DNA of 57,522 nucleotides from a virus (taxonomy: Duplodnaviria > Caudoviricetes): IMG/VR virus record IMGVR_UViG_3300025543_000027, positions 1 to 57,522 of that record, one strand, 5' to 3'. Position 1 is the stretch's first letter. Every line of letters begins with the position of its first letter. This document shows, piece by piece, positions 1 to 57,522 of this stretch. A model generated the notes under the pieces. That model saw nothing but the letters and a program-made list of their open reading frames with translations. It was not told the origin of the DNA and did not search any database. The translations under genes and the position numbers were made by a program.

Positions 1-1
1 G

Positions 2-34
2 TTGACAACGGTGTAACCTGTGTTATAATAAATA
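2..34 (+). promoter_or_regulatory. sigma70-type promoter overlapping a T4-type late promoter
   Basis: TTGACA (2-7), 16-nt spacer, TGn-TATAAT (24-29); TAAATA at 29-34 overlaps the -10; AGGAG SD at 42-46. Confidence 0.75.
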
Positions 35-55
35 TTATTATAGGAGATATTGCCA

Positions 56-1048
56 GTGGCAACAAAACGTACTAAATCCACCCTGGATCCTACACAATCG
101 ATAGCATCCACACCGCCTGCGCCAAAAGTAAATTATCTAAACAACAGAGATATTTTAAAAGAGATTCATGCCAGTAAAAACACATATTGCTACTACATCA
201 ATCCCGAAACTGACAGTCAATACGACATCATTTTGCCCAGTCTGGACAAGATCAACCAACGCACTGTGGCAGAAGCACGCCGCAATCGTGCTGACCGTCT
301 CAAGCGGCTGGGCACCATTGTTGATCCATTAAAGATCCCCAATACCGATTTGGTGTTTCGTATCAGCTGTTGGGACCATATTCCGATGGCAGAAAAAAAG
401 ATTCCCAAGTCTGCACAAAAGAAAAAACAAAAACTAGAAGATCTACTAGAATTTGTCGAAGACGAACCTGTTGACGACTCGTTAGACGGTATCCTAGACA
501 AAGGATTGATCAACCCGGTTCGTCAGCGTTTGAACTTTCCTCCGTTTGAACATTTTCGTATTGACGAAAACAAAGAAAAGTACATTGTGGGACGCAGCCA
601 TTGGAAAGGTGATCTTGAAACCGGTGAGTTCAGCAAAGATCACGGCGACATGACACGCAAACTGGCACACATGTTTATGAAACTGTGTGAACGTTATGCT
701 ACTCGTAGCAACTGGCGTGGCTACACCTACAACGAAGAAATGCGCGGACAAGCATTGCTACAGTTGAGCCAAATTGGTTTACAGTTTGATGAATCCAAAA
801 GTCAAAACCCATTTGCTTACTACACAGCAGCCATCACCAATTCGTTCACACGTATTTTGAACTTGGAAAAGAAAAGCCAGAACATACGAGATGATATTTT
901 GGAAATCAATGGTCTTAGCCCAAGTTGGACCAGACAAAATCTCGGCAAAGCCACCATGGCTCAATTGAGTGGTCCTGTTACCATTACCACTTACATTGTT
1001 GACAAACCTGCCGAAGAAGCCGAACCCGAATCGATCAAAACTGAATAA
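56..1048 (+). CDS. gp55: late-transcription sigma factor (T4 gp55-like) with a long extra N-terminal/central region
   Basis: NYLNNRDIL and YATRSNWRGYTYNEEM...FDESKSQNPFAYYT motifs typical of gp55; sits upstream of gp47. GTG at 56 is better spaced from the SD than TTG at 50. Confidence 0.85.
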   Translation: MATKRTKSTLDPTQSIASTPPAPKVNYLNNRDILKEIHASKNTYCYYINPETDSQYDIILPSLDKINQRTVAEARRNRADRLKRLGTIVDPLKIPNTDLVFRISCWDHIPMAEKKIPKSAQKKKQKLEDLLEFVEDEPVDDSLDGILDKGLINPVRQRLNFPPFEHFRIDENKEKYIVGRSHWKGDLETGEFSKDHGDMTRKLAHMFMKLCERYATRSNWRGYTYNEEMRGQALLQLSQIGLQFDESKSQNPFAYYTAAITNSFTRILNLEKKSQNIRDDILEINGLSPSWTRQNLGKATMAQLSGPVTITTYIVDKPAEEAEPESIKTE

Positions 1049-1070
1049 CTCAGTTTGGCTCAATACTCGA

Positions 1071-1100
1071 TTGCTCACACCCGCGGGTGTGTGCTATAAT
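1071..1100 (+). promoter_or_regulatory. sigma70-type promoter with a perfect 16-bp palindrome in the spacer
   Basis: TTGCTC (1071-1076), TGn-TATAAT (1095-1100); CACACCCGCGGGTGTG at 1076-1091; ATG 7 nt after the -10. Confidence 0.65.
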
Positions 1101-1107
1101 AGTTGTT

Positions 1108-2121
1108 ATGAATCTATTTAAAAAAGTTGCTGTCTGCACAGACATCCATTTTGGGCTCAAGTCCAACAGTTTGGTTCACAATCAAGACTGCGAGCAGTTT
1201 ATTGATTGGTTCATCGAAACGGCTAAAGCACAAGGTTGCGAAACTGGAATGTTTTTGGGCGACTGGCATCATCATCGTGCCAGTATCAATTTACAAACAT
1301 TGAACTTTAGTTTACGCAGTTTGGAAAAACTGTCAGCGGCGTTCGAACGGTTTTTCTTTATTCCTGGCAATCACGATTTGTACTATCGTGACAAACGTGA
1401 TATACACGGTGCTGAGTGGGCCAAGCATTTGCCCAACATCACAGTGTGCAACGACTGGTTCCAGGAAGGTGACGTGGTCATTGCTCCTTGGCTAGTGGGC
1501 GACGATCACAAACGTATTCCCAAGATGAGTGCCAAATACATGTTTGGGCACTTTGAGTTGCCGCATTTCAAAATGAATGCCATGGTTGAAATGCCAGACC
1601 ACGGCGAAGTCAAGGTTGAGAGCTTTGGTGGTTTCGAAAGTGTGTATTCCGGACACTTCCATCTACGGCAACAGAAAAAGAATATCAATTACATTGGCAA
1701 CTGCTTTCCGCATAACTTTGCTGATGCAGGCGACGGCAATCGCGGTATGTTGGTCAAGTCTTGGGGACAAGAAGATCAATACTTTTCATGGCCTGGGCAA
1801 CCGTTGTATCGTGTGATGCGACTGAGCAATGTGATCGACGATGCGCCCAACTTGTTGGCCGCCAACATGCATGTACGAGTGGAATTGGATATCGATATCA
1901 GTTACGAAGAAGCTAACTTTATCAAAGAAACATTTGTCAAAGATTACAGTCTAAGAGAAATGGCACTAATTAATGTAAAGAGCAATGCTGTGGACGCTGA
2001 TCTTGCACCAGGTGATGTTACCTTTGAAAGTGTAGATCAAATTGTCACTGATCAAATTACCAATATTGAATCAGAATTTTACGACAATAAACTATTATTA
2101 AAAATATATCAGAACTTATGA
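1108..2121 (+). CDS. gp47: recombination endonuclease subunit (gp47, Mre11/SbcD-like metallophosphoesterase)
   Basis: DIHFG, LGDWHH, GNHD, GHFE and SGHFH metallophosphoesterase motifs; ATG 1108 preferred over GTG 1087, which lies inside the promoter. Confidence 0.92.
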   Translation: MNLFKKVAVCTDIHFGLKSNSLVHNQDCEQFIDWFIETAKAQGCETGMFLGDWHHHRASINLQTLNFSLRSLEKLSAAFERFFFIPGNHDLYYRDKRDIHGAEWAKHLPNITVCNDWFQEGDVVIAPWLVGDDHKRIPKMSAKYMFGHFELPHFKMNAMVEMPDHGEVKVESFGGFESVYSGHFHLRQQKKNINYIGNCFPHNFADAGDGNRGMLVKSWGQEDQYFSWPGQPLYRVMRLSNVIDDAPNLLAANMHVRVELDIDISYEEANFIKETFVKDYSLREMALINVKSNAVDADLAPGDVTFESVDQIVTDQITNIESEFYDNKLLLKIYQNL

Positions 2122-2855
2122 AAATTTTAGTATGCGGATCTAGCTATACGTCGGGCGACGGGTTAACGGATCGCAATTTAGCATGGCCGTTTGTTTTTCA
2201 AAATCTCTGCGGGCATCAAGTTATTAATACCGCAGTCGACGGCGCTAGTATTGATTATGTTTGTTATACAGTAGTAAAGGAAGTTTCTACTCATAACTAT
2301 AAAAATGTTATCATAACCTGGCCGCCACTGGGTCGAAAGTTGTTTGTAAGGAGAGAAAATAATTTTCTCATTAACGGTAACCCTACATTTTATAATACAT
2401 TGTACGGTTCTGCAAAAGAATTTAAAGTTTTTTTAAACTTGTACTACAAATATTGGTCTAATGAACTATACGATCTTAAATTTACATTACAAAAAATTTT
2501 ACTAATACAAAATTTTTTAGAAAACAAAAATTGCAAATATATATTTTTAAATACAAATCCTTATGAGTTAGACTGCTGGACTACTTTATCAACGTTGTCA
2601 TCTAAAAATAAAAATAACATGTTATCTGCCTTTGATTGTATGAACGATGAACAAATTTTAGCGGAAGAGAACGAAATTAAAAGTTATGTAAATCAACTGA
2701 GTTATAATTATTTTAATCCATTTAATTATAACCTAACTGATGATTGTTATGAAAAAAATCTTCTTGATGTAACAACTAATCACCCGTCTGCCGACGGACA
2801 CCAATATATAGCCAGATTAATCTGGCAGATATGGAATAAAAATGCTTGTCAATAA
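2118..2855 (+). CDS. SGNH/GDSL-hydrolase-like protein
   Basis: N-terminal CGSSYTSG, NTAVDGAS and C-terminal NHPSADGH resemble SGNH blocks I, II and V; AT-rich; ATGA overlap with gp47. Confidence 0.6.
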   Translation: MKILVCGSSYTSGDGLTDRNLAWPFVFQNLCGHQVINTAVDGASIDYVCYTVVKEVSTHNYKNVIITWPPLGRKLFVRRENNFLINGNPTFYNTLYGSAKEFKVFLNLYYKYWSNELYDLKFTLQKILLIQNFLENKNCKYIFLNTNPYELDCWTTLSTLSSKNKNNMLSAFDCMNDEQILAEENEIKSYVNQLSYNYFNPFNYNLTDDCYEKNLLDVTTNHPSADGHQYIARLIWQIWNKNACQ

Positions 2856-3519
2856 AATACTTAATGATCAATTACTAAATCAACTGCCTGTTCCTGGAAA
2901 GACAGGCATTGATTGGTATTTTTTTTGTTGGTTTTTAAATCGTTACAAAAATACAAATATGTTAGAAATTGGTGCCGGCGATGGCGGTAGTACATTGTCC
3001 ATGGCAGCGTTTGCTAAACATCTTACTGTAATTGATAGTTGGGATCAAAATTGGCCTAAAGAAAATGTTGAGATCCTTACTAAAAAATACAATGCTTCTG
3101 TGACATATATTGATAAAAAGAGTCACGAGGTTAAGAGTAACGACCTATTAAATTTTAGTATAGCACATTTAGACGCAAATAAGGATTATCAACATGTTAT
3201 TAACGATTTAGAGTTGGTGAGTAATATAAGCAAAATAATTTGCGTAGACGACTATCTACAAAGTATGTGGCCCGAGGTCACTTGGGCAGTTGACTACTGG
3301 TTAACAGTTTCTAATTGGCGGAGAATTTTTATTTCTAATCATCAAGTGTTCCTTGCTAAAAACGATGTTCCTATTAAAGAAATTGTAGTTAATTGGTCAG
3401 TTATTAATCGCGGGCATGGTTATCATTTAACGTACGGCCCGTTTGACAATTCGCCATTAGTTCAAAGATTTATTGATGCCGGCGACATGACATACACATG
3501 GCACACAAATCAACAATAA
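2842..3519 (+). CDS. class I SAM-dependent methyltransferase
   Basis: MLEIGAGDGGST motif I, IDSW, AHLDANKDY and ICVDDY as in the Methyltransf_24-type family. Confidence 0.75.
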   Translation: MLVNKILNDQLLNQLPVPGKTGIDWYFFCWFLNRYKNTNMLEIGAGDGGSTLSMAAFAKHLTVIDSWDQNWPKENVEILTKKYNASVTYIDKKSHEVKSNDLLNFSIAHLDANKDYQHVINDLELVSNISKIICVDDYLQSMWPEVTWAVDYWLTVSNWRRIFISNHQVFLAKNDVPIKEIVVNWSVINRGHGYHLTYGPFDNSPLVQRFIDAGDMTYTWHTNQQ

Positions 3520-3520
3520 T

Positions 3521-4087
3521 ATGAAATTAGCAATTTTTGGTGATAGTTTTGGAGTACAAAAATTAAATCAACCGTACAAAGGTTGGGTAGATCTTCTTTC
3601 TCAGCATTTTGATATCACTAACCATTGCGAATGCGGAGTTAGCGAGTATAAAATATTAAAACAGTTACAAGCAACAGACCTAACTCAATTTGATAAAACG
3701 TTAATTGTTCATACTAGTGCTACAAGAACTTACGTAAAATATAATCCGTTGCATTATGATAGCAAGTATCATAAAAATTGTGATATTATTTTAACAGATG
3801 TTGAACACGGTGATACTGAATTTAATCTTGCATGTCGACTGTATTTTAAACATATTTTTGATTTGGATTACGCTATTGATATTCACAACATGATTTGCAA
3901 CACAATTAACACATATTGTCAAGGTAAGTCTGTAGTACATACTACTCATTTTGATTATTCAGATTTATTTCAATTTACAGATATGATTAATTTCCATAAT
4001 TTATTTTTAAATCATCGCGGCAATGTCAACCATTATACTAAAATTGGCAATTACAAAATTTATCAATTACTACTAAAGGTTTTATGA
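3521..4087 (+). CDS. SGNH-like hypothetical protein
   Basis: IFGDSF N-terminal block and C-terminal NHYTKIGN; AT-rich. Confidence 0.55.
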   Translation: MKLAIFGDSFGVQKLNQPYKGWVDLLSQHFDITNHCECGVSEYKILKQLQATDLTQFDKTLIVHTSATRTYVKYNPLHYDSKYHKNCDIILTDVEHGDTEFNLACRLYFKHIFDLDYAIDIHNMICNTINTYCQGKSVVHTTHFDYSDLFQFTDMINFHNLFLNHRGNVNHYTKIGNYKIYQLLLKVL

Positions 4088-5847
4088 TCCATATACAAAA
4101 CTTAACAGTTAAAAACTTCATGAGTGTGGGCAACAGCACTCAAGGTATCAACTTTGACCGCAACGACCTAACACTTGTGCTAGGCGAAAACCTAGACTTG
4201 GGCGGCGACGGAAGTAGAAACGGCACAGGCAAGACAACAATTATCAACGCACTCAGCTATGCGCTGTACGGAACAGCACTTAGCAATATCCGTAAGGATA
4301 ACCTGGTCAACAAAACCAATGCCAAAAACATGATGGTCAGTTTGGACTTTGGAGTAGGTGGTAAGTTGTACAGAATCGAACGCGGGCGCAAGCCCAACGT
4401 GTTACGTTTCTATGTGGACAATCAAGAACAAGAAGCGACAGACAACGCACAAGGTGACAGTAGAGAAACACAAGCATCTATTGAACGTACACTGGGCTTG
4501 AGTCACGATATGTTCAAACATATCTTGGCGTTGAACACCTACACTGAACCGTTTCTGAGTTTGAAGGCCAACGATCAACGAACAATCATTGAGCAACTGC
4601 TGGGTATTACTATGCTGAGTGACCGTGCTGATCGTATCAAAGAACTCAATCGCAACACCAAGGACGGCATTACACAAGAAGAATTCCGTATTCGTGCTGT
4701 ACAAGAAGCCAACAAACGAATTGAGGAACAGATTGAAAGTTTGAAGCGTAGACAAACAATGTGGGCCACCAAGCACACAGAAGAATTGTCTAAGTTAGAA
4801 AGTGCTCTTGCTGAATTGCAAAAAATTAACATTGCAGCAGAAATTCAAGCACACAAAGATCATGCCGCGTGGGATCAGCGCAGGAAAGACTTTAACGAAT
4901 TGGCTACTGCCATCAGCAGATGCAAACTAGACCTACAACGTGAGCAAAAGACTGTTGCCAAACTGTCCAAAGAAATTGCCACACTCGAGTCACACACCTG
5001 CCATACATGTGGTCAGGCATTTCATGATGAAAAACAAGCAATTGTGTTGGCTGACAAACACAAAGAGTTAGCCGAAGCAACAGACTCTGCTGTAGCATAC
5101 TCAGCTACATTAACAGAGCTGCAAACAGCCAGTGATGCTATCGGTGAAATTGGCAAGCCTCCTAAGATGTTCTATGATCATGAAGAGGATGCCATTTCAC
5201 ATAGAACAACACTCGCTGGATTAGAACAACAAATTGCAATCAAACTGACTGAAGTTGATCCGTACAGTGAACAAATTGATGAAATGCAATCACACGCATT
5301 GCAAGAAGTCAGCTACGATACTGTAAATGAACTTACACGACTACAAGAACATCAAGAGTTTTTGTTAAAACTGTTGACCAGTAAGGATAGTTTTATTCGT
5401 AAGAAGATCATTGAACAAAACCTAAGTTACTTAAATACAAGACTTACATATTACCTTGATCGGATTGGGTTGCCGCATACTGTGGTTTTTCAAAATGATT
5501 TGAGCGTGAGCATTGAAGAACTAGGACGTGAATTGGACTTTGACAATTTGAGCCGAGGTGAACGAAACAGGCTTATACTCAGTATGAGCTGGGCATTCCG
5601 CGATGTGTACGAAAGTTTGTATCAGCCAATCAATGTGTTGTTCGTTGACGAAATGATCGATTCAGGCATGGACACACAAGGTGTTGAAAACAGTCTGGCA
5701 TTGCTCAAGCACATGAGCCGAGAGCGTCACAAGAGCATATGGCTAGTAAGTCACAGAGATGAACTGGCAGGACGAGTTGAGAACATTCTCAAAGTGGTCA
5801 AAGAAAATGGCTTTACCAGCTACAACACGGATATTGAAATGACATAA
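4084..5847 (+). CDS. gp46: recombination ATPase subunit (gp46, Rad50/SbcC-like)
   Basis: Walker A NGTGKTT, coiled coils with CHTC zinc hook, LSRGE signature, LFVDE Walker B, VSH H-loop. Confidence 0.93.
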   Translation: MIHIQNLTVKNFMSVGNSTQGINFDRNDLTLVLGENLDLGGDGSRNGTGKTTIINALSYALYGTALSNIRKDNLVNKTNAKNMMVSLDFGVGGKLYRIERGRKPNVLRFYVDNQEQEATDNAQGDSRETQASIERTLGLSHDMFKHILALNTYTEPFLSLKANDQRTIIEQLLGITMLSDRADRIKELNRNTKDGITQEEFRIRAVQEANKRIEEQIESLKRRQTMWATKHTEELSKLESALAELQKINIAAEIQAHKDHAAWDQRRKDFNELATAISRCKLDLQREQKTVAKLSKEIATLESHTCHTCGQAFHDEKQAIVLADKHKELAEATDSAVAYSATLTELQTASDAIGEIGKPPKMFYDHEEDAISHRTTLAGLEQQIAIKLTEVDPYSEQIDEMQSHALQEVSYDTVNELTRLQEHQEFLLKLLTSKDSFIRKKIIEQNLSYLNTRLTYYLDRIGLPHTVVFQNDLSVSIEELGRELDFDNLSRGERNRLILSMSWAFRDVYESLYQPINVLFVDEMIDSGMDTQGVENSLALLKHMSRERHKSIWLVSHRDELAGRVENILKVVKENGFTSYNTDIEMT

Positions 5848-5851
5848 CAAC

Positions 5852-7354
5852 ATGACCGATGCAATAATTTTATCTGTCCCACGTATGGCAGCAGTGCGGC
5901 CAGCAGCGGGCCCTGCTATCATTAAACAAATTTACAATCAACACGGCATATCAAGTAAATGCCTGGATATTAATCTTGATTACTGGACAAGATTTCAACA
6001 AGAGTGCGATCTTGAAATTTGGAACAATATTGACGAGTTCTTGTTTATAAAAAATATCAAGTTGAGCGCCGTTGCGGAACAAAAATTTAATGAGTTTATA
6101 GATCATTGGGTTACAATAATAAATCAATACAATCCTCGGCAATTATTGGTTAGTGTGTTTAGCTGGCAAGCACAACAGTTTACTGAAAAATTCTTAGAAA
6201 AATTTAGATTACAAAATACCTGCGAAGTTATTATAGGCGGGCAGGGACTTATCAGAGAAGAAAACGGAAGTTTTTCTCTTGTGCCTTCGTTTGCTCATTA
6301 TCTTAAAGATAAAAATCTAATTGATCATTGGATACGAGGTGAGGCAGAATCTACCATTCCTGAAATTATACGTGGGAATTATTTGGCAGCGGGCATAGAC
6401 ACTAATTTTCTAGCTGAAAGAAGCGATATCAAGTCCCATGCGGCAATGGACTTTGGTGATTTTGATATTACTTCTTATAAAAACGGCACCGAGCATGGTG
6501 TCTTGCCAATCGAAAGTTCCAGAGGATGTATTAGAAGTTGCATGTTTTGTGATATCCCTACTATGCAAGGAGGATTTCGAGTCAAACCAGGATTACAACT
6601 TGCGAACGAAATGCTACAGTATTATGAAAAATATGGCGTTCGTACATTCTTTTTTCATGATGCACTATGCAACGGCAGTATGAAGGACTTTCGCGTATTC
6701 AATCAGACATTAATAAATTATTACGAAGAAAAAGGATTGCCGGATCGTACACTAAGTTATAGCAGTCATGCAATTGTACGAACACAGGCTGCTATGGCTC
6801 CGAAAGATTTTGAACTTATGGGCAGAGCGGGCGCCGAAACAATGGTGCTAGGAATCGAAAGCGGCAGTGATGCTGTACTTGCTAGTATGCGCAAAGGGTT
6901 TACACAAGAAGATTTAAACTACAATATGCAAGAATACAGTAAAAATGGTATTCAGGTATATTTTTTAATCATAACTGGATGGCCAACTGAAACTGAAAAA
7001 GATCACCAGGACACTATAGATATGCTAACTCGCTATCAAAAGTACGTGGCGGACGGAACTATCATTGGAGTAAATTTAGGTACTACACTTACTATCGAGC
7101 AAGGAACACCGTTATATGATAATCCATTGTCAATCAATGTTGTAGGAATTAACGATCGTCCTCCGCAAGGAACCGAATGGGTATGTACTACAAATACTGA
7201 GCTGACTTATAAACGCAGAATCATGCGCAGAATAGAGATTCAAGAACACTGTCACAATCTTGGGTACACTTTCTGGAAGGGCGACGACCAACTCAAAATT
7301 ATGATGGACAAATATCAAGAAAGACTATCCATGATACAGGGAATGATACATTGA
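5852..7354 (+). CDS. B12-binding-domain radical SAM enzyme
   Basis: SRGCIRSCMFC (CX3CX2C), N-terminal IIGG...RGEAE cobalamin-binding-like domain, GIESGS, ITGWPTET. Confidence 0.85.
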   Translation: MTDAIILSVPRMAAVRPAAGPAIIKQIYNQHGISSKCLDINLDYWTRFQQECDLEIWNNIDEFLFIKNIKLSAVAEQKFNEFIDHWVTIINQYNPRQLLVSVFSWQAQQFTEKFLEKFRLQNTCEVIIGGQGLIREENGSFSLVPSFAHYLKDKNLIDHWIRGEAESTIPEIIRGNYLAAGIDTNFLAERSDIKSHAAMDFGDFDITSYKNGTEHGVLPIESSRGCIRSCMFCDIPTMQGGFRVKPGLQLANEMLQYYEKYGVRTFFFHDALCNGSMKDFRVFNQTLINYYEEKGLPDRTLSYSSHAIVRTQAAMAPKDFELMGRAGAETMVLGIESGSDAVLASMRKGFTQEDLNYNMQEYSKNGIQVYFLIITGWPTETEKDHQDTIDMLTRYQKYVADGTIIGVNLGTTLTIEQGTPLYDNPLSINVVGINDRPPQGTEWVCTTNTELTYKRRIMRRIEIQEHCHNLGYTFWKGDDQLKIMMDKYQERLSMIQGMIH

Positions 7355-7866
7355 AAATCAACATTGTATTAGACGTTGAAAAACGACTAGGAGATCCGCT
7401 GATTAAAATAACAATTGACGACTACATGTTGTTGTACGAAGGAGTTGCTCAAGAACAATTTGAGTTTGATGTATTGCTTGAAGACGGTCATCATGAAATT
7501 AAAATCACACACTATGGTAAAACTATACATCACCATCAACTCGACGACAACGGAAAAATAGTAATTGATCGTCACGTGGAGATTTTAGGTATCACACTGG
7601 ACGAAGTTGTGCTTAAAGACGAACTGTGGTCTGGCAGATTTTTTCCAGTTTATTTGCACAAAGCCGATCATGAGCCGTATTTTATATGTCCTAATTTATA
7701 TCTTGGACACAACGGAACTTGGATCATGGAGTTTAGTACACCTGCTATTCAATGGTTAATCAATTGCCGGAAGCCCGGCCCGGATTTAAATAATACCATT
7801 TTCAAATCCGGGCATGATGTTTTGCTACAAATGAAAAGTAAATTTACGGATTTCCCTGATGTTTAA
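7351..7866 (+). CDS. hypothetical protein
   Basis: 171-aa ORF with TTG start overlapping both neighbouring radical SAM genes. Confidence 0.7.
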   Translation: MKINIVLDVEKRLGDPLIKITIDDYMLLYEGVAQEQFEFDVLLEDGHHEIKITHYGKTIHHHQLDDNGKIVIDRHVEILGITLDEVVLKDELWSGRFFPVYLHKADHEPYFICPNLYLGHNGTWIMEFSTPAIQWLINCRKPGPDLNNTIFKSGHDVLLQMKSKFTDFPDV

Positions 7867-8974
7867 TCACGACATAATCGACGAGTACCAAATTGAGATC
7901 ACCGCATACTGCAATGCAGCGTGTCCCCAGTGTCCGAGAAATCTCAACGGGCACGGTATCAATTCGCACATGCCGTTGACCCACTTGTCTAGAATTGCAA
8001 TTGATACCACGTTTGATATTGCACTGTGTACTAGATTACGGCAAATATTTTTTTGCGGAAGTTATGGAGATCCTATTATGCATCCAGAGTTTCTTGATAT
8101 ATTAAGAGACTTTAGACGTAAGAATCCCACATTGTGGCTATACATACACACAAACGGCGGAGTACATGACACAGAATATTGGTCCGAAATTGCCAACATA
8201 ATGGCCGGATATGGCCAGATTGATTTTGGAATTGATGGACTCGAAGACACTTTACATTTGTACAGAAAGAATGTAAAATACAGTAAGGTTATAGAAAACG
8301 CAACAGCGTTTATCAATGCTGGCGGCAGAGCACAATGGAATTTCATTGTGTTTAAACACAATCAACATCAAGTTGACGAAGTTAAACAACTGGGAAAAGA
8401 ATTAAAATTCTTCAATGTGTTGATTAGAAAGACCGGAAGATTTTTAAATCATGCTACCGTAGAAGAAATGCCAAGTTGGCCGGTTAGAAACGAATATGTA
8501 TTAGAACCACCAAGTCTTCCAGAGTATCGAAATCAAAGCATGTTATTCTTGCCTGATTTAAAAAAAGAATATAGTAATATCAAAGAATATTTTGATACAA
8601 CAGAAATAAAATGCGATGCGTTGCTTGGCAAAAAAGTTGCTATCAACGCAGAAGGATTAGTGCTGCCATGTAATTTTTTCAATCATAATTTATACGATCG
8701 ACGATTTTATGAAGACGGAGTATTACCGGGTGCTAACCCATTGAGTACAGTAAATGGTAAGAATCAAGTGCGTGAGTTTTTAGAATCGTATAATTTAGAC
8801 AGTTTTAATATTAATAAAAACAGTCTAGAAGATATTTTTAACAATCCCATGTGGAGTGATTTAGTTGCCAGTTGGAATAAAACATTAGCACAAGGCAGAT
8901 TATTTGAATGCGCAATGACATGCGGTTCAAAATTAACAAAAGTTTGGGATCAAGGAGGATCCGTGAAATTATGA
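7859..8974 (+). CDS. radical SAM enzyme with SPASM/twitch-like C-terminal domain
   Basis: CNAACPQC motif, GDP, HTNGG, IDGL; C-terminal C...INAEGLVLPC...CAMTC auxiliary cysteines. Confidence 0.85.
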   Translation: MFNHDIIDEYQIEITAYCNAACPQCPRNLNGHGINSHMPLTHLSRIAIDTTFDIALCTRLRQIFFCGSYGDPIMHPEFLDILRDFRRKNPTLWLYIHTNGGVHDTEYWSEIANIMAGYGQIDFGIDGLEDTLHLYRKNVKYSKVIENATAFINAGGRAQWNFIVFKHNQHQVDEVKQLGKELKFFNVLIRKTGRFLNHATVEEMPSWPVRNEYVLEPPSLPEYRNQSMLFLPDLKKEYSNIKEYFDTTEIKCDALLGKKVAINAEGLVLPCNFFNHNLYDRRFYEDGVLPGANPLSTVNGKNQVREFLESYNLDSFNINKNSLEDIFNNPMWSDLVASWNKTLAQGRLFECAMTCGSKLTKVWDQGGSVKL

Positions 8975-9549
8975 AATATATGGTAACAGGTGGCAATAGA
9001 GGGCTCGGCGAAGCACTGTGTGCTCGTTTTAACGGTGACAGTTATAGCCGGACCGACGGTTACGACATAACCAAAGATAGAGAAAAATTAGTAGAGTCAA
9101 GTTTGAATTATGATGTGTTTGTCAATAATGCATTTGACGGACCGTTTCAGGAATCATGGGCTGACTTTGGACAAGTTAAATTACTGTTTGATGTTGCCAC
9201 GGCATGGAAAAATGCCAACAAAGTTGGGTACATTATCAATATTGGCAGCTCTGGTAGTGAATCTATTGTGGCACCGGACCCTGCATGGGAAACTTACCGT
9301 GTCAGCAAAGCAGCATTGAAACATCATAGCTTACAATGGACACAAGCGTTCAAGGCAAACCAAACACTGTTTAGAACAAGTTTGATCACATTAGATCGAT
9401 TAGACACTACGTTAAGCCGTAGTCGTCCAAACTGGACAGGCAACGGTATTGATTTGTCCGACGTGGGCAACATGATCGACACTTGCATTAGCGTAAAAAA
9501 CAACACCTGCATAGGCGAAATTACTGCGTGGGTAAACTTCGACACATAA
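8971..9549 (+). CDS. short-chain dehydrogenase/reductase
   Basis: TGGNRGLG Rossmann motif, VNNA, IINIGS, catalytic YRVSK; ATG 8971 overlaps the upstream TGA. Confidence 0.85.
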   Translation: MKYMVTGGNRGLGEALCARFNGDSYSRTDGYDITKDREKLVESSLNYDVFVNNAFDGPFQESWADFGQVKLLFDVATAWKNANKVGYIINIGSSGSESIVAPDPAWETYRVSKAALKHHSLQWTQAFKANQTLFRTSLITLDRLDTTLSRSRPNWTGNGIDLSDVGNMIDTCISVKNNTCIGEITAWVNFDT

Positions 9550-9622
9550 TCACTAAAAATATAATACTAATTCATCAACAGGCATAACTACAACACAAAA
9601 GGCAACTCATCAAATACAACAC

Positions 9623-10051
9623 ATGACATGGTACTATCAAGACACTCCAGTTGAGACATTACCCGAAGAATGTGTTGGATTTGTATACTTAATCACCAAT
9701 AATCTCTCCGGACGCAAGTACATAGGCAAAAAATTAGCAAAGTTCTCAAAAACATCAGTAAAAGTAGTAAAACAAAAGAACGGCATCAAAAAGAAAAAGC
9801 GCATACGCACAAAAATCGACAGTGATTGGCGTGAGTACTACGGATCAAGCATTGATCTAGCCGCGGACATCTTAACTTTAGGCACCGAAAACTTCTCTAG
9901 AGAAATACTTTATTATTGCGCCTCCAAGGCAGCATGTTCATACATCGAAGCCAGAGAACAGTTCAATAGAAAAGTATTGGAATCAGACGATTATTACAAT
10001 GGACAAATCAGTGTACGTGTACACGGTAGTCACATCAAAAACAAAATATAG
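9623..10051 (+). CDS. stand-alone GIY-YIG endonuclease (EndoII/Seg-like)
   Basis: GFVYLIT...YIGKK motif, YYGSS, conserved E (YIEARE) and YYN; Lys-rich insertion. Confidence 0.85.
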   Translation: MTWYYQDTPVETLPEECVGFVYLITNNLSGRKYIGKKLAKFSKTSVKVVKQKNGIKKKKRIRTKIDSDWREYYGSSIDLAADILTLGTENFSREILYYCASKAACSYIEAREQFNRKVLESDDYYNGQISVRVHGSHIKNKI

Positions 10052-10056
10052 AAAAG

Positions 10057-10977
10057 ATGTTAGATATTGAATTAAAAAAATGTTATGATGCAATCAAAGA
10101 TCCGAGATGGCCGGAAATAAAAAATTATATTGATTTTTATAAACTGCCCGAGCACATCAAAGAAGAATGCCATACTATGCATGGATTCCGCCAGAGAAGA
10201 GATCAAATAGAAGACTGTGATTATTGGCAGAAGATTACTTTCACTGTATACCAACATCAAAATTTAGTATTTGTTCCTGTTACAAAATGTGCATGTACAT
10301 ATTATATTCATTTATTTGATACTATGGGGTGGAAGAAAAAGAACATATCAGATATTGATGTTAATTCTGTTGTTATGTTTGGATTAGTAAAGCATCCATT
10401 TACTAGATGGGTTAAGGGAATTACAGAATTGTTAGCAATGCCATATTATACTATGCCAGTTGGCTGGAACAATGATTCTAACTTACCAAGTACTGTCACT
10501 GATGAACAGACGTATTACAGGGCATCAGTAGGCGACGCTTACCAAATCAACTGGCAACAATTTAGTATCGATATTCAAAAAGATAGTATTAAAAAGTTTC
10601 TTAATAATGTAGTCATTGGCGACTCCCATACTATGCCATATTCGGCAATGTTTGGCAGCTTAATAAATCGCATAAATTGGATTCCGATGGATCTAATGAA
10701 TAACGACAATGATATAAAAATAAGCATTATGAATCTTTTTAAAAAATATAATCATACTATCGACTTACCACTTAATGCTCCAAGAGTATGGAAATCATCT
10801 GCAGACAAACTAAAAATAGAAAATATTGTAAAAGATGCATTAGAATCGTCAGTAACTGATACAACTAATAGATTACTCAATCTTTATAAAATATATGCAA
10901 CTGATTTAAAATTTTATCACAATCTAATAGACAACTTTGACCCACAGTGGTCGTTAATTAATAATATACAGGCATAA
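10057..10977 (+). CDS. sulfotransferase-family-like protein (degenerate motifs)
   Basis: FVPVTKCACT resembles the 5'-PSB loop, LVKHPFTRWVKG the 3'-PB motif, plus DSHTMP; AT-rich. Confidence 0.5.
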   Translation: MLDIELKKCYDAIKDPRWPEIKNYIDFYKLPEHIKEECHTMHGFRQRRDQIEDCDYWQKITFTVYQHQNLVFVPVTKCACTYYIHLFDTMGWKKKNISDIDVNSVVMFGLVKHPFTRWVKGITELLAMPYYTMPVGWNNDSNLPSTVTDEQTYYRASVGDAYQINWQQFSIDIQKDSIKKFLNNVVIGDSHTMPYSAMFGSLINRINWIPMDLMNNDNDIKISIMNLFKKYNHTIDLPLNAPRVWKSSADKLKIENIVKDALESSVTDTTNRLLNLYKIYATDLKFYHNLIDNFDPQWSLINNIQA

Positions 10978-10984
10978 TAGATAG

Positions 10985-11400
10985 ACAACTCGTAGACTCT
11001 GTGTTGGGTGCAATGGCCCAACCCCATTGAGGAACGGTGAAATACCCGGTCCGGACTTGGGCGTCAAAGGACAATGCTAACTTAAGGCAACAAATGGTTT
11101 GGGCTCTGTGAAAAAGATACACCCCATGCTTATAGGACTTCGATTTATTATGGGGTCACTAGGGTTCCGTTGATACGTGAAGCTAGAGTAAGGGGTACCG
11201 GTCAACCGCCTCTGTGTAAGAAATTACAATCTCTTGATAATAAAGGCTGCTACACTCAGATAATGCTGTAAAAACCTTTTCACCGTGCATACGGTGAATT
11301 GTGACTGCGTAATCTAGATAATACTAGATACATTAATTGTTCTAACAAATAAAAAAATTGATGAACGAAGTGAAATCAATAGACTTGCTAGCAAGTCTTT
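10985..11400 (+). ncRNA. candidate large structured non-coding RNA (family unassigned)
   Basis: ORF-free ~450-nt interval with many stems, including TGTAA-GAAA-TTACA and TTCACCGT-GCAT-ACGGTGAA; strand inferred from the GNRA loop and G-U pairs; ends approximate. Confidence 0.6.
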
Positions 11401-11425
11401 AATGTATGCGTTAACTTAGATTCAG

Positions 11426-11764
11426 TTAGAACTGATCTGGCCAATCACGAAACAGTGCATGTTGGATAGTATTGCAATCAACAAACTGATTGAAACTTTT
11501 GTGTTTGACTTCGAGCTCTCCTTCAAGTGGAGCAACTCGTTTAAATGCACTGTCCATCTGTGCCATGCCAGTGAACTCCATAAGTATCATCCACTCAGGC
11601 ATGTCTGCAATACTACGGAATCCCATTTTACAACGAGTGATTCTGTAGCTTTCCATTTTGCCTTCGCTGATCAAATGATCAAAGAAACTTTTCATTCCGT
11701 TGACCCACTCAAGGTCCGTGATGTCACCTTCTTTGTTTGCCCAAATTGTATATACGTCTGCCAT
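11426..11764 (-). CDS. small dimeric alpha/beta-barrel-like protein (resembles DUF6614)
   Basis: YTIW...SYRITRCKMGF...PEWMILMEF...QMDSAF pattern, recognised from memory; last gene of the minus-strand operon. Confidence 0.55.
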   Translation of the reverse strand: MADVYTIWANKEGDITDLEWVNGMKSFFDHLISEGKMESYRITRCKMGFRSIADMPEWMILMEFTGMAQMDSAFKRVAPLEGELEVKHKSFNQFVDCNTIQHALFRDWPDQF

Positions 11765-11765
11765 G

Positions 11766-12197
11766 TTATAGTGGTCCTAAAATTTCAAAGCCCTGCATGC
11801 TTTGTTTGTACAAGTGAGCCTGTTCCAAATACAAGTATTCAAAACCCCGCTCACGATATATTGCACACTCAGTTTGTAAACTTTCTATACCAAGCCGCAG
11901 CTTAGGTGTTCGATAGTCCCATGCAAACTGAGCGCACAGTGCGTTCTTGCTGTCGTAACGTTCAATCAAGCTGAACGCTACCAATTCTCCGTTGTTGCGA
12001 TATCCAATAACGTCTGTGTTGGGTGCTGTGTATCTACAATCAAATATAGGCATCACACTGGCAAAATGTCGATAGATACAGTAGCGTTTGTATATTTCGT
12101 TCAACTGATCTATATCAGGCTCTGTGATGTAATACCAATCGCACGTCTGCTCGTAACTGGTCTTACTTAGATCTATTCTGGCAAATTGATAACTCAC
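11766..12197 (-). CDS. aminoacyl-tRNA-protein transferase C-terminal-domain-like GNAT protein (ATE_C/Bpt-like)
   Basis: GELVAFS...FAWDY...LRLGIESLQ..C...RERGFEYLYL...YK parallels the Bpt/ATE1 C-terminal consensus. Confidence 0.65.
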   Translation of the reverse strand: MSYQFARIDLSKTSYEQTCDWYYITEPDIDQLNEIYKRYCIYRHFASVMPIFDCRYTAPNTDVIGYRNNGELVAFSLIERYDSKNALCAQFAWDYRTPKLRLGIESLQTECAIYRERGFEYLYLEQAHLYKQSMQGFEILGPL

Positions 12198-12697
12198 CTT
12201 GGATCCTTTCTGTTGTTAAACAGCACGGTCAAGTATTCTTCTGGCCATGTGTGATAAAATCCTTTGCTGGCCATTTGTTCTGCACTGTCATCAAGTTTGC
12301 TTAAACTTTGCACCAACGACAGTGCATACTTGCCTTGATTCATGCACACACCGTTGACTACTTCTGCTTCTGCAGGGTGATCTTCCAATACTAATAAATT
12401 TTTTCTAACTAAAAACTCTTGGTTGGCATCTTCCAGTGCTTGATGAAAACGAGCATAAGGGAATTCTTCAGGATCGTATGCATAAATTATAACTTCGTAC
12501 TTGCCCATGCCCCAACGACTGCAATTCTTTAGATCAAAATAAGGGTTGACTCCTACTAGAACATTAACTGTGCCGGACAAGCGAGCCTTGCGAGCAAACG
12601 GACACGGAGCCCAGCCTCCTAGTGCAGGATGCGGAACTTCTACAAAGTTCTCGGACCATGCCAGTATGTCTTGTTTTACTGTTGTCAAGTTTAACAT
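12194..12697 (-). CDS. DUF1415-like protein
   Basis: W.ENFV...PCPFARKA and LEDHP motifs. Confidence 0.55.
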   Translation of the reverse strand: MLNLTTVKQDILAWSENFVEVPHPALGGWAPCPFARKARLSGTVNVLVGVNPYFDLKNCSRWGMGKYEVIIYAYDPEEFPYARFHQALEDANQEFLVRKNLLVLEDHPAEAEVVNGVCMNQGKYALSLVQSLSKLDDSAEQMASKGFYHTWPEEYLTVLFNNRKDPR

Positions 12698-12700
12698 TTT

Positions 12701-12913
12701 TTAAAAAAACGGCAAGCCGCTCTTTTTTGTGGTCTCTAAGTTATCAGCGATAATTTTTGAAATACTAGTACGCTCATCTGAGCTAAGATTCAATGCTGCT
12801 TCGTATGACAAACCGCCTCGCATGTACCAGACCATTTTCAACGCCTCTTGTTTGATTTCTCTACTTTCTTTTTCCATTTGATCTACCCACTTGGAAATTT
12901 CGTCAGAGTCCAA
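12701..12913 (-). CDS. gp51-like baseplate/tail assembly protein, probably expressed as a -1 frameshift extension of the upstream ORF
   Basis: WYMRGGLSYEAALNLSSDER pattern; only a TTG start; lies in the -1 frame reached from T TTT TTC. Confidence 0.7.
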   Translation of the reverse strand: MDSDEISKWVDQMEKESREIKQEALKMVWYMRGGLSYEAALNLSSDERTSISKIIADNLETTKKSGLPFF

Positions 12914-12915
12914 GA

Positions 12916-13752
12916 CTAAGAGGCGTCCTCGAAAAAACTTGTCATGTCCAATGTGATAGCTTGTTGATATTCTTTTTCACAGGCAGCACATTTCAATTTC
13001 ATTGGTTGTATTTCGCCTTCTGCTTTGACATTGACAATATGATCCCGTATTTTTCCAAACAATCGTCGATCACAATTTTTCAACATGTCTTCGATAAATT
13101 CAGGTTCACTGACTAGTGCCGCCGGAGTTTTGACAGCGGCAATACTTTGTGCAATAGCACTTATTGTAATTTCAGTAATTTTTGTCAATGCCGCACTCAA
13201 AGCAGACATGCGCTGGTCGTCGGGCATGTCTGTTTCTGGCAACACTTGTAAAATCTTTTGTTCTTCAAACTGACGTTGGTTGTTGTCGTTTAAATTTTTG
13301 TACGTCATTGGTTTGAAGTAAATTTCAAGATCACCGTCGTGTATTGATTTTGAATAGTCTGGCGGCCGCATACGCTCCATCACTGTTCTAAGGTCTAACC
13401 CATAGTCTGCTTCGTGTTGACAATGAGGACAACTTGTTGAAATCTCCATAGTATGCCCATAACTGGCAATGCGAATAGCAACAAGAATAGTATCTACATC
13501 CATTGCAGGAATTGCCCATGGATCTTGTATGTTGGGTATACAACTTTTTATAACATTAACAACAGCATTGCCGTTGAACAATGCATCTGGTGTTCTGTAT
13601 GTGATTTCGTCAATTGCAGTCATTGGATACACTGGCAACTCGTTGTTTGCAGGCATATTTAATGCTGCTTCGGGATAGTGTTGTCCGTTGCTGGGCAACT
13701 TGACATAAATTGCCGGTTGTCTAAAATATTGTGTTAACGGGTTAGTTGACAT
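12916..13752 (-). CDS. gp26: gp26-like baseplate hub / tail assembly chaperone
   Basis: LPSNG..YP, PMTAIDE, DVDTILVAIRIASYG and two CxxC pairs (CPHC, CAAC). Confidence 0.75.
   Translation of the reverse strand: MSTNPLTQYFRQPAIYVKLPSNGQHYPEAALNMPANNELPVYPMTAIDEITYRTPDALFNGNAVVNVIKSCIPNIQDPWAIPAMDVDTILVAIRIASYGHTMEISTSCPHCQHEADYGLDLRTVMERMRPPDYSKSIHDGDLEIYFKPMTYKNLNDNNQRQFEEQKILQVLPETDMPDDQRMSALSAALTKITEITISAIAQSIAAVKTPAALVSEPEFIEDMLKNCDRRLFGKIRDHIVNVKAEGEIQPMKLKCAACEKEYQQAITLDMTSFFEDAS
12931..12937 (-). other. putative programmed -1 ribosomal frameshift site
   Basis: Minus strand reads AGT TTT TTC (heptamer T TTT TTC); the -1 frame continues CGA GGA CGC CTC TTA GTC TTG GAC into ORF 12701..12913. 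Confidence 0.65.
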
Positions 13753-13764
13753 GCGATTTTCCTA

Positions 13765-13780
13765 TATAAATATAGTTATG
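13765..13780. promoter_or_regulatory. divergent late promoters
   Basis: TATAAATA on + (13765-13772); CATAACTA on - (13773-13780), upstream of the gp26-like ATG. Confidence 0.6.
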
Positions 13781-13808
13781 GTAAAATCTAACCCCGGCGA
13801 ATAAAAAT

Positions 13809-15905
13809 ATGACACCCGAAGAACAAGAACAGCAACAACAGCTTAACGAATATAACCAAACAATAGGCAAAGCCAACAACGAACTTAACAAGTTTGGTAA
13901 TGTTACCGCTGGCACTGCCGCCAAGTTGTCGCAGTTTCAAACCAGTTTAACTAAAGACTTCAAAGCGCTTGGCAACAGCGGGATTAATTTAGGTAAACAG
14001 CTGAACCAAGGAGCAATCGGTGCTTCGGTGTTTAACGATTCAATTGGGTCAATGAGCGATGCTATAGGCGACTTGGTTGGGATGCTTCCGTATGTTGGTA
14101 CTGCCCTTAAAACTGCAATCAAAGGTGTAAGCGAATACACACAAGCAGTAAACAAGCAAACAGATGCATTGTTTGAAAGTTATGAACAAATGTCCAAGAT
14201 TGGCGCTGCTGGTGCAGGTGGCATACAATCTGTTTACGATAATCTAAAAAAACTCAACCTCGGCGTCAACGAGTTGGACAAGTTTGTGGCCATTGTTGGT
14301 GAAAATTCTTCAACATTGACCAGTTTTGGAAAAACAGTAGGTGGCGGACTTACTGAGTTTGCAAATGTTGCAAACTCATTACAGCAAGGTGATGTTGGCC
14401 GCCAGTTCCGGGAAATGGGTATCAGTGTTGATGACATCAACAAGGGCATTGCTGGCTTCATGAAAATGCAAACACTGACCGGTGGCCGCCAACGCATGTC
14501 CACAGACCAGTTGATTGCTGCATCACAAAACTATGTCAGAGAAGTAGATTTATTAGCTAAAATTACAGGTAAGAATAGAGCAGAGCAAGAAGCGTCCAGA
14601 GAAAGTGCAATGGCAGAGGAACGTTATGCTGCTTTCAAATACGAATTGCAACAACGTGCTGACATGGGTGACGAAGCAGCCAAGGCCCAAATCAAAGCCG
14701 CCGAAGGCACACAAATAATGCTTGATAAAATGGCTCCAGAAACACGAAAAGGTTTCTTAAACATTCTATCCGGCAGTTTGAACAATCCAGAAGCACAGAA
14801 ATTATTATTAACAATGCCCAATGCAGCAGCAGTTGCAGGCAAGAAAACATTCACAGAAGCTGAATTCCAAGCAGCCGCATTAAAAGACATTACCAAAAAC
14901 TTGCAAGGCGGCGGATTACAGTTGGCCAAGATGGGAGCCAACAACGATACGTTCTTGTCAATTCAAGAACAAATGAAGTTAAAAGCATATCTCGAAAGTG
15001 GCACCTACGACGAAAGATTAGCACAAGCTAAAAAAGATCAAAAAGTAACAGATGAAAATACCAAAGATGCAAACAAAACACGTGACAATAACCGTACAGC
15101 ACGTGATAGTCTCAATGATCTGATCAATGCGGGTATAGGGCCAGTCACCACTGCAATGAAAGGTATGTCAACCGCAACCGAAACTACAATTACAGCAATG
15201 GAAAAAATGGCCAACATGATGGGCGTTGAAACCAAGAAACGTAATGTAGCGCCCAGGCCATCAGGCGGTAGATCAATAACCCCAAAATCATCCAGGCCAT
15301 CTGGCGGCGGAGCATCAGGTGGCAGCACACCAGATCTTTCTGGATTACCAATCAAAGGTGGGCCAGCTGGCCAAGCAACAGCAGGCGGCGAATCAGATCA
15401 GCGTATTATTGCTCTTGCACATGCTATAAACGATAAATTAGGTGGAGACCTAACAAGATTCACTGGATTTAACGACAGATATCATCAGGGTCTGGACTAC
15501 AACAGCGCACACAAAACTGGTCACGCACTGGACTTTACAATAAATGATCCATCAAAATCCAAAGAAATAGCAGAAATGGTTCGCGGCCTTCCTGGTGCAA
15601 AAAATGTTAAAGACGAGTATAGTAGGCCAAGTAGTAAAGCCACTGGCGGACACATCCATGCTGAAGTTTCTGGATACAAATTTGGCGGCATTGCAACTGG
15701 ACCAGAATCTGGCTACGAAACTACATTACACGGTACAGAAGCAGTAGTACCGTTGCCCAATGGCAATAGCATACCAGTTGAAATGCAAGGCAACAGCGAA
15801 CAAATGGGACTGATGTCAGCACAACTGTCAAGACTTGACGATATAGTGCGTGTGATGCAAAATCAGCTGGGTGTGTCACAGAAACTTTTACAGTACGCAC
15901 AGTAA
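13809..15905 (+). CDS. tape-measure-like protein with C-terminal M15-type Zn peptidase (virion-associated peptidoglycan hydrolase)
   Basis: Long Ala/Gln/Lys-rich helical region; SAHKTGHALD...GGHIHAE (H-x6-D...HxH); GGIATGP...LHGTEAVVPL tail motif. Confidence 0.7.
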   Translation: MTPEEQEQQQQLNEYNQTIGKANNELNKFGNVTAGTAAKLSQFQTSLTKDFKALGNSGINLGKQLNQGAIGASVFNDSIGSMSDAIGDLVGMLPYVGTALKTAIKGVSEYTQAVNKQTDALFESYEQMSKIGAAGAGGIQSVYDNLKKLNLGVNELDKFVAIVGENSSTLTSFGKTVGGGLTEFANVANSLQQGDVGRQFREMGISVDDINKGIAGFMKMQTLTGGRQRMSTDQLIAASQNYVREVDLLAKITGKNRAEQEASRESAMAEERYAAFKYELQQRADMGDEAAKAQIKAAEGTQIMLDKMAPETRKGFLNILSGSLNNPEAQKLLLTMPNAAAVAGKKTFTEAEFQAAALKDITKNLQGGGLQLAKMGANNDTFLSIQEQMKLKAYLESGTYDERLAQAKKDQKVTDENTKDANKTRDNNRTARDSLNDLINAGIGPVTTAMKGMSTATETTITAMEKMANMMGVETKKRNVAPRPSGGRSITPKSSRPSGGGASGGSTPDLSGLPIKGGPAGQATAGGESDQRIIALAHAINDKLGGDLTRFTGFNDRYHQGLDYNSAHKTGHALDFTINDPSKSKEIAEMVRGLPGAKNVKDEYSRPSSKATGGHIHAEVSGYKFGGIATGPESGYETTLHGTEAVVPLPNGNSIPVEMQGNSEQMGLMSAQLSRLDDIVRVMQNQLGVSQKLLQYAQ

Positions 15906-15945
15906 CATGCGCTAAATATGTGTTGTATGTTAAAGGAAAATTTCA

Positions 15946-17766
15946 ATGGCTGAATCAAACAACGGTAGAAACGGGCGCAATGGTGGGTGGCGCAAGTATT
16001 TTAAAATTGCCGACGGTGATGCCAACGGACAGCTAAGTCCTATTTCCGGAAACAAAGCCGACGGACTTCCTGGTTACGGCCGACAAACCAGCAGTGGCAA
16101 CACAGGTTCTGCTAACGATTTTGCCTTTAGAAACTATGCCAGCCGTTTACCAGAAGTGTATTCAGGTCATCCCAACCGTGTTGAACGTTATAACCAGTAC
16201 GAAAACATGGACATGGATTCAGAGATCAATGCATGTTTAGACATCATTGCTGAGTTCAGCACACAAAACAACGAAGACAACAACACACCGTTTGACATTA
16301 TATTCAAAGATACTCCCACTGATCATGAAGTAGAAATTATCAAAAAGCAATTGCAACAGTGGACCAAGTTGAACAAACTGGATCAGCGCATGTTCAAACT
16401 GTTCCGCAACACCATCAAGTATGGCGATCAAGTGTTTGTGCGTGATCCAGAAACATTTGAAATGTACTGGGTTGACATGGTCAAAGTCAGCAGAGTTATT
16501 GTAAATGAAAGTGAAGGCAAGAGACCTGAACAGTATGTCATTCGTGACATCAATCCCAACTTTGAAAATTTAAGTATTGCTCCCAAAACCACCAGCGATT
16601 ACTATGTGAGTCGTGCCACAGGTTCTGTGGGACAAAACAATTATTCAGCACCCAATGGTGGCGGAGGTGGCGGTTACGGTGGTGCTGGCGGCAACAGCAG
16701 ATTTACACAAGCAATGAATGAAACCACTGTGGATTCCAAACACGTGGTGCATTTGAGTTTAAATGAAGGACTTGACTTCTTTTGGCCATTTGGACAAAGT
16801 ATCTTGGAAAACATCTACAAAGTCTACAAGCAAAAAGAACTGCTAGAAGATTCAGTGCTGATCTATCGTGTGAGTCGTGCGCCAGAACGTAGAGTGTTTA
16901 AAATTGACGTGGGCAACATGCCCAGTCACATGGCCATGGCCTTTGTTGAGCGTGTCAAAAACGAAATGCACCAGCGTAGAATTCCCACTGTCAGCGGCGG
17001 CGGCGCCAACATGATGGATGCCGCCTACAATCCATTGAGCATCAACGAAGATTACTTCTTCCCCCAAACAGCAGACGGCCGCGGCAGTAGTGTAGACACA
17101 TTGCCAGGCGGTACAGGTCTTGGTGAAATTGATGACTTGAAGTATTTCAACAACAAAATGGCACGTGGTTTGCGTGTGCCTAGCAGTTACTTGCCCACTG
17201 GACCTGACGACTCGGACCGTGCATTGAACGACGGAAAAGTAGGAACAGCACTGATTCAAGAATATCGTTTCAACCAGTACTGCGAACGCTTGCAGCGTTT
17301 GATCATGCAAAAGTTAGATGACGAATTCAAGATGTTCATGAAGTGGCGTGGGTTCAACATTGACAATAGTATTTTTGACATCACACTTGGTCCACCACAG
17401 AACTTTGCCAGCTACCGTCAAGCAGAAATGGACACCAGCAGAGTCAGTACATTTGCATCGTTGGAGCAATTGCCTTATATGAGCAAGCGTTTCTTGATGG
17501 AACGTTACTTGGGATTGAGTCAAGAAGAAATTGCAGAGAACAGCAAGTTATGGCTTGAGGAACGTGACCAACCAGAGCTCAACACCACACAAGGGCAAGA
17601 CCTACGCAGTATTGGTATTACCCCTGCTGGCATGGAAGGTGATATTGAAACCGGCGATGCATTTGCTGCAATGCCACCAGAAGGCAGTGCTGATATAGGC
17701 GCTGTGCCAGGCGCGCCTGCTGGTCCAGGAACTGCACCTACTGCTGTTCCGCCCCCAACTGCATAA
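15946..17766 (+). CDS. gp20: portal vertex protein
   Basis: LLEDSVLIYRVSRAPERRVFKIDVGNMP, EDYFFP, TLPGG, DDLKYF motifs; TAAATA at 15913-15918. Confidence 0.95.
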   Translation: MAESNNGRNGRNGGWRKYFKIADGDANGQLSPISGNKADGLPGYGRQTSSGNTGSANDFAFRNYASRLPEVYSGHPNRVERYNQYENMDMDSEINACLDIIAEFSTQNNEDNNTPFDIIFKDTPTDHEVEIIKKQLQQWTKLNKLDQRMFKLFRNTIKYGDQVFVRDPETFEMYWVDMVKVSRVIVNESEGKRPEQYVIRDINPNFENLSIAPKTTSDYYVSRATGSVGQNNYSAPNGGGGGGYGGAGGNSRFTQAMNETTVDSKHVVHLSLNEGLDFFWPFGQSILENIYKVYKQKELLEDSVLIYRVSRAPERRVFKIDVGNMPSHMAMAFVERVKNEMHQRRIPTVSGGGANMMDAAYNPLSINEDYFFPQTADGRGSSVDTLPGGTGLGEIDDLKYFNNKMARGLRVPSSYLPTGPDDSDRALNDGKVGTALIQEYRFNQYCERLQRLIMQKLDDEFKMFMKWRGFNIDNSIFDITLGPPQNFASYRQAEMDTSRVSTFASLEQLPYMSKRFLMERYLGLSQEEIAENSKLWLEERDQPELNTTQGQDLRSIGITPAGMEGDIETGDAFAAMPPEGSADIGAVPGAPAGPGTAPTAVPPPTA

Positions 17767-17774
17767 ATACTTTT

Positions 17775-17996
17775 ATGATTTTAAACGAACTGTACCAAAA
17801 GCAACCTGAAGGATATCAAGATATCTCCCAGGACAACAGCCAGCCCCAGCAAGGCCAATTGCGTAAAACTCGTTTGACATTGAAGCAACTATCCAAACTA
17901 CGACAGATGTCGGACGTGAGACAATACGAATATAATGAAAAACTCAAAGATATTCGTAAACAATACGCTCCGCCTGCTCAACCTCCCGGCTTGTAA
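17775..17996 (+). CDS. small prohead-associated protein
   Basis: Between portal and core genes; ATAAATA at 17763-17769 directly upstream. Confidence 0.7.
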   Translation: MILNELYQKQPEGYQDISQDNSQPQQGQLRKTRLTLKQLSKLRQMSDVRQYEYNEKLKDIRKQYAPPAQPPGL

Positions 17997-18094
17997 TTTT
18001 ACGCCAAAAACACCAGTTTTTGAGTCTAAAAGTACCAAGTTTATTATTTCTGAGTAAGTAATAAACATGAGCCATAACCTACTGGAGGAAAATT

Positions 18095-18874
18095 ATGACA
18101 TCAAAATTTGAAAAGTTAATTGAACACGTAATTAACGACGAAGAAAACGAAGCACAAGCACTTTTTCATGAAATCGTAGTTGAAACATCACGCGAAATTT
18201 ATGAAAATTTAATGGACGAAGAAGTAGTCTCTGAAGAAGAAGAATCTGAAGACGACGAAGAAAAAGTCGAAGAAGGCATGATGAACGACGGCGACGCTGC
18301 TGACGATTTGATCACTGACGTTGAGACCGAAGAAGAAGGTATGAGCGAAGGCGAAGAAGAAATGGATGCAGCCGCAGAATTTGGCGCTGAAGTTGGTGCC
18401 GAAGCAGGCGAAGAAGACGAATTAGCCGACGAAGAAGATGACATCGAAGACCGTGTTGTTGATCTCGAAGACAAGCTCGACGAACTAATGGCCGAATTTG
18501 AAGCCATGATGGGCGGAGAAGAAGAAGCCGAAGACGAAATGGACGCAGACATGATGGATATGGATGCAGACGTTGAAATGGACGACGAAGAAATGATGCC
18601 AGAAATGGGCATGATGGAAAACGTTGATCTTAAAGCAGCCCCAAAGCCAGTTACTACAGAACCTGCTGGAACAAACAGCAAGTCCACAGTGGCCGCTAAC
18701 AGTGGTGCTAAAGGCATGGCAGCTAGTCCAGTTAAAATGACTGGTGATACTGCACAAGGCCGTTCTGCTCCTGCTGCCAAAGACATGGGCATGACAACTA
18801 GTCCTGCACAAGGCGCCGCACCAAAGCCTGTTACAACACAAGCTGCTGGTGTAAACACCAAGTCACCGGTTTAA
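18095..18874 (+). CDS. highly acidic prohead core protein (gp67-like)
   Basis: Extremely Glu/Asp-rich; GGAGG SD; position between portal and protease. Confidence 0.7.
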   Translation: MTSKFEKLIEHVINDEENEAQALFHEIVVETSREIYENLMDEEVVSEEEESEDDEEKVEEGMMNDGDAADDLITDVETEEEGMSEGEEEMDAAAEFGAEVGAEAGEEDELADEEDDIEDRVVDLEDKLDELMAEFEAMMGGEEEAEDEMDADMMDMDADVEMDDEEMMPEMGMMENVDLKAAPKPVTTEPAGTNSKSTVAANSGAKGMAASPVKMTGDTAQGRSAPAAKDMGMTTSPAQGAAPKPVTTQAAGVNTKSPV

Positions 18875-18880
18875 TAGATT

Positions 18881-19528
18881 ATGGCTCGTTATCTACAAGA
18901 ACATCTCAGCTTCCACCAAGCACAAGTAAAAGTGCTCACGGAGGAAGCTGCTGACGGTTCTGGTAAGACCCTTTACATGCAAGGTATCTGTATCGAAGGC
19001 GATAAGCGCAATGCCAACGAAAGAATATACCCGGCTCACGAGATCCGTAAAGCAGTTGGCACGATCAATGAACAACTTGAAAATGGCAACTCGGTATTAG
19101 GCGAAGTAGATCATCCGGATGATCTCAAAATTAACTTAGACCGTGTCAGTCACACCATAGATAAAATGTGGTGCGACGGCGCAATAGGTTATGGAAAATT
19201 AAAAATATTACCTACGCCAATGGGACAACTGGTCAAAACCATGTTGGACAGCGGTGTTAAATTAGGTGTTTCAAGTCGTGGATCAGGAAATGTCGACGAC
19301 CGAACAGGACATGTCAGTGACTTTGAAATAGTTACTGTAGATGTAGTTGCACAACCCAGTGCTCCAAATGCATACCCAACAGCAATTTACGAAGGCCTCA
19401 TGAACATGAAGTACGGACATAGATTGTTGGAAGTGGCAAAAGAAGCCGGGGTGGACAACAAGGTACAAAGATATTTGAAAAGCGGAATAGTGAAGCTGAT
19501 CAAAGATCTTAAAATTAGGGAGGAATAA
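18881..19528 (+). CDS. gp21: prohead core protease
   Basis: NANERIYP, LGEVDHP, VSH, LGVSSRGSG, DVVAQPSAPNA. Confidence 0.95.
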   Translation: MARYLQEHLSFHQAQVKVLTEEAADGSGKTLYMQGICIEGDKRNANERIYPAHEIRKAVGTINEQLENGNSVLGEVDHPDDLKINLDRVSHTIDKMWCDGAIGYGKLKILPTPMGQLVKTMLDSGVKLGVSSRGSGNVDDRTGHVSDFEIVTVDVVAQPSAPNAYPTAIYEGLMNMKYGHRLLEVAKEAGVDNKVQRYLKSGIVKLIKDLKIREE

Positions 19529-19530
19529 GC

Positions 19531-20631
19531 ATGTTAGATGCTATTAAACCGTTACTAGACAGCGATTTGATCACCGAGGAAACTCGCCAGGAGATCTCTG
19601 AAGCTTGGGAAGCCAAGATGACAGAAGCTCGTGAACAAGTACGTGCAGAGCTACGCGAAGAGTTTGCACAACGCTATGAACATGATAAAACAGTGATGGT
19701 GGAAGCCCTAGATCGTATGGTAAAAGAAGGTCTTACAACTGAGATCCAAGCAATTGCTGCTGAAAAGCAAGCTATTTCAGAAGATCGTGTCAAGTTCAAT
19801 GGCAAAATGAAAGAATCCGCAACGAAGTTCAACAGCTTCATGGTTTCTAAATTAGCCGAAGAAATTGGCGAGTTGCGCAAAGACCGCAAGCAACACAATG
19901 AAGGACTCCAGAAATTGGAAGGCTTTATTGTGCATGCACTAGCCCGTGAAATTCAAGAATTTGCGGCCGACAAACAAGCTGTTGTGGAAACAAAAGTTCG
20001 TTTAGTCCGCGAAGCACGTGGCCAGCTAGAATCATTGAAGCGCCGTTTTGTAAAAGAATCAGCACAGAAAATGAGCAAAGCTGTAAGCCAACATCTAAAG
20101 GCTGAACTCAGTCAGTTACAAGAAGACATCAAAGTTGCTCGTGAGAACAATTTTGGTCGTCGTATCTTTGAAGCATATGCAAGTGAATTTGGTGCTACCC
20201 ATCTCAATGAGAAGGCAGAAGTACGCAAGTTACACGACACAATTGCACAAAAAGATTCCAAACTGTCTGAAGCCATCAAACTTATTAAGAATGCAAAAGT
20301 TCTTAATGAGAGTAAAGAGCGTGAAATACGCATGATCAAGGAATCCAATGAGCGTCAAGCCACATTAGATCACTTGTTGGCTCCTTTAAACAAGGAAAAA
20401 GCCGAAGTCATGAGTAGTTTACTCGAAAGCGTACAAACATCACGTTTGAAAAACGCATTTGAAAAGTATCTTCCAGCTGTTCTAACAGACCGCTCTGTAA
20501 AAGCCCAAAAAGTAATTACAGAATCCGTGTCCGCAGTCACTGGCGATAAATCTGCCCGTAGCCAATATGTTGAAGAAGTTGCTGATACCAGCAATGTAAT
20601 TGACATCAAGCGGTTGGCAGGGTTGAATTAA
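19531..20631 (+). CDS. gp22: prohead core scaffold protein
   Basis: Coiled-coil, Glu/Lys-rich; position between gp21 and gp23. Confidence 0.85.
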   Translation: MLDAIKPLLDSDLITEETRQEISEAWEAKMTEAREQVRAELREEFAQRYEHDKTVMVEALDRMVKEGLTTEIQAIAAEKQAISEDRVKFNGKMKESATKFNSFMVSKLAEEIGELRKDRKQHNEGLQKLEGFIVHALAREIQEFAADKQAVVETKVRLVREARGQLESLKRRFVKESAQKMSKAVSQHLKAELSQLQEDIKVARENNFGRRIFEAYASEFGATHLNEKAEVRKLHDTIAQKDSKLSEAIKLIKNAKVLNESKEREIRMIKESNERQATLDHLLAPLNKEKAEVMSSLLESVQTSRLKNAFEKYLPAVLTDRSVKAQKVITESVSAVTGDKSARSQYVEEVADTSNVIDIKRLAGLN

Positions 20632-20649
20632 TTTTAAAGGAGACATAAA

Positions 20650-21858
20650 ATGTCACAACAATTATTAGAAGGTCGCTGGGACGAGACCAAGGAAGCACTA
20701 CTTGAAGGTCTAAACGGTTCTAAGCGCAGTAGTATGAACGTTATTCTTGAGAATACACGCAAGTACTTGAAAGAAAATGCAAGTGCTGGTTCAACAGCAT
20801 CTGGTAACATCGCCACATTAAACCGTGTGATTCTACCAGTTATCCGACGTGTCATGCCAACTGTTATTGCTAACGAGTTGGTTGGTGTTCAGCCAATGAC
20901 AGGTCCAGTTGGACAGATCCACACATTGCGTGTACGTTACGCCAGTGCTTTAACAGACAACTCAGCTGCTGCTACTTCAGTTGCTGCTGGTCAAGAAGCA
21001 TTGAGCCCGTTCACAATTGCTACAGCTTATTCATCAAGCCCAGCTGCTGCAAACAATGCAGGCACAACCACCACCAACTACCAAGGCGCTTCAACAGCTT
21101 CCATGGAAGGCAACGGCGGTAAGACAGTCTCTGTACAAATCTTGAAGCAAGCAGTTGAAGCCAAGACACGTAAGTTGCAAGCTCGCTGGACATTTGAATC
21201 TGCACAAGACGCACAAGCCATGCATGGTATTGACGTTGAAGCAGAAATCATGGCAGCTTTGGCCCAAGAAATTACTGCTGAAATTGACCAAGAGATTCTC
21301 TTGAGCTTGAGCAGTTTGGCCGCTACTGAGTACACATACAACCAAGCTACTGTATCAGGTACAGCCACATTCGTTGGTGACGAGCATGCCGCATTGGCAG
21401 TTCTAATCAACCGTGTTGCCAACTTGATTGCACAACGCACACGTCGTGGTGCTGGTAACTGGGCTGTTGTTTCACCAGCTAGTTTGACAGTTCTACAAAG
21501 TGCTACAACTAGTGCTTTTGCTCGCACAACAGAAGGCACATTTGAAGCTCCTACAAACACCAAGTTTGTTGGAACATTGAACGGTGCAATGCGTGTGTTT
21601 GTCAACAGCTACGCTACAGACTCAAGTCCAGTTCTAGTTGGATACAAAGGTTCTAGTGAAGCTGATGCAGCCGCATTCTATTGCCCATACATTCCATTGA
21701 TGAGCAGTGGAGTTGTGTTGGATCCATCAACATTCGAACCAGTCGTATCATTTATGACACGTTATGGCTTCGTTGAGCTTACTAACACTGCAAGTTCATT
21801 CGGTAACGCTGCTGATTATGTTGGCGAAATCGCTGTGCAAAACTTGTCTTTCTCCTAA
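20650..21858 (+). CDS. gp23: major capsid protein
   Basis: ELVGVQPMTGPVGQI, VEAKTRKLQARWT, AQEITAEIDQEI, FYCPYIPL, MTRYG; strong SD. Confidence 0.97.
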   Translation: MSQQLLEGRWDETKEALLEGLNGSKRSSMNVILENTRKYLKENASAGSTASGNIATLNRVILPVIRRVMPTVIANELVGVQPMTGPVGQIHTLRVRYASALTDNSAAATSVAAGQEALSPFTIATAYSSSPAAANNAGTTTTNYQGASTASMEGNGGKTVSVQILKQAVEAKTRKLQARWTFESAQDAQAMHGIDVEAEIMAALAQEITAEIDQEILLSLSSLAATEYTYNQATVSGTATFVGDEHAALAVLINRVANLIAQRTRRGAGNWAVVSPASLTVLQSATTSAFARTTEGTFEAPTNTKFVGTLNGAMRVFVNSYATDSSPVLVGYKGSSEADAAAFYCPYIPLMSSGVVLDPSTFEPVVSFMTRYGFVELTNTASSFGNAADYVGEIAVQNLSFS

Positions 21859-21889
21859 TCAGAAAAAGACTTTTCGGAAACGAAAAAAC

Positions 21890-21914
21890 AAAAACGCCCT
21901 TCGGGGCGTTTTTT
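21890..21914 (+). terminator. rho-independent terminator (UUCG loop, probably bidirectional)
   Basis: AAAAACGCCC-TTCG-GGGCGTTTTTT after gp23. Confidence 0.9.
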
Positions 21915-21934
21915 ATTGACTAAATATTCGCACA

Positions 21935-22072
21935 ATGATCGCACAAATCAAATACTCAGGATTGTTTCCTGTCAAGCATACCAGCCCTGTGGGAACAGCA
22001 CAGGGTCTCAACCAACCCCGACTCGCACCAGTGCCGCCAGTTCCAGTTGTACAAAAGCCAGTTAAATCTTAA
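21935..22072 (+). CDS. 45-aa Pro/Val-rich small protein (below the ORF-track cutoff)
   Basis: ATG 8 nt after TAAATA (21921-21926); MIAQIKYSGLFPVKHTSPVGTAQGLNQPRLAPVPPVPVVQKPVKS. Confidence 0.5.
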   Translation: MIAQIKYSGLFPVKHTSPVGTAQGLNQPRLAPVPPVPVVQKPVKS

Positions 22073-23222
22073 ACAGTTTTAAGTGCAAGTTGATTTTTTT
22101 CACAACTGACGCCCAGTCGCCCATTGCGGGTTGACGGAACAATCTGGCTGTGGCATACCACGGAGTATCGTCTCTATTCAGCAGCCAGCGCCAGCACGGT
22201 GCATAGTTGTTCAACATGATCCAAGTGGGCTTGCCCAATGCTGCACTCAAGTGTGCTGTGGCAGTGTCAACACTGGTGACCACATCAAGATTGGCAATCA
22301 GCCCGGCTGTGTCAGCAAATGCAGGAGTACCACCTGGAAAACAATGCACACCTGCGTTGACCAGTTGCTGTTGTTCTTCCGCTGTGCAATCAGCTTGCAA
22401 GTTGTACCAGTCATAATTGGGATTAGTTTTGACCAGTTCAAGCATGTGCTCAAACGGCATTGCTTTGTGTTGGTTGATCCAACTGTCGCGTCTGCCACTC
22501 CATGCAAACCCCACACGCAGTTTTGTTTTGGAACCCAAGTTTCTACGCCAGTCATCGGTCAATTGCCGCCCAGGATCCAGGTATTGAATAGTAGTGGGCA
22601 AGTTCTCAACACGCACATTTATTTTTCCGGGAATACTCATCAGTGGAATCCAGTAATCAAAGTGTTCACCTGGATCTTGATTATAAGTCAGTACTTGAAC
22701 CCCTTGCCCTACTCCACTTGACTGTATCAGTGACACCATGGCATCGGTCACTTGTATGGTCACAGCAGCACCGATGTTCTTTAAGTTTTGTACAAAGCGC
22801 ACAAACTGAATAATATCGCCATGTCCTTGTTCGCCACGTACAAAAATACTTTTGCCTTGCAAGTCTTCGCTGTTCCATACAGGCCAAGGATATTCTGGCA
22901 GTGTGCCTTTCAAGTGTTCAAAGTTGTGTCTGGCTTCGTATGCAGGCCACCCCTGTGCATAGTCGCCGCTCATCAAGTAGGCCACAGCAAGATTAAAATG
23001 GTTGGTCACAGTGTTGCTATCAAGTTGCACAGCACGCTGATTGAACGGAATAGCACCTGCAGGATCACCCAGTTCTCTCAACACATTGCCATAGTTGTTG
23101 AATGCACTGGCAGAGTATCTGTCCTGGACCATGGCATGCATGTACTGCTGTAATGCCATTTCGGGTTGATGTTGTTCTCTAAAAGTGTTGCCTTGAGCAA
23201 TAAGAAGTTCTGTGTTTTGCAT
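22062..23222 (-). CDS. TPR-repeat glycosyltransferase (GT-B, GT9-like C-terminus)
   Basis: N-terminal TPRs (AFNNYGNVL, HFNLAVAYL); EQGHGDIIQFVRF, VGFAWSG, LDVVTSVDTATAHLSAALG; TAAATA on - at 23228-23233. Confidence 0.85.
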   Translation of the reverse strand: MQNTELLIAQGNTFREQHQPEMALQQYMHAMVQDRYSASAFNNYGNVLRELGDPAGAIPFNQRAVQLDSNTVTNHFNLAVAYLMSGDYAQGWPAYEARHNFEHLKGTLPEYPWPVWNSEDLQGKSIFVRGEQGHGDIIQFVRFVQNLKNIGAAVTIQVTDAMVSLIQSSGVGQGVQVLTYNQDPGEHFDYWIPLMSIPGKINVRVENLPTTIQYLDPGRQLTDDWRRNLGSKTKLRVGFAWSGRRDSWINQHKAMPFEHMLELVKTNPNYDWYNLQADCTAEEQQQLVNAGVHCFPGGTPAFADTAGLIANLDVVTSVDTATAHLSAALGKPTWIMLNNYAPCWRWLLNRDDTPWYATARLFRQPAMGDWASVVKKINLHLKLFKI

Positions 23223-23278
23223 GGCAATATTTACACAGCTTTTGGGTTGGGATCAAAATATCATTATGGCTAAATACT

Positions 23279-23343
23279 TGTCAACACAATACGGTGTTTT
23301 ATGCGGCACACCAGCCGCGTAGCAGCTAGAACCTGCATCGGAC
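23279..23343 (+). promoter_or_regulatory. structured three-hairpin 5' leader downstream of a late promoter
   Basis: TAAATA 23271-23276; stems AACAC/GTGTT, TATGCGGC/GCCGCGTA, GCAG/CTGC; SD AAGGAG at 23350-23355. Confidence 0.55.
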
Positions 23344-23363
23344 TTCTTTAAGGAGAAAACAAA

Positions 23364-24158
23364 ATGGGTCGTCCTCTAAAAATTCAAAAATACAACGTAG
23401 CCTCATCAACACCAATTGATCAAGGTTATACTCCATTTGCAGCACCGACTGCAATGGACACAAATACTGTTGTACTTCCACAGCCACCAACATCACCTTT
23501 GCCATTCACTGGCGTAGTAGGCGGTATTGACAGCGCTGGTGTCAGTGCCACATATCCTATTGTTGCTGTGACAGTAAATATTGCCAACAGCTTTTCTGGT
23601 GCAGCAGCAGGCGCAATTGTTCGTCAGAAAGGTGCTCGTAAGTTTTTGGTAGCAACCACTGCTGCTATTGATCCTGCAAACGCAGTAGTCGGTGTTGCGC
23701 TTCAAATTGCTGCGGTTGGCGATACAGACTGGCAAGCAATGGGTGCTCCTGTAGGCGCCGCAATTGGCACATTGTTCACTCCAACAGCAGCGTCAGCTGG
23801 TGGCTCAACTGGCACAGCATTTGAAGTTGGTCAGTGTGTGTTGGCAGCAGCCGGAACTCCAACTGCTGGCAATATGAACATTGCTATGGCAGTTGCTGAT
23901 GACAGTACCAACGTTTACATCAGCAAGTTGACCAACAAGTTTGTGCAAGACTTCAACGGCGGCGGCGCTGGCGGTGTTGCCAACACTGGCGATGTATGGG
24001 CCTACACTGCTACAGTTGACAACATTGACTACGCATCCAACTTCTTTAGTGACTCGTCAACATTTGACAAGTCTGGTGCAGAAGTTGATACTTGGGCTGC
24101 TACTCAACAAAACAGCGACGGTACATTGAACCTAGCACAAGTTGACAGTACAACCTAA
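23364..24158 (+). CDS. putative virion structural protein
   Basis: Late promoter, strong SD, Ala/Gly/Thr-rich, own terminator. Confidence 0.7.
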   Translation: MGRPLKIQKYNVASSTPIDQGYTPFAAPTAMDTNTVVLPQPPTSPLPFTGVVGGIDSAGVSATYPIVAVTVNIANSFSGAAAGAIVRQKGARKFLVATTAAIDPANAVVGVALQIAAVGDTDWQAMGAPVGAAIGTLFTPTAASAGGSTGTAFEVGQCVLAAAGTPTAGNMNIAMAVADDSTNVYISKLTNKFVQDFNGGGAGGVANTGDVWAYTATVDNIDYASNFFSDSSTFDKSGAEVDTWAATQQNSDGTLNLAQVDSTT

Positions 24159-24186
24159 TAAGTCAGTTACTTAATTTTCAACATTC

Positions 24187-24220
24187 AATCCCCGCAGTTA
24201 AATACCGTGGGGATTTTTTT
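24187..24220 (+). terminator. terminator hairpin with a TAAATA late promoter in its loop
   Basis: AATCCCCGC-AGTTAAATACC-GTGGGGATT-TTTTT, then ATG at 24221. Confidence 0.7.
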
Positions 24221-24808
24221 ATGACTGTGGCATTTGTGTTGGGAAACGGCGTCAGTAGATCTGGCTTGCCGTTGGAACGTATTCAAAAACTGGGGAAAAT
24301 TTACGGGTGCAATGCTCTTTATCGAGAGTTCACACCCGATGTCCTTGTGGCCACAGATCGCGCCATTGCACAACGAATACAAGAAACTGGCTATCCTGTT
24401 AAAAATAAATTTTATACCCGCAAGCCCATTGAAGGACTTGGAGCACATCGTGTACCACAGGAATATTACGGCTACAGTTCTGGTCCAAATGCTGTGGGCA
24501 TAGCAGCAATTGATCAAAATACCAAAATTTATATTATAGGGTTCGACATGGGACCCAGTGTGCACAATCAATTCAACAACATGTACGAAGGCACAGAGTT
24601 CTATAAACCCTCGGGGTCAGCACCCACATACACAGGAAATTGGGTAAAACAGTTGACAAAAATAACAAAAGATTTTTCTAAAACACAGTTTATTCGTGTC
24701 TGCGGCAACACTACAGCACGTTTACCAGCACTGGACAATATCACAAACCTGGCTCACGAGGATTTAGCGACCTTTCAAATGCGGATAAATAATCAAAAGG
24801 ATCTATAA
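24221..24808 (+). CDS. Maf/MptE/sialyltransferase-fold-like protein
   Basis: VLGNGVSR, IYGCNALYR, PDVLVATD, SSGPNA, IYIIGFD pattern. Confidence 0.55.
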   Translation: MTVAFVLGNGVSRSGLPLERIQKLGKIYGCNALYREFTPDVLVATDRAIAQRIQETGYPVKNKFYTRKPIEGLGAHRVPQEYYGYSSGPNAVGIAAIDQNTKIYIIGFDMGPSVHNQFNNMYEGTEFYKPSGSAPTYTGNWVKQLTKITKDFSKTQFIRVCGNTTARLPALDNITNLAHEDLATFQMRINNQKDL

Positions 24809-25414
24809 ATGGCCACAGTAAAAAATACCAGCGACGATTATACCATCACAGTAGCGGATGGCCTTGGCACGCTGACCATTAATGCTGACCTAGATGTAGT
24901 TGGTAATATCACATATATTGACTCTACTGAGCTTAGAGTCACAGACCCGTTTATCACAGTTGCATACGACAACAACGGTACAATACAAAGCATGGGATTG
25001 GTGGCTCAAAAATCATCAACAACATTTGCTGGTTTACGGTTCAACACCGTGTCCGGTGATTGGGAAATTAGTCCTGCTGTTGATGGTGACGGAGGAGCAA
25101 TAACTCCTTACTCGACTATTTCAACAGGCGGCATATCACCAGGCGCTCCGTTCAATGCTGTACAGTACAACGGAGCAGGAACATTTTCAGGCGATGCAGC
25201 ATTTACATTTGATGCTGGCAATGCCAAAGTAAACATAACAGGTCAAATGGTGTTGGCCAATATTGTGTCAACACCTGCTTCTACTCCCAACGTGGCAGCA
25301 CTATACAACAAAGCCGAAGGCTCAGGTGGCACTGGCGTTTATGTCATAAGTCCAACTGTAGACGATGAATTGGTCAGCAAAACCAAAGCAATTGTATTCG
25401 GCATTATATTTTAA
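24809..25414 (+). CDS. putative structural/fibre-associated protein
   Basis: Beta-rich; LDVVGNITY...VTDPFIT and AVQYNGAG fibre-type motifs. Confidence 0.7.
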   Translation: MATVKNTSDDYTITVADGLGTLTINADLDVVGNITYIDSTELRVTDPFITVAYDNNGTIQSMGLVAQKSSTTFAGLRFNTVSGDWEISPAVDGDGGAITPYSTISTGGISPGAPFNAVQYNGAGTFSGDAAFTFDAGNAKVNITGQMVLANIVSTPASTPNVAALYNKAEGSGGTGVYVISPTVDDELVSKTKAIVFGIIF

Positions 25415-25423
25415 GGAACAAAA

Positions 25424-25741
25424 ATGGCAATTACCAACACTAGATTAGACAGCACTAATCCAACCACAGTATTTGATGCGGTGGGACAACAAGCTATCAC
25501 AGTAATGTATCTGTGCAACACAACTTCGACCACTTGCACAGCAAATGTGTTTGTGATCAACAGTGACGACAGTACATCTTCTGCTGATACCAACATGGTA
25601 TATTCGCAATTGGAAATTACAGCCAATGACACATATGTTATTTCAACTGAAAAAATTATTCTTGATGACAATGATTTGATCGAAGTGGAAGCCAACATAG
25701 CAGATTGCCTTACCATAACAGTGAGTTCAATTAGCGTATAA
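25424..25741 (+). CDS. small structural protein
   Basis: AAGGA SD; beta-sandwich-like composition. Confidence 0.7.
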   Translation: MAITNTRLDSTNPTTVFDAVGQQAITVMYLCNTTSTTCTANVFVINSDDSTSSADTNMVYSQLEITANDTYVISTEKIILDDNDLIEVEANIADCLTITVSSISV

Positions 25742-25742
25742 C

Positions 25743-26141
25743 ATGGGAAATTGGGTAAAAAATCGGGTGGCGTCCTCGGGCAGTACTGCAATTAGACTAC
25801 CTACAGGAACTGCTGCTGATCGTCCTGGAATGCCAGTGTTTGGTCAGTTTAGGTACAACATAGATATAGCCGGACTAGAATACTACAACGGTACAAGTTG
25901 GGAAAGTGTTGCTGCCGGCGGAGCAATACAGTACACAGTTGATAGTTTTGTTGGCAACGGTGTTACTACTATCTTCACAATGTCGGAGCCCGAAAGTGCA
26001 CCGCAACAAATTATGGTGTTTGTGGGAAGTGTTTATCAAATACCCACCACAAACTATACCGTCAACGGCGGTTACGATATTACGTTTACCAGTGCGCCAC
26101 CAAACGACTTGCCTGTCAACGTAATTCACAGTACCAGTTAA
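25743..26141 (+). CDS. small structural protein
   Basis: LPTGTAADRP...GQFRYN...EYYNG..W module plus GNGVTTIF...VYQ.P...Y...ITFTSAP module, shared with 29655 and 31108. Confidence 0.75.
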   Translation: MGNWVKNRVASSGSTAIRLPTGTAADRPGMPVFGQFRYNIDIAGLEYYNGTSWESVAAGGAIQYTVDSFVGNGVTTIFTMSEPESAPQQIMVFVGSVYQIPTTNYTVNGGYDITFTSAPPNDLPVNVIHSTS

Positions 26142-26172
26142 ACAACTAAATACCCCATAAGGGAAAAAATTA

Positions 26173-29100
26173 ATGGCTATCAGTAAAATTGCAGGACAGA
26201 TGTTAAAAGACAATCTTGAAAGAGATGGTGCTAATCTGGCAATTACAGATACAATAGCTGATACTCCGGTGTTGTTTGTTGACGTAGTAAACGGTCAAAT
26301 TGGCATTAACAATGCAACCCCGTCAGTTGCATTAGATATTTCAGGTAATGTGTTAGCTGGGAATATCACCACAACAGAATTATTGTCAACTGGCACAGCA
26401 AATGTTGCCAATTTACAAGTAGCCGGGAATGCCACAGTTGATGGAAATTTCATCACGGGAAACATTACAATACCATCAACAGGCAATATCAACGTCGGTA
26501 CAAATTACATCAACAATGTTATTGATCCAGTACAGGACCAAGACGTTGCTTCAAAAAAATATGTAGATTTTGCAACAGGAAATGTTGGCAATTCTGTAAT
26601 TGGTAATGCTATTGCTCTCGGAACTCCGACGGACAGTAGCCTTGTTGTTAATGTAGCATACCCAGGATGGACAACAGCAACTTTTGTCACTGACAGTATT
26701 GATGACTTGAATCAGGTTGCATTGAATATTGCAAATGGCACGTATGTTGGTCGAGCTGCATTTTCAGGAACACCAACAGCAGGACCCAGTCCTATGGCAG
26801 TTACATTTACTGGAACATACATTGGAGATGCAGACAGTTTTTTGTGGGATTTTGGCGACGGCAATACCAGCACCGCTGGCAACATAGTTGTTCATAATTA
26901 TAACAACGTCAGCGGTGGCCAGTTTGATGTAACATTTACTGCATTTAATTCCAACGGCACGTATTCTGGCAATGTCTCTCTTGGAGCAAAAGGGTCAACT
27001 TCGTCGTCAACAGTCGAAGACTATATTACACTTTACACACCAAGTCCAGTTGCTGCATTTACCATTACCGACAACGTAATTGATACAGGATCTGGCGCCG
27101 AAGTTACCAATACATCAACTAATGCGTCCTCATATGAATTAGACTGGGGAGATGGATCTGCCAATGTTGACATTGTTGGCAATTGGACAACGCAAAATCA
27201 CACATACAACACTGCTGCAAATACAGATACAAGATATGGAATTGTGCTATCAGCAACTAGTGACACTGCTGGCCCGTCACCTGTAACAGATGTATCGTCA
27301 ACCGGTTTTATGTATGTTTATGCAACACAGACTCCGGCGTTTTCTGCTAACACATTAACAGTAATAAATTCTGCGGCAACCAGTGGAGGTATAGTTAGCT
27401 TTAGCAACGATACAAGCACTAGCCCAGGCGATACTGCAACATTTGGAGCACAACAAAAGTATTCATTTGTGTGGGGCGACAGCAATGTCAGTAATGTAGA
27501 TATTCAATCTGGGCTAGCAGGCAATCCCAGTGCAGCCAACATAACACATACGTTTGCGTTGACATCTGGAGAACAAGCAGGCGGAACAGTTGTAAACTAT
27601 ACAGCAAATTTACAAATTTACACTGGGTATAGCACAAGTCCTTTTACTTCAAGTGATATTGTAATCTCTGTAGAACCAGAAGTGCGTAGTGCATTTGCTG
27701 GCGTAGCTGTCACTCAGTCTGATGCTACGGGAGCAACAGCACAAACAGGATACATTTATACTGATTATAACGGCAATGATCGTGCATTGTTTACTTACGA
27801 AAATACAAGCCAAAACGGTAACGTATTTGATTTTGCCTGGGGCGATTCAACTACTAGCGGCAACATCAATGCAGGCAGCCCTGGCACACCTGGCAGCGGC
27901 AACATAACGCACACTTATACCACAACAGGATCTAAAACAGTTGCGCTAACAAGTTATGGTACACCCGGAACACTAGCACAGTCAAATGTTCAAACAAGAA
28001 GCAGTTATATTAATATTGCCACTAACCCGACGGCGCCTGGTGCTGTGAGTACAAAAACATTGTCATTGTCAACTGGCAGTCAGGGCAATAGTCCGTTACT
28101 GGCAGCGGCCGCAGATGACAACACAAGCGGCAATATACCAGCTGCTGGCTCAAGCGTGACACGATATATAACCAGTACACCTATTGTAAGTTCGACTATA
28201 GCAGATGCTAACACATCGCTGTCGACAAATACGTTGACATCGTACATAAGTGGCAGTGCTACAGGCAATGTGACTTTTAATACTGCAACTGATTCTTCTG
28301 GAACATACAGTTCGTTGGTTGTCACCGAAGATGAAGACGCACACACAGCAATCAATGCCACTTACCCAACAGGATTTTATAAAGTATTTTCTGCCAGAAT
28401 TAGTCAAACTTTGGCTGCGTTGACAGTTGGATATAACGATTACCAACTGAGACATTCGACCACTGGCAACACTAACGCTACGGGTTTTGTCAAAGACAAC
28501 TTGACTGTGGTACCTACAGTTGATACTGCCAGTGTAACAATGACAGAAGCATCTGCTGGAACGTACAGGTATATCTCCGGTGTTCCGTATTATAATACAG
28601 GCAGCCCGTCGATTACAGTCACCAGTTTGGCAGTGGCTGATTTAACTGGACAAACATATCGCAATACAGCAACTCCATTGACAGTTGCGTCGGGCACAAC
28701 CGACGAAGGCACATCTGGAAGTATTATCAACTCCCAGAGCAAATCCTATGCTGATATCAACGGCGCTCCGTCAATGCTAACAGGCGGCATACCAAATGCC
28801 AACATTGGCATTGCAGCCGATTACACACTTGGGAATCAAAGTATTTCAATTGATGGGTCGGCAAGAGCAGTTGCTACATTACAAGCGTCAATGATCAACG
28901 TCAACGGAACAAGTACCACAGTTCAGTTACCGACAAAAGTTCAAGTTTACAATTTATCATTAACAGGAATTGATGAATCTGCTATTCCAGTAAGTGACAG
29001 TTTAGGTGGCGGCGTATATACCAATGATGGTGTCCGTGTAGCACTAGGTCTAAGCGGAGACAATCCTGCGTTTTCGGCAAGCACAAACTTCTACACAGAT

Positions 29101-29655
29101 GATGCATGGTCTGGCGCTGAAACTGTTGCTGGAACAGATGAGTCAATCATACGATGGGGCACAGCACAACACTTTACAACTGACTTGTCAGCAGGTTACT
29201 TGCCAGTTGGACCAGATTTGAGCACTGGACGAAGTGGAACACAATATTTTACATTTGCGTTTCAAAGACAAGCCGCTGCTAGTTTCGATATTACGTTAAC
29301 ATCGTCCACCGGAATAGCTGGTGTGTGGATAGCTTTGCCAGGATCTAGCATCGACACTACTGTCAGTGCTGTTGGTCCAACTTCAACAATAAACGGATGG
29401 TTAGATTGCACTTTGCAATATAATGGCGCTGGAGTACCAGGTGCAGACACTGCCGCCGGTGGCAACGGCAGCAACGGATGTGCGCTCACTGGTGCTGATA
29501 GAATTCCCACAGCAACAGCAATTTCAAATGTCAGTTATACACAAACTTTTGGTGAACAAAATATGAGTAACTCTACAGGCAACAACGTGTTGGTTAGAAT
29601 TGCTCTTAGTTCTGGTCAAAGTATTACAGCAGTATCAATCGGAGTAGCAAGCTAA
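26173..29655 (+). CDS. large virion protein with PKD-like domains
   Basis: Four W(DF)GD PKD-type signatures with H.Y/F motifs; Thr/Ser/Gly-rich; TAAATA upstream. Confidence 0.8.
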   Translation: MAISKIAGQMLKDNLERDGANLAITDTIADTPVLFVDVVNGQIGINNATPSVALDISGNVLAGNITTTELLSTGTANVANLQVAGNATVDGNFITGNITIPSTGNINVGTNYINNVIDPVQDQDVASKKYVDFATGNVGNSVIGNAIALGTPTDSSLVVNVAYPGWTTATFVTDSIDDLNQVALNIANGTYVGRAAFSGTPTAGPSPMAVTFTGTYIGDADSFLWDFGDGNTSTAGNIVVHNYNNVSGGQFDVTFTAFNSNGTYSGNVSLGAKGSTSSSTVEDYITLYTPSPVAAFTITDNVIDTGSGAEVTNTSTNASSYELDWGDGSANVDIVGNWTTQNHTYNTAANTDTRYGIVLSATSDTAGPSPVTDVSSTGFMYVYATQTPAFSANTLTVINSAATSGGIVSFSNDTSTSPGDTATFGAQQKYSFVWGDSNVSNVDIQSGLAGNPSAANITHTFALTSGEQAGGTVVNYTANLQIYTGYSTSPFTSSDIVISVEPEVRSAFAGVAVTQSDATGATAQTGYIYTDYNGNDRALFTYENTSQNGNVFDFAWGDSTTSGNINAGSPGTPGSGNITHTYTTTGSKTVALTSYGTPGTLAQSNVQTRSSYINIATNPTAPGAVSTKTLSLSTGSQGNSPLLAAAADDNTSGNIPAAGSSVTRYITSTPIVSSTIADANTSLSTNTLTSYISGSATGNVTFNTATDSSGTYSSLVVTEDEDAHTAINATYPTGFYKVFSARISQTLAALTVGYNDYQLRHSTTGNTNATGFVKDNLTVVPTVDTASVTMTEASAGTYRYISGVPYYNTGSPSITVTSLAVADLTGQTYRNTATPLTVASGTTDEGTSGSIINSQSKSYADINGAPSMLTGGIPNANIGIAADYTLGNQSISIDGSARAVATLQASMINVNGTSTTVQLPTKVQVYNLSLTGIDESAIPVSDSLGGGVYTNDGVRVALGLSGDNPAFSASTNFYTDDAWSGAETVAGTDESIIRWGTAQHFTTDLSAGYLPVGPDLSTGRSGTQYFTFAFQRQAAASFDITLTSSTGIAGVWIALPGSSIDTTVSAVGPTSTINGWLDCTLQYNGAGVPGADTAAGGNGSNGCALTGADRIPTATAISNVSYTQTFGEQNMSNSTGNNVLVRIALSSGQSITAVSIGVAS

Positions 29656-30980
29656 TGGCATCCGACTCACAAAAACTTGATTATCTTTGGAAAAAACTTG
29701 GCTTTGGTGCTACTAAGACAGCACCTCCGGCAAACAAGGAAGCGTTCAACGAAAGTATACCTAGCCCGTTGTTGTACCGTGCTGATTTAATATTAACCAA
29801 CAGCGGAGAAATTCCGGCAGTAATACCAACTGCTACTAGTAGTATTATACAAATTTACAAAGACACACCTGGTGCATGGACACAAACAATTGAATGTACC
29901 GAAGACCTCACTGCACCTGACAACCAAACTTGGAAAACCAATGTAGTCAATTGGGTACCTTCGCAATTTGGGTCAACATATCTTGTCAAAGTTTATGTCG
30001 ACGATGCTGGGTCAGTTACCCCACAAACCACTGGCACACAACTGTTCCAAGCAGGTTCTGGAAATAGCGACGGATGGTTCTTTGACTATCAATCAGGCGT
30101 ATTAAACTTTAACGATACAAATATTCCTAGTGAAATTGGCACAGGCGTCACTGGTAAATCCGTGTACATTGCCGGTGCCAGATACATAGGCGCTCTTGGG
30201 CTTGGCGTAGCCGACACAGGAAATATTACGTTTAGCGGCGATACGATTTCCAACAGTCAGGCCAATGGCAATATAATTTTAGAAGCAACCGGCACTGGAA
30301 TAGTTCAAATCGAAGGAACTGCCGGTGTTTCAATTCCAACTGGTGACACAGGCGAGCGACCAAACCCAGCGATTGCTGGAACGTTGCGTCTTAATACAGA
30401 TACAAATGTTGTAGAAATATACACCGGAACTGTGTGGAAAAGCGCTGGTGACGGGTTGTCGGTTGTCAGTAACCAAACCATTGAAGGAGACGGAGTTACT
30501 GATACATTTACACTGAATCAAGACGCCACAGCAGCCGGCATATTGGTCACTGTCAACGGTGTTAGTCAAACACCTGGGGTAGATTACGATGTATCCAGTG
30601 GTGATCAGTTGACATTTACAACAACTCCAATTGTGTCAGACACTGTGCAAGTTCGCTTTATCACAGTGACCACTACAATTTCTGCATTGACAAACACAGT
30701 TGGAAATACCACAGTTGCGACCACTGCAAGTGGAAATATCAATTTTGAAATAAATAGTTCAACAGTAGCACAGATAACCAATGCCAGTATATTGGATATT
30801 AGTGCCGCCCATAGCCTTCAATTGCCCACATACACAGTGAGCCAGGCTAGCGGGTTAAGTAACGTAGCAACGGGACAGGTAATTTATGTTTCGGACGGAG
30901 CTTCTGGATCACCATGCCTAGCGGTATACAGCGGCGGTGGTTGGAAGCAAATTGCTATCGGCAGCGCCATTACATCCTAA
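29655..30980 (+). CDS. virion structural/fibre protein
   Basis: TAATG coupling; IPTGDTGERP...LRLNTD and GDGVTDTFTL modules. Confidence 0.75.
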   Translation: MASDSQKLDYLWKKLGFGATKTAPPANKEAFNESIPSPLLYRADLILTNSGEIPAVIPTATSSIIQIYKDTPGAWTQTIECTEDLTAPDNQTWKTNVVNWVPSQFGSTYLVKVYVDDAGSVTPQTTGTQLFQAGSGNSDGWFFDYQSGVLNFNDTNIPSEIGTGVTGKSVYIAGARYIGALGLGVADTGNITFSGDTISNSQANGNIILEATGTGIVQIEGTAGVSIPTGDTGERPNPAIAGTLRLNTDTNVVEIYTGTVWKSAGDGLSVVSNQTIEGDGVTDTFTLNQDATAAGILVTVNGVSQTPGVDYDVSSGDQLTFTTTPIVSDTVQVRFITVTTTISALTNTVGNTTVATTASGNINFEINSSTVAQITNASILDISAAHSLQLPTYTVSQASGLSNVATGQVIYVSDGASGSPCLAVYSGGGWKQIAIGSAITS

Positions 30981-31107
30981 CTTTTTCCTGCACTGAACAT
31001 TAACTACCCAGTGCGGTTTCCTCACGAATTCGGTAAATACTCTCAGTAGTATTGAACGTATGGTAATGAGTACTGTGCGGGAAAAATTATAATAAAGGAG
31101 TCTTAAA

Positions 31108-34100
31108 ATGGCTGTAACCAGAATTAAGAATAATCAGATAACTGACGCAACAATTGTTGCGAGTTCAAAGTTAACTGATTATTCGATTAGCGCAGGAAAA
31201 ATCGCTAACAACCTAGTTTATGGATCAAACCTAACAGTTTCCGGGAACCTAACAGTTTCCGGAAGCACAACCAATATTGACACTAACATTACAACCATTG
31301 AAGATCCGGTTATTTTGTTGGCATCAACAGCATCAGGCGCACCTTCAGTTGACATTGGTTTTCTAGGTCAACGTGGTACAAGCACAAACGTCGCATTTGT
31401 ATGGGACGAAAGTCAAGGCCTATTTGTAACAGCGTTTACAGATACAGCCGAAACAGAAACAACCGTCAACATCACTGCTTATGCCAGTACCAAAGCATTG
31501 AACGTTGAAGCAACTGGTGATTTAAATGTAACCGGCCAAAGTAATTTAGCCGACATTTTGGTTGCTGCTGCTTCTACAGTTGATTTCAACACAAGCGTTA
31601 TCGGCAATATTGGCGCACCAATTGCTGATGCAGATGCTGCAACAAAGAAATATGTTGACGACGAGCTAAGTGGATCAGGATTTAGTATCAGTGACGGTGT
31701 CACAACCGAAACAGTCGAAGGTGGCGACACAATTGAATTTGAAGGCGACACCAACATCACTGTTACCGTTGACCAAGTGTCTGGAACAGAAAGTAATGTT
31801 GCTGTTACATTGAACGACAGTATTACTCTTACTGGCAACATCACAGGTGGCAACTTGGCAACAGGTGGCGCAGTAAATGCTACTGGCACAGCTACGTTAG
31901 GTAATGTTGCAACTGGTGGTACAGTAAGTGCAACTGGCACAATCACAGGTGGAAACGTTGCAACAGGTGGAACAATCAGTTCTACTGGCACAGCTACCGT
32001 AGGTAATGTTGCAACTGGCGGCACAGTAAGTGCTACTGGAACAGCCACAGTTGGTAATGTTGCAACTGGTGGTACTGTAAGTGCAACTGGTACAATCACA
32101 AGTGATGACACAATCACTGGCGGAAACGTAGCAACAGGTGGTACTATGAGTGCAACTGGTGTACTCACAGGCGGCTCAATTGAAACAGCTACCACAGTAA
32201 GTGCTACTGGCACAATTACTGGTGGCAACGTAGCCACTGGCGGTACAGTAAGTGCTACAGGAACAGCTACTGCTGGTAATATTGCAACTGGCGGAACAGT
32301 AAGTTCAACTGGAACTGCTACATTGGGCAACGTTGCAACTGGTGGAACAATCAGTGCTGTTGGCACAATCACAAGTGATGCTACAATCAGTGGTGGCAAC
32401 TTGGCAACTGGCGGAACAGTAAGTTCAACTGGAACTGCTACATTGGGCAACGTTGCAACTGGTGGAACAATCAGTGCTGCAAGTACAATCACTGGTGGTA
32501 ATGTACAAACTGGTGGAACAATCAGTGCTACTAGCACTATCACAAGTGCTGATACAATCACAGGTGGTAATATTGCAACTGGTGGAACAGTAAGTTCAAC
32601 TGGTACAGCTACTTTAGGTAATGTTGCTACAGGTGGAACAATCAGTTCAACTGGTACAGCTACTTTAGGTAATGTTGCAAGTTCTGGATTTATTTCTACA
32701 ACTGGTAACGTAAGTGCTGGAAATGTCAATACATCTGACATTGTTGGCGCAACAGTTACTGTTACATCTGCTGGCGCTATTTCATTGGCTGGTACAGAAA
32801 TCAATGCCAACAGTACAAAAATTCTTAACTTGGCTGACCCAGTTAACGGCGGCGATGCTGCCAACAAGCAATATGTTGATTCAGTTGCTGAAGGTCTAAA
32901 CGTTAAAGCAGCAGTAATTGCCGCAACAACAGCCAATATCACATTGAGTGGTGCTCAAACAATTGATGGCATTGCTATTGTTGCTGGCGATCGTGTTTTG
33001 GTTAAGAACCAAACTGCTCCTGCTGAAAATGGTATCTATGTTGCCAGTGCCGGAGCATGGGCTCGTTCTACTGACATGGATGTATGGGCAGAATTTCCAG
33101 GTGCGTTTACTTTTGTTACAACTGGTTCTGACTATGCTGACACAGGCTGGGTATGTACATCTGATGCAGGCGGTACACTTGGCACAACAGCAGTTACATG
33201 GAGTCAGTTCTCTGGTGCTGGTCAATACACAGCCGGCGAAGGTTTAGATCTAACTGGCGTAGTATTCAGTGTCAACGTTGACGAAGTTACAACTACAATC
33301 ACAGGCGATGCTGTTGTGGTTAAAGCAAGTGCTCAGTTTGTGACACCAGATATTGGTGCTGCTACTGGCACAAGTTTAAGTGCAACAGGTACTGTTACTG
33401 CTGATGATACAATCACAGGTGGTAATATTGCAACTGGTGGAACAGTAAGTTCAACTGGTACAGCTACGTTAGGTAATGTTGCTACAGGTGGAACAATCAG
33501 TTCAACTGGTACAGCTACTGCTGGTAATTTAGTAACAGGCGGCACATTGAGTGTTACTGGAACTGCTACAGTTGGAAATGTTGACACAGCTGGAACAATT
33601 AGTGCTACAAGTTCTATCACAGGTGGAAGTGTTGCAACTGGCGGAACTGTAAGTGCAACTGGCACAATCACAGGTGGTAATATTGCAACTGGTGGAACAG
33701 TAAGTTCAACTGGTACAGCTACTTTGGGCAACGTTGCAACTGGCGGCACAGTAAGTGCTACAGGTACAATCACAGGTGGCAACGTTGCTACTGGTGGTAC
33801 AGTAAGTGCTACAGGTACAATCACAAGTGATGTCACAATCACAGGTGGTAATATTGCTACAAGCGGTACAGTAAGTTCAACAGGTACTGCCACATTGGGC
33901 AACGTTGCAACTGGCGGAACTGTAAGTGCTACTGGCACAATTACTGGTGGTAACTTGGCAACAGGTGGTACAATGAGTTCTACAGGAACTGCTACTGCTG
34001 GTAACCTAGCAACTGGTGGTACAGTAAGTGCTACAGGTACAATCACAAGTGATGACACCATCACAGGTGGCAATGTTGCTACTGGTGGTACAGTAAGTGC

Positions 34101-35565
34101 TACAGGTACAATCACAAGTGCTGACACAATCACAGGTGGCAACGTAGCTACTGGTGGTACAGTAAGTGCAACTGGCACTATTACAAGTGATGTTACAATC
34201 ACAGGTGGTAATGTTGCAACAGGCGGCACGGTTTCAGCAACTGGTACAATCACAAGTGATGACACAATCACAGGTGGCAACTTGGCAACAGGTGGAACAG
34301 TAAGTTCGACTGGTACTGCTACATTGGGCAACGTTGCAACTGGCGGTACTGTAAGTGCTACTGGAACAGCTACTGTTGGTAATGTTGCAACAGGCGGCAC
34401 GGTTTCAGCAACTGGTACAATCACTGGTGGTAATGTTACAACTGCTGGTACATCTAGTTTGGGCAACATTGTTATCAGCGGCGACGACATTACAGACGTT
34501 GGCGGCGGAGTTGTTACAATTAACTCAGCTGCTGCTGATGTTGACTTTGCTGTAAGTGGTGACACAACTGCTAACATATTCTTTGTTGATGCTGGAACAG
34601 AAACAATCAGTATTGGTAGTGCTACACAGACCACAGGTGCTGTATTGGCATTGAATGCTTCTACTTCATTCTTGGCTCCAGTTGGTAACACAGCACAGCG
34701 CCCATCAGTTGGTGTAACAGGTATGTTGCGTTTCAACACCGCACTCAACTCAATGGAAGTGTATGACAATGCTGCATGGACACCAGTCGGCCAGCAAGAG
34801 ATTACAGTTATCACTGATGACCAGTTTGCTGGTGATGATGTTACTGTTGCCTTTACGCTAAGTGAAGAATCAACCACATCAGGTACAATTGTTGCAATCA
34901 ACGGTATTCAACAGATTCCAACTACTGCTTACTCAGTATCTGGAACAACAATAACGTTTACCGAAGCTCCTGCTACAGGCGACGTGATTGACTGTCGTGT
35001 GTTGACAACAACAACCACTGTTACTCAAATTACTAACTCGGCACAAACTGCTATTTTAGGAACTAGTCAAGCTGGTAATCCACAAGTCAACATCACTGGT
35101 GACTTTGTACCTACTACAACCGATGGTTCGCAAGACATTGGTAGTGCGACTAATCCGTTTGGAGCTATTTACGGTGTTGCTTCATCAGCTCAATACGCTG
35201 ACTTGGCAGAGAACTATGCAGCTGACGCTGAATACGCTCCTGGTACAGTTGTGTCTTTTGGTGGTGATGCTGAAGTTACGTCAAGTACAGATGCTGACGC
35301 TCGCGTAGCTGGTGTTGTTAGTACAAACCCTGCTTACACAATGAATAGTGACTTGGTTGCTGATCATGTTGTTACTGTAGCATTTACTGGTCGTGTACCA
35401 TGTAAAGTTACCGGAACTGTGCGCAAAGGTGATTTGATGGTATCTGCTGGAAATGGTTTGGCTCGCGCCGAAGTAAATCCTGCACCAGGAACAATCATTG
35501 GTAAAGCTCTTGCTAACCATGATGGTGCCGAAGGTACAATCGAAGTTGTAGTCGGACGCTTCTAA
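31108..35565 (+). CDS. long repeat-rich tail fibre with C-terminal intramolecular-chaperone-like (peptidase G2-type) domain
   Basis: GN(V/I/L)ATGGT(V/I)S repeats; GDRVLVKNQT...ENGIY module; AQYADLAENY...GRVPCKV...GKAL C-terminus; strong SD. Confidence 0.85.
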   Translation: MAVTRIKNNQITDATIVASSKLTDYSISAGKIANNLVYGSNLTVSGNLTVSGSTTNIDTNITTIEDPVILLASTASGAPSVDIGFLGQRGTSTNVAFVWDESQGLFVTAFTDTAETETTVNITAYASTKALNVEATGDLNVTGQSNLADILVAAASTVDFNTSVIGNIGAPIADADAATKKYVDDELSGSGFSISDGVTTETVEGGDTIEFEGDTNITVTVDQVSGTESNVAVTLNDSITLTGNITGGNLATGGAVNATGTATLGNVATGGTVSATGTITGGNVATGGTISSTGTATVGNVATGGTVSATGTATVGNVATGGTVSATGTITSDDTITGGNVATGGTMSATGVLTGGSIETATTVSATGTITGGNVATGGTVSATGTATAGNIATGGTVSSTGTATLGNVATGGTISAVGTITSDATISGGNLATGGTVSSTGTATLGNVATGGTISAASTITGGNVQTGGTISATSTITSADTITGGNIATGGTVSSTGTATLGNVATGGTISSTGTATLGNVASSGFISTTGNVSAGNVNTSDIVGATVTVTSAGAISLAGTEINANSTKILNLADPVNGGDAANKQYVDSVAEGLNVKAAVIAATTANITLSGAQTIDGIAIVAGDRVLVKNQTAPAENGIYVASAGAWARSTDMDVWAEFPGAFTFVTTGSDYADTGWVCTSDAGGTLGTTAVTWSQFSGAGQYTAGEGLDLTGVVFSVNVDEVTTTITGDAVVVKASAQFVTPDIGAATGTSLSATGTVTADDTITGGNIATGGTVSSTGTATLGNVATGGTISSTGTATAGNLVTGGTLSVTGTATVGNVDTAGTISATSSITGGSVATGGTVSATGTITGGNIATGGTVSSTGTATLGNVATGGTVSATGTITGGNVATGGTVSATGTITSDVTITGGNIATSGTVSSTGTATLGNVATGGTVSATGTITGGNLATGGTMSSTGTATAGNLATGGTVSATGTITSDDTITGGNVATGGTVSATGTITSADTITGGNVATGGTVSATGTITSDVTITGGNVATGGTVSATGTITSDDTITGGNLATGGTVSSTGTATLGNVATGGTVSATGTATVGNVATGGTVSATGTITGGNVTTAGTSSLGNIVISGDDITDVGGGVVTINSAAADVDFAVSGDTTANIFFVDAGTETISIGSATQTTGAVLALNASTSFLAPVGNTAQRPSVGVTGMLRFNTALNSMEVYDNAAWTPVGQQEITVITDDQFAGDDVTVAFTLSEESTTSGTIVAINGIQQIPTTAYSVSGTTITFTEAPATGDVIDCRVLTTTTTVTQITNSAQTAILGTSQAGNPQVNITGDFVPTTTDGSQDIGSATNPFGAIYGVASSAQYADLAENYAADAEYAPGTVVSFGGDAEVTSSTDADARVAGVVSTNPAYTMNSDLVADHVVTVAFTGRVPCKVTGTVRKGDLMVSAGNGLARAEVNPAPGTIIGKALANHDGAEGTIEVVVGRF
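31840..32720 (+). repeat. coding tandem repeat array 1 (17- and 23-aa units)
   Basis: GNVATGGTVSATGT(ITG/ATL) units; 76-nt exact duplicate at 32284-32359 and 32404-32479; ends approximate. Confidence 0.9.
33370..34470 (+). repeat. coding tandem repeat array 2 (17- and 23-aa units)
   Basis: Same unit; 33405-33519 nearly identical to 32550-32664; ends approximate. Confidence 0.9.
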
Positions 35566-35605
35566 AAAGGTTTATATCAGCAGGCAACTGCTGGTATTAC
35601 CTGAC

Positions 35606-35636
35606 AAAGAATAGGACCTTCGGGTCCTATTCTTTT
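35606..35636 (+). terminator. rho-independent terminator (UUCG loop)
   Basis: AAAGAATAGGACC-TTCG-GGTCCTATTCTTTT, followed directly by TAAATA. Confidence 0.9.
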
Positions 35637-35667
35637 GGCTAAATATAGCTAACAAACTGGAAAACAA

Positions 35668-37707
35668 ATGGGATTAACTAAACCTCGCGCATCACAAATT
35701 TTTGACATAGATTACAAACAAGCGACTCGTGTGATCACGGTTTCCAATGTGACATTAACCGGTGGCGCACCGTCTGTAGTCGACGGAGTTTCTCTAACAG
35801 CCGGCGATCGTGTTTTGGTAACAGGTCAAAGCACAGGCAGCGAAAATGGATTGTATGCAGTAGCAGTGGTTGGCATAGGATCAGACGGTACATGGGTTCG
35901 TACCAATGACGGCAACGAAGATGGTGAAATCCAAGCCGGCATGATTGTCATGGTCACCGAAGGTGCTACCTATGCTGACACACAGTGGAAACTGACAACT
36001 GACGGTACAATTGACATAGGAACAACTGCTCTTGTGTTTGCTCCCAACACTAGCGAAAGTTACGGAAATGTTGAAGTTGCTGCCTATCTCGATGGTAGTG
36101 CCGGTGATATTATTCCGATAGGAAACAATATACAAAGTTTAGGATCAGCAACTTTCCAGTGGAAAGATGTATTTGTTGGCCCCGGTTCTTTGTACGTTAA
36201 TAATCAAAAAGTGCTTGAAGACAATTCCGGAACAATTACATTAACTGCTGATGTAGATCAAAATCTTAGTATATTGACAACCGGCAATGGTGACATTGAA
36301 ATTAATCCAGGCGGATTAATACAACTCAAAGGTAATGTTGAAGTAAGTGCCGGATATTCCATTAGTCAAGCAGGCGGCGCCGCCACTAATTTTAATACAG
36401 GAATCGCAACGGATTCAATTACCAGCTCAACTGCTGATACTAATTTAACATTGTCTGCAGATGGCACTGGTTATGTTTATGTCAATGACAATTTAGTAGT
36501 TGCTGGGAATCTCACTGTAAACGGCGATGCAACCAATCTTAGTGTAACAAATTTAACAGTACAAGATAATATTATTACCATTGCAGCTGAACAAACAGGA
36601 ACGCCGGCACTTAATGCTGGCATTTCAGTTCAACGAGGCGATGAAAATAACACATTAATTAGATGGACCGAAGGGTCTCTTAAATGGCAATTCACAAATG
36701 ATGGATCTACTTATCAAACCATAATTGGAACTGGTACAAACGAAGGATCTATTAGTGTCACAGGAAACATTAATAGCGGCAATATAACCACGGCAGGAAC
36801 TGTAAATGCTGGTAGTATCAGTGCCACTGGTGCAAGTAACATTGGTGATATGAATGTTGCTGCCGCTTCCGCAATTGATTTCAATACAAGTGTCATTGGA
36901 AACATTGGAACGCCTGTTGCTGACACAGATGCTGCTACCAAGGCATATGTTGATAGCTCGCTAAGTACATCAGGATTTAGCATCACCGATGGTGTCACAA
37001 CTGAAGCAATCATAGCTGGAGACACAGTTGAATTTGAAGGCGACACAAACATAACTGTTTTAGTCAACCAAGTGTCTGGGACAGAAAGCAATGTTGCTCT
37101 TTCATTGAACGATGACGTTGTAATTGGCAACAGTTTAAGCGTAACAGCTAATGTAAGTGCTGGAAACGTTGATGGTACCAGAGCCAACTTTACTAACCTA
37201 GTAGGTACACTAGAAACAGCCACACAAACAAATATTACTAGTGTTGGTACATTGACCAGTGTTACTGCATCAGGTAATATTACAACCACTGGAAATATCA
37301 ATATCAATGCCCGCCAAGGCCTATATTTACACGATAGCGACAGTTCACATTATGTTGCAATTGTGCCACCAGCAACTGTTGCCAGTAATGTAACATTTGT
37401 ATTACCTGGTGATGCAGGAACTTCTGATTATGTTTTGTCTACCAATGGAGCCGGCACACTTAGCTGGATAGAACAAAGTGGTGGCGGCGGCAGCGGAGCG
37501 TCATCGTTTCCAAACAGCACAGTTACTCCACTACCAAGTTCAGAAGGCAATTTTGATTTAAGTTATAACTATGCACAAACCACACAAGAAACACCATTTG
37601 AATCAGGCGGCACAGACGCATTTGGTGTTAGCCTTGGTGAAGTGTATAGCATGATGGACCCAGCCGGCGATATCCCGACGCCAACAGATTTGGGCATCCT
37701 TGCCTGA
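35668..37707 (+). CDS. tail fibre-like protein
   Basis: GDRVLVTGQ...ENGLY module, DAATKAYVD, and a segment paralogous to the 31108 fibre. Confidence 0.8.
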   Translation: MGLTKPRASQIFDIDYKQATRVITVSNVTLTGGAPSVVDGVSLTAGDRVLVTGQSTGSENGLYAVAVVGIGSDGTWVRTNDGNEDGEIQAGMIVMVTEGATYADTQWKLTTDGTIDIGTTALVFAPNTSESYGNVEVAAYLDGSAGDIIPIGNNIQSLGSATFQWKDVFVGPGSLYVNNQKVLEDNSGTITLTADVDQNLSILTTGNGDIEINPGGLIQLKGNVEVSAGYSISQAGGAATNFNTGIATDSITSSTADTNLTLSADGTGYVYVNDNLVVAGNLTVNGDATNLSVTNLTVQDNIITIAAEQTGTPALNAGISVQRGDENNTLIRWTEGSLKWQFTNDGSTYQTIIGTGTNEGSISVTGNINSGNITTAGTVNAGSISATGASNIGDMNVAAASAIDFNTSVIGNIGTPVADTDAATKAYVDSSLSTSGFSITDGVTTEAIIAGDTVEFEGDTNITVLVNQVSGTESNVALSLNDDVVIGNSLSVTANVSAGNVDGTRANFTNLVGTLETATQTNITSVGTLTSVTASGNITTTGNININARQGLYLHDSDSSHYVAIVPPATVASNVTFVLPGDAGTSDYVLSTNGAGTLSWIEQSGGGGSGASSFPNSTVTPLPSSEGNFDLSYNYAQTTQETPFESGGTDAFGVSLGEVYSMMDPAGDIPTPTDLGILA

Positions 37708-37735
37708 TAAATAAGCATAACACTAGGAGAACAAG

Positions 37736-38293
37736 ATGCCAACGGTATTACAATTTAGACGCGGAACTACTGCACAGAACAATTCATTTACAGGAAGTGC
37801 CGGTGAATTAAGTATCGATACAGATGTAGATAGTATTCGCGTACATGATGGGTCGACCGCAGGCGGTTTTGAAACAAACGCCAAACAAGCACAATATGCT
37901 GACGTTGCAGAACGTTACCGTGCAGATGCAGAATATGATCCGGGTACATTGTTGGTGTTTGGTGGCGATGCTGAAATTACCATTAGTAGTGAAAAACATA
38001 GTAAACGCATTGCCGGAATTGTTAGCACAGATCCTTACTGTGTTATGAATAGTCCTAAAGACGAACGCAATGATCCGACTTTTCCTGCAATGGCATTGTT
38101 AGGCCGTGTTCCTGCAAAAGTAATTGGCGAAATCCGCAAAGGCGATTTAATGGTTGCTAGTGACACTCCCGGTTATGCAGAAGCATGGCGAGATGAAAGC
38201 AACCCCCCATCAGGCAGTGTTGTTGGTAAAGCAGTAGAAGATAAAACTGACGCAAGCAAAGGCACAATCGAGATTTCAGTCGGCCGACTATGA
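37736..38293 (+). CDS. mini-fibre: Mtd-N-like attachment domain fused to chaperone-like C-terminal domain
   Basis: LQFRRGTTAQ...GEL..DTD...VHDGSTAGG directly followed by AQYADVAERY...GRVPAKV...GKA. Confidence 0.75.
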   Translation: MPTVLQFRRGTTAQNNSFTGSAGELSIDTDVDSIRVHDGSTAGGFETNAKQAQYADVAERYRADAEYDPGTLLVFGGDAEITISSEKHSKRIAGIVSTDPYCVMNSPKDERNDPTFPAMALLGRVPAKVIGEIRKGDLMVASDTPGYAEAWRDESNPPSGSVVGKAVEDKTDASKGTIEISVGRL

Positions 38294-38958
38294 TCAGAGA
38301 ACAATATCGAAGTGATTACGAAGGTGAATTTGTAATCACCGAAAGTAGATGGGCTGGCGGCAAAAAATCACAAAACAGAGAATGGGTTGAAAACCCAATT
38401 GAAAACCAACACATCAGCGGCCGAGCTGCTTGTATTGCCAGCGATGTTGACAAAGAACGATTTGACTACACACGCCTACAACGTCATAAAGGCGGGCTAC
38501 TTGGCTCAAAAAAACTACAAACATACGGATTAGGGTCTATTACCAAAGAGATGCGGTTGGATTTTGCTGTCGAAACCAACAAAGAAATACTCAGTGATAT
38601 ATTAGAACGAACGTATTCAACTGACAATATTGTTTACAGCACAACAAGAAACTGTTTGATGAATCCAGGCGAGTTTTACTTGATACCATACAACACTGTT
38701 ATGTCTTTAGAAGCACTCATATTATGGTTGGCAGCATTTGATGGTCATAAAGAAATCTTTATGATAGGATACAACAACGAAACACTAGGATTAACCAGTG
38801 AATGGATGTCACATGTAAACACAGTTATCAGCGTGTTTCCGTCAGTTAAATTTACGTTGGTTGGTGAAGAAACCATTATGCCAATAGAGTGGCGTAAAAA
38901 CGCCAATGTCAATTGTATTGACCATCGAACTTTTGTTACGTATTGCGACGTTAGGTAA
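38290..38958 (+). CDS. hypothetical protein, degenerate Maf/MptE-like fold
   Basis: ATGA overlap; LAAFDGHKEIFMIGY and LQTYG resemble 24221..24808. Confidence 0.55.
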   Translation: MIREQYRSDYEGEFVITESRWAGGKKSQNREWVENPIENQHISGRAACIASDVDKERFDYTRLQRHKGGLLGSKKLQTYGLGSITKEMRLDFAVETNKEILSDILERTYSTDNIVYSTTRNCLMNPGEFYLIPYNTVMSLEALILWLAAFDGHKEIFMIGYNNETLGLTSEWMSHVNTVISVFPSVKFTLVGEETIMPIEWRKNANVNCIDHRTFVTYCDVR

Positions 38959-39373
38959 TACTTTTTTCAATAGTAAACATTTTACCACGCACAGCATCAA
39001 AATTCACAGTTGACCATAACCCAGGATGCATGGGTCTAGGCCATGTACCGCTGGCAATCCACGCCCACCCAATATGTTCTTCGTTCAATACTGGGGCAAA
39101 CTCGTTGGCAACGCTGCAAAAGAATGTGTGATAAGAAAATCCTCCATCTGCACTTGTAAATTTTTCTATTGGAACCAACTTTAAATAGTCGGGCATTGAA
39201 CCCACTTCTTCTTGGCACTCTCGAATCATTGCTGCCATCAGTGTTTCGTCTGATTCGACTTTGCCCCCGGGCAATCCCCAAGAATCTGGATGTCTTGTAT
39301 CATTGCGCAACAAATAAAGATACCGCTGTGTGCTGACGCTAAAAAACCAAACCCCAACTGCTGATTGTGTCAT
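38951..39373 (-). CDS. NUDIX hydrolase
   Basis: GGKVESDETLMAAMIRECQEEVG Nudix box; ATG at 39373 overlaps the gp15 stop (TAATG). Confidence 0.9.
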   Translation of the reverse strand: MTQSAVGVWFFSVSTQRYLYLLRNDTRHPDSWGLPGGKVESDETLMAAMIRECQEEVGSMPDYLKLVPIEKFTSADGGFSYHTFFCSVANEFAPVLNEEHIGWAWIASGTWPRPMHPGLWSTVNFDAVRGKMFTIEKSIT

Positions 39374-40785
39374 TATAGTACAATTCTCCATTGACCGCCT
39401 GGGTATAATCCTTGATAACTTTTAACCCAAGTAGTACCAGTCCACTTGTATTGTATTGCAGTGGTAATGTTTGTCACATATTGTAAATTGTCCGGACTCG
39501 ACGCATTGTCAAATACCACTTGCCATTGGCCGTCGATGTATTCGACAATATCATTGGCTTTGGCAATCAATGGTTGTCCCAACGTACCTTCCCAATCGGC
39601 TGCATTACCTGTGTTGCTGCCCGTGGCCTCAGTTAACAAGTAACGTTGCCCAACAGCCGCAGCCGGTAACCCATTGCCAGGACCGCTACGTAATGGATCA
39701 ATGACTGACCTCACTGGTGACAATGTGTTTTGTGGTTTTGTATCTTCGTCAATGGTAAACAACATAAAGCGATCGTCGCTTGGGTCATATGCAACAGTAC
39801 CAGCAACTTCGGTACCGTCTTGTTGTTCTAAAAACACTTGACTGATACCAGGACGTAATACACCATACGCACCTACCAATCCGGTCCATAGCAAGTTGCT
39901 GGGCGGAGAGTCTGCAGGTGTTAAACTGGAATTTGGTTGATCAACCACTGCACTAGGACGCAGTGCTTGCAATTTATTACCAATCAACAATGTTTGGTAA
40001 TCCCACGGAGTAATCACAACTCGTGTGCCCAACAACAAATCATTGTCTAGCACAGCATTGGACGCATCGCCGTTGGCGTCGTGTATGTTGGCAATAATAC
40101 GCTCAACTACGCCCAACTTCTTGACCTTGGCCGGACTTGTGATCCAAATTGGCAACGAGAATGTCAATGTTGCAACATCAATTGCATCGTCTGTGCCAAC
40201 TGGTACTGATCTAGAAGTCCATTGCGAAGATTCCAACTGAACAACACTCAAACTGGTCCAGTCAATGTAATTGTCTGTGCTTTGTATTTCCAATGCAGGG
40301 TTAAACAACACTGCTATTTGTTCCAGCAATTGAAACTTTTGGTTTGTGTTAGACGTCCATACATCCAGTTTCAATGTCAACTTGTACGGCACCGGCATCA
40401 ATCGTTCAATTGTAAATGCATTGCCTTGTGTGGTTTCGTATGTTTGAGTGTTCTCATCGTATGTGCGTTGACGTACCGAAGTCTTGCTTACAAAATATGG
40501 TTCTTGCATCCGTGGACGATCGTAATCAAATCCTGAAATGTAAAACGACATCATCGGAACAGATGTCATAAAGTTTGCTGAATTATTTTGTATAATATTT
40601 TGTACTTGACGACTTGAATCACCATAACGAATTGGCACCCGCACTAGTGTGTGTGCAGTTCCTTCTTCGTTGCGTCCGTATTCAACTTGAAAGTTTGAAA
40701 AAATTCTTGTGAACTGCAACAAGAAACGACGTATTTGTTCGTCGTAAAAGAAGTACGGATTAGTGTTTGCCCCTTCGGTTGCCAT
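39373..40785 (-). CDS. gp15: tail sheath stabiliser/terminator with C-terminal extension
   Basis: FFYDEQIRR, VPIRYG, PVPYKL, QLLEQI..LFNP motifs. Confidence 0.85.
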   Translation of the reverse strand: MATEGANTNPYFFYDEQIRRFLLQFTRIFSNFQVEYGRNEEGTAHTLVRVPIRYGDSSRQVQNIIQNNSANFMTSVPMMSFYISGFDYDRPRMQEPYFVSKTSVRQRTYDENTQTYETTQGNAFTIERLMPVPYKLTLKLDVWTSNTNQKFQLLEQIAVLFNPALEIQSTDNYIDWTSLSVVQLESSQWTSRSVPVGTDDAIDVATLTFSLPIWITSPAKVKKLGVVERIIANIHDANGDASNAVLDNDLLLGTRVVITPWDYQTLLIGNKLQALRPSAVVDQPNSSLTPADSPPSNLLWTGLVGAYGVLRPGISQVFLEQQDGTEVAGTVAYDPSDDRFMLFTIDEDTKPQNTLSPVRSVIDPLRSGPGNGLPAAAVGQRYLLTEATGSNTGNAADWEGTLGQPLIAKANDIVEYIDGQWQVVFDNASSPDNLQYVTNITTAIQYKWTGTTWVKSYQGLYPGGQWRIVL

Positions 40786-40793
40786 TTTGTTTA

Positions 40794-42119
40794 TTACCCG
40801 CCGTTGTCTGCGTCTGGTTTGAGTATGTCACTCAAACTTTGACGACTTGGAATAGCACCACGATCGGTGGTTTGCACAGTTTCTCTATTGTTGACAAATC
40901 CTGCTCTTAGTGAAGAATTCTTGTATGTGGTTTCGTCGTAACCAGTTGCTGGTTCAAACACAGGTGCAGTACGCACACTGTCTTCAATTTTGATCCATGA
41001 CCCGCCGTTGTAGCGGAACAAACGATTTGGAAAGTAATCCAAGCGCAATGCATAATCGCCAGCGGCTGGATTAGACGGAAACCCAACACCGGCTGTGATT
41101 GGCAAGCCATTGGGAGCAACGCCGTCGCCTGTTAGGTAACCAACTGTGTAACCATCTGCACGTGGTGTAGTGCCTTCACCGCCTTGTGTGCCATCCACTG
41201 TTGGGTTTGAATCATCAGCGGTGAGTCCTGCTTGAGCAGGTTGTCCATCTTCTGCGCTAGGAAGAATATAAAATTTGACAGTATCGTAACCTGTCAACGG
41301 AACTTCCGCTGATGCTTGTGTTAATATTGCATCGTTGATTTGTAAATCTTTTGTGCGTGTGGAAGTTTTTCCACCAATTGTATCTGGAGTTTTTTCTGTC
41401 CAGTAGTCAGTGTTGGTGATAGGAGTTCCTGGAGGAACTTCTTTGCTGGCAGTATAATATTTGTCGCCATTGTTGACAACAGTACCAGCAGGATATAAAT
41501 TACCCGGATCCCAAATGTTGTTTGGCTCAAACGGTTGCTTGGTAATGCTGTTGTATTCTTGGGCATTGACCATTGGTGTGGCTTTGACACGCCACAAGTG
41601 TGGCAACCAAGTTTGGCTAAAGCCCTCACTGGCAAATGATGCGTCTTGAATCACATACCATTTAGGCAATGCTTTAACAATACTGGTATCTAATGGGTGA
41701 TAATCTTTTAAATTTGGAACTTCAATTACATCCCCGCTCATGAGTTTGCGCCCAACAGTATCGATCATATCATTATAATGAAATGTAATGAATAATGTGT
41801 CATTGTTTAAGAACAATCCGAATTGAGTTAAATCGAAATCAATGTCCGATACACGATAAACACCACGTTGAACATATACATCTGGATCGTATTGTCGATC
41901 TCTGTTTTCTAACAATAATAAATCTTCGATAAACAAAGGATTTTGAGTATCATAAACGGGCAATGTAGCATCTGCATCACCTGGATCACCTGTAGATGGT
42001 CCGATATATTTGTGGATATATATGTCAAGCCCGCCTACAGTATACATTTCGGATATAGTTCTATCCAAAAACTTGTAATCGGAGGTTTTATTTGGTCTAT
42101 ATAAACTTAAACGGGGCAT
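40794..42119 (-). CDS. gp14: neck protein (gp14-like)
   Basis: Upstream of gp15; LTQFGLFL and GDVIEVP pattern; TAAATA on - at 42127-42132. Confidence 0.7.
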   Translation of the reverse strand: MPRLSLYRPNKTSDYKFLDRTISEMYTVGGLDIYIHKYIGPSTGDPGDADATLPVYDTQNPLFIEDLLLLENRDRQYDPDVYVQRGVYRVSDIDFDLTQFGLFLNNDTLFITFHYNDMIDTVGRKLMSGDVIEVPNLKDYHPLDTSIVKALPKWYVIQDASFASEGFSQTWLPHLWRVKATPMVNAQEYNSITKQPFEPNNIWDPGNLYPAGTVVNNGDKYYTASKEVPPGTPITNTDYWTEKTPDTIGGKTSTRTKDLQINDAILTQASAEVPLTGYDTVKFYILPSAEDGQPAQAGLTADDSNPTVDGTQGGEGTTPRADGYTVGYLTGDGVAPNGLPITAGVGFPSNPAAGDYALRLDYFPNRLFRYNGGSWIKIEDSVRTAPVFEPATGYDETTYKNSSLRAGFVNNRETVQTTDRGAIPSRQSLSDILKPDADNGG

Positions 42120-42149
42120 AGTGTATTATTTAGCTATTCTTTTTGGTGC

Positions 42150-42178
42150 TTGACCAGAAAAACAACTTGTGCTATAAT
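42150..42178 (+). promoter_or_regulatory. sigma70-type (early) promoter
   Basis: TTGACC-17 nt-TATAAT with extended TG. Confidence 0.8.
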
Positions 42179-42208
42179 AACAGCATAATTAGCAGTTTGG
42201 AGAACCTT

Positions 42209-43351
42209 ATGAATGCAACAGCCACCCGTGTCAAAGCACTAAACCCACGTAGCCCTGACACTAAATTTATGGGCCACGAACCCACATGGACAGTCCAGCC
42301 CAGCACAGAAAGTCGAGTCGGGGCAGTGTCGTTGGCGTTTGCTTGGTACAATTACTTTTACAATAAAAAAGATGCTCGCGAGATGGTTGTTGCATATTTA
42401 GAGCACCACGGTCGTAAGGCAGATGTCAAACGTCTTCGTGGTGTAAGCGATGCTACTCTACGGTTGACCACTGCCTGGTTGTGTCGCATGAGCATGGTAG
42501 GACTGCAACTCACTGAGCACGAGCAAACACAACTCGACACAATGCTCAACGAAACACTTGGCTCAAAACAACAAGAAGTAGTTGTAGCAGATCCCAATGC
42601 GGCCACCATTGTCAAGATCACTATCCAAGATCGATTGCGAGAAAAACTAAGCGAATGTGCTGGCGAACTAGAAGGCATGTTTGACGAGTTTATCGCAGAT
42701 GGTGCCAAAATGAGTGCAAGTTACAAACCCATTGCTACAATTCGTGGCATGAATGTGGCACCACAGATGGTCAAAGACATTGCCGCTATTTGGCAAGAAA
42801 AACTTCCTGAATTTGAACAAGCAGTGGCTGGCAAAGACAAAGAGCTCAGCGAAGCATACAGTCACCTTACCAAAATTCAATTGCGCAATGTGATTAAATT
42901 TTGCGAAGCAGTGATCAATGACTGTGGTGCATATGTTCAAATCAAGAAAGTTGAACGCAAGCCGCGCCAAGCAAAAGTTGTTAGTCCTGAAAAACGTGCG
43001 GCCAAATTCAAGTACCAACTAGATTTTGCGGATCTCAAACTTAAAAGTTTGCCTGCTTCTAGTTTGGTGGACAAGAGCGAAGCCTGGTTGTACGACACTA
43101 AAAAGCGTAAACTTATTCACGTTGTAGCAGACTCGCATGTGGGGTCTTTTACTGTAAAAAGCAACAGTATTATTGGATTCTCAACAGTGGAAAGCCAGCA
43201 ACGAACTGTGCGAAAACCTGCTGAAGTCATAAAAGCAATGAGTGCCGCGGGCAAGCCAGCTGCCAGAAAGATTTATAAAGACCTAACAACTACAGAAACT
43301 GTGTTCAACGGTAGAGGCACAGAGAACTTGATCATACTGAAATCTTGGTAA
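42209..43351 (+). CDS. hypothetical protein (probably early, non-structural)
   Basis: GGAGA SD then ATG 42209; the longer ORF-track start lies upstream of the promoter. Confidence 0.8.
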   Translation: MNATATRVKALNPRSPDTKFMGHEPTWTVQPSTESRVGAVSLAFAWYNYFYNKKDAREMVVAYLEHHGRKADVKRLRGVSDATLRLTTAWLCRMSMVGLQLTEHEQTQLDTMLNETLGSKQQEVVVADPNAATIVKITIQDRLREKLSECAGELEGMFDEFIADGAKMSASYKPIATIRGMNVAPQMVKDIAAIWQEKLPEFEQAVAGKDKELSEAYSHLTKIQLRNVIKFCEAVINDCGAYVQIKKVERKPRQAKVVSPEKRAAKFKYQLDFADLKLKSLPASSLVDKSEAWLYDTKKRKLIHVVADSHVGSFTVKSNSIIGFSTVESQQRTVRKPAEVIKAMSAAGKPAARKIYKDLTTTETVFNGRGTENLIILKSW

Positions 43352-43374
43352 ATAAGTAGGAACGGAGTTCCTAC

Positions 43375-44145
43375 ATGGCCATTGAAGTTGAAACAAGTCT
43401 TAACACATTAAAACAAGATCTTATTGAATATGTTCGCCTACAGTTGGGTTCGCAGATTATTGATCTTGAACTTGATGCTGAACATTATGAAGCGGCTTAT
43501 CAACGCACACTAGGTGTTTATCGCCAACGTGCTCAAAATGCGTACGAAGAAAGCTACAGCTATCTAGAGCTTGTGGATGGTGTCGCCATTTATGATTTGC
43601 CACAAGAAGTGATTCAAGTCAAGCAGATCTTCCGTAGAACATTTGGCAATTCACAAGGACCTTTTGCATCAAATTTTGATCCATTTGCTCAAGCGCAGAT
43701 GAGTGTGTACTTGATGAACTTCAACGTATCGGGCGGACTTGCCACATACGATTTCTACAGTCAATATGTTGAATTGGCCGCAAGAATGTTTGGTGGCTAC
43801 ATGAACTTTACATGGAATCCTGTTACCAAAAAACTACAGTTGATTCGTGATCCAAATGGGTCCGGTGAAAATGTACTGTTATGGACATATAACCTAAAGC
43901 CTGAATTCAACTTGTTGCGTGATTTCCAAATATCACAATGGGTGCGTGACTATATGGTTGCCAACTGTAAAATGATCATTGGTGAAGCTCGCGAAAAGTT
44001 TGCGTCAATTGCAGGTCCGCAAGGCGGCTCCACGCTAAACGGTTCTGCAATGAAATCCGAAGCACAAACACAAATGGATGTGTTGGTCGACGATCTTAAA
44101 AACTATGTTGATGGGTCCGAACCGTTGTACTGGGTGATTGGATAA
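43375..44145 (+). CDS. gp13: neck protein / head-tail adaptor
   Basis: LG...IDLEL, WVRDY..A..K.IIGEAREKF, GPQGGSTLNG motifs; TAAATA upstream. Confidence 0.85.
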   Translation: MAIEVETSLNTLKQDLIEYVRLQLGSQIIDLELDAEHYEAAYQRTLGVYRQRAQNAYEESYSYLELVDGVAIYDLPQEVIQVKQIFRRTFGNSQGPFASNFDPFAQAQMSVYLMNFNVSGGLATYDFYSQYVELAARMFGGYMNFTWNPVTKKLQLIRDPNGSGENVLLWTYNLKPEFNLLRDFQISQWVRDYMVANCKMIIGEAREKFASIAGPQGGSTLNGSAMKSEAQTQMDVLVDDLKNYVDGSEPLYWVIG

Positions 44146-44423
44146 TGAGAGCAAGCGAATTTATAACCGAACACAAGTTGGTCTGGGCACGTAAAAAAGG
44201 CAGCGGCGCACCTGTTATGAAATGGCGCTGTGCCAGCGGCCCGCGCAAAGGCCGTGTAGTGCCTACAGCAGCCAAATGTGGCGATGCTCCGGACATAGCC
44301 GCAAAAGAACGCATGAAAAAAACTCGTGCCAAAACAAAAATCATACAGGCACGTAGAGCTAAAAAAACAAAAAAAGTCAATCCAACAAGCCGGTTGGTAG
44401 GCCGTTTGAATAAAAAACGCTAG
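44145..44423 (+). CDS. small basic protein, possible internal head protein
   Basis: MRASEFITE N-terminus; very Lys/Arg-rich. Confidence 0.7.
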   Translation: MRASEFITEHKLVWARKKGSGAPVMKWRCASGPRKGRVVPTAAKCGDAPDIAAKERMKKTRAKTKIIQARRAKKTKKVNPTSRLVGRLNKKR

Positions 44424-44449
44424 ACAAACTGTTATAAAGCTGTTATACT
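44421..44449 (+). promoter_or_regulatory. sigma70-type promoter, probably leaderless transcript
   Basis: TAGACA-17 nt-TATACT with TG; ATG 6 nt after the -10. Confidence 0.65.
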
Positions 44450-44455
44450 ATACGT

Positions 44456-44980
44456 ATGGCAGACTTAATGATCGATCTTGAAGGACTTGGCACAGGTCCC
44501 GACACCACAATACTAACTATAGCCGCACAGAGTTTTGATCCTCTGGGCAACGGCTACAACGAACGCTTTTATTATGCTCGCATCGATCTTGAAAGTCAAG
44601 AAGCTCGTAGCATACAGCAAGACACCATAGACTGGTGGGCAACCCAGCCTGCTGCCGCACGTGACGAAGCATTCAATGAAGCAGATCGTATTCCACTGGA
44701 TCAAGCACTAGACGATCTTGGCAAAATAATATGGCAAAGCAAACGTATCTGGGCACAAGGTCCCACATACGATATGAACATACTGGAACACGCATACAAA
44801 AGCTACAGCAAGCCGTTGCCGTGGATGTTCTATGTGGTTCGTGACAGTAGAACTGTGTTTGGTTTATGGCCAGAGTTGCCAAAGCCTCCCACAAGTCATC
44901 ATGCATTAGAAGATTGCCGCAGACAAATTGACATGTTACAGTTGACATTAAGACATTTAAACGTAAAGGAACTTTCATGA
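44456..44980 (+). CDS. DEDDh 3'-5' exonuclease (DexA/RNase AS-like)
   Basis: MIDLE (ExoI), YD (ExoII), HHALED (ExoIII). Confidence 0.85.
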   Translation: MADLMIDLEGLGTGPDTTILTIAAQSFDPLGNGYNERFYYARIDLESQEARSIQQDTIDWWATQPAAARDEAFNEADRIPLDQALDDLGKIIWQSKRIWAQGPTYDMNILEHAYKSYSKPLPWMFYVVRDSRTVFGLWPELPKPPTSHHALEDCRRQIDMLQLTLRHLNVKELS

Positions 44981-45639
44981 TCGTCGGCGTATGCGGTTTT
45001 ATTGGCAGCGGCAAAGATACTGTTGCTGATTTTTTAACCAACAATTATAATTTTACACATGAATCGTTTGCCGGCAATCTCAAAGATGCAGTAGCACAAG
45101 TATTTGGGTGGCCCAGGGATATGCTAGAAGGCCGTACAGCCAAAGCAAGAGAATGGCGCGAACAAGTAGATCCTTGGTGGGCTGAACGTTTAAACATGCC
45201 CAATTTAACTCCTAGACTAATGCTACAACTATGGGGCACAGAAGTTTGCCGACGAGGATTCCATGACGATATATGGATTGCATCGTTAGAAAATAAACTA
45301 CGTAATAGCCAAGATAAAGTTGTTGTCAGTGACTGTCGTTTCCCAAATGAGATTAAAGCAATTAAATCACAAGGCGGAATTGTAGTGCGTGTAGTGCGTG
45401 GCCCAGAACCCAGCTGGTTAGAACATGCTAAAAATTACATGGCAGGTAATCGTAATCCAAGATTTGCATTGGGCAAACGGCATTTAGATTCATCCAATAT
45501 CCATGCCAGTGAATACTCCTGGATAAACACCGAGTTTGATGCAGTGTTGGACAACAATGGCACACTTGATGATTTGTATAACCAAGTCACAAGTCTGGTA
45601 ACAAGTCCCCGGGCTGCCATGGTAAATCAGACTTTTTGA
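44977..45639 (+). CDS. deoxynucleoside monophosphate kinase (T4 gp1-like)
   Basis: GFIGSGKDT P-loop, FAGNLK, TPRLMLQLWGTE, SDCRFPNE, HASE. Confidence 0.9.
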   Translation: MIVGVCGFIGSGKDTVADFLTNNYNFTHESFAGNLKDAVAQVFGWPRDMLEGRTAKAREWREQVDPWWAERLNMPNLTPRLMLQLWGTEVCRRGFHDDIWIASLENKLRNSQDKVVVSDCRFPNEIKAIKSQGGIVVRVVRGPEPSWLEHAKNYMAGNRNPRFALGKRHLDSSNIHASEYSWINTEFDAVLDNNGTLDDLYNQVTSLVTSPRAAMVNQTF

Positions 45640-45934
45640 TTTCAACAGTGCAATTTAAACATACAGTGCTTAAATTGTTTATGTTTGAATTGTGTAAGTT
45701 GCCGTTTAAATGGTACACCAGTAACTGAGCCGCATACTTTGATTTAAAGCCACATCTGTCACATGTGGCTTTTTTCTTATAGCCGGCTGCTTGCCACCGA
45801 GCCACTGCTGGCTTTATACGACGTTTTTTCTTGACACAAGGATCACATCGTGTTCTGTAGTGTGCTATGTCGTCACGGTAGTAATTAACAGCGCACGGTC
45901 GTTGATTGCAAGCAGTACAAATTGGTCTTTCCAT
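45587..45934 (-). CDS. Zn-finger HNH-like protein
   Basis: Four CxxC pairs; YHLNGNLHN...NLSTVCLNC; ATG 45934 just after TAAATA (45939-45944 on -). Confidence 0.7.
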   Translation of the reverse strand: MERPICTACNQRPCAVNYYRDDIAHYRTRCDPCVKKKRRIKPAVARWQAAGYKKKATCDRCGFKSKYAAQLLVYHLNGNLHNSNINNLSTVCLNCTVEIKKSDLPWQPGDLLPDL

Positions 45935-46030
45935 GGTATATTTACCATAAAAACCTTTGCCAAAGGGAAGCATAACAATGGTTTTTCTGTTTAGGTGCTA
46001 AATATTAGCAACTAGGAAAAGGACCAGACC

Positions 46031-49000
46031 ATGGCATTAACATCACCAGGCGTAGAAGTAACGATTGTCGACGAGAGTCAATACATTCCTGCTGCTACCA
46101 ATTCAGTACCGTATATTTTGTTGTCAACAGCCCAAAACAAAGCCAGTGCAGCAGGCACAGGCGTGGCACCGGGAACATTGGCTGCAAATGCTAACAAAGT
46201 ATATTTGATTACAAGTCAACGTGACTTGGCTGCCACATTTGGCAATCCGTTCTTCTATAAAACAACTGCTGGTACCCCAATCAACGGTTATGAATTAAAT
46301 GAATACGGTTTACTAGCTGCTTACTCTGCATTGGGTGCAAGTAACCGTGTGTATGTACAGCGTGTTGACATTGACTTAACACAGCTAACGGCCACATTAA
46401 CTCGTCCAACAGGCTCGCCAAACAACAACACATACTGGTTAGACACCACCAATTCGCAATGGGGTATTTTTGAGTGGAACCAGACCACCGGTGCTTTTAC
46501 AGTCAAAGCACCTATTGTGATCACAAGCACAACACAATTAGAAGTTGGCACTAGCGTTCCTTTACAAACAGTTGGCAGTATTGGCGACTATGCCATCACA
46601 GCAACCAGTACATTTAACCCAGGCTATTACAAGCGTGGCGGACCAACTTCTGCACAAACAAGCGAAACAGCATTGTCAGACCTGTACAATACATGGGTAT
46701 TGGTTGGTAGTGACGACTGGAAAACTGCGTGGCCCACAGTTGCAGGCACATTGGCTCCGGTATCGTTAACAGCAGGAAATACATTCACTGTAAACGATAC
46801 ATTAATTACAGTTCCTGTCAGCCCCAACAACACAGTTGACGGTGTTGCTGATGCAATCAACACAGCAGCAATTACTGGTGTATATGCTGCCACAATCGGC
46901 GGCAAACTATACATGTATGCTGATAGTACTGCCACCAATGATGGCAGCACAGGCAATGGCGGCATTGTTTCTGTAGCTGCCGGGACAGGCACACCGTTGA
47001 CAACATTGGGTATCACTGCCGACGAGTACTATGCTCCTGCTTATTTGCCAGCACCAAGTTATAGTGCTCCACGTTGGGGTTCTACACAAACTCAACCGCA
47101 TCCAACCGGAAGTGTATGGCAAAAGATTTCAGCAGTTAATTCTGGTGCTGCATTGTCAGTTAAAAAATACAATGCCACATTGGGATTGTTTGTACAACAG
47201 GCTAGCCCATTGTATACATCAACCGCAGCCGCAATTTATGCCCTTGATCCAAGTGGTGGCGGAACCAGCATTGCTTCTGGAGCTACATACGGTCTTGTTG
47301 ACACTTTAAATAATACCACAAGCGGCATTACTATTTTTGAACGATTTGCAACCGGTGCAACAGAAATTACTGGCGACGACGACACCCCCGGACCGTTTGT
47401 ATCTGGTAATACATTCACAATAAGTGCTACACAACCTGGTACAGCAGCATTAACAACTGCTACTGCTGAATTGCTTGGAACCACAACAGCTGACTTTATT
47501 GCCGCAGTTAGTGCTGCCAACATTCCTTACGTTAGTGCTACAACCAACAGTGCAGGCGCAATTGTGTTTACACATTCAGTTGGCGGCGACATTCAATTAA
47601 CTAACGTTCTCGGAACACCTATTACTGCTGCTGGGTTCAATACAAGCGTGCGTGGCGTATCGACATTGTATGCTGCTGGTGTTGCAACCGGGTTAGTATT
47701 GAGTAACTGGGTCACTACTCCAACATTTACATATACTGCAAGCAATGATGCTCCAGATCAAGATCCTTTAGACGGTACATTATGGTACTACAGTGCTGCT
47801 GATCAAGTTGACATCATGATTCAGGACAACGGTACATGGCAAGGTTATCAGAACGTGACAAACGATGTTCGTGGTTACGATTTGAGCAATACCAACGCTA
47901 CCGGTCCTATTATCAGTGCTAGTGCACCAACTACACAAACTGACGAATCTGAGTCTCCATTGGTGTATGGCGATTTGTGGATTGACACAAGCGATTTAGA
48001 AAACTATCCAGTGCTAAGTCGTTGGGAAAGTGTAAGCGGAGTTGATCAATGGGTAGTGGTTGACAATGCTGATCAAACCACGCAAAGTGGCGTATTATTT
48101 GCTGATGCTCGTTGGGCATCAAACGGCACTACTGATCCAATTACAGGCGATTTCCCAACAATTACTAGTTTGTTAACAAGCGATTATTTAGACTTGGATG
48201 CACCTGTACCTACATTATATCCACAAGGTATGTTGTTGTTCAACACACGTCGTTCAGGATTCAACGTCAAGAGTTACCAAGTAAATTACTTTAACGCTGA
48301 CACATTCCCAGACGATACGTTGCCAACAGAAACCAATGCATGGGTAACTGCTAGTGGACTAAAAGCCAATGGTGCTGCCTACATGGGCCGTCAAGCACAA
48401 CGTGCTTTGATTGTTGCGGCTATGAAGGCTGGCATTGATACCAACACTGATATCCGCGAAGAACAGCGTCAGTTCAACTTGATAGCAACACCTGCATATC
48501 CTGAATTGACACCCAACATGATTGCACTCAACAACGAACGCAACAACACAGCATTTGTCATTGGTGATACTCCGTTGCGATTGAACCCACAGGACGTGTT
48601 GACATGGGCCAGCAACAACAATGGACTAGGTTTAGACACTGCTGACGGCTTAATTGCTGCTGACACTTACATGGGCACATTCTACCCAAGTTGCCAAACA
48701 ACTGATCTAAGTGGTAGTTCTGTAGTAACAGCACCAAGTCATATGATGATTAGAACAATCATCCGCAGTGACGAAGTATCGTTCCCGTGGTTTGCACCAG
48801 CAGGAACACGTCGCGGTGTTGTTGACAATGCTTTACAAATTGGTTATATCAATGCAGCCACTGGTGAATTTGAACCATTGGGTGTGCGCCAAGGACTGCG
48901 TGATGTGTTGTATGAAAACTCAATCAACCCAATCACGTTCATTCCCGGAGTTGGTATCACCAACTTTGGTAACAAGACAAGTACAACCACTACAAGTGCA

Positions 49001-49321
49001 TTGGATCGCATCAACGTGGCACGATTGGTTGCGTTTATCCGTGGACGACTAGATGTAATTGGTAAGCAATACTTGTTTGAACCAAATGATCAGATCACTC
49101 GCAATCAGATCAAGAATGCCATCGACGGCTTGATGATTGACTTGGTTGCCAAACGTGCGCTGTACGATTACTTGGTTGTGTGTGACTTGACAAACAACAC
49201 ACCAGCTCGTATCGATCGCAATGAATTGTATGTCGATATTGCCATTGAGCCAGTTAAGGCAGTTGAATTTGTCTACATTCCAGTTCGCATCAAGAACACA
49301 GGAGAGATTGCTGCTGGGTAA
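46031..49321 (+). CDS. gp18: tail sheath protein with large insertion domains
   Basis: SPGVEVTIVDES N-terminus; PWFAPAGTRRG, LYENSINPI, SALDRINVARL, LFEPND, AVEFVYI C-terminus. Confidence 0.93.
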   Translation: MALTSPGVEVTIVDESQYIPAATNSVPYILLSTAQNKASAAGTGVAPGTLAANANKVYLITSQRDLAATFGNPFFYKTTAGTPINGYELNEYGLLAAYSALGASNRVYVQRVDIDLTQLTATLTRPTGSPNNNTYWLDTTNSQWGIFEWNQTTGAFTVKAPIVITSTTQLEVGTSVPLQTVGSIGDYAITATSTFNPGYYKRGGPTSAQTSETALSDLYNTWVLVGSDDWKTAWPTVAGTLAPVSLTAGNTFTVNDTLITVPVSPNNTVDGVADAINTAAITGVYAATIGGKLYMYADSTATNDGSTGNGGIVSVAAGTGTPLTTLGITADEYYAPAYLPAPSYSAPRWGSTQTQPHPTGSVWQKISAVNSGAALSVKKYNATLGLFVQQASPLYTSTAAAIYALDPSGGGTSIASGATYGLVDTLNNTTSGITIFERFATGATEITGDDDTPGPFVSGNTFTISATQPGTAALTTATAELLGTTTADFIAAVSAANIPYVSATTNSAGAIVFTHSVGGDIQLTNVLGTPITAAGFNTSVRGVSTLYAAGVATGLVLSNWVTTPTFTYTASNDAPDQDPLDGTLWYYSAADQVDIMIQDNGTWQGYQNVTNDVRGYDLSNTNATGPIISASAPTTQTDESESPLVYGDLWIDTSDLENYPVLSRWESVSGVDQWVVVDNADQTTQSGVLFADARWASNGTTDPITGDFPTITSLLTSDYLDLDAPVPTLYPQGMLLFNTRRSGFNVKSYQVNYFNADTFPDDTLPTETNAWVTASGLKANGAAYMGRQAQRALIVAAMKAGIDTNTDIREEQRQFNLIATPAYPELTPNMIALNNERNNTAFVIGDTPLRLNPQDVLTWASNNNGLGLDTADGLIAADTYMGTFYPSCQTTDLSGSSVVTAPSHMMIRTIIRSDEVSFPWFAPAGTRRGVVDNALQIGYINAATGEFEPLGVRQGLRDVLYENSINPITFIPGVGITNFGNKTSTTTTSALDRINVARLVAFIRGRLDVIGKQYLFEPNDQITRNQIKNAIDGLMIDLVAKRALYDYLVVCDLTNNTPARIDRNELYVDIAIEPVKAVEFVYIPVRIKNTGEIAAG

Positions 49322-49322
49322 A

Positions 49323-49350
49323 GAAAAGGGAGTGGCAACACTCCTTTTTC
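49323..49350 (+). terminator. rho-independent terminator (GCAA loop)
   Basis: GAAAAGGGAGTG-GCAA-CACTCCTTTTTC; TAAATA at 49368-49373 restarts transcription. Confidence 0.8.
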
Positions 49351-49395
49351 ACCAGACTCGATTACCATAAATAACAGTATATAGGAGAACAACAA

Positions 49396-50040
49396 ATGGC
49401 CGTATCATCACTAAGTAGAATGACAGTTCCTTTGGCCAGTGACCAAAGCGCTTCAACACAGGGCGTATTAATGCCCAAACTCAAATATCGCTTTAGAGTG
49501 TTATTTGAAAACTTTGGAGCCGCAAACAATGCTGCACCTGTGACAGAATTAACCAAGCAAGTGATCGACTTTACTCGTCCTTCAGTTGACTTTGCACAAA
49601 TTGATATTCCAATTTACAACTCAACAATCAAAATGGCCGGCAAGCATACATGGGCCGACGTCACTTGTAACTTGCGAGACGATGCTGGTGCAAACGTACA
49701 AAAACTAGTTGGCGAACAACTACAAAAGCAATTGGACTTTATGGAAATGGCCAGTGCCAGTGCCGGTATTGACTACAAGTTTATTACCAAGTTCGAAGTG
49801 CTGGACGGCGGCAACGGCGCTGTGGAACCAATTGTTCTTGAATCATGGGAATTGTATGGTTGCTACTTAAAATCTGTAAACTATGGCGATGCCAATTATG
49901 GGTCAAGCGAAGCGATGACTGTTGCAATGACTATTACTTTTGACAATGCCAACCAAATCGTAGGTGGCGGCGTTGGTACAGCAGGTACATTGGTTGGTAG
50001 AGCAGGAGACGTTGCTACTGGCGTAACTACAGGACTCTGA
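49396..50040 (+). CDS. gp19: tail tube protein
   Basis: Follows the sheath; KYRFRV, KMAGK..W, WELYGC pattern; strong SD. Confidence 0.8.
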   Translation: MAVSSLSRMTVPLASDQSASTQGVLMPKLKYRFRVLFENFGAANNAAPVTELTKQVIDFTRPSVDFAQIDIPIYNSTIKMAGKHTWADVTCNLRDDAGANVQKLVGEQLQKQLDFMEMASASAGIDYKFITKFEVLDGGNGAVEPIVLESWELYGCYLKSVNYGDANYGSSEAMTVAMTITFDNANQIVGGGVGTAGTLVGRAGDVATGVTTGL

Positions 50041-51167
50041 TGAGTTTTGGACAAGACTTTCTTAAAGGTTTTATTGGTGACAACGGGTTAAGAGATTATA
50101 CCCACGCCAGTAAAACCTTTCGCACGAACGGCTACGAACTTGCTCCTAAACTCAAGTTCCTTTTTCACACTTACTTTAATTTAAATCCACAAATTCCTGG
50201 TGTGCAGCAAATGCTGAGCAATGGAGACGCTGCCAGCATAGGCTTGTCAGTTAAAACAATTGATCTTCCCAGTTATCAACTTGAAGTTGAAACTTTGAAC
50301 CAATATAATCGTAAACGTCTAGTACAGACCAAAATCAACTATCAGCCTGTGCAAATAACGTTCAACGATGATGGCGGAGATTTAATTCGCAACTTGTGGT
50401 ACAATTACTTCAATTACTATTACAAGGACCCTGTTAACCAATACGAAGGCGTGCCCAACACCAACGGCACCAGCGGAAACCTACAAACAACTCCAACTGG
50501 ATTCAGTTACAATACCAGCGACACTTACAACAATGATCGTGTTGTAAACGACTGGGGTTTCGCAGGAGAGTCGTACAGCGACGGCTCATTTACTGGAAAT
50601 GGAAAACCTGCGTTCTTTAACGATATCAAAATCTACGGCTTGAATCAACACAAGTTTGCTGCCTATGTGTTGATCAATCCAATGATCACAGACTGGCGCC
50701 ATGACACATATGATTATGCACAAGGCACCGGCACAATGACACATACTGTTACAATACGTTACGAAACTGTAAAATATTATTCTGGTGCAATTGGCGCAAG
50801 CCGTCCTGACACCAATGTTGTCGGATTCGGCGATCCTGACCATTACGATCAAATTAGAAGTTCATTGGCACGTGAAGGTAGCCAAGCCACTGTGCTGGGT
50901 CAAGGCGGCTTGTTGGATGCAGGTGTTGGCATTCTTGAAGATGTGCAAGCATTGGCATCCGGCCAAGGAAGCCTAGCCAATGTGTTGGGTGGCGTACAAA
51001 AAGCTCTTAATGTTCAGGGTGTACTGAAAAATAATTCTATTGGTGATCTTATCAGAAATGATTCCAAAACAGCACAACAAGACATACTACGCAACGGGTT
51101 ACCCGGCGCACTAAGAAACGCTACCAATTCTGCAAATAGTCAATTCTTTCCCAAGGCACCAAAATGA
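50040..51167 (+). CDS. tail-tube-fold protein (tube initiator gp54/gp48-like)
   Basis: VKTIDLPSY...NQYNRKR...YQPVQITF.DD tube-like pattern. Confidence 0.6.
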   Translation: MSFGQDFLKGFIGDNGLRDYTHASKTFRTNGYELAPKLKFLFHTYFNLNPQIPGVQQMLSNGDAASIGLSVKTIDLPSYQLEVETLNQYNRKRLVQTKINYQPVQITFNDDGGDLIRNLWYNYFNYYYKDPVNQYEGVPNTNGTSGNLQTTPTGFSYNTSDTYNNDRVVNDWGFAGESYSDGSFTGNGKPAFFNDIKIYGLNQHKFAAYVLINPMITDWRHDTYDYAQGTGTMTHTVTIRYETVKYYSGAIGASRPDTNVVGFGDPDHYDQIRSSLAREGSQATVLGQGGLLDAGVGILEDVQALASGQGSLANVLGGVQKALNVQGVLKNNSIGDLIRNDSKTAQQDILRNGLPGALRNATNSANSQFFPKAPK

Positions 51168-51526
51168 GCACAATCAACGATCCCAATTATAACGTAGACC
51201 TTACAGTTCGTGTGTTTGACGACTTTTACGGGTTTGAATCTGTTGTGCCTGTGAATGAGTGGGATGCAGTGCTTTCATATTTTGAATCAATCTACACCAC
51301 AAAATCAGCAGCCAAAAATTTCACAACAGCCATATTTAGAGTTGCAAATCAACAAGGCATATCTGCTATGACTTTGTTACAACAAATACAAACGTCAACT
51401 GGTCCTGCTGAATTAGATATAACTATTGCTTACTATCTCAACAACTTGCGTAGCAATAGTACATTGCTGGGTGTGTCACAACCTGTGCAACCCAACTACT
51501 ATGCGGCGCGAAATGTTAGAGCATGA
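51164..51526 (+). CDS. hypothetical protein
   Basis: ATGA overlaps on both sides. Confidence 0.75.
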   Translation: MSTINDPNYNVDLTVRVFDDFYGFESVVPVNEWDAVLSYFESIYTTKSAAKNFTTAIFRVANQQGISAMTLLQQIQTSTGPAELDITIAYYLNNLRSNSTLLGVSQPVQPNYYAARNVRA

Positions 51527-51954
51527 GCAAGTTTGCACAAGGCCCGTACACAGTTAAAAACACTGCCAAGTATGTGGGCAACGGTGTTCCGCGTTACAGA
51601 TCAGGATGGGAGTTGGCATTTATGCGATTCCTTGACAACAACGATAATGTGATGCAATGGGCCAGTGAATCAATACAAATACCTTATCGCAATCCCGTCA
51701 CAGGAAAACAAAGCATCTATGTTCCAGACTTTTTGATAACTTACAAAACACGAAACAACACGCTGATTGCCGAACTGATTGAAATAAAACCCAAAAAGCA
51801 AAGTGTCATTGAAAGTAAGATGAGCAACCGAGATCGTATGGTTGTGGCAATCAACTATGCCAAATGGGATCAAGCTACCAAATGGTGCAAGCGCAACGGA
51901 TTGAAGTTTAGAGTTATCACAGAAGAAGACATGTTCCACCAAGGTGGAAAATAA
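51523..51954 (+). CDS. gp4: head completion nuclease (PD-(D/E)xK, TnsA-like)
   Basis: YRSGWE, WASE, YVPDF, IEIKP, KW..A..WC, FRVITE. Confidence 0.88.
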   Translation: MSKFAQGPYTVKNTAKYVGNGVPRYRSGWELAFMRFLDNNDNVMQWASESIQIPYRNPVTGKQSIYVPDFLITYKTRNNTLIAELIEIKPKKQSVIESKMSNRDRMVVAINYAKWDQATKWCKRNGLKFRVITEEDMFHQGGK

Positions 51955-51987
51955 GCCACGCAACACTGTTAATACGGTAAATACGGT

Positions 51988-52497
51988 ATGACTAGAAAAT
52001 TAGAAGAACTGTTTGATTTGCCATCAACCACTGCTGACTCTGAGGAAACTGTGCCTGATGTTGCTACTGCACAGTACGCTATAACAGAGATCGACAGTGC
52101 CATTGACAAGATTGACGCAGCCTTACCTGGTGTGCGTGGATTAGAATCAAGCGATGACGAAATGGATCAACTGGCAACCAAAGCTACTGAAACATTTGAT
52201 GATTTGATGGATCTTGGCATGCAGGTTGACAGTCGTTATGCCAGTGAAATATTTGCAGTAGCAGGCGCTATGCTTGGACATGCACTCACTGCCAAAACTG
52301 CCAAGATGAACAAAAAGTTAAAAATGATTCAGTTGCAGATGCAAAAAGCCAAACTGGATCTTGACAAAGAAAAACTCAGTGGTAAAAACGATGATGACAC
52401 TGAAACTATCGAGACTGCCGAAGGGCAAGTACTGAGTCGCAATGATCTACTTGAACGTCTACTTGGCGCAAGAGATCAAAAGAATAAACAAGCATAA
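51988..52497 (+). CDS. helical protein, possible terminase small subunit
   Basis: Late promoter just upstream; acidic N-terminus, coiled coil, SRNDLL C-terminus. Confidence 0.45.
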   Translation: MTRKLEELFDLPSTTADSEETVPDVATAQYAITEIDSAIDKIDAALPGVRGLESSDDEMDQLATKATETFDDLMDLGMQVDSRYASEIFAVAGAMLGHALTAKTAKMNKKLKMIQLQMQKAKLDLDKEKLSGKNDDDTETIETAEGQVLSRNDLLERLLGARDQKNKQA

Positions 52498-52517
52498 ATA
52501 TCGTATAGGGATTAATT

Positions 52518-53123
52518 ATGAAACATTTCAGAGAATATTTGTCAGAAAACGAAAGAGTATACAACTACCGCATTAAAATTGCGGGCGATACTCCCAAAGA
52601 CTTGGTCAAGGCGCTTGAAGAAAAACTTCAACAGTTTGACGTTGTCAAGATTTCTACACCAAAAACCACGCCTGTAATGGCCAAACTAGCAGACTTTCCA
52701 GCGTTTGACAATGAAAGTTGCACACACATGGATGTAGAGTTCCGTTATCCTGCTATTGAACCACAAATTCAACAAATAGCACAGTTGTTGGGCCTTGATC
52801 CAAATCGTGTACGTATGTTGACTGTGCCTTACGAAAACAGCAACGACAAACTGACTGCTGACATTGAAGCGCAAAACAAGGATTTGTTGACATCTCCTTA
52901 TCCTGCTCCTGATGCTGAACAAAAAGCCTTGTACAAAGACTATGCAGCCGCACCAGAAGATCATGCAGTGTTAAAAAACACGTACCGTAGTGCATTCACA
53001 GTGGCCGGTGGTAAAACCCCTCCTGCTGTCACTACCAACAGTTTACCAATGGGCGACACTAGTCCTATGACAAACGTTAAGCGTCCAGCAAAGCCAGCAA
53101 CTGGCTACAACCCAAGAGGATAA
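52518..53123 (+). CDS. probable internal head protein
   Basis: MKHFREYLSE resembles the T4 capsid-targeting sequence; TAAATA 52495-52500. Confidence 0.6.
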   Translation: MKHFREYLSENERVYNYRIKIAGDTPKDLVKALEEKLQQFDVVKISTPKTTPVMAKLADFPAFDNESCTHMDVEFRYPAIEPQIQQIAQLLGLDPNRVRMLTVPYENSNDKLTADIEAQNKDLLTSPYPAPDAEQKALYKDYAAAPEDHAVLKNTYRSAFTVAGGKTPPAVTTNSLPMGDTSPMTNVKRPAKPATGYNPRG

Positions 53124-53127
53124 TACA

Positions 53128-55014
53128 ATGAGCTTTTTTTACAACCTAAACAAAACACTAGCATCAATTGCTGGCAAAGACAGCGAAGCAAAAACACAAG
53201 CGACTGAAAGTGTTCAGCAAAGCGAGTTAAAAACTATTCTCGAGTCTAGTTACAGTGCCAAAGCTGCTGCCGCTGGCAAAGACATTGGCAAGCCAGGCAA
53301 GCAATTTTCTAAGATTGCCAAAAGTGCAGGCGAGCGTTATGGCAGCAAAGCCGCTGGCGAACGTGTTGCAGGTGCTGTGCTAAACAAGTTGCGTAACAAG
53401 ACTGAAGAAGGCAACGAATTTTCAGGCAAGTTGGCCCAGGCTAAAGCTCAACACAAAGATTCATTTGATGTTGACGGCAAAACATACCCTGTAAAAGAAG
53501 AAGGCATGTCTGCCAAAGAAAAATCATTTGCTGCCTTGGCAGACCCCAAAGACAAAATCACTTTTGCTGACAAAATTGCCGGCGCAAAGAAAGAAGTAGA
53601 TGAAATGTTGGGCGATGTTGCTGCTGATGCTATGAAAAATGCCATTGGCAAGATCCGCGAAATTGAGCATGATGATGTTGAAGAAGGCAAGCAAGATCGT
53701 ATTCAGCAGGCACATAAATTAATAGATAGAGCATGTGGTCTGGATGCGTGTAGCCCAGAGGAATTAGGCGACCACCGTATTGACATGATCGCACAAGAAA
53801 CAGGATTAAAACGTGGACACGTAAAATCAATAGCAAATCATATGGATGATGAAGATGTTGATGAAGGCTGGGACGACATGAAACAAGATGTCAAACAACG
53901 CATGGGCGACATGAGCAAAATGAAACCCGGCGACAAGATGGCTGGTCGCAAGCACGACATTGAAAAGACCACAACAGGCATCAAAGCCACACGCCGTACT
54001 GACCCAGATGGTATCAGTACCAGTGTAGACAACAAAGATGCCGATGGCGAAAAGCGTGGACGTGGTCGTCCCAAAGGCACTGGCGTTAAGATGGGCGCCA
54101 AAGGACCATCGGGCAAGAGCAAGTTGATGACTCGTGAAAACGACGAGTATGATGACGAAGCCGGAATGGCCAAGCAAGATTTAGCACAAGCCAAAGATGC
54201 AGCCGAAGAGTTGCGCAGTATTTTAGCGTCTGATGAAAACTTGCCAGAATGGGTACAAGCAAAGATTACCAAGGCTGTTGACTATCTAGACACAGCCCGT
54301 GATTACATCAAGTCTGAAAAACACGGTGAAGAAGAACTAGACGAAAAGAAAGATGTCAAGCGTGACAACAAGGCCGAGAAAGACGGCAAAAAAGTCACCA
54401 AAGACATTGAGTATGACGAAAAGAAAAAAGATGGTATCCACGGCAAAAAGCGTGATGCTGAAGACGACAAAGCTGAAAAGGCCGGCAAGGAAGTGGCCAA
54501 AGATGTAGAGTATGACCAAAGCAACGAAAGCGAAGAAAAGCCTAAAAAAGCCAAAGGTGGTATTGACTTCGGTGGCAGTGTTTATGAAAACTTAGATGCA
54601 CAACTTGAAGGTTTGATCACTGAAGGTATGAATGTCACAATCAACATGACAACTGATGACAATGGCCAGGATCGTAAAACTGTCACAGTCACTGCCGAAG
54701 ATGACGATGCTGTTAGTCTAGTAGAATTGTTACGCAATGCAGGCATGGGCAACAGTGCACCAGAGTCATGCCCAACATGCAGCGAAAGCACTTGTGAATG
54801 CGAAATGGTTGAAGAGAACAGCCCAAACTGGCCCACTGACCAAGAAACAAGCAATGACGCACTACAGTATGCAGGCGGATTAAACAAGCCCAAGAGCACT
54901 GGACAAACAACTACACCTGTTATTGCAAGTCAATTGCGTAGACAAGTCAGTATGGAAGAAAGTGTAAAACTCGAGCGCAGTTTGTTTGACTTGTACAAAG
55001 ACTTTACAAAGTAA
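53128..55014 (+). CDS. highly charged low-complexity protein with AT-hook, probable internal head/core protein
   Basis: Lys/Glu/Asp-rich; KRGRGRPKG; many hydrophobic-x-E sites; internal KAEK.GK.V.KD.EYD duplication. Confidence 0.7.
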   Translation: MSFFYNLNKTLASIAGKDSEAKTQATESVQQSELKTILESSYSAKAAAAGKDIGKPGKQFSKIAKSAGERYGSKAAGERVAGAVLNKLRNKTEEGNEFSGKLAQAKAQHKDSFDVDGKTYPVKEEGMSAKEKSFAALADPKDKITFADKIAGAKKEVDEMLGDVAADAMKNAIGKIREIEHDDVEEGKQDRIQQAHKLIDRACGLDACSPEELGDHRIDMIAQETGLKRGHVKSIANHMDDEDVDEGWDDMKQDVKQRMGDMSKMKPGDKMAGRKHDIEKTTTGIKATRRTDPDGISTSVDNKDADGEKRGRGRPKGTGVKMGAKGPSGKSKLMTRENDEYDDEAGMAKQDLAQAKDAAEELRSILASDENLPEWVQAKITKAVDYLDTARDYIKSEKHGEEELDEKKDVKRDNKAEKDGKKVTKDIEYDEKKKDGIHGKKRDAEDDKAEKAGKEVAKDVEYDQSNESEEKPKKAKGGIDFGGSVYENLDAQLEGLITEGMNVTINMTTDDNGQDRKTVTVTAEDDDAVSLVELLRNAGMGNSAPESCPTCSESTCECEMVEENSPNWPTDQETSNDALQYAGGLNKPKSTGQTTTPVIASQLRRQVSMEESVKLERSLFDLYKDFTK

Positions 55015-55026
55015 AAGGAAAAGAAA

Positions 55027-55332
55027 ATGGCAACACAAGTAATCAACGCAGCAGGCAATGTATTATGGACCTCTGACAAAGCAGAAATTTCTGCTAATAG
55101 TGCCGATGTTACATTTCAGATTGGCTTGACAGAAATTGGCAACACTGCCAATGTCACTGGTAACTTGTATGCCAATGCAGTATCTGTTCCAAATGGTAGT
55201 ACTATACAAACATATGTTGGCGTAGGAAATAAACTTACTGTTACTGGCAGCAATGTTACTGCTGCGGCATTGGGAACACAAAGTTCTGCACAAGCTGGTA
55301 TAAATGCTGGCCCTAGTTACGTTGCTCCGTAA
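55027..55332 (+). CDS. small structural protein
   Basis: AAGGA SD; Gly/Ala/Asn/Thr-rich beta composition. Confidence 0.7.
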   Translation: MATQVINAAGNVLWTSDKAEISANSADVTFQIGLTEIGNTANVTGNLYANAVSVPNGSTIQTYVGVGNKLTVTGSNVTAAALGTQSSAQAGINAGPSYVAP

Positions 55333-55341
55333 TAAAATTTT

Positions 55342-55716
55342 ATGAGATCCAAAGAGTTCATAACTGAAAAAAACGCCAATGGCAAGTTGGGCAATCGTCG
55401 CCAACAATCCACTCGCGGTTTACACACGTTTAGAAACGGTGGCAAGGGAAATACCACTTATGCACTCAATCGTGTGATGATGGCAGTGGCGCAAACAGAT
55501 GGAAAAACCATGCCTGACCTTGACAGCGAAAGCTGGATTGGCACTTCGGCAATGGCAGCGCCGTATTCTGAAGAAGAACACGAAATGTTAAAAATGGCAT
55601 ATCGTGCAGTGGGAGCAGACAGCACAGACCTAAATCATGACGACCTAGATTCAGAAGAATTGGAAAGCACAAACAAACAAAGCCCGGTCAAAGCATTCAA
55701 AGGCTATCCCAGATAA
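55342..55716 (+). CDS. probable internal head protein
   Basis: MRSKEFITE N-terminus. Confidence 0.65.
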   Translation: MRSKEFITEKNANGKLGNRRQQSTRGLHTFRNGGKGNTTYALNRVMMAVAQTDGKTMPDLDSESWIGTSAMAAPYSEEEHEMLKMAYRAVGADSTDLNHDDLDSEELESTNKQSPVKAFKGYPR

Positions 55717-55742
55717 ACTAAATACAGCACAAGGAACAAGTT

Positions 55743-56177
55743 ATGAAAATTTCAGATGTACTACGTAGACTAGCAGACAACATTGATGGGCATGCCGAAG
55801 GTGGACAACCAGACCCAGCATTGCAAAATCCAGCACAGTTGAGTGCTATTCCCACTGGGCAAAATGTAATTGTGGTTGACACAGATGCTGACGACAAACC
55901 CAGTCCCAACGGAACTACTGCATCTGGCAATGACAAAGCACCAGCTGAACAATTCTTACCACCATTGCAAATGAAACAAGAACTGTTGAAAAAGTCAGTT
56001 GGTGTAGAAAATGTTTACGACGACGGCACAGCAACTGAACAAGACCAAGAAGACCAAGCACAACAAGACGATATGTCACAAGAGCGTGATGATATTGTCA
56101 ACAGAATCAAACAACTATCTGGAATCCCACTCGCTGCTGTGCAAGAACTAAGCAACGACGAAGTATTTGACGATTAA
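55743..56177 (+). CDS. acidic hypothetical protein
   Basis: TAAATA 55719-55724 and AAGGA SD; C-terminal RIKQLSGI. Confidence 0.7.
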   Translation: MKISDVLRRLADNIDGHAEGGQPDPALQNPAQLSAIPTGQNVIVVDTDADDKPSPNGTTASGNDKAPAEQFLPPLQMKQELLKKSVGVENVYDDGTATEQDQEDQAQQDDMSQERDDIVNRIKQLSGIPLAAVQELSNDEVFDD

Positions 56178-56189
56178 GGGGCATAGACT

Positions 56190-57522
56190 ATGTCCTGGAT
56201 ACAGAATTTTTTCACCAGTAGAGATAACAATACCACTGGTAATACCTACGTAGGTCAAGAAGGCCGGTTGTTTTACAATCCTGATACCAATGCATTGTAT
56301 GTCAGCGACGGCACAACAGTTGGCGGTATTCCTGTTAGTTTTACCGGCACAGGCAACGGTGTACCAGGCGGACCTGACACCAGTGTGCAGTACAATGCAG
56401 GCGGTGGAGACTTTGGCGGCGACGCTTTCTTCACAGTTGATTCTGCCAACGTCACAGTACAAATTGGCGATATCACATTGACCAGCAGTAATATCACTGG
56501 TGTTGTGGCCAACACAAGTCTTTCCATCGGTGTGCTTGAACCCGGCAACGGCGTTGTTCAATTGCTGGGCCCAGTCAACATTTATTCTGACAGTAATATT
56601 GCCAATGTGTCCACATTTAATGTGGACACTGACGGTCAAGTCAAAATGTTGGTCCCGACTCCGGACAGCACCATTGGCGCTGTAGAAATCGTCGGTAGTT
56701 CAACAGGTGTATCAGTTGCCCCGGGCAACTTTGGCGGAATGCTGCACATCACTGGTCAGGACAATGTGCCCACTCGTGTGTACAATGATGGCATCAACAA
56801 TTATCCACTGTATGTGGGACGCAGATACAACGGAACTGCTTCATCGCCGACCGGCATTTTAAACGATCAAGTGGTCAGTCGTATAGGTTCTAACCCATAC
56901 CTTACTGACACTGCTGCTTTTACACCACTGGGCTTTGCCAAAATTGATTTTGTAGCAACACAAGACCAAACTACCACAGCACAAGGCAGTCGTGTTGACA
57001 TTTATACCACGCCCAACGACAGTAATGTACAAGTGCTGGGAGCATCATTCACTAGTGATCGCATTGCATTAACCGGGAATCTTATTCCAACATTGGATGA
57101 TGTTTATAGTCTAGGCAACATTGACACTCGTTGGATCGGTGCATACTTCGGCAATGCTGGCATTTATTTAGAAGACTCCACATTGGGCACCACGGGTTCA
57201 ATGAGTCTGGACAATGGTGTTATGCTGTTTGATACCAACATCAACCGGTTACAAGTGGGCAACATGTGGTTGACCACTGATGGTATACAGCACACAACAG
57301 CGTCAATAACAGACGACATTCTTATTGGCACCACAGCCGGCGGCAACACTTTTATACGCAACGCCGGCATCAAGTTCAACGACCTTACTGTTCAGAGCAC
57401 AGCAGCTATTCCATTGGCCGAAAAAGGTGCTGCATTGGGAGTGGTGCCACTCAATGCCTCAACCAAAATTGACACCATTTACTTGCCAGCCGGCGGCCCT
57501 GTGTATCAAGGAACATGGAACG
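56190..57522 (+). CDS. tail fibre-like protein, truncated by the window end (absent from the ORF track)
   Basis: ATG 56190: MSWIQNFFTSRDNNTTGNTYVGQEGRLFYNPDTNALYVSDGTTVGG (Mtd-N-like), then PGGPDTSVQYN; appears open to the end. Confidence 0.8.
   Translation, partial: MSWIQNFFTSRDNNTTGNTYVGQEGRLFYNPDTNALYVSDGTTVGGIPVSFTGTGNGVPGGPDTSVQYNAGGGDFGGDAFFTVDSANVTVQIGDITLTSSNITGVVANTSLSIGVLEPGNGVVQLLGPVNIYSDSNIANVSTFNVDTDGQVKMLVPTPDSTIGAVEIVGSSTGVSVAPGNFGGMLHITGQDNVPTRVYNDGINNYPLYVGRRYNGTASSPTGILNDQVVSRIGSNPYLTDTAAFTPLGFAKIDFVATQDQTTTAQGSRVDIYTTPNDSNVQVLGASFTSDRIALTGNLIPTLDDVYSLGNIDTRWIGAYFGNAGIYLEDSTLGTTGSMSLDNGVMLFDTNINRLQVGNMWLTTDGIQHTTASITDDILIGTTAGGNTFIRNAGIKFNDLTVQSTAAIPLAEKGAALGVVPLNASTKIDTIYLPAGGPVYQGTWN

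Follow-up and report, generated by a model that had tools for sequence, protein, structure and literature searches.

What does a tailed phage do with an enzyme that appears to take an amino acid from charged tRNA, when its gene stands at the end of an operon opened by a baseplate hub gene? The question is raised by the IMG/VR record IMGVR_UViG_3300025543_000027 (Duplodnaviria; Caudoviricetes), from which positions 1 to 57,522 were analysed; this whole stretch of 57,522 nt is referred to here as the window. Three short genes on its minus strand are denoted by A167, B143 and C112, and their families by A, B and C. A fourth gene, which is found with them in many relatives, is referred to as X.

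Organization of the operon

The features of the locus are the following:

12916-13752, minus strand: gp26-like baseplate hub gene, 278 aa, which opens the co-directional run
12701-12913, minus strand: p70, a 70-aa ORF immediately upstream of A in the same operon
12194-12697, minus strand: A167, 167 aa, DUF1415/DUF6875-like, with a predicted AglA/P422 'sandwich' fold; probable thiolate-haem oxygenase
11766-12197, minus strand: B143, 143 aa, GTG start; predicted single-domain ATE_C-type GNAT without ATE_N
11426-11764, minus strand: C112, 112 aa, DUF6614 protein
11381-11398, minus strand: hairpin 3′ of C, with a 7-pair stem (3 G-C pairs) and a loop of 4

A, B and C are the final genes of an operon that is opened by the gp26-like baseplate hub gene. 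An earlier note on this DNA had described three tightly coupled ORFs, with 4 nt shared at one junction and 1 nt between the genes at the other, and both the ORF list and the junction sequence bear this out: the stop of A and the start of B share GTGA, which makes the 4-nt overlap, and at the B-C junction TAA is followed by a 1-nt gap and then by the ATG of C. Upstream, 3 nt separate the p70 ORF from A and 2 nt separate the 278-aa ORF from p70. The hairpin 3′ of C is a possible end of the operon; it came from a consensus scan that gave 5 sites, against 2.5 expected in shuffles.

The hub gene matched PF12322 (1.5e-16) and phrog_150 (5.4e-17), and its product is 31–34% identical to jumbo-phage hub proteins. 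The trio had been placed behind tail-chaperone genes, a loose wording; the genes upstream are the gp26-like hub gene and the 70-aa ORF. Family searches of p70 gave no match, and this ORF is kept beside A across related loci. Portal, prohead protease and capsid genes adjoin the hub operon, and a few kb from the cassette there are genes for radical SAM proteins and methyltransferases. No specific family was found for two radical SAM genes, an SDR-like gene and a 306-aa ORF nearby, the tie of which to the cassette is one of synteny alone. The 57.5-kb window, outside which about 83% of the genome lies, contains no tRNA genes. Metatranscriptome contigs from four runs of one study span the cassette; as libraries of this kind can contain DNA, this does not prove transcription.

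The cassette in related viral loci

The three ORFs are more than chance, since 3086 protein clusters related to B, 1994 related to A and 566 viral stretches related to C were found. Co-occurrence of the trio elsewhere, on which the earlier note had made its reading depend, holds: all three genes were present in 34 of the 39 loci fetched with B and in 73 of the 80 fetched with C, and wherever one of them is missing, a contig end truncates the locus, either at the module itself or no more than about 1.1 kb from it. Moreover, the order A-B-C was constant in all related viral loci that were not cut by a contig end.

The cassette is also found with no hub, p70 or SegE-like gene nearby, e.g. in 9 loci with the order A-B-X-C, in 8 A-B-X loci, and in loci L034 and L036. 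In another relative, L017, the identity to the window is 68% for A, 73% for B and 86% for C, against 51% for the hub and 28–35% for the tape-measure-like protein. C is the best conserved gene of the neighbourhood, with 86–91% identity where the hub has 51–59%. A, B and C are co-inherited, and they are mobile as a block. A complex prediction for A with C and B scored 0.01 against a mark of 0.32, which counts neither for nor against contact.

The phage GenBank collection gave no DNA match to the region and no tblastn match to B or C; A alone of the trio has relatives there, which are distant (about 25% identity). A scan of genome contigs with B alone returned no relative.

B143 as a predicted single-domain member of the ATE family

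The ATE_C/Bpt-like identity claimed for B, without the ATE N-domain, is supported by profile searches. B143 itself fell just short of the Pfam cut-off for ATE_C (E 5.4e-5 and 24.2 bits, with a cut-off of 25 bits), its L036 orthologue scored 29.8 bits, and 21 of 30 family members matched ATE_C and no other Pfam family. When searched against PDB sequences, the profile of the short form ranked ATE1 first (E 0.01–0.03), and that of the long form matched ATE1 only (5 distinct sequences, E 5e-9). This long form, of 226 aa and with its own N-terminal extension, takes the place of the short B in some relatives, and the two forms were aligned by hhalign with a probability of 99.95%. The AF2 model of B143 (pLDDT 94.5) shows the GNAT fold. 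Judged by these sequence relationships, B143 is a true homologue of the C-terminal GNAT domain of ATE1/Bpt.

Chained alignments, read with the description of the yeast enzyme klAte1 (PMC9351520), placed Ser273 at S106 of B143, Glu277 at E110 and Tyr303-Lys304 at Y130-K131. The last pair aligns to a YK of the long form and thence to N-Y-K of 7wfx (Tyr303-Lys304 in the untagged numbering). Y130 is invariant in the family alignment, and K131, S106 and E110 each reach a conservation of 90% or more. The catalytic lysine, which is Lys304 in klAte1 and Lys305 in FemX, has been described as stabilising aminoacyl transfer in both enzymes; the arginine pocket of klAte1 is given as Ser255, Ser273, Glu277 and Tyr289, with Ala, Ala, Gln and Leu in Bpt, and Glu277, the only charged residue of the pocket, is thus Gln in the leucine-transferring Bpt (PMC9351520). 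B143 has C88, S106, E110 and L122 at these four positions, two of which are as in Ate1, the key Glu among them; here B is like Ate1 and unlike Bpt. These pocket residues suggest an arginine specificity for B.

No match to ATE_N was found by a Pfam scan of B143 and 10 longer relatives; B143 begins at the position of long-form residue ~55 (hhalign), and the long-form sequences contain no CxxC cluster. In klAte1, ATE_N is described as contributing to the pocket for the acidic N-terminus and to the active-site cleft (PMC9351520). B shares the homologous GNAT core with ATE1 and Bpt and keeps S106, E110, Y130 and K131 at the aligned klAte1 positions, but has 143 aa against about 235–500 aa and is without ATE_N, the Cys4 metal site and the C-terminal region. 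Its gene is a phage gene, and the same operon contains an oxygenase-like and a DUF6614 gene. FemX, the C-domain of MprF/aaPGS, and Sba18/Sbb17 are aminoacyl-tRNA-dependent tandem GNATs, whereas B is one domain and has no sequence-level match to them.

A167 as a probable thiolate-haem oxygenase

The label 'DUF1415-like', given earlier to A, was fair in that its look-alikes in the protein atlas are clusters named DUF1415 or DUF6875, but profiles did not support it and the only match, to DUF6875 (PF21780), was below threshold (16.2 bits, with a cut-off of 24.5 bits). Sixteen of 19 family members matched PF21780 weakly (best E 0.0013), the similarity covering the N-terminal 40 residues with the Cys-Pro, and PF08892 was never among the profile matches of the family. 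In a structural search with the model of A, AglA was the sole match standing out. AglA and the DUF6875 (P422) enzymes have been described as carrying a Cys-ligated haem and a four-stranded sheet between helices (PMC12866846; bioRxiv 10.64898/2025.12.11.692455), and the topology of the A model appears to agree with this published sandwich. For such enzymes a b-type haem and a need for a ferredoxin/reductase are expected. P31-C32-P33 and D106-H107-P108 are invariant in the A family, the former in alignments of 19 and of 8 sequences, bacterial members included. From its model, A is probably a thiolate-haem oxygenase of the AglA/P422 'sandwich' fold. C32 would then be the counterpart of the cysteine ligand of AglA, Cys44. 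Alternatively, C32, D106 and H107 could form a Cys-His-Asp triad or a metal site.

Cytochrome P422 (DUF6875) comprises tryptophan hydroxylases and enzymes that form C-S bonds; A is like it in a weak profile similarity and probably in the fold type and the Cys ligation that have been described for it (bioRxiv 10.64898/2025.12.11.692455). On the other hand, the scores are all under the Pfam cut-off, the P422 motif RxGxVCP is reduced to C-P, and A is shorter than the 180–300 aa P422 set. A is also shorter than AglA (167 aa against 244 aa), and it is DUF1415/DUF6875-like, not PF08892. Other marine phages and Bdellovibrionia chromosomes contain solitary A-like genes, and in a contig of a Bdellovibrio bin an A-like gene is operonic with X, without B or C.

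C112 and the amidinotransferase of relatives

C112 matched DUF6614 (PF20319) with 71.9 bits and 5.7e-20 (cut-off 25 bits), and 12 of 12 orthologues did so as well. No other Pfam family was matched by C at E ≤ 10, except HPF1 at chance level, and the best hit of a PDB profile search was to the N-terminal domain of coproheme decarboxylase, at merely E ~1. Druad1, a 44-aa anti-Druantia protein labelled DUF6614, was dropped as a lead, since its label comes from HHpred and the protein is very short (bioRxiv 10.1101/2024.04.14.589459). The suggestion that a partner gene supplies the ATE N-domain found no support in either neighbour: A is probably AglA/P422-like with the PCP cysteine and has no ATE_N-like Cys cluster, and C is a DUF6614 protein.

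The X profile matched the L-arginine:glycine amidinotransferase family (AGAT, StrB1, SxtG and HsvA) with E from 1.6e-23 to 5.7e-15, the values for AGAT, SxtG and HsvA being 1.6e-23, 1.4e-19 and 1.5e-18, respectively; single X sequences gave no Pfam or NCBIfam match. As in that family, the cysteine of a C-terminal GG[IL]HC and an H-x-D are invariant in X. Unlike that family, X is phage-borne and is often within the A-B-C cassette or fused to DUF6614, an X-C fusion ORF being present in L034 and in the P0373 cluster. The order is A-B-X-C in about 33 loci, A-X-B-C in 15 and A-B-C-X in a single one, and 3 loci have extra copies of X. In 26 of the 80 X loci, none of A, B and C lies within 5 kb. X is absent from the 57.5-kb window, and comparison with L002, otherwise 98–99% identical to it, revealed an exact cassette indel.

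Proposed function of the cassette

The explanation that we favour, although we hold it only tentatively, is that A-B-C is an enzyme cassette, conserved in a clade of T4-like jumbo phages that are aquatic and uncultured, for an arginine- or guanidino-centred tailoring of a non-ribosomal acceptor, by analogy with AglC/AglA of argolaphos. It suggests that charged host tRNA is used by these viruses to build or tag a molecule, and not for protein making. The argolaphos pathway has been reported to employ a tRNA-dependent GNAT-family enzyme (PMC11867202), and AglC with ArgRS, tRNA and Arg to give AMPn-Arg, which is then N-hydroxylated by AglA (PMC12866846). As these sources describe it, a GNAT that uses Arg-tRNA loads Arg onto the amine AMPn, and a YqcI/YcgG haem enzyme hydroxylates the guanidine (PMC12866846; PMC11867202). 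A and B would be the same pairing of enzyme types, a tRNA-using GNAT with a Cys-ligated 'sandwich' haem enzyme.

Donor, acceptor, haem binding and product are what we infer. B would transfer the aminoacyl group of a charged host tRNA to the amine of an acceptor. The group would most likely be arginine, because B retains the Glu by which Ate1 holds the side chain of arginine, and a small molecule or peptide would be a likelier acceptor than a protein N-terminal Asp or Glu, as follows from the missing acceptor-binding ATE_N. A would be a haem mono-oxygenase with a cysteine ligand and would hydroxylate what B has made, by analogy with AglA at a guanidine nitrogen. In the many relatives that have it, X would create or reshuffle the guanidino group, and C may be an accessory partner of X, since the X-C fusion exists.

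A small molecule had been the last of the options listed in the earlier note. Tailoring of a small molecule or peptide is nevertheless favoured over a role in feeding ClpS or in modifying gp21-cut termini, because B is accompanied by a probable haem oxygenase, to which many relatives add an amidinotransferase; nothing was found in favour of the ideas on ClpS and host proteolysis or on gp21.

The analogy has its differences. The two GNATs of the argolaphos cluster, compared with B here by annotation, are of the Acetyltransf_6 type (pfam13480) and the COG3146 type, with 342 and 356 aa, and not ATE_C (PMC8976061), and the phage cassette has no phosphonate genes, unlike the argolaphos cluster. Other points speak against the favoured explanation: the ATE_C score of B143 itself is under the Pfam cut-off, the late structural operon of the cassette would fit an action on virion proteins equally, the N-terminal extension of the long B form could bind a protein acceptor, X is missing from the window and in some loci stands apart from A, B and C, and no ferredoxin or reductase partner gene was present among the 28 ORFs of the window that were scanned.

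More specifically, and we consider this doubtful, a widespread clade of aquatic jumbo phages may make an N-hydroxyguanidine-type arginine conjugate late in infection, with charged host Arg-tRNA diverted by a minimal single-domain arginyltransferase that works together with an amidinotransferase and a haem enzyme resembling a miniature P450. The product might be an antimetabolite, an NO/hydroxyurea precursor or a Trojan-horse compound. If true, this would be a virus-encoded tRNA-dependent natural-product pathway, with the smallest known ATE-family enzyme.

Alternative explanations

B could instead tag proteins of the host or the virion: aminoacyl-tRNA would provide Arg or another residue, which B would attach to an N-terminus or a side chain, thereby making or masking degrons or modifying a structural protein of the late operon; A, C and X would then act on the added residue or be unrelated. 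This we regard as unlikely, although the characterised ATE/Bpt members named in the ATE1 literature all modify protein N-termini (PMC9351520), B retains the catalytic Lys and the pocket Glu, and the cassette lies in the hub operon beside the portal, prohead protease and capsid genes. The extension of the 226-aa long B also stands where ATE_N would be, but ATE_N is absent from B143 and was undetected in the long forms. Furthermore, a degron tagger would not be expected to be inherited together with an oxygenase-like protein and an amidinotransferase, and the cassette is also found apart from structural genes.

Less probable still is that B is of ATE_C descent merely, works as an acyl-CoA acyltransferase, and belongs to a cassette chemistry unrelated to tRNA. 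The earlier note had counted the structure of an ordinary acetyl-CoA GNAT against its own reading, and here the outcome is mixed: in the fold search with the B143 model, acyl-CoA tandem GNATs scored level with tRNA-dependent ones, and from the predicted fold alone tRNA and CoA donors are not separable for B. The sequence-level signal, however, is entirely ATE_C/ATE1, and the Lys that stabilises aminoacyl transfer in FemX and Ate1 is conserved in B together with the Ser and Glu of the amino-acid pocket. The acetyl-CoA pyrophosphate-binding motif of GNATs is Q/RxxGxG/A, whereas the beta4-alpha3 loop of B143, P-K-L-R-L-G-I-E-S, appears by eye to be nearer to the xLGxxS of Ate1.

Nucleic-acid hypermodification is about equally improbable in our view. 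Here B would act like Mom of phage Mu and put an amino acid from charged tRNA on a phage DNA base (or on RNA), with A, X and C tailoring the adduct against host nucleases. Mom is likewise a GNAT of a phage for which charged tRNA serves a purpose other than translation: it works as a dimer, each protomer a single GNAT, and uses Gly-tRNA to modify adenine in dsDNA (PMC13219725). B is a single GNAT as well, and the radical SAM and methyltransferase genes are a few kb off. Mom nonetheless belongs to another GNAT branch and is described as needing for its activity an HTH-like insertion of about 35 residues (PMC13219725), an element that is absent from the secondary structure of the B143 model, a bare 143-aa GNAT core. 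Moreover, the sequence matches of B are to ATE1, Mom was not among the fold matches listed for B, and the cassette sits in a late structural operon, away from replication genes.

That A, B and C are neighbours through descent only and act independently is hardly credible, even if A-like genes also stand alone in other marine phages and Bdellovibrionia chromosomes and C is without an assigned function, given that the order A-B-C persists between widely diverged loci and in two genomic settings or more, that the genes are translationally coupled, that the short B is replaced by the long B at the same spot, and that X is repeatedly inserted within the block.

Implications

To our knowledge, the use of aminoacyl-tRNA outside the ribosome is rare. 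In our literature search, Mom of Mu was the only other case found of such use by a phage; no work on phage arginyltransferases was found, and nothing relevant on phage amidinotransferases of the X kind. The ATE family, hitherto tied to protein N-degron pathways, is seen here in a stripped form of 143 aa in thousands of metagenomic phage sequences, where a probable thiolate-haem oxygenase is its constant companion and an amidinotransferase a frequent one. If the arginine reading is true, aquatic bacteria infected by giant phages would be the site of a phage-run arginylation or secondary metabolism that depends on tRNA, the minimal ATE scaffold would serve mechanism studies and engineering, and the DUF1415/DUF6875-like family and DUF6614 would each have their first functional setting.

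Gene content of the phage fragment

The 57.5-kb fragment, for which CheckV estimates 17% completeness, belongs to a T4-like jumbo phage, with genes for a portal (gp20 type), a prohead protease (gp21 type), a capsid protein (gp23 type) and a baseplate hub (gp26 type), the last showing 31–34% identity to hubs of 350–490-kb phages. Five minus-strand ORFs run head to tail in the order hub278, p70, A167, B143 and C112, the last three being referred to here as the A-B-C cassette. The first two junctions are gaps of 2 nt and 3 nt, A167 and B143 overlap by 4 nt (GTGA), and 1 nt separates B143 from C112; a hairpin lies 3′ of C112. The trio's coordinates, overlap and gap as reported in the earlier note agreed with the ORF listing and the junction sequence.

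ORFs of the cassette region and its surroundings
1087-2121, plus strand: Mre11-like phosphoesterase (gp47 type)
4084-5847, plus strand: Rad50/SMC-like ATPase (gp46 type)
5852-7354, plus strand: radical SAM gene, B12-binding methyltransferase-like (PhpK/RiPP C-methyltransferase type)
7859-8974, plus strand: radical SAM gene, SPASM/twitch type
8908-9549: SDR-like ORF, between the radical SAM genes and the cassette
9623-10051, plus strand: GIY-YIG SegE-like ORF (PF19835, 2e-31)
10057-10977: unassigned 306-aa ORF, between the radical SAM genes and the cassette
11426-11764, minus strand: C112, last of the five-gene run
11766-12197, minus strand: B143
12194-12697, minus strand: A167
12701-12913, minus strand: p70, between hub278 and A167
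12916-13752, minus strand: hub278, first of the five-gene run

A methyltransferase-like ORF lies between the Mre11-like and Rad50/SMC-like genes. Relatives of the SPASM/twitch gene occur in 71 of the loci fetched, and also on a Bdellovibrio-bin contig (L203) with an A-like gene and an amidinotransferase gene. Most related loci keep the SegE-like ORF directly downstream of the cassette, with 69–100% identity; its conservation exceeds that of the baseplate hub, an unusual pattern for a homing endonuclease.

Among metatranscriptome-library contigs from four libraries of one study, a 1141-nt piece (11841-12981) bridges hub, p70, A and B, and three pieces bridge the B-C junction, which is compatible with expression of the cassette but short of proof. 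Contigs from two metatranscriptome-library runs omit 110 bases at 13905-14016, at the start of a 698-aa tape-measure-like gene, and this may be a strain-level length variant.

Conservation and mobility of the cassette

Related loci show that the three genes are conserved and travel together. The A-B-C order was present in 34 of the 39 IMG/VR loci fetched with B, the remaining 5 being cut by the contig end inside B. Of 566 loci related to C, the best 80 were examined, and 73 of these also hold A and B; in the other 7 the contig stops at most ~1.1 kb upstream of C. The figures count loci rather than independent phages, since different queries can reach one contig and several of the loci are nearly identical. 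Related clusters in the metagenome protein collection numbered 3086 for B and 1994 for A; the GenBank phage collection yielded no relative of B or C. Conservation is higher in the cassette than in the adjoining structural genes: in one related locus (L017), A, B and C share 68%, 73% and 86% identity, respectively, with their counterparts in the window, versus 51% for the hub and 28–35% for the tape-measure-like protein. In a more divergent lineage (L034, L036, L121-L126 and others), the cassette occurs without hub, p70 or SegE-like gene within ~5 kb.

B143 as a probable ATE-lineage enzyme

The match of B143 itself to ATE_C, the C-terminal Pfam domain of arginyl/leucyl-tRNA-protein transferases, fell just under the cut-off; among 30 diverse family members, 21 matched ATE_C, and these matched nothing else in Pfam. 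When 1.8 billion representatives were scanned in full with HMMER, 129 relatives emerged, among which forms of 225–268 aa pass the ATE_C threshold and align with B over their C-terminal two thirds. These long forms are not outsiders, as a 226-aa one, on the opposite strand, takes the place of the short B exactly between A and C in 7 loci (L073, L094, L095, L097, L099, L103 and L134). The alignment of the short with the long forms has a probability of 99.95%, and the long-form profile, searched against all PDB sequences, retrieved ATE1 chains only (5 distinct sequences, E 5e-9), in an alignment spanning the N-Y-K of Kluyveromyces lactis Ate1 (klAte1).

Read with PMC9351520, the alignments equate S106, E110 and Y130-K131 of B143 with klAte1 Ser273, Glu277 and Tyr303-Lys304, positions invariant or at least 90% conserved in the family alignment. 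That source describes Lys304 as the inferred catalytic residue, equivalent to FemX Lys305, and Glu277 as the sole charged residue of the arginine pocket, required for arginylation and replaced by Gln in the leucine-transferring Bpt. Given this homology and the retained catalytic and pocket residues, B looks like a working ATE-lineage enzyme, with a pocket that appears nearer the arginine than the leucine type. The earlier note's remark that the usual ATE N-domain is lacking was borne out, as Pfam gave no ATE_N match in B143, which begins at about residue 55 of the long form.

A167 and C112

The only Pfam match of A167 was a sub-threshold one to DUF6875 (residues 9–47), shared by 16 of 19 orthologues, and its protein-atlas look-alikes include clusters named DUF1415 or DUF6875. 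P31-C32-P33 and D106-H107-P108 are invariant, including in bacterial homologues at 29–32% identity. DUF6875 proteins have been renamed cytochrome P422 and described as Cys-ligated b-haem enzymes with a four-stranded sandwich, which hydroxylate tryptophan and carry the cysteine within RxGxVCP (bioRxiv 10.64898/2025.12.11.692455). AglA, a YqcI/YcgG-family enzyme of argolaphos biosynthesis, is reported as a Cys44-ligated haem enzyme of "sandwich" build that N-hydroxylates the guanidine of its substrate AMPn-Arg (PMC12866846). This would be exactly the build of the A167 AF2 model (pLDDT 95.2), in which helices pack on a four-stranded sheet. In Roseobacter phage CRP-810 and in Synechococcus phage S-SCSM2R, A-like genes adjoin 2OG-Fe(II) oxygenases. 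C112 clearly belongs to DUF6614, and no other gene of the region is as well conserved.

An amidinotransferase-like fourth gene

In 7 of the 39 loci fetched with B, a gene encoding 340–385 aa, here X, lies between B and C. Its profile matches L-arginine:glycine amidinotransferase (1.6e-23) as well as SxtG, HsvA and StrB1, with an invariant H-x-D and an invariant cysteine in the C-terminal GG[IL]HC. Viral relatives of X number at least 484. Among the 80 X loci kept, one or more of A, B and C are present in 54 and missing from 26. The order is A-B-X-C in ~33 loci, A-X-B-C in 15 and A-B-C-X in 1, with extra copies around the cassette in 3. In three contig pairs X lies tens of kb from the cassette on the same contig, and it is fused to C in L034 and in protein cluster P0373. 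The Bdellovibrio-bin contig has an A-like gene operonic with X, without B or C.

X was not found in the window, but may sit in the unsampled ~83% of the genome. A, B and C of L002 and L003 are 98–99% identical to those of the window, but X is present and joined to its neighbours (TAATG with B, TAA-n-ATG with C); the window therefore differs by an exact cassette indel. In one metatranscriptome-library run, a contig departs from B at its stop into letters encoding, by eye, the start of X, and thus X-bearing and X-less cassettes may coexist.

Outside the cassette, X stands beside a radical SAM/SPASM gene and a PP-loop-like ORF (SGGxDS by eye) in L181 (1831-6002), and the same trio flanks the A-like gene and X in L203 (2453-7212). 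One lineage (L129, 2926-8133) has, in place of C after A-B-X, a 2OG-Fe(II)-oxygenase-like gene (PF13759) along with several ORFs of no assigned family.

Proposed pathway and alternatives

Arginine or guanidino chemistry is suggested by three features taken together: the repeated independent placement in the block of X, an enzyme of an arginine-using type; a pocket of the arginine type in B; and a fold of A that resembles AglA. The closest working analogue that we found is argolaphos biosynthesis, in which AMPn-Arg was prepared with AglC, ArgRS, tRNA and Arg and then hydroxylated by AglA (PMC12866846); its cluster is described as having one YqcI/YcgG protein and two GNATs (PMC8976061), and the pathway is listed among users of tRNA-dependent GNAT-family enzymes (PMC11867202). 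By analogy, we tentatively propose an arginine-centred A-B-C(-X) pathway, in which B would load arginine from host Arg-tRNA onto an amine and the conjugate would be hydroxylated by A, while X, assisted by C, would provide or remodel a guanidino partner. The analysis establishes only which genes are present, how they are coupled, their homology and the conservation of residues; the donor, acceptor, cofactor and product are what we infer.

Protein tagging by B would keep the known activity of the family and suit both the late structural operon and the long B forms; it is unlikely, however, as B lacks ATE_N and A and X are left unexplained. An acyl-CoA donor is compatible with the fold of B and is given a small chance. 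Slightly less probable still is DNA modification like that of Mom, the Gly-tRNA-dependent adenine modifier of phage Mu, which has phage precedent (PMC13219725), whereas B has no DNA-binding insertion. Mere synteny is very improbable given the block mobility and the insertions.

Possible hosts and novelty

In the chromosome of Oscillatoria sp. PCC 10802 (L201, 5852-6718), remnants of p70 and of a long B flank an A-like gene that is itself intact (51% identity). This appears to be a relic left by a phage from this clade and hints at cyanobacterial hosts for part of it. A panB-like gene adjoins the site. Contigs that carry the whole phage gene set (tape-measure-like gene, hub, p70, cassette and SegE-like gene) also occur in MAG bins labelled Haliscomenobacter, proteobacterium and Bacteroidetes (L200, L202 and L204), probably phage DNA binned with bacteria.

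The enzyme classes of the cassette are already known. The novelty lies in an ATE_C protein reduced to a single domain, in its occurrence in phages and in its constant association with DUF6614, an amidinotransferase and a DUF1415/DUF6875-like protein, none of which the literature searches found described in print.
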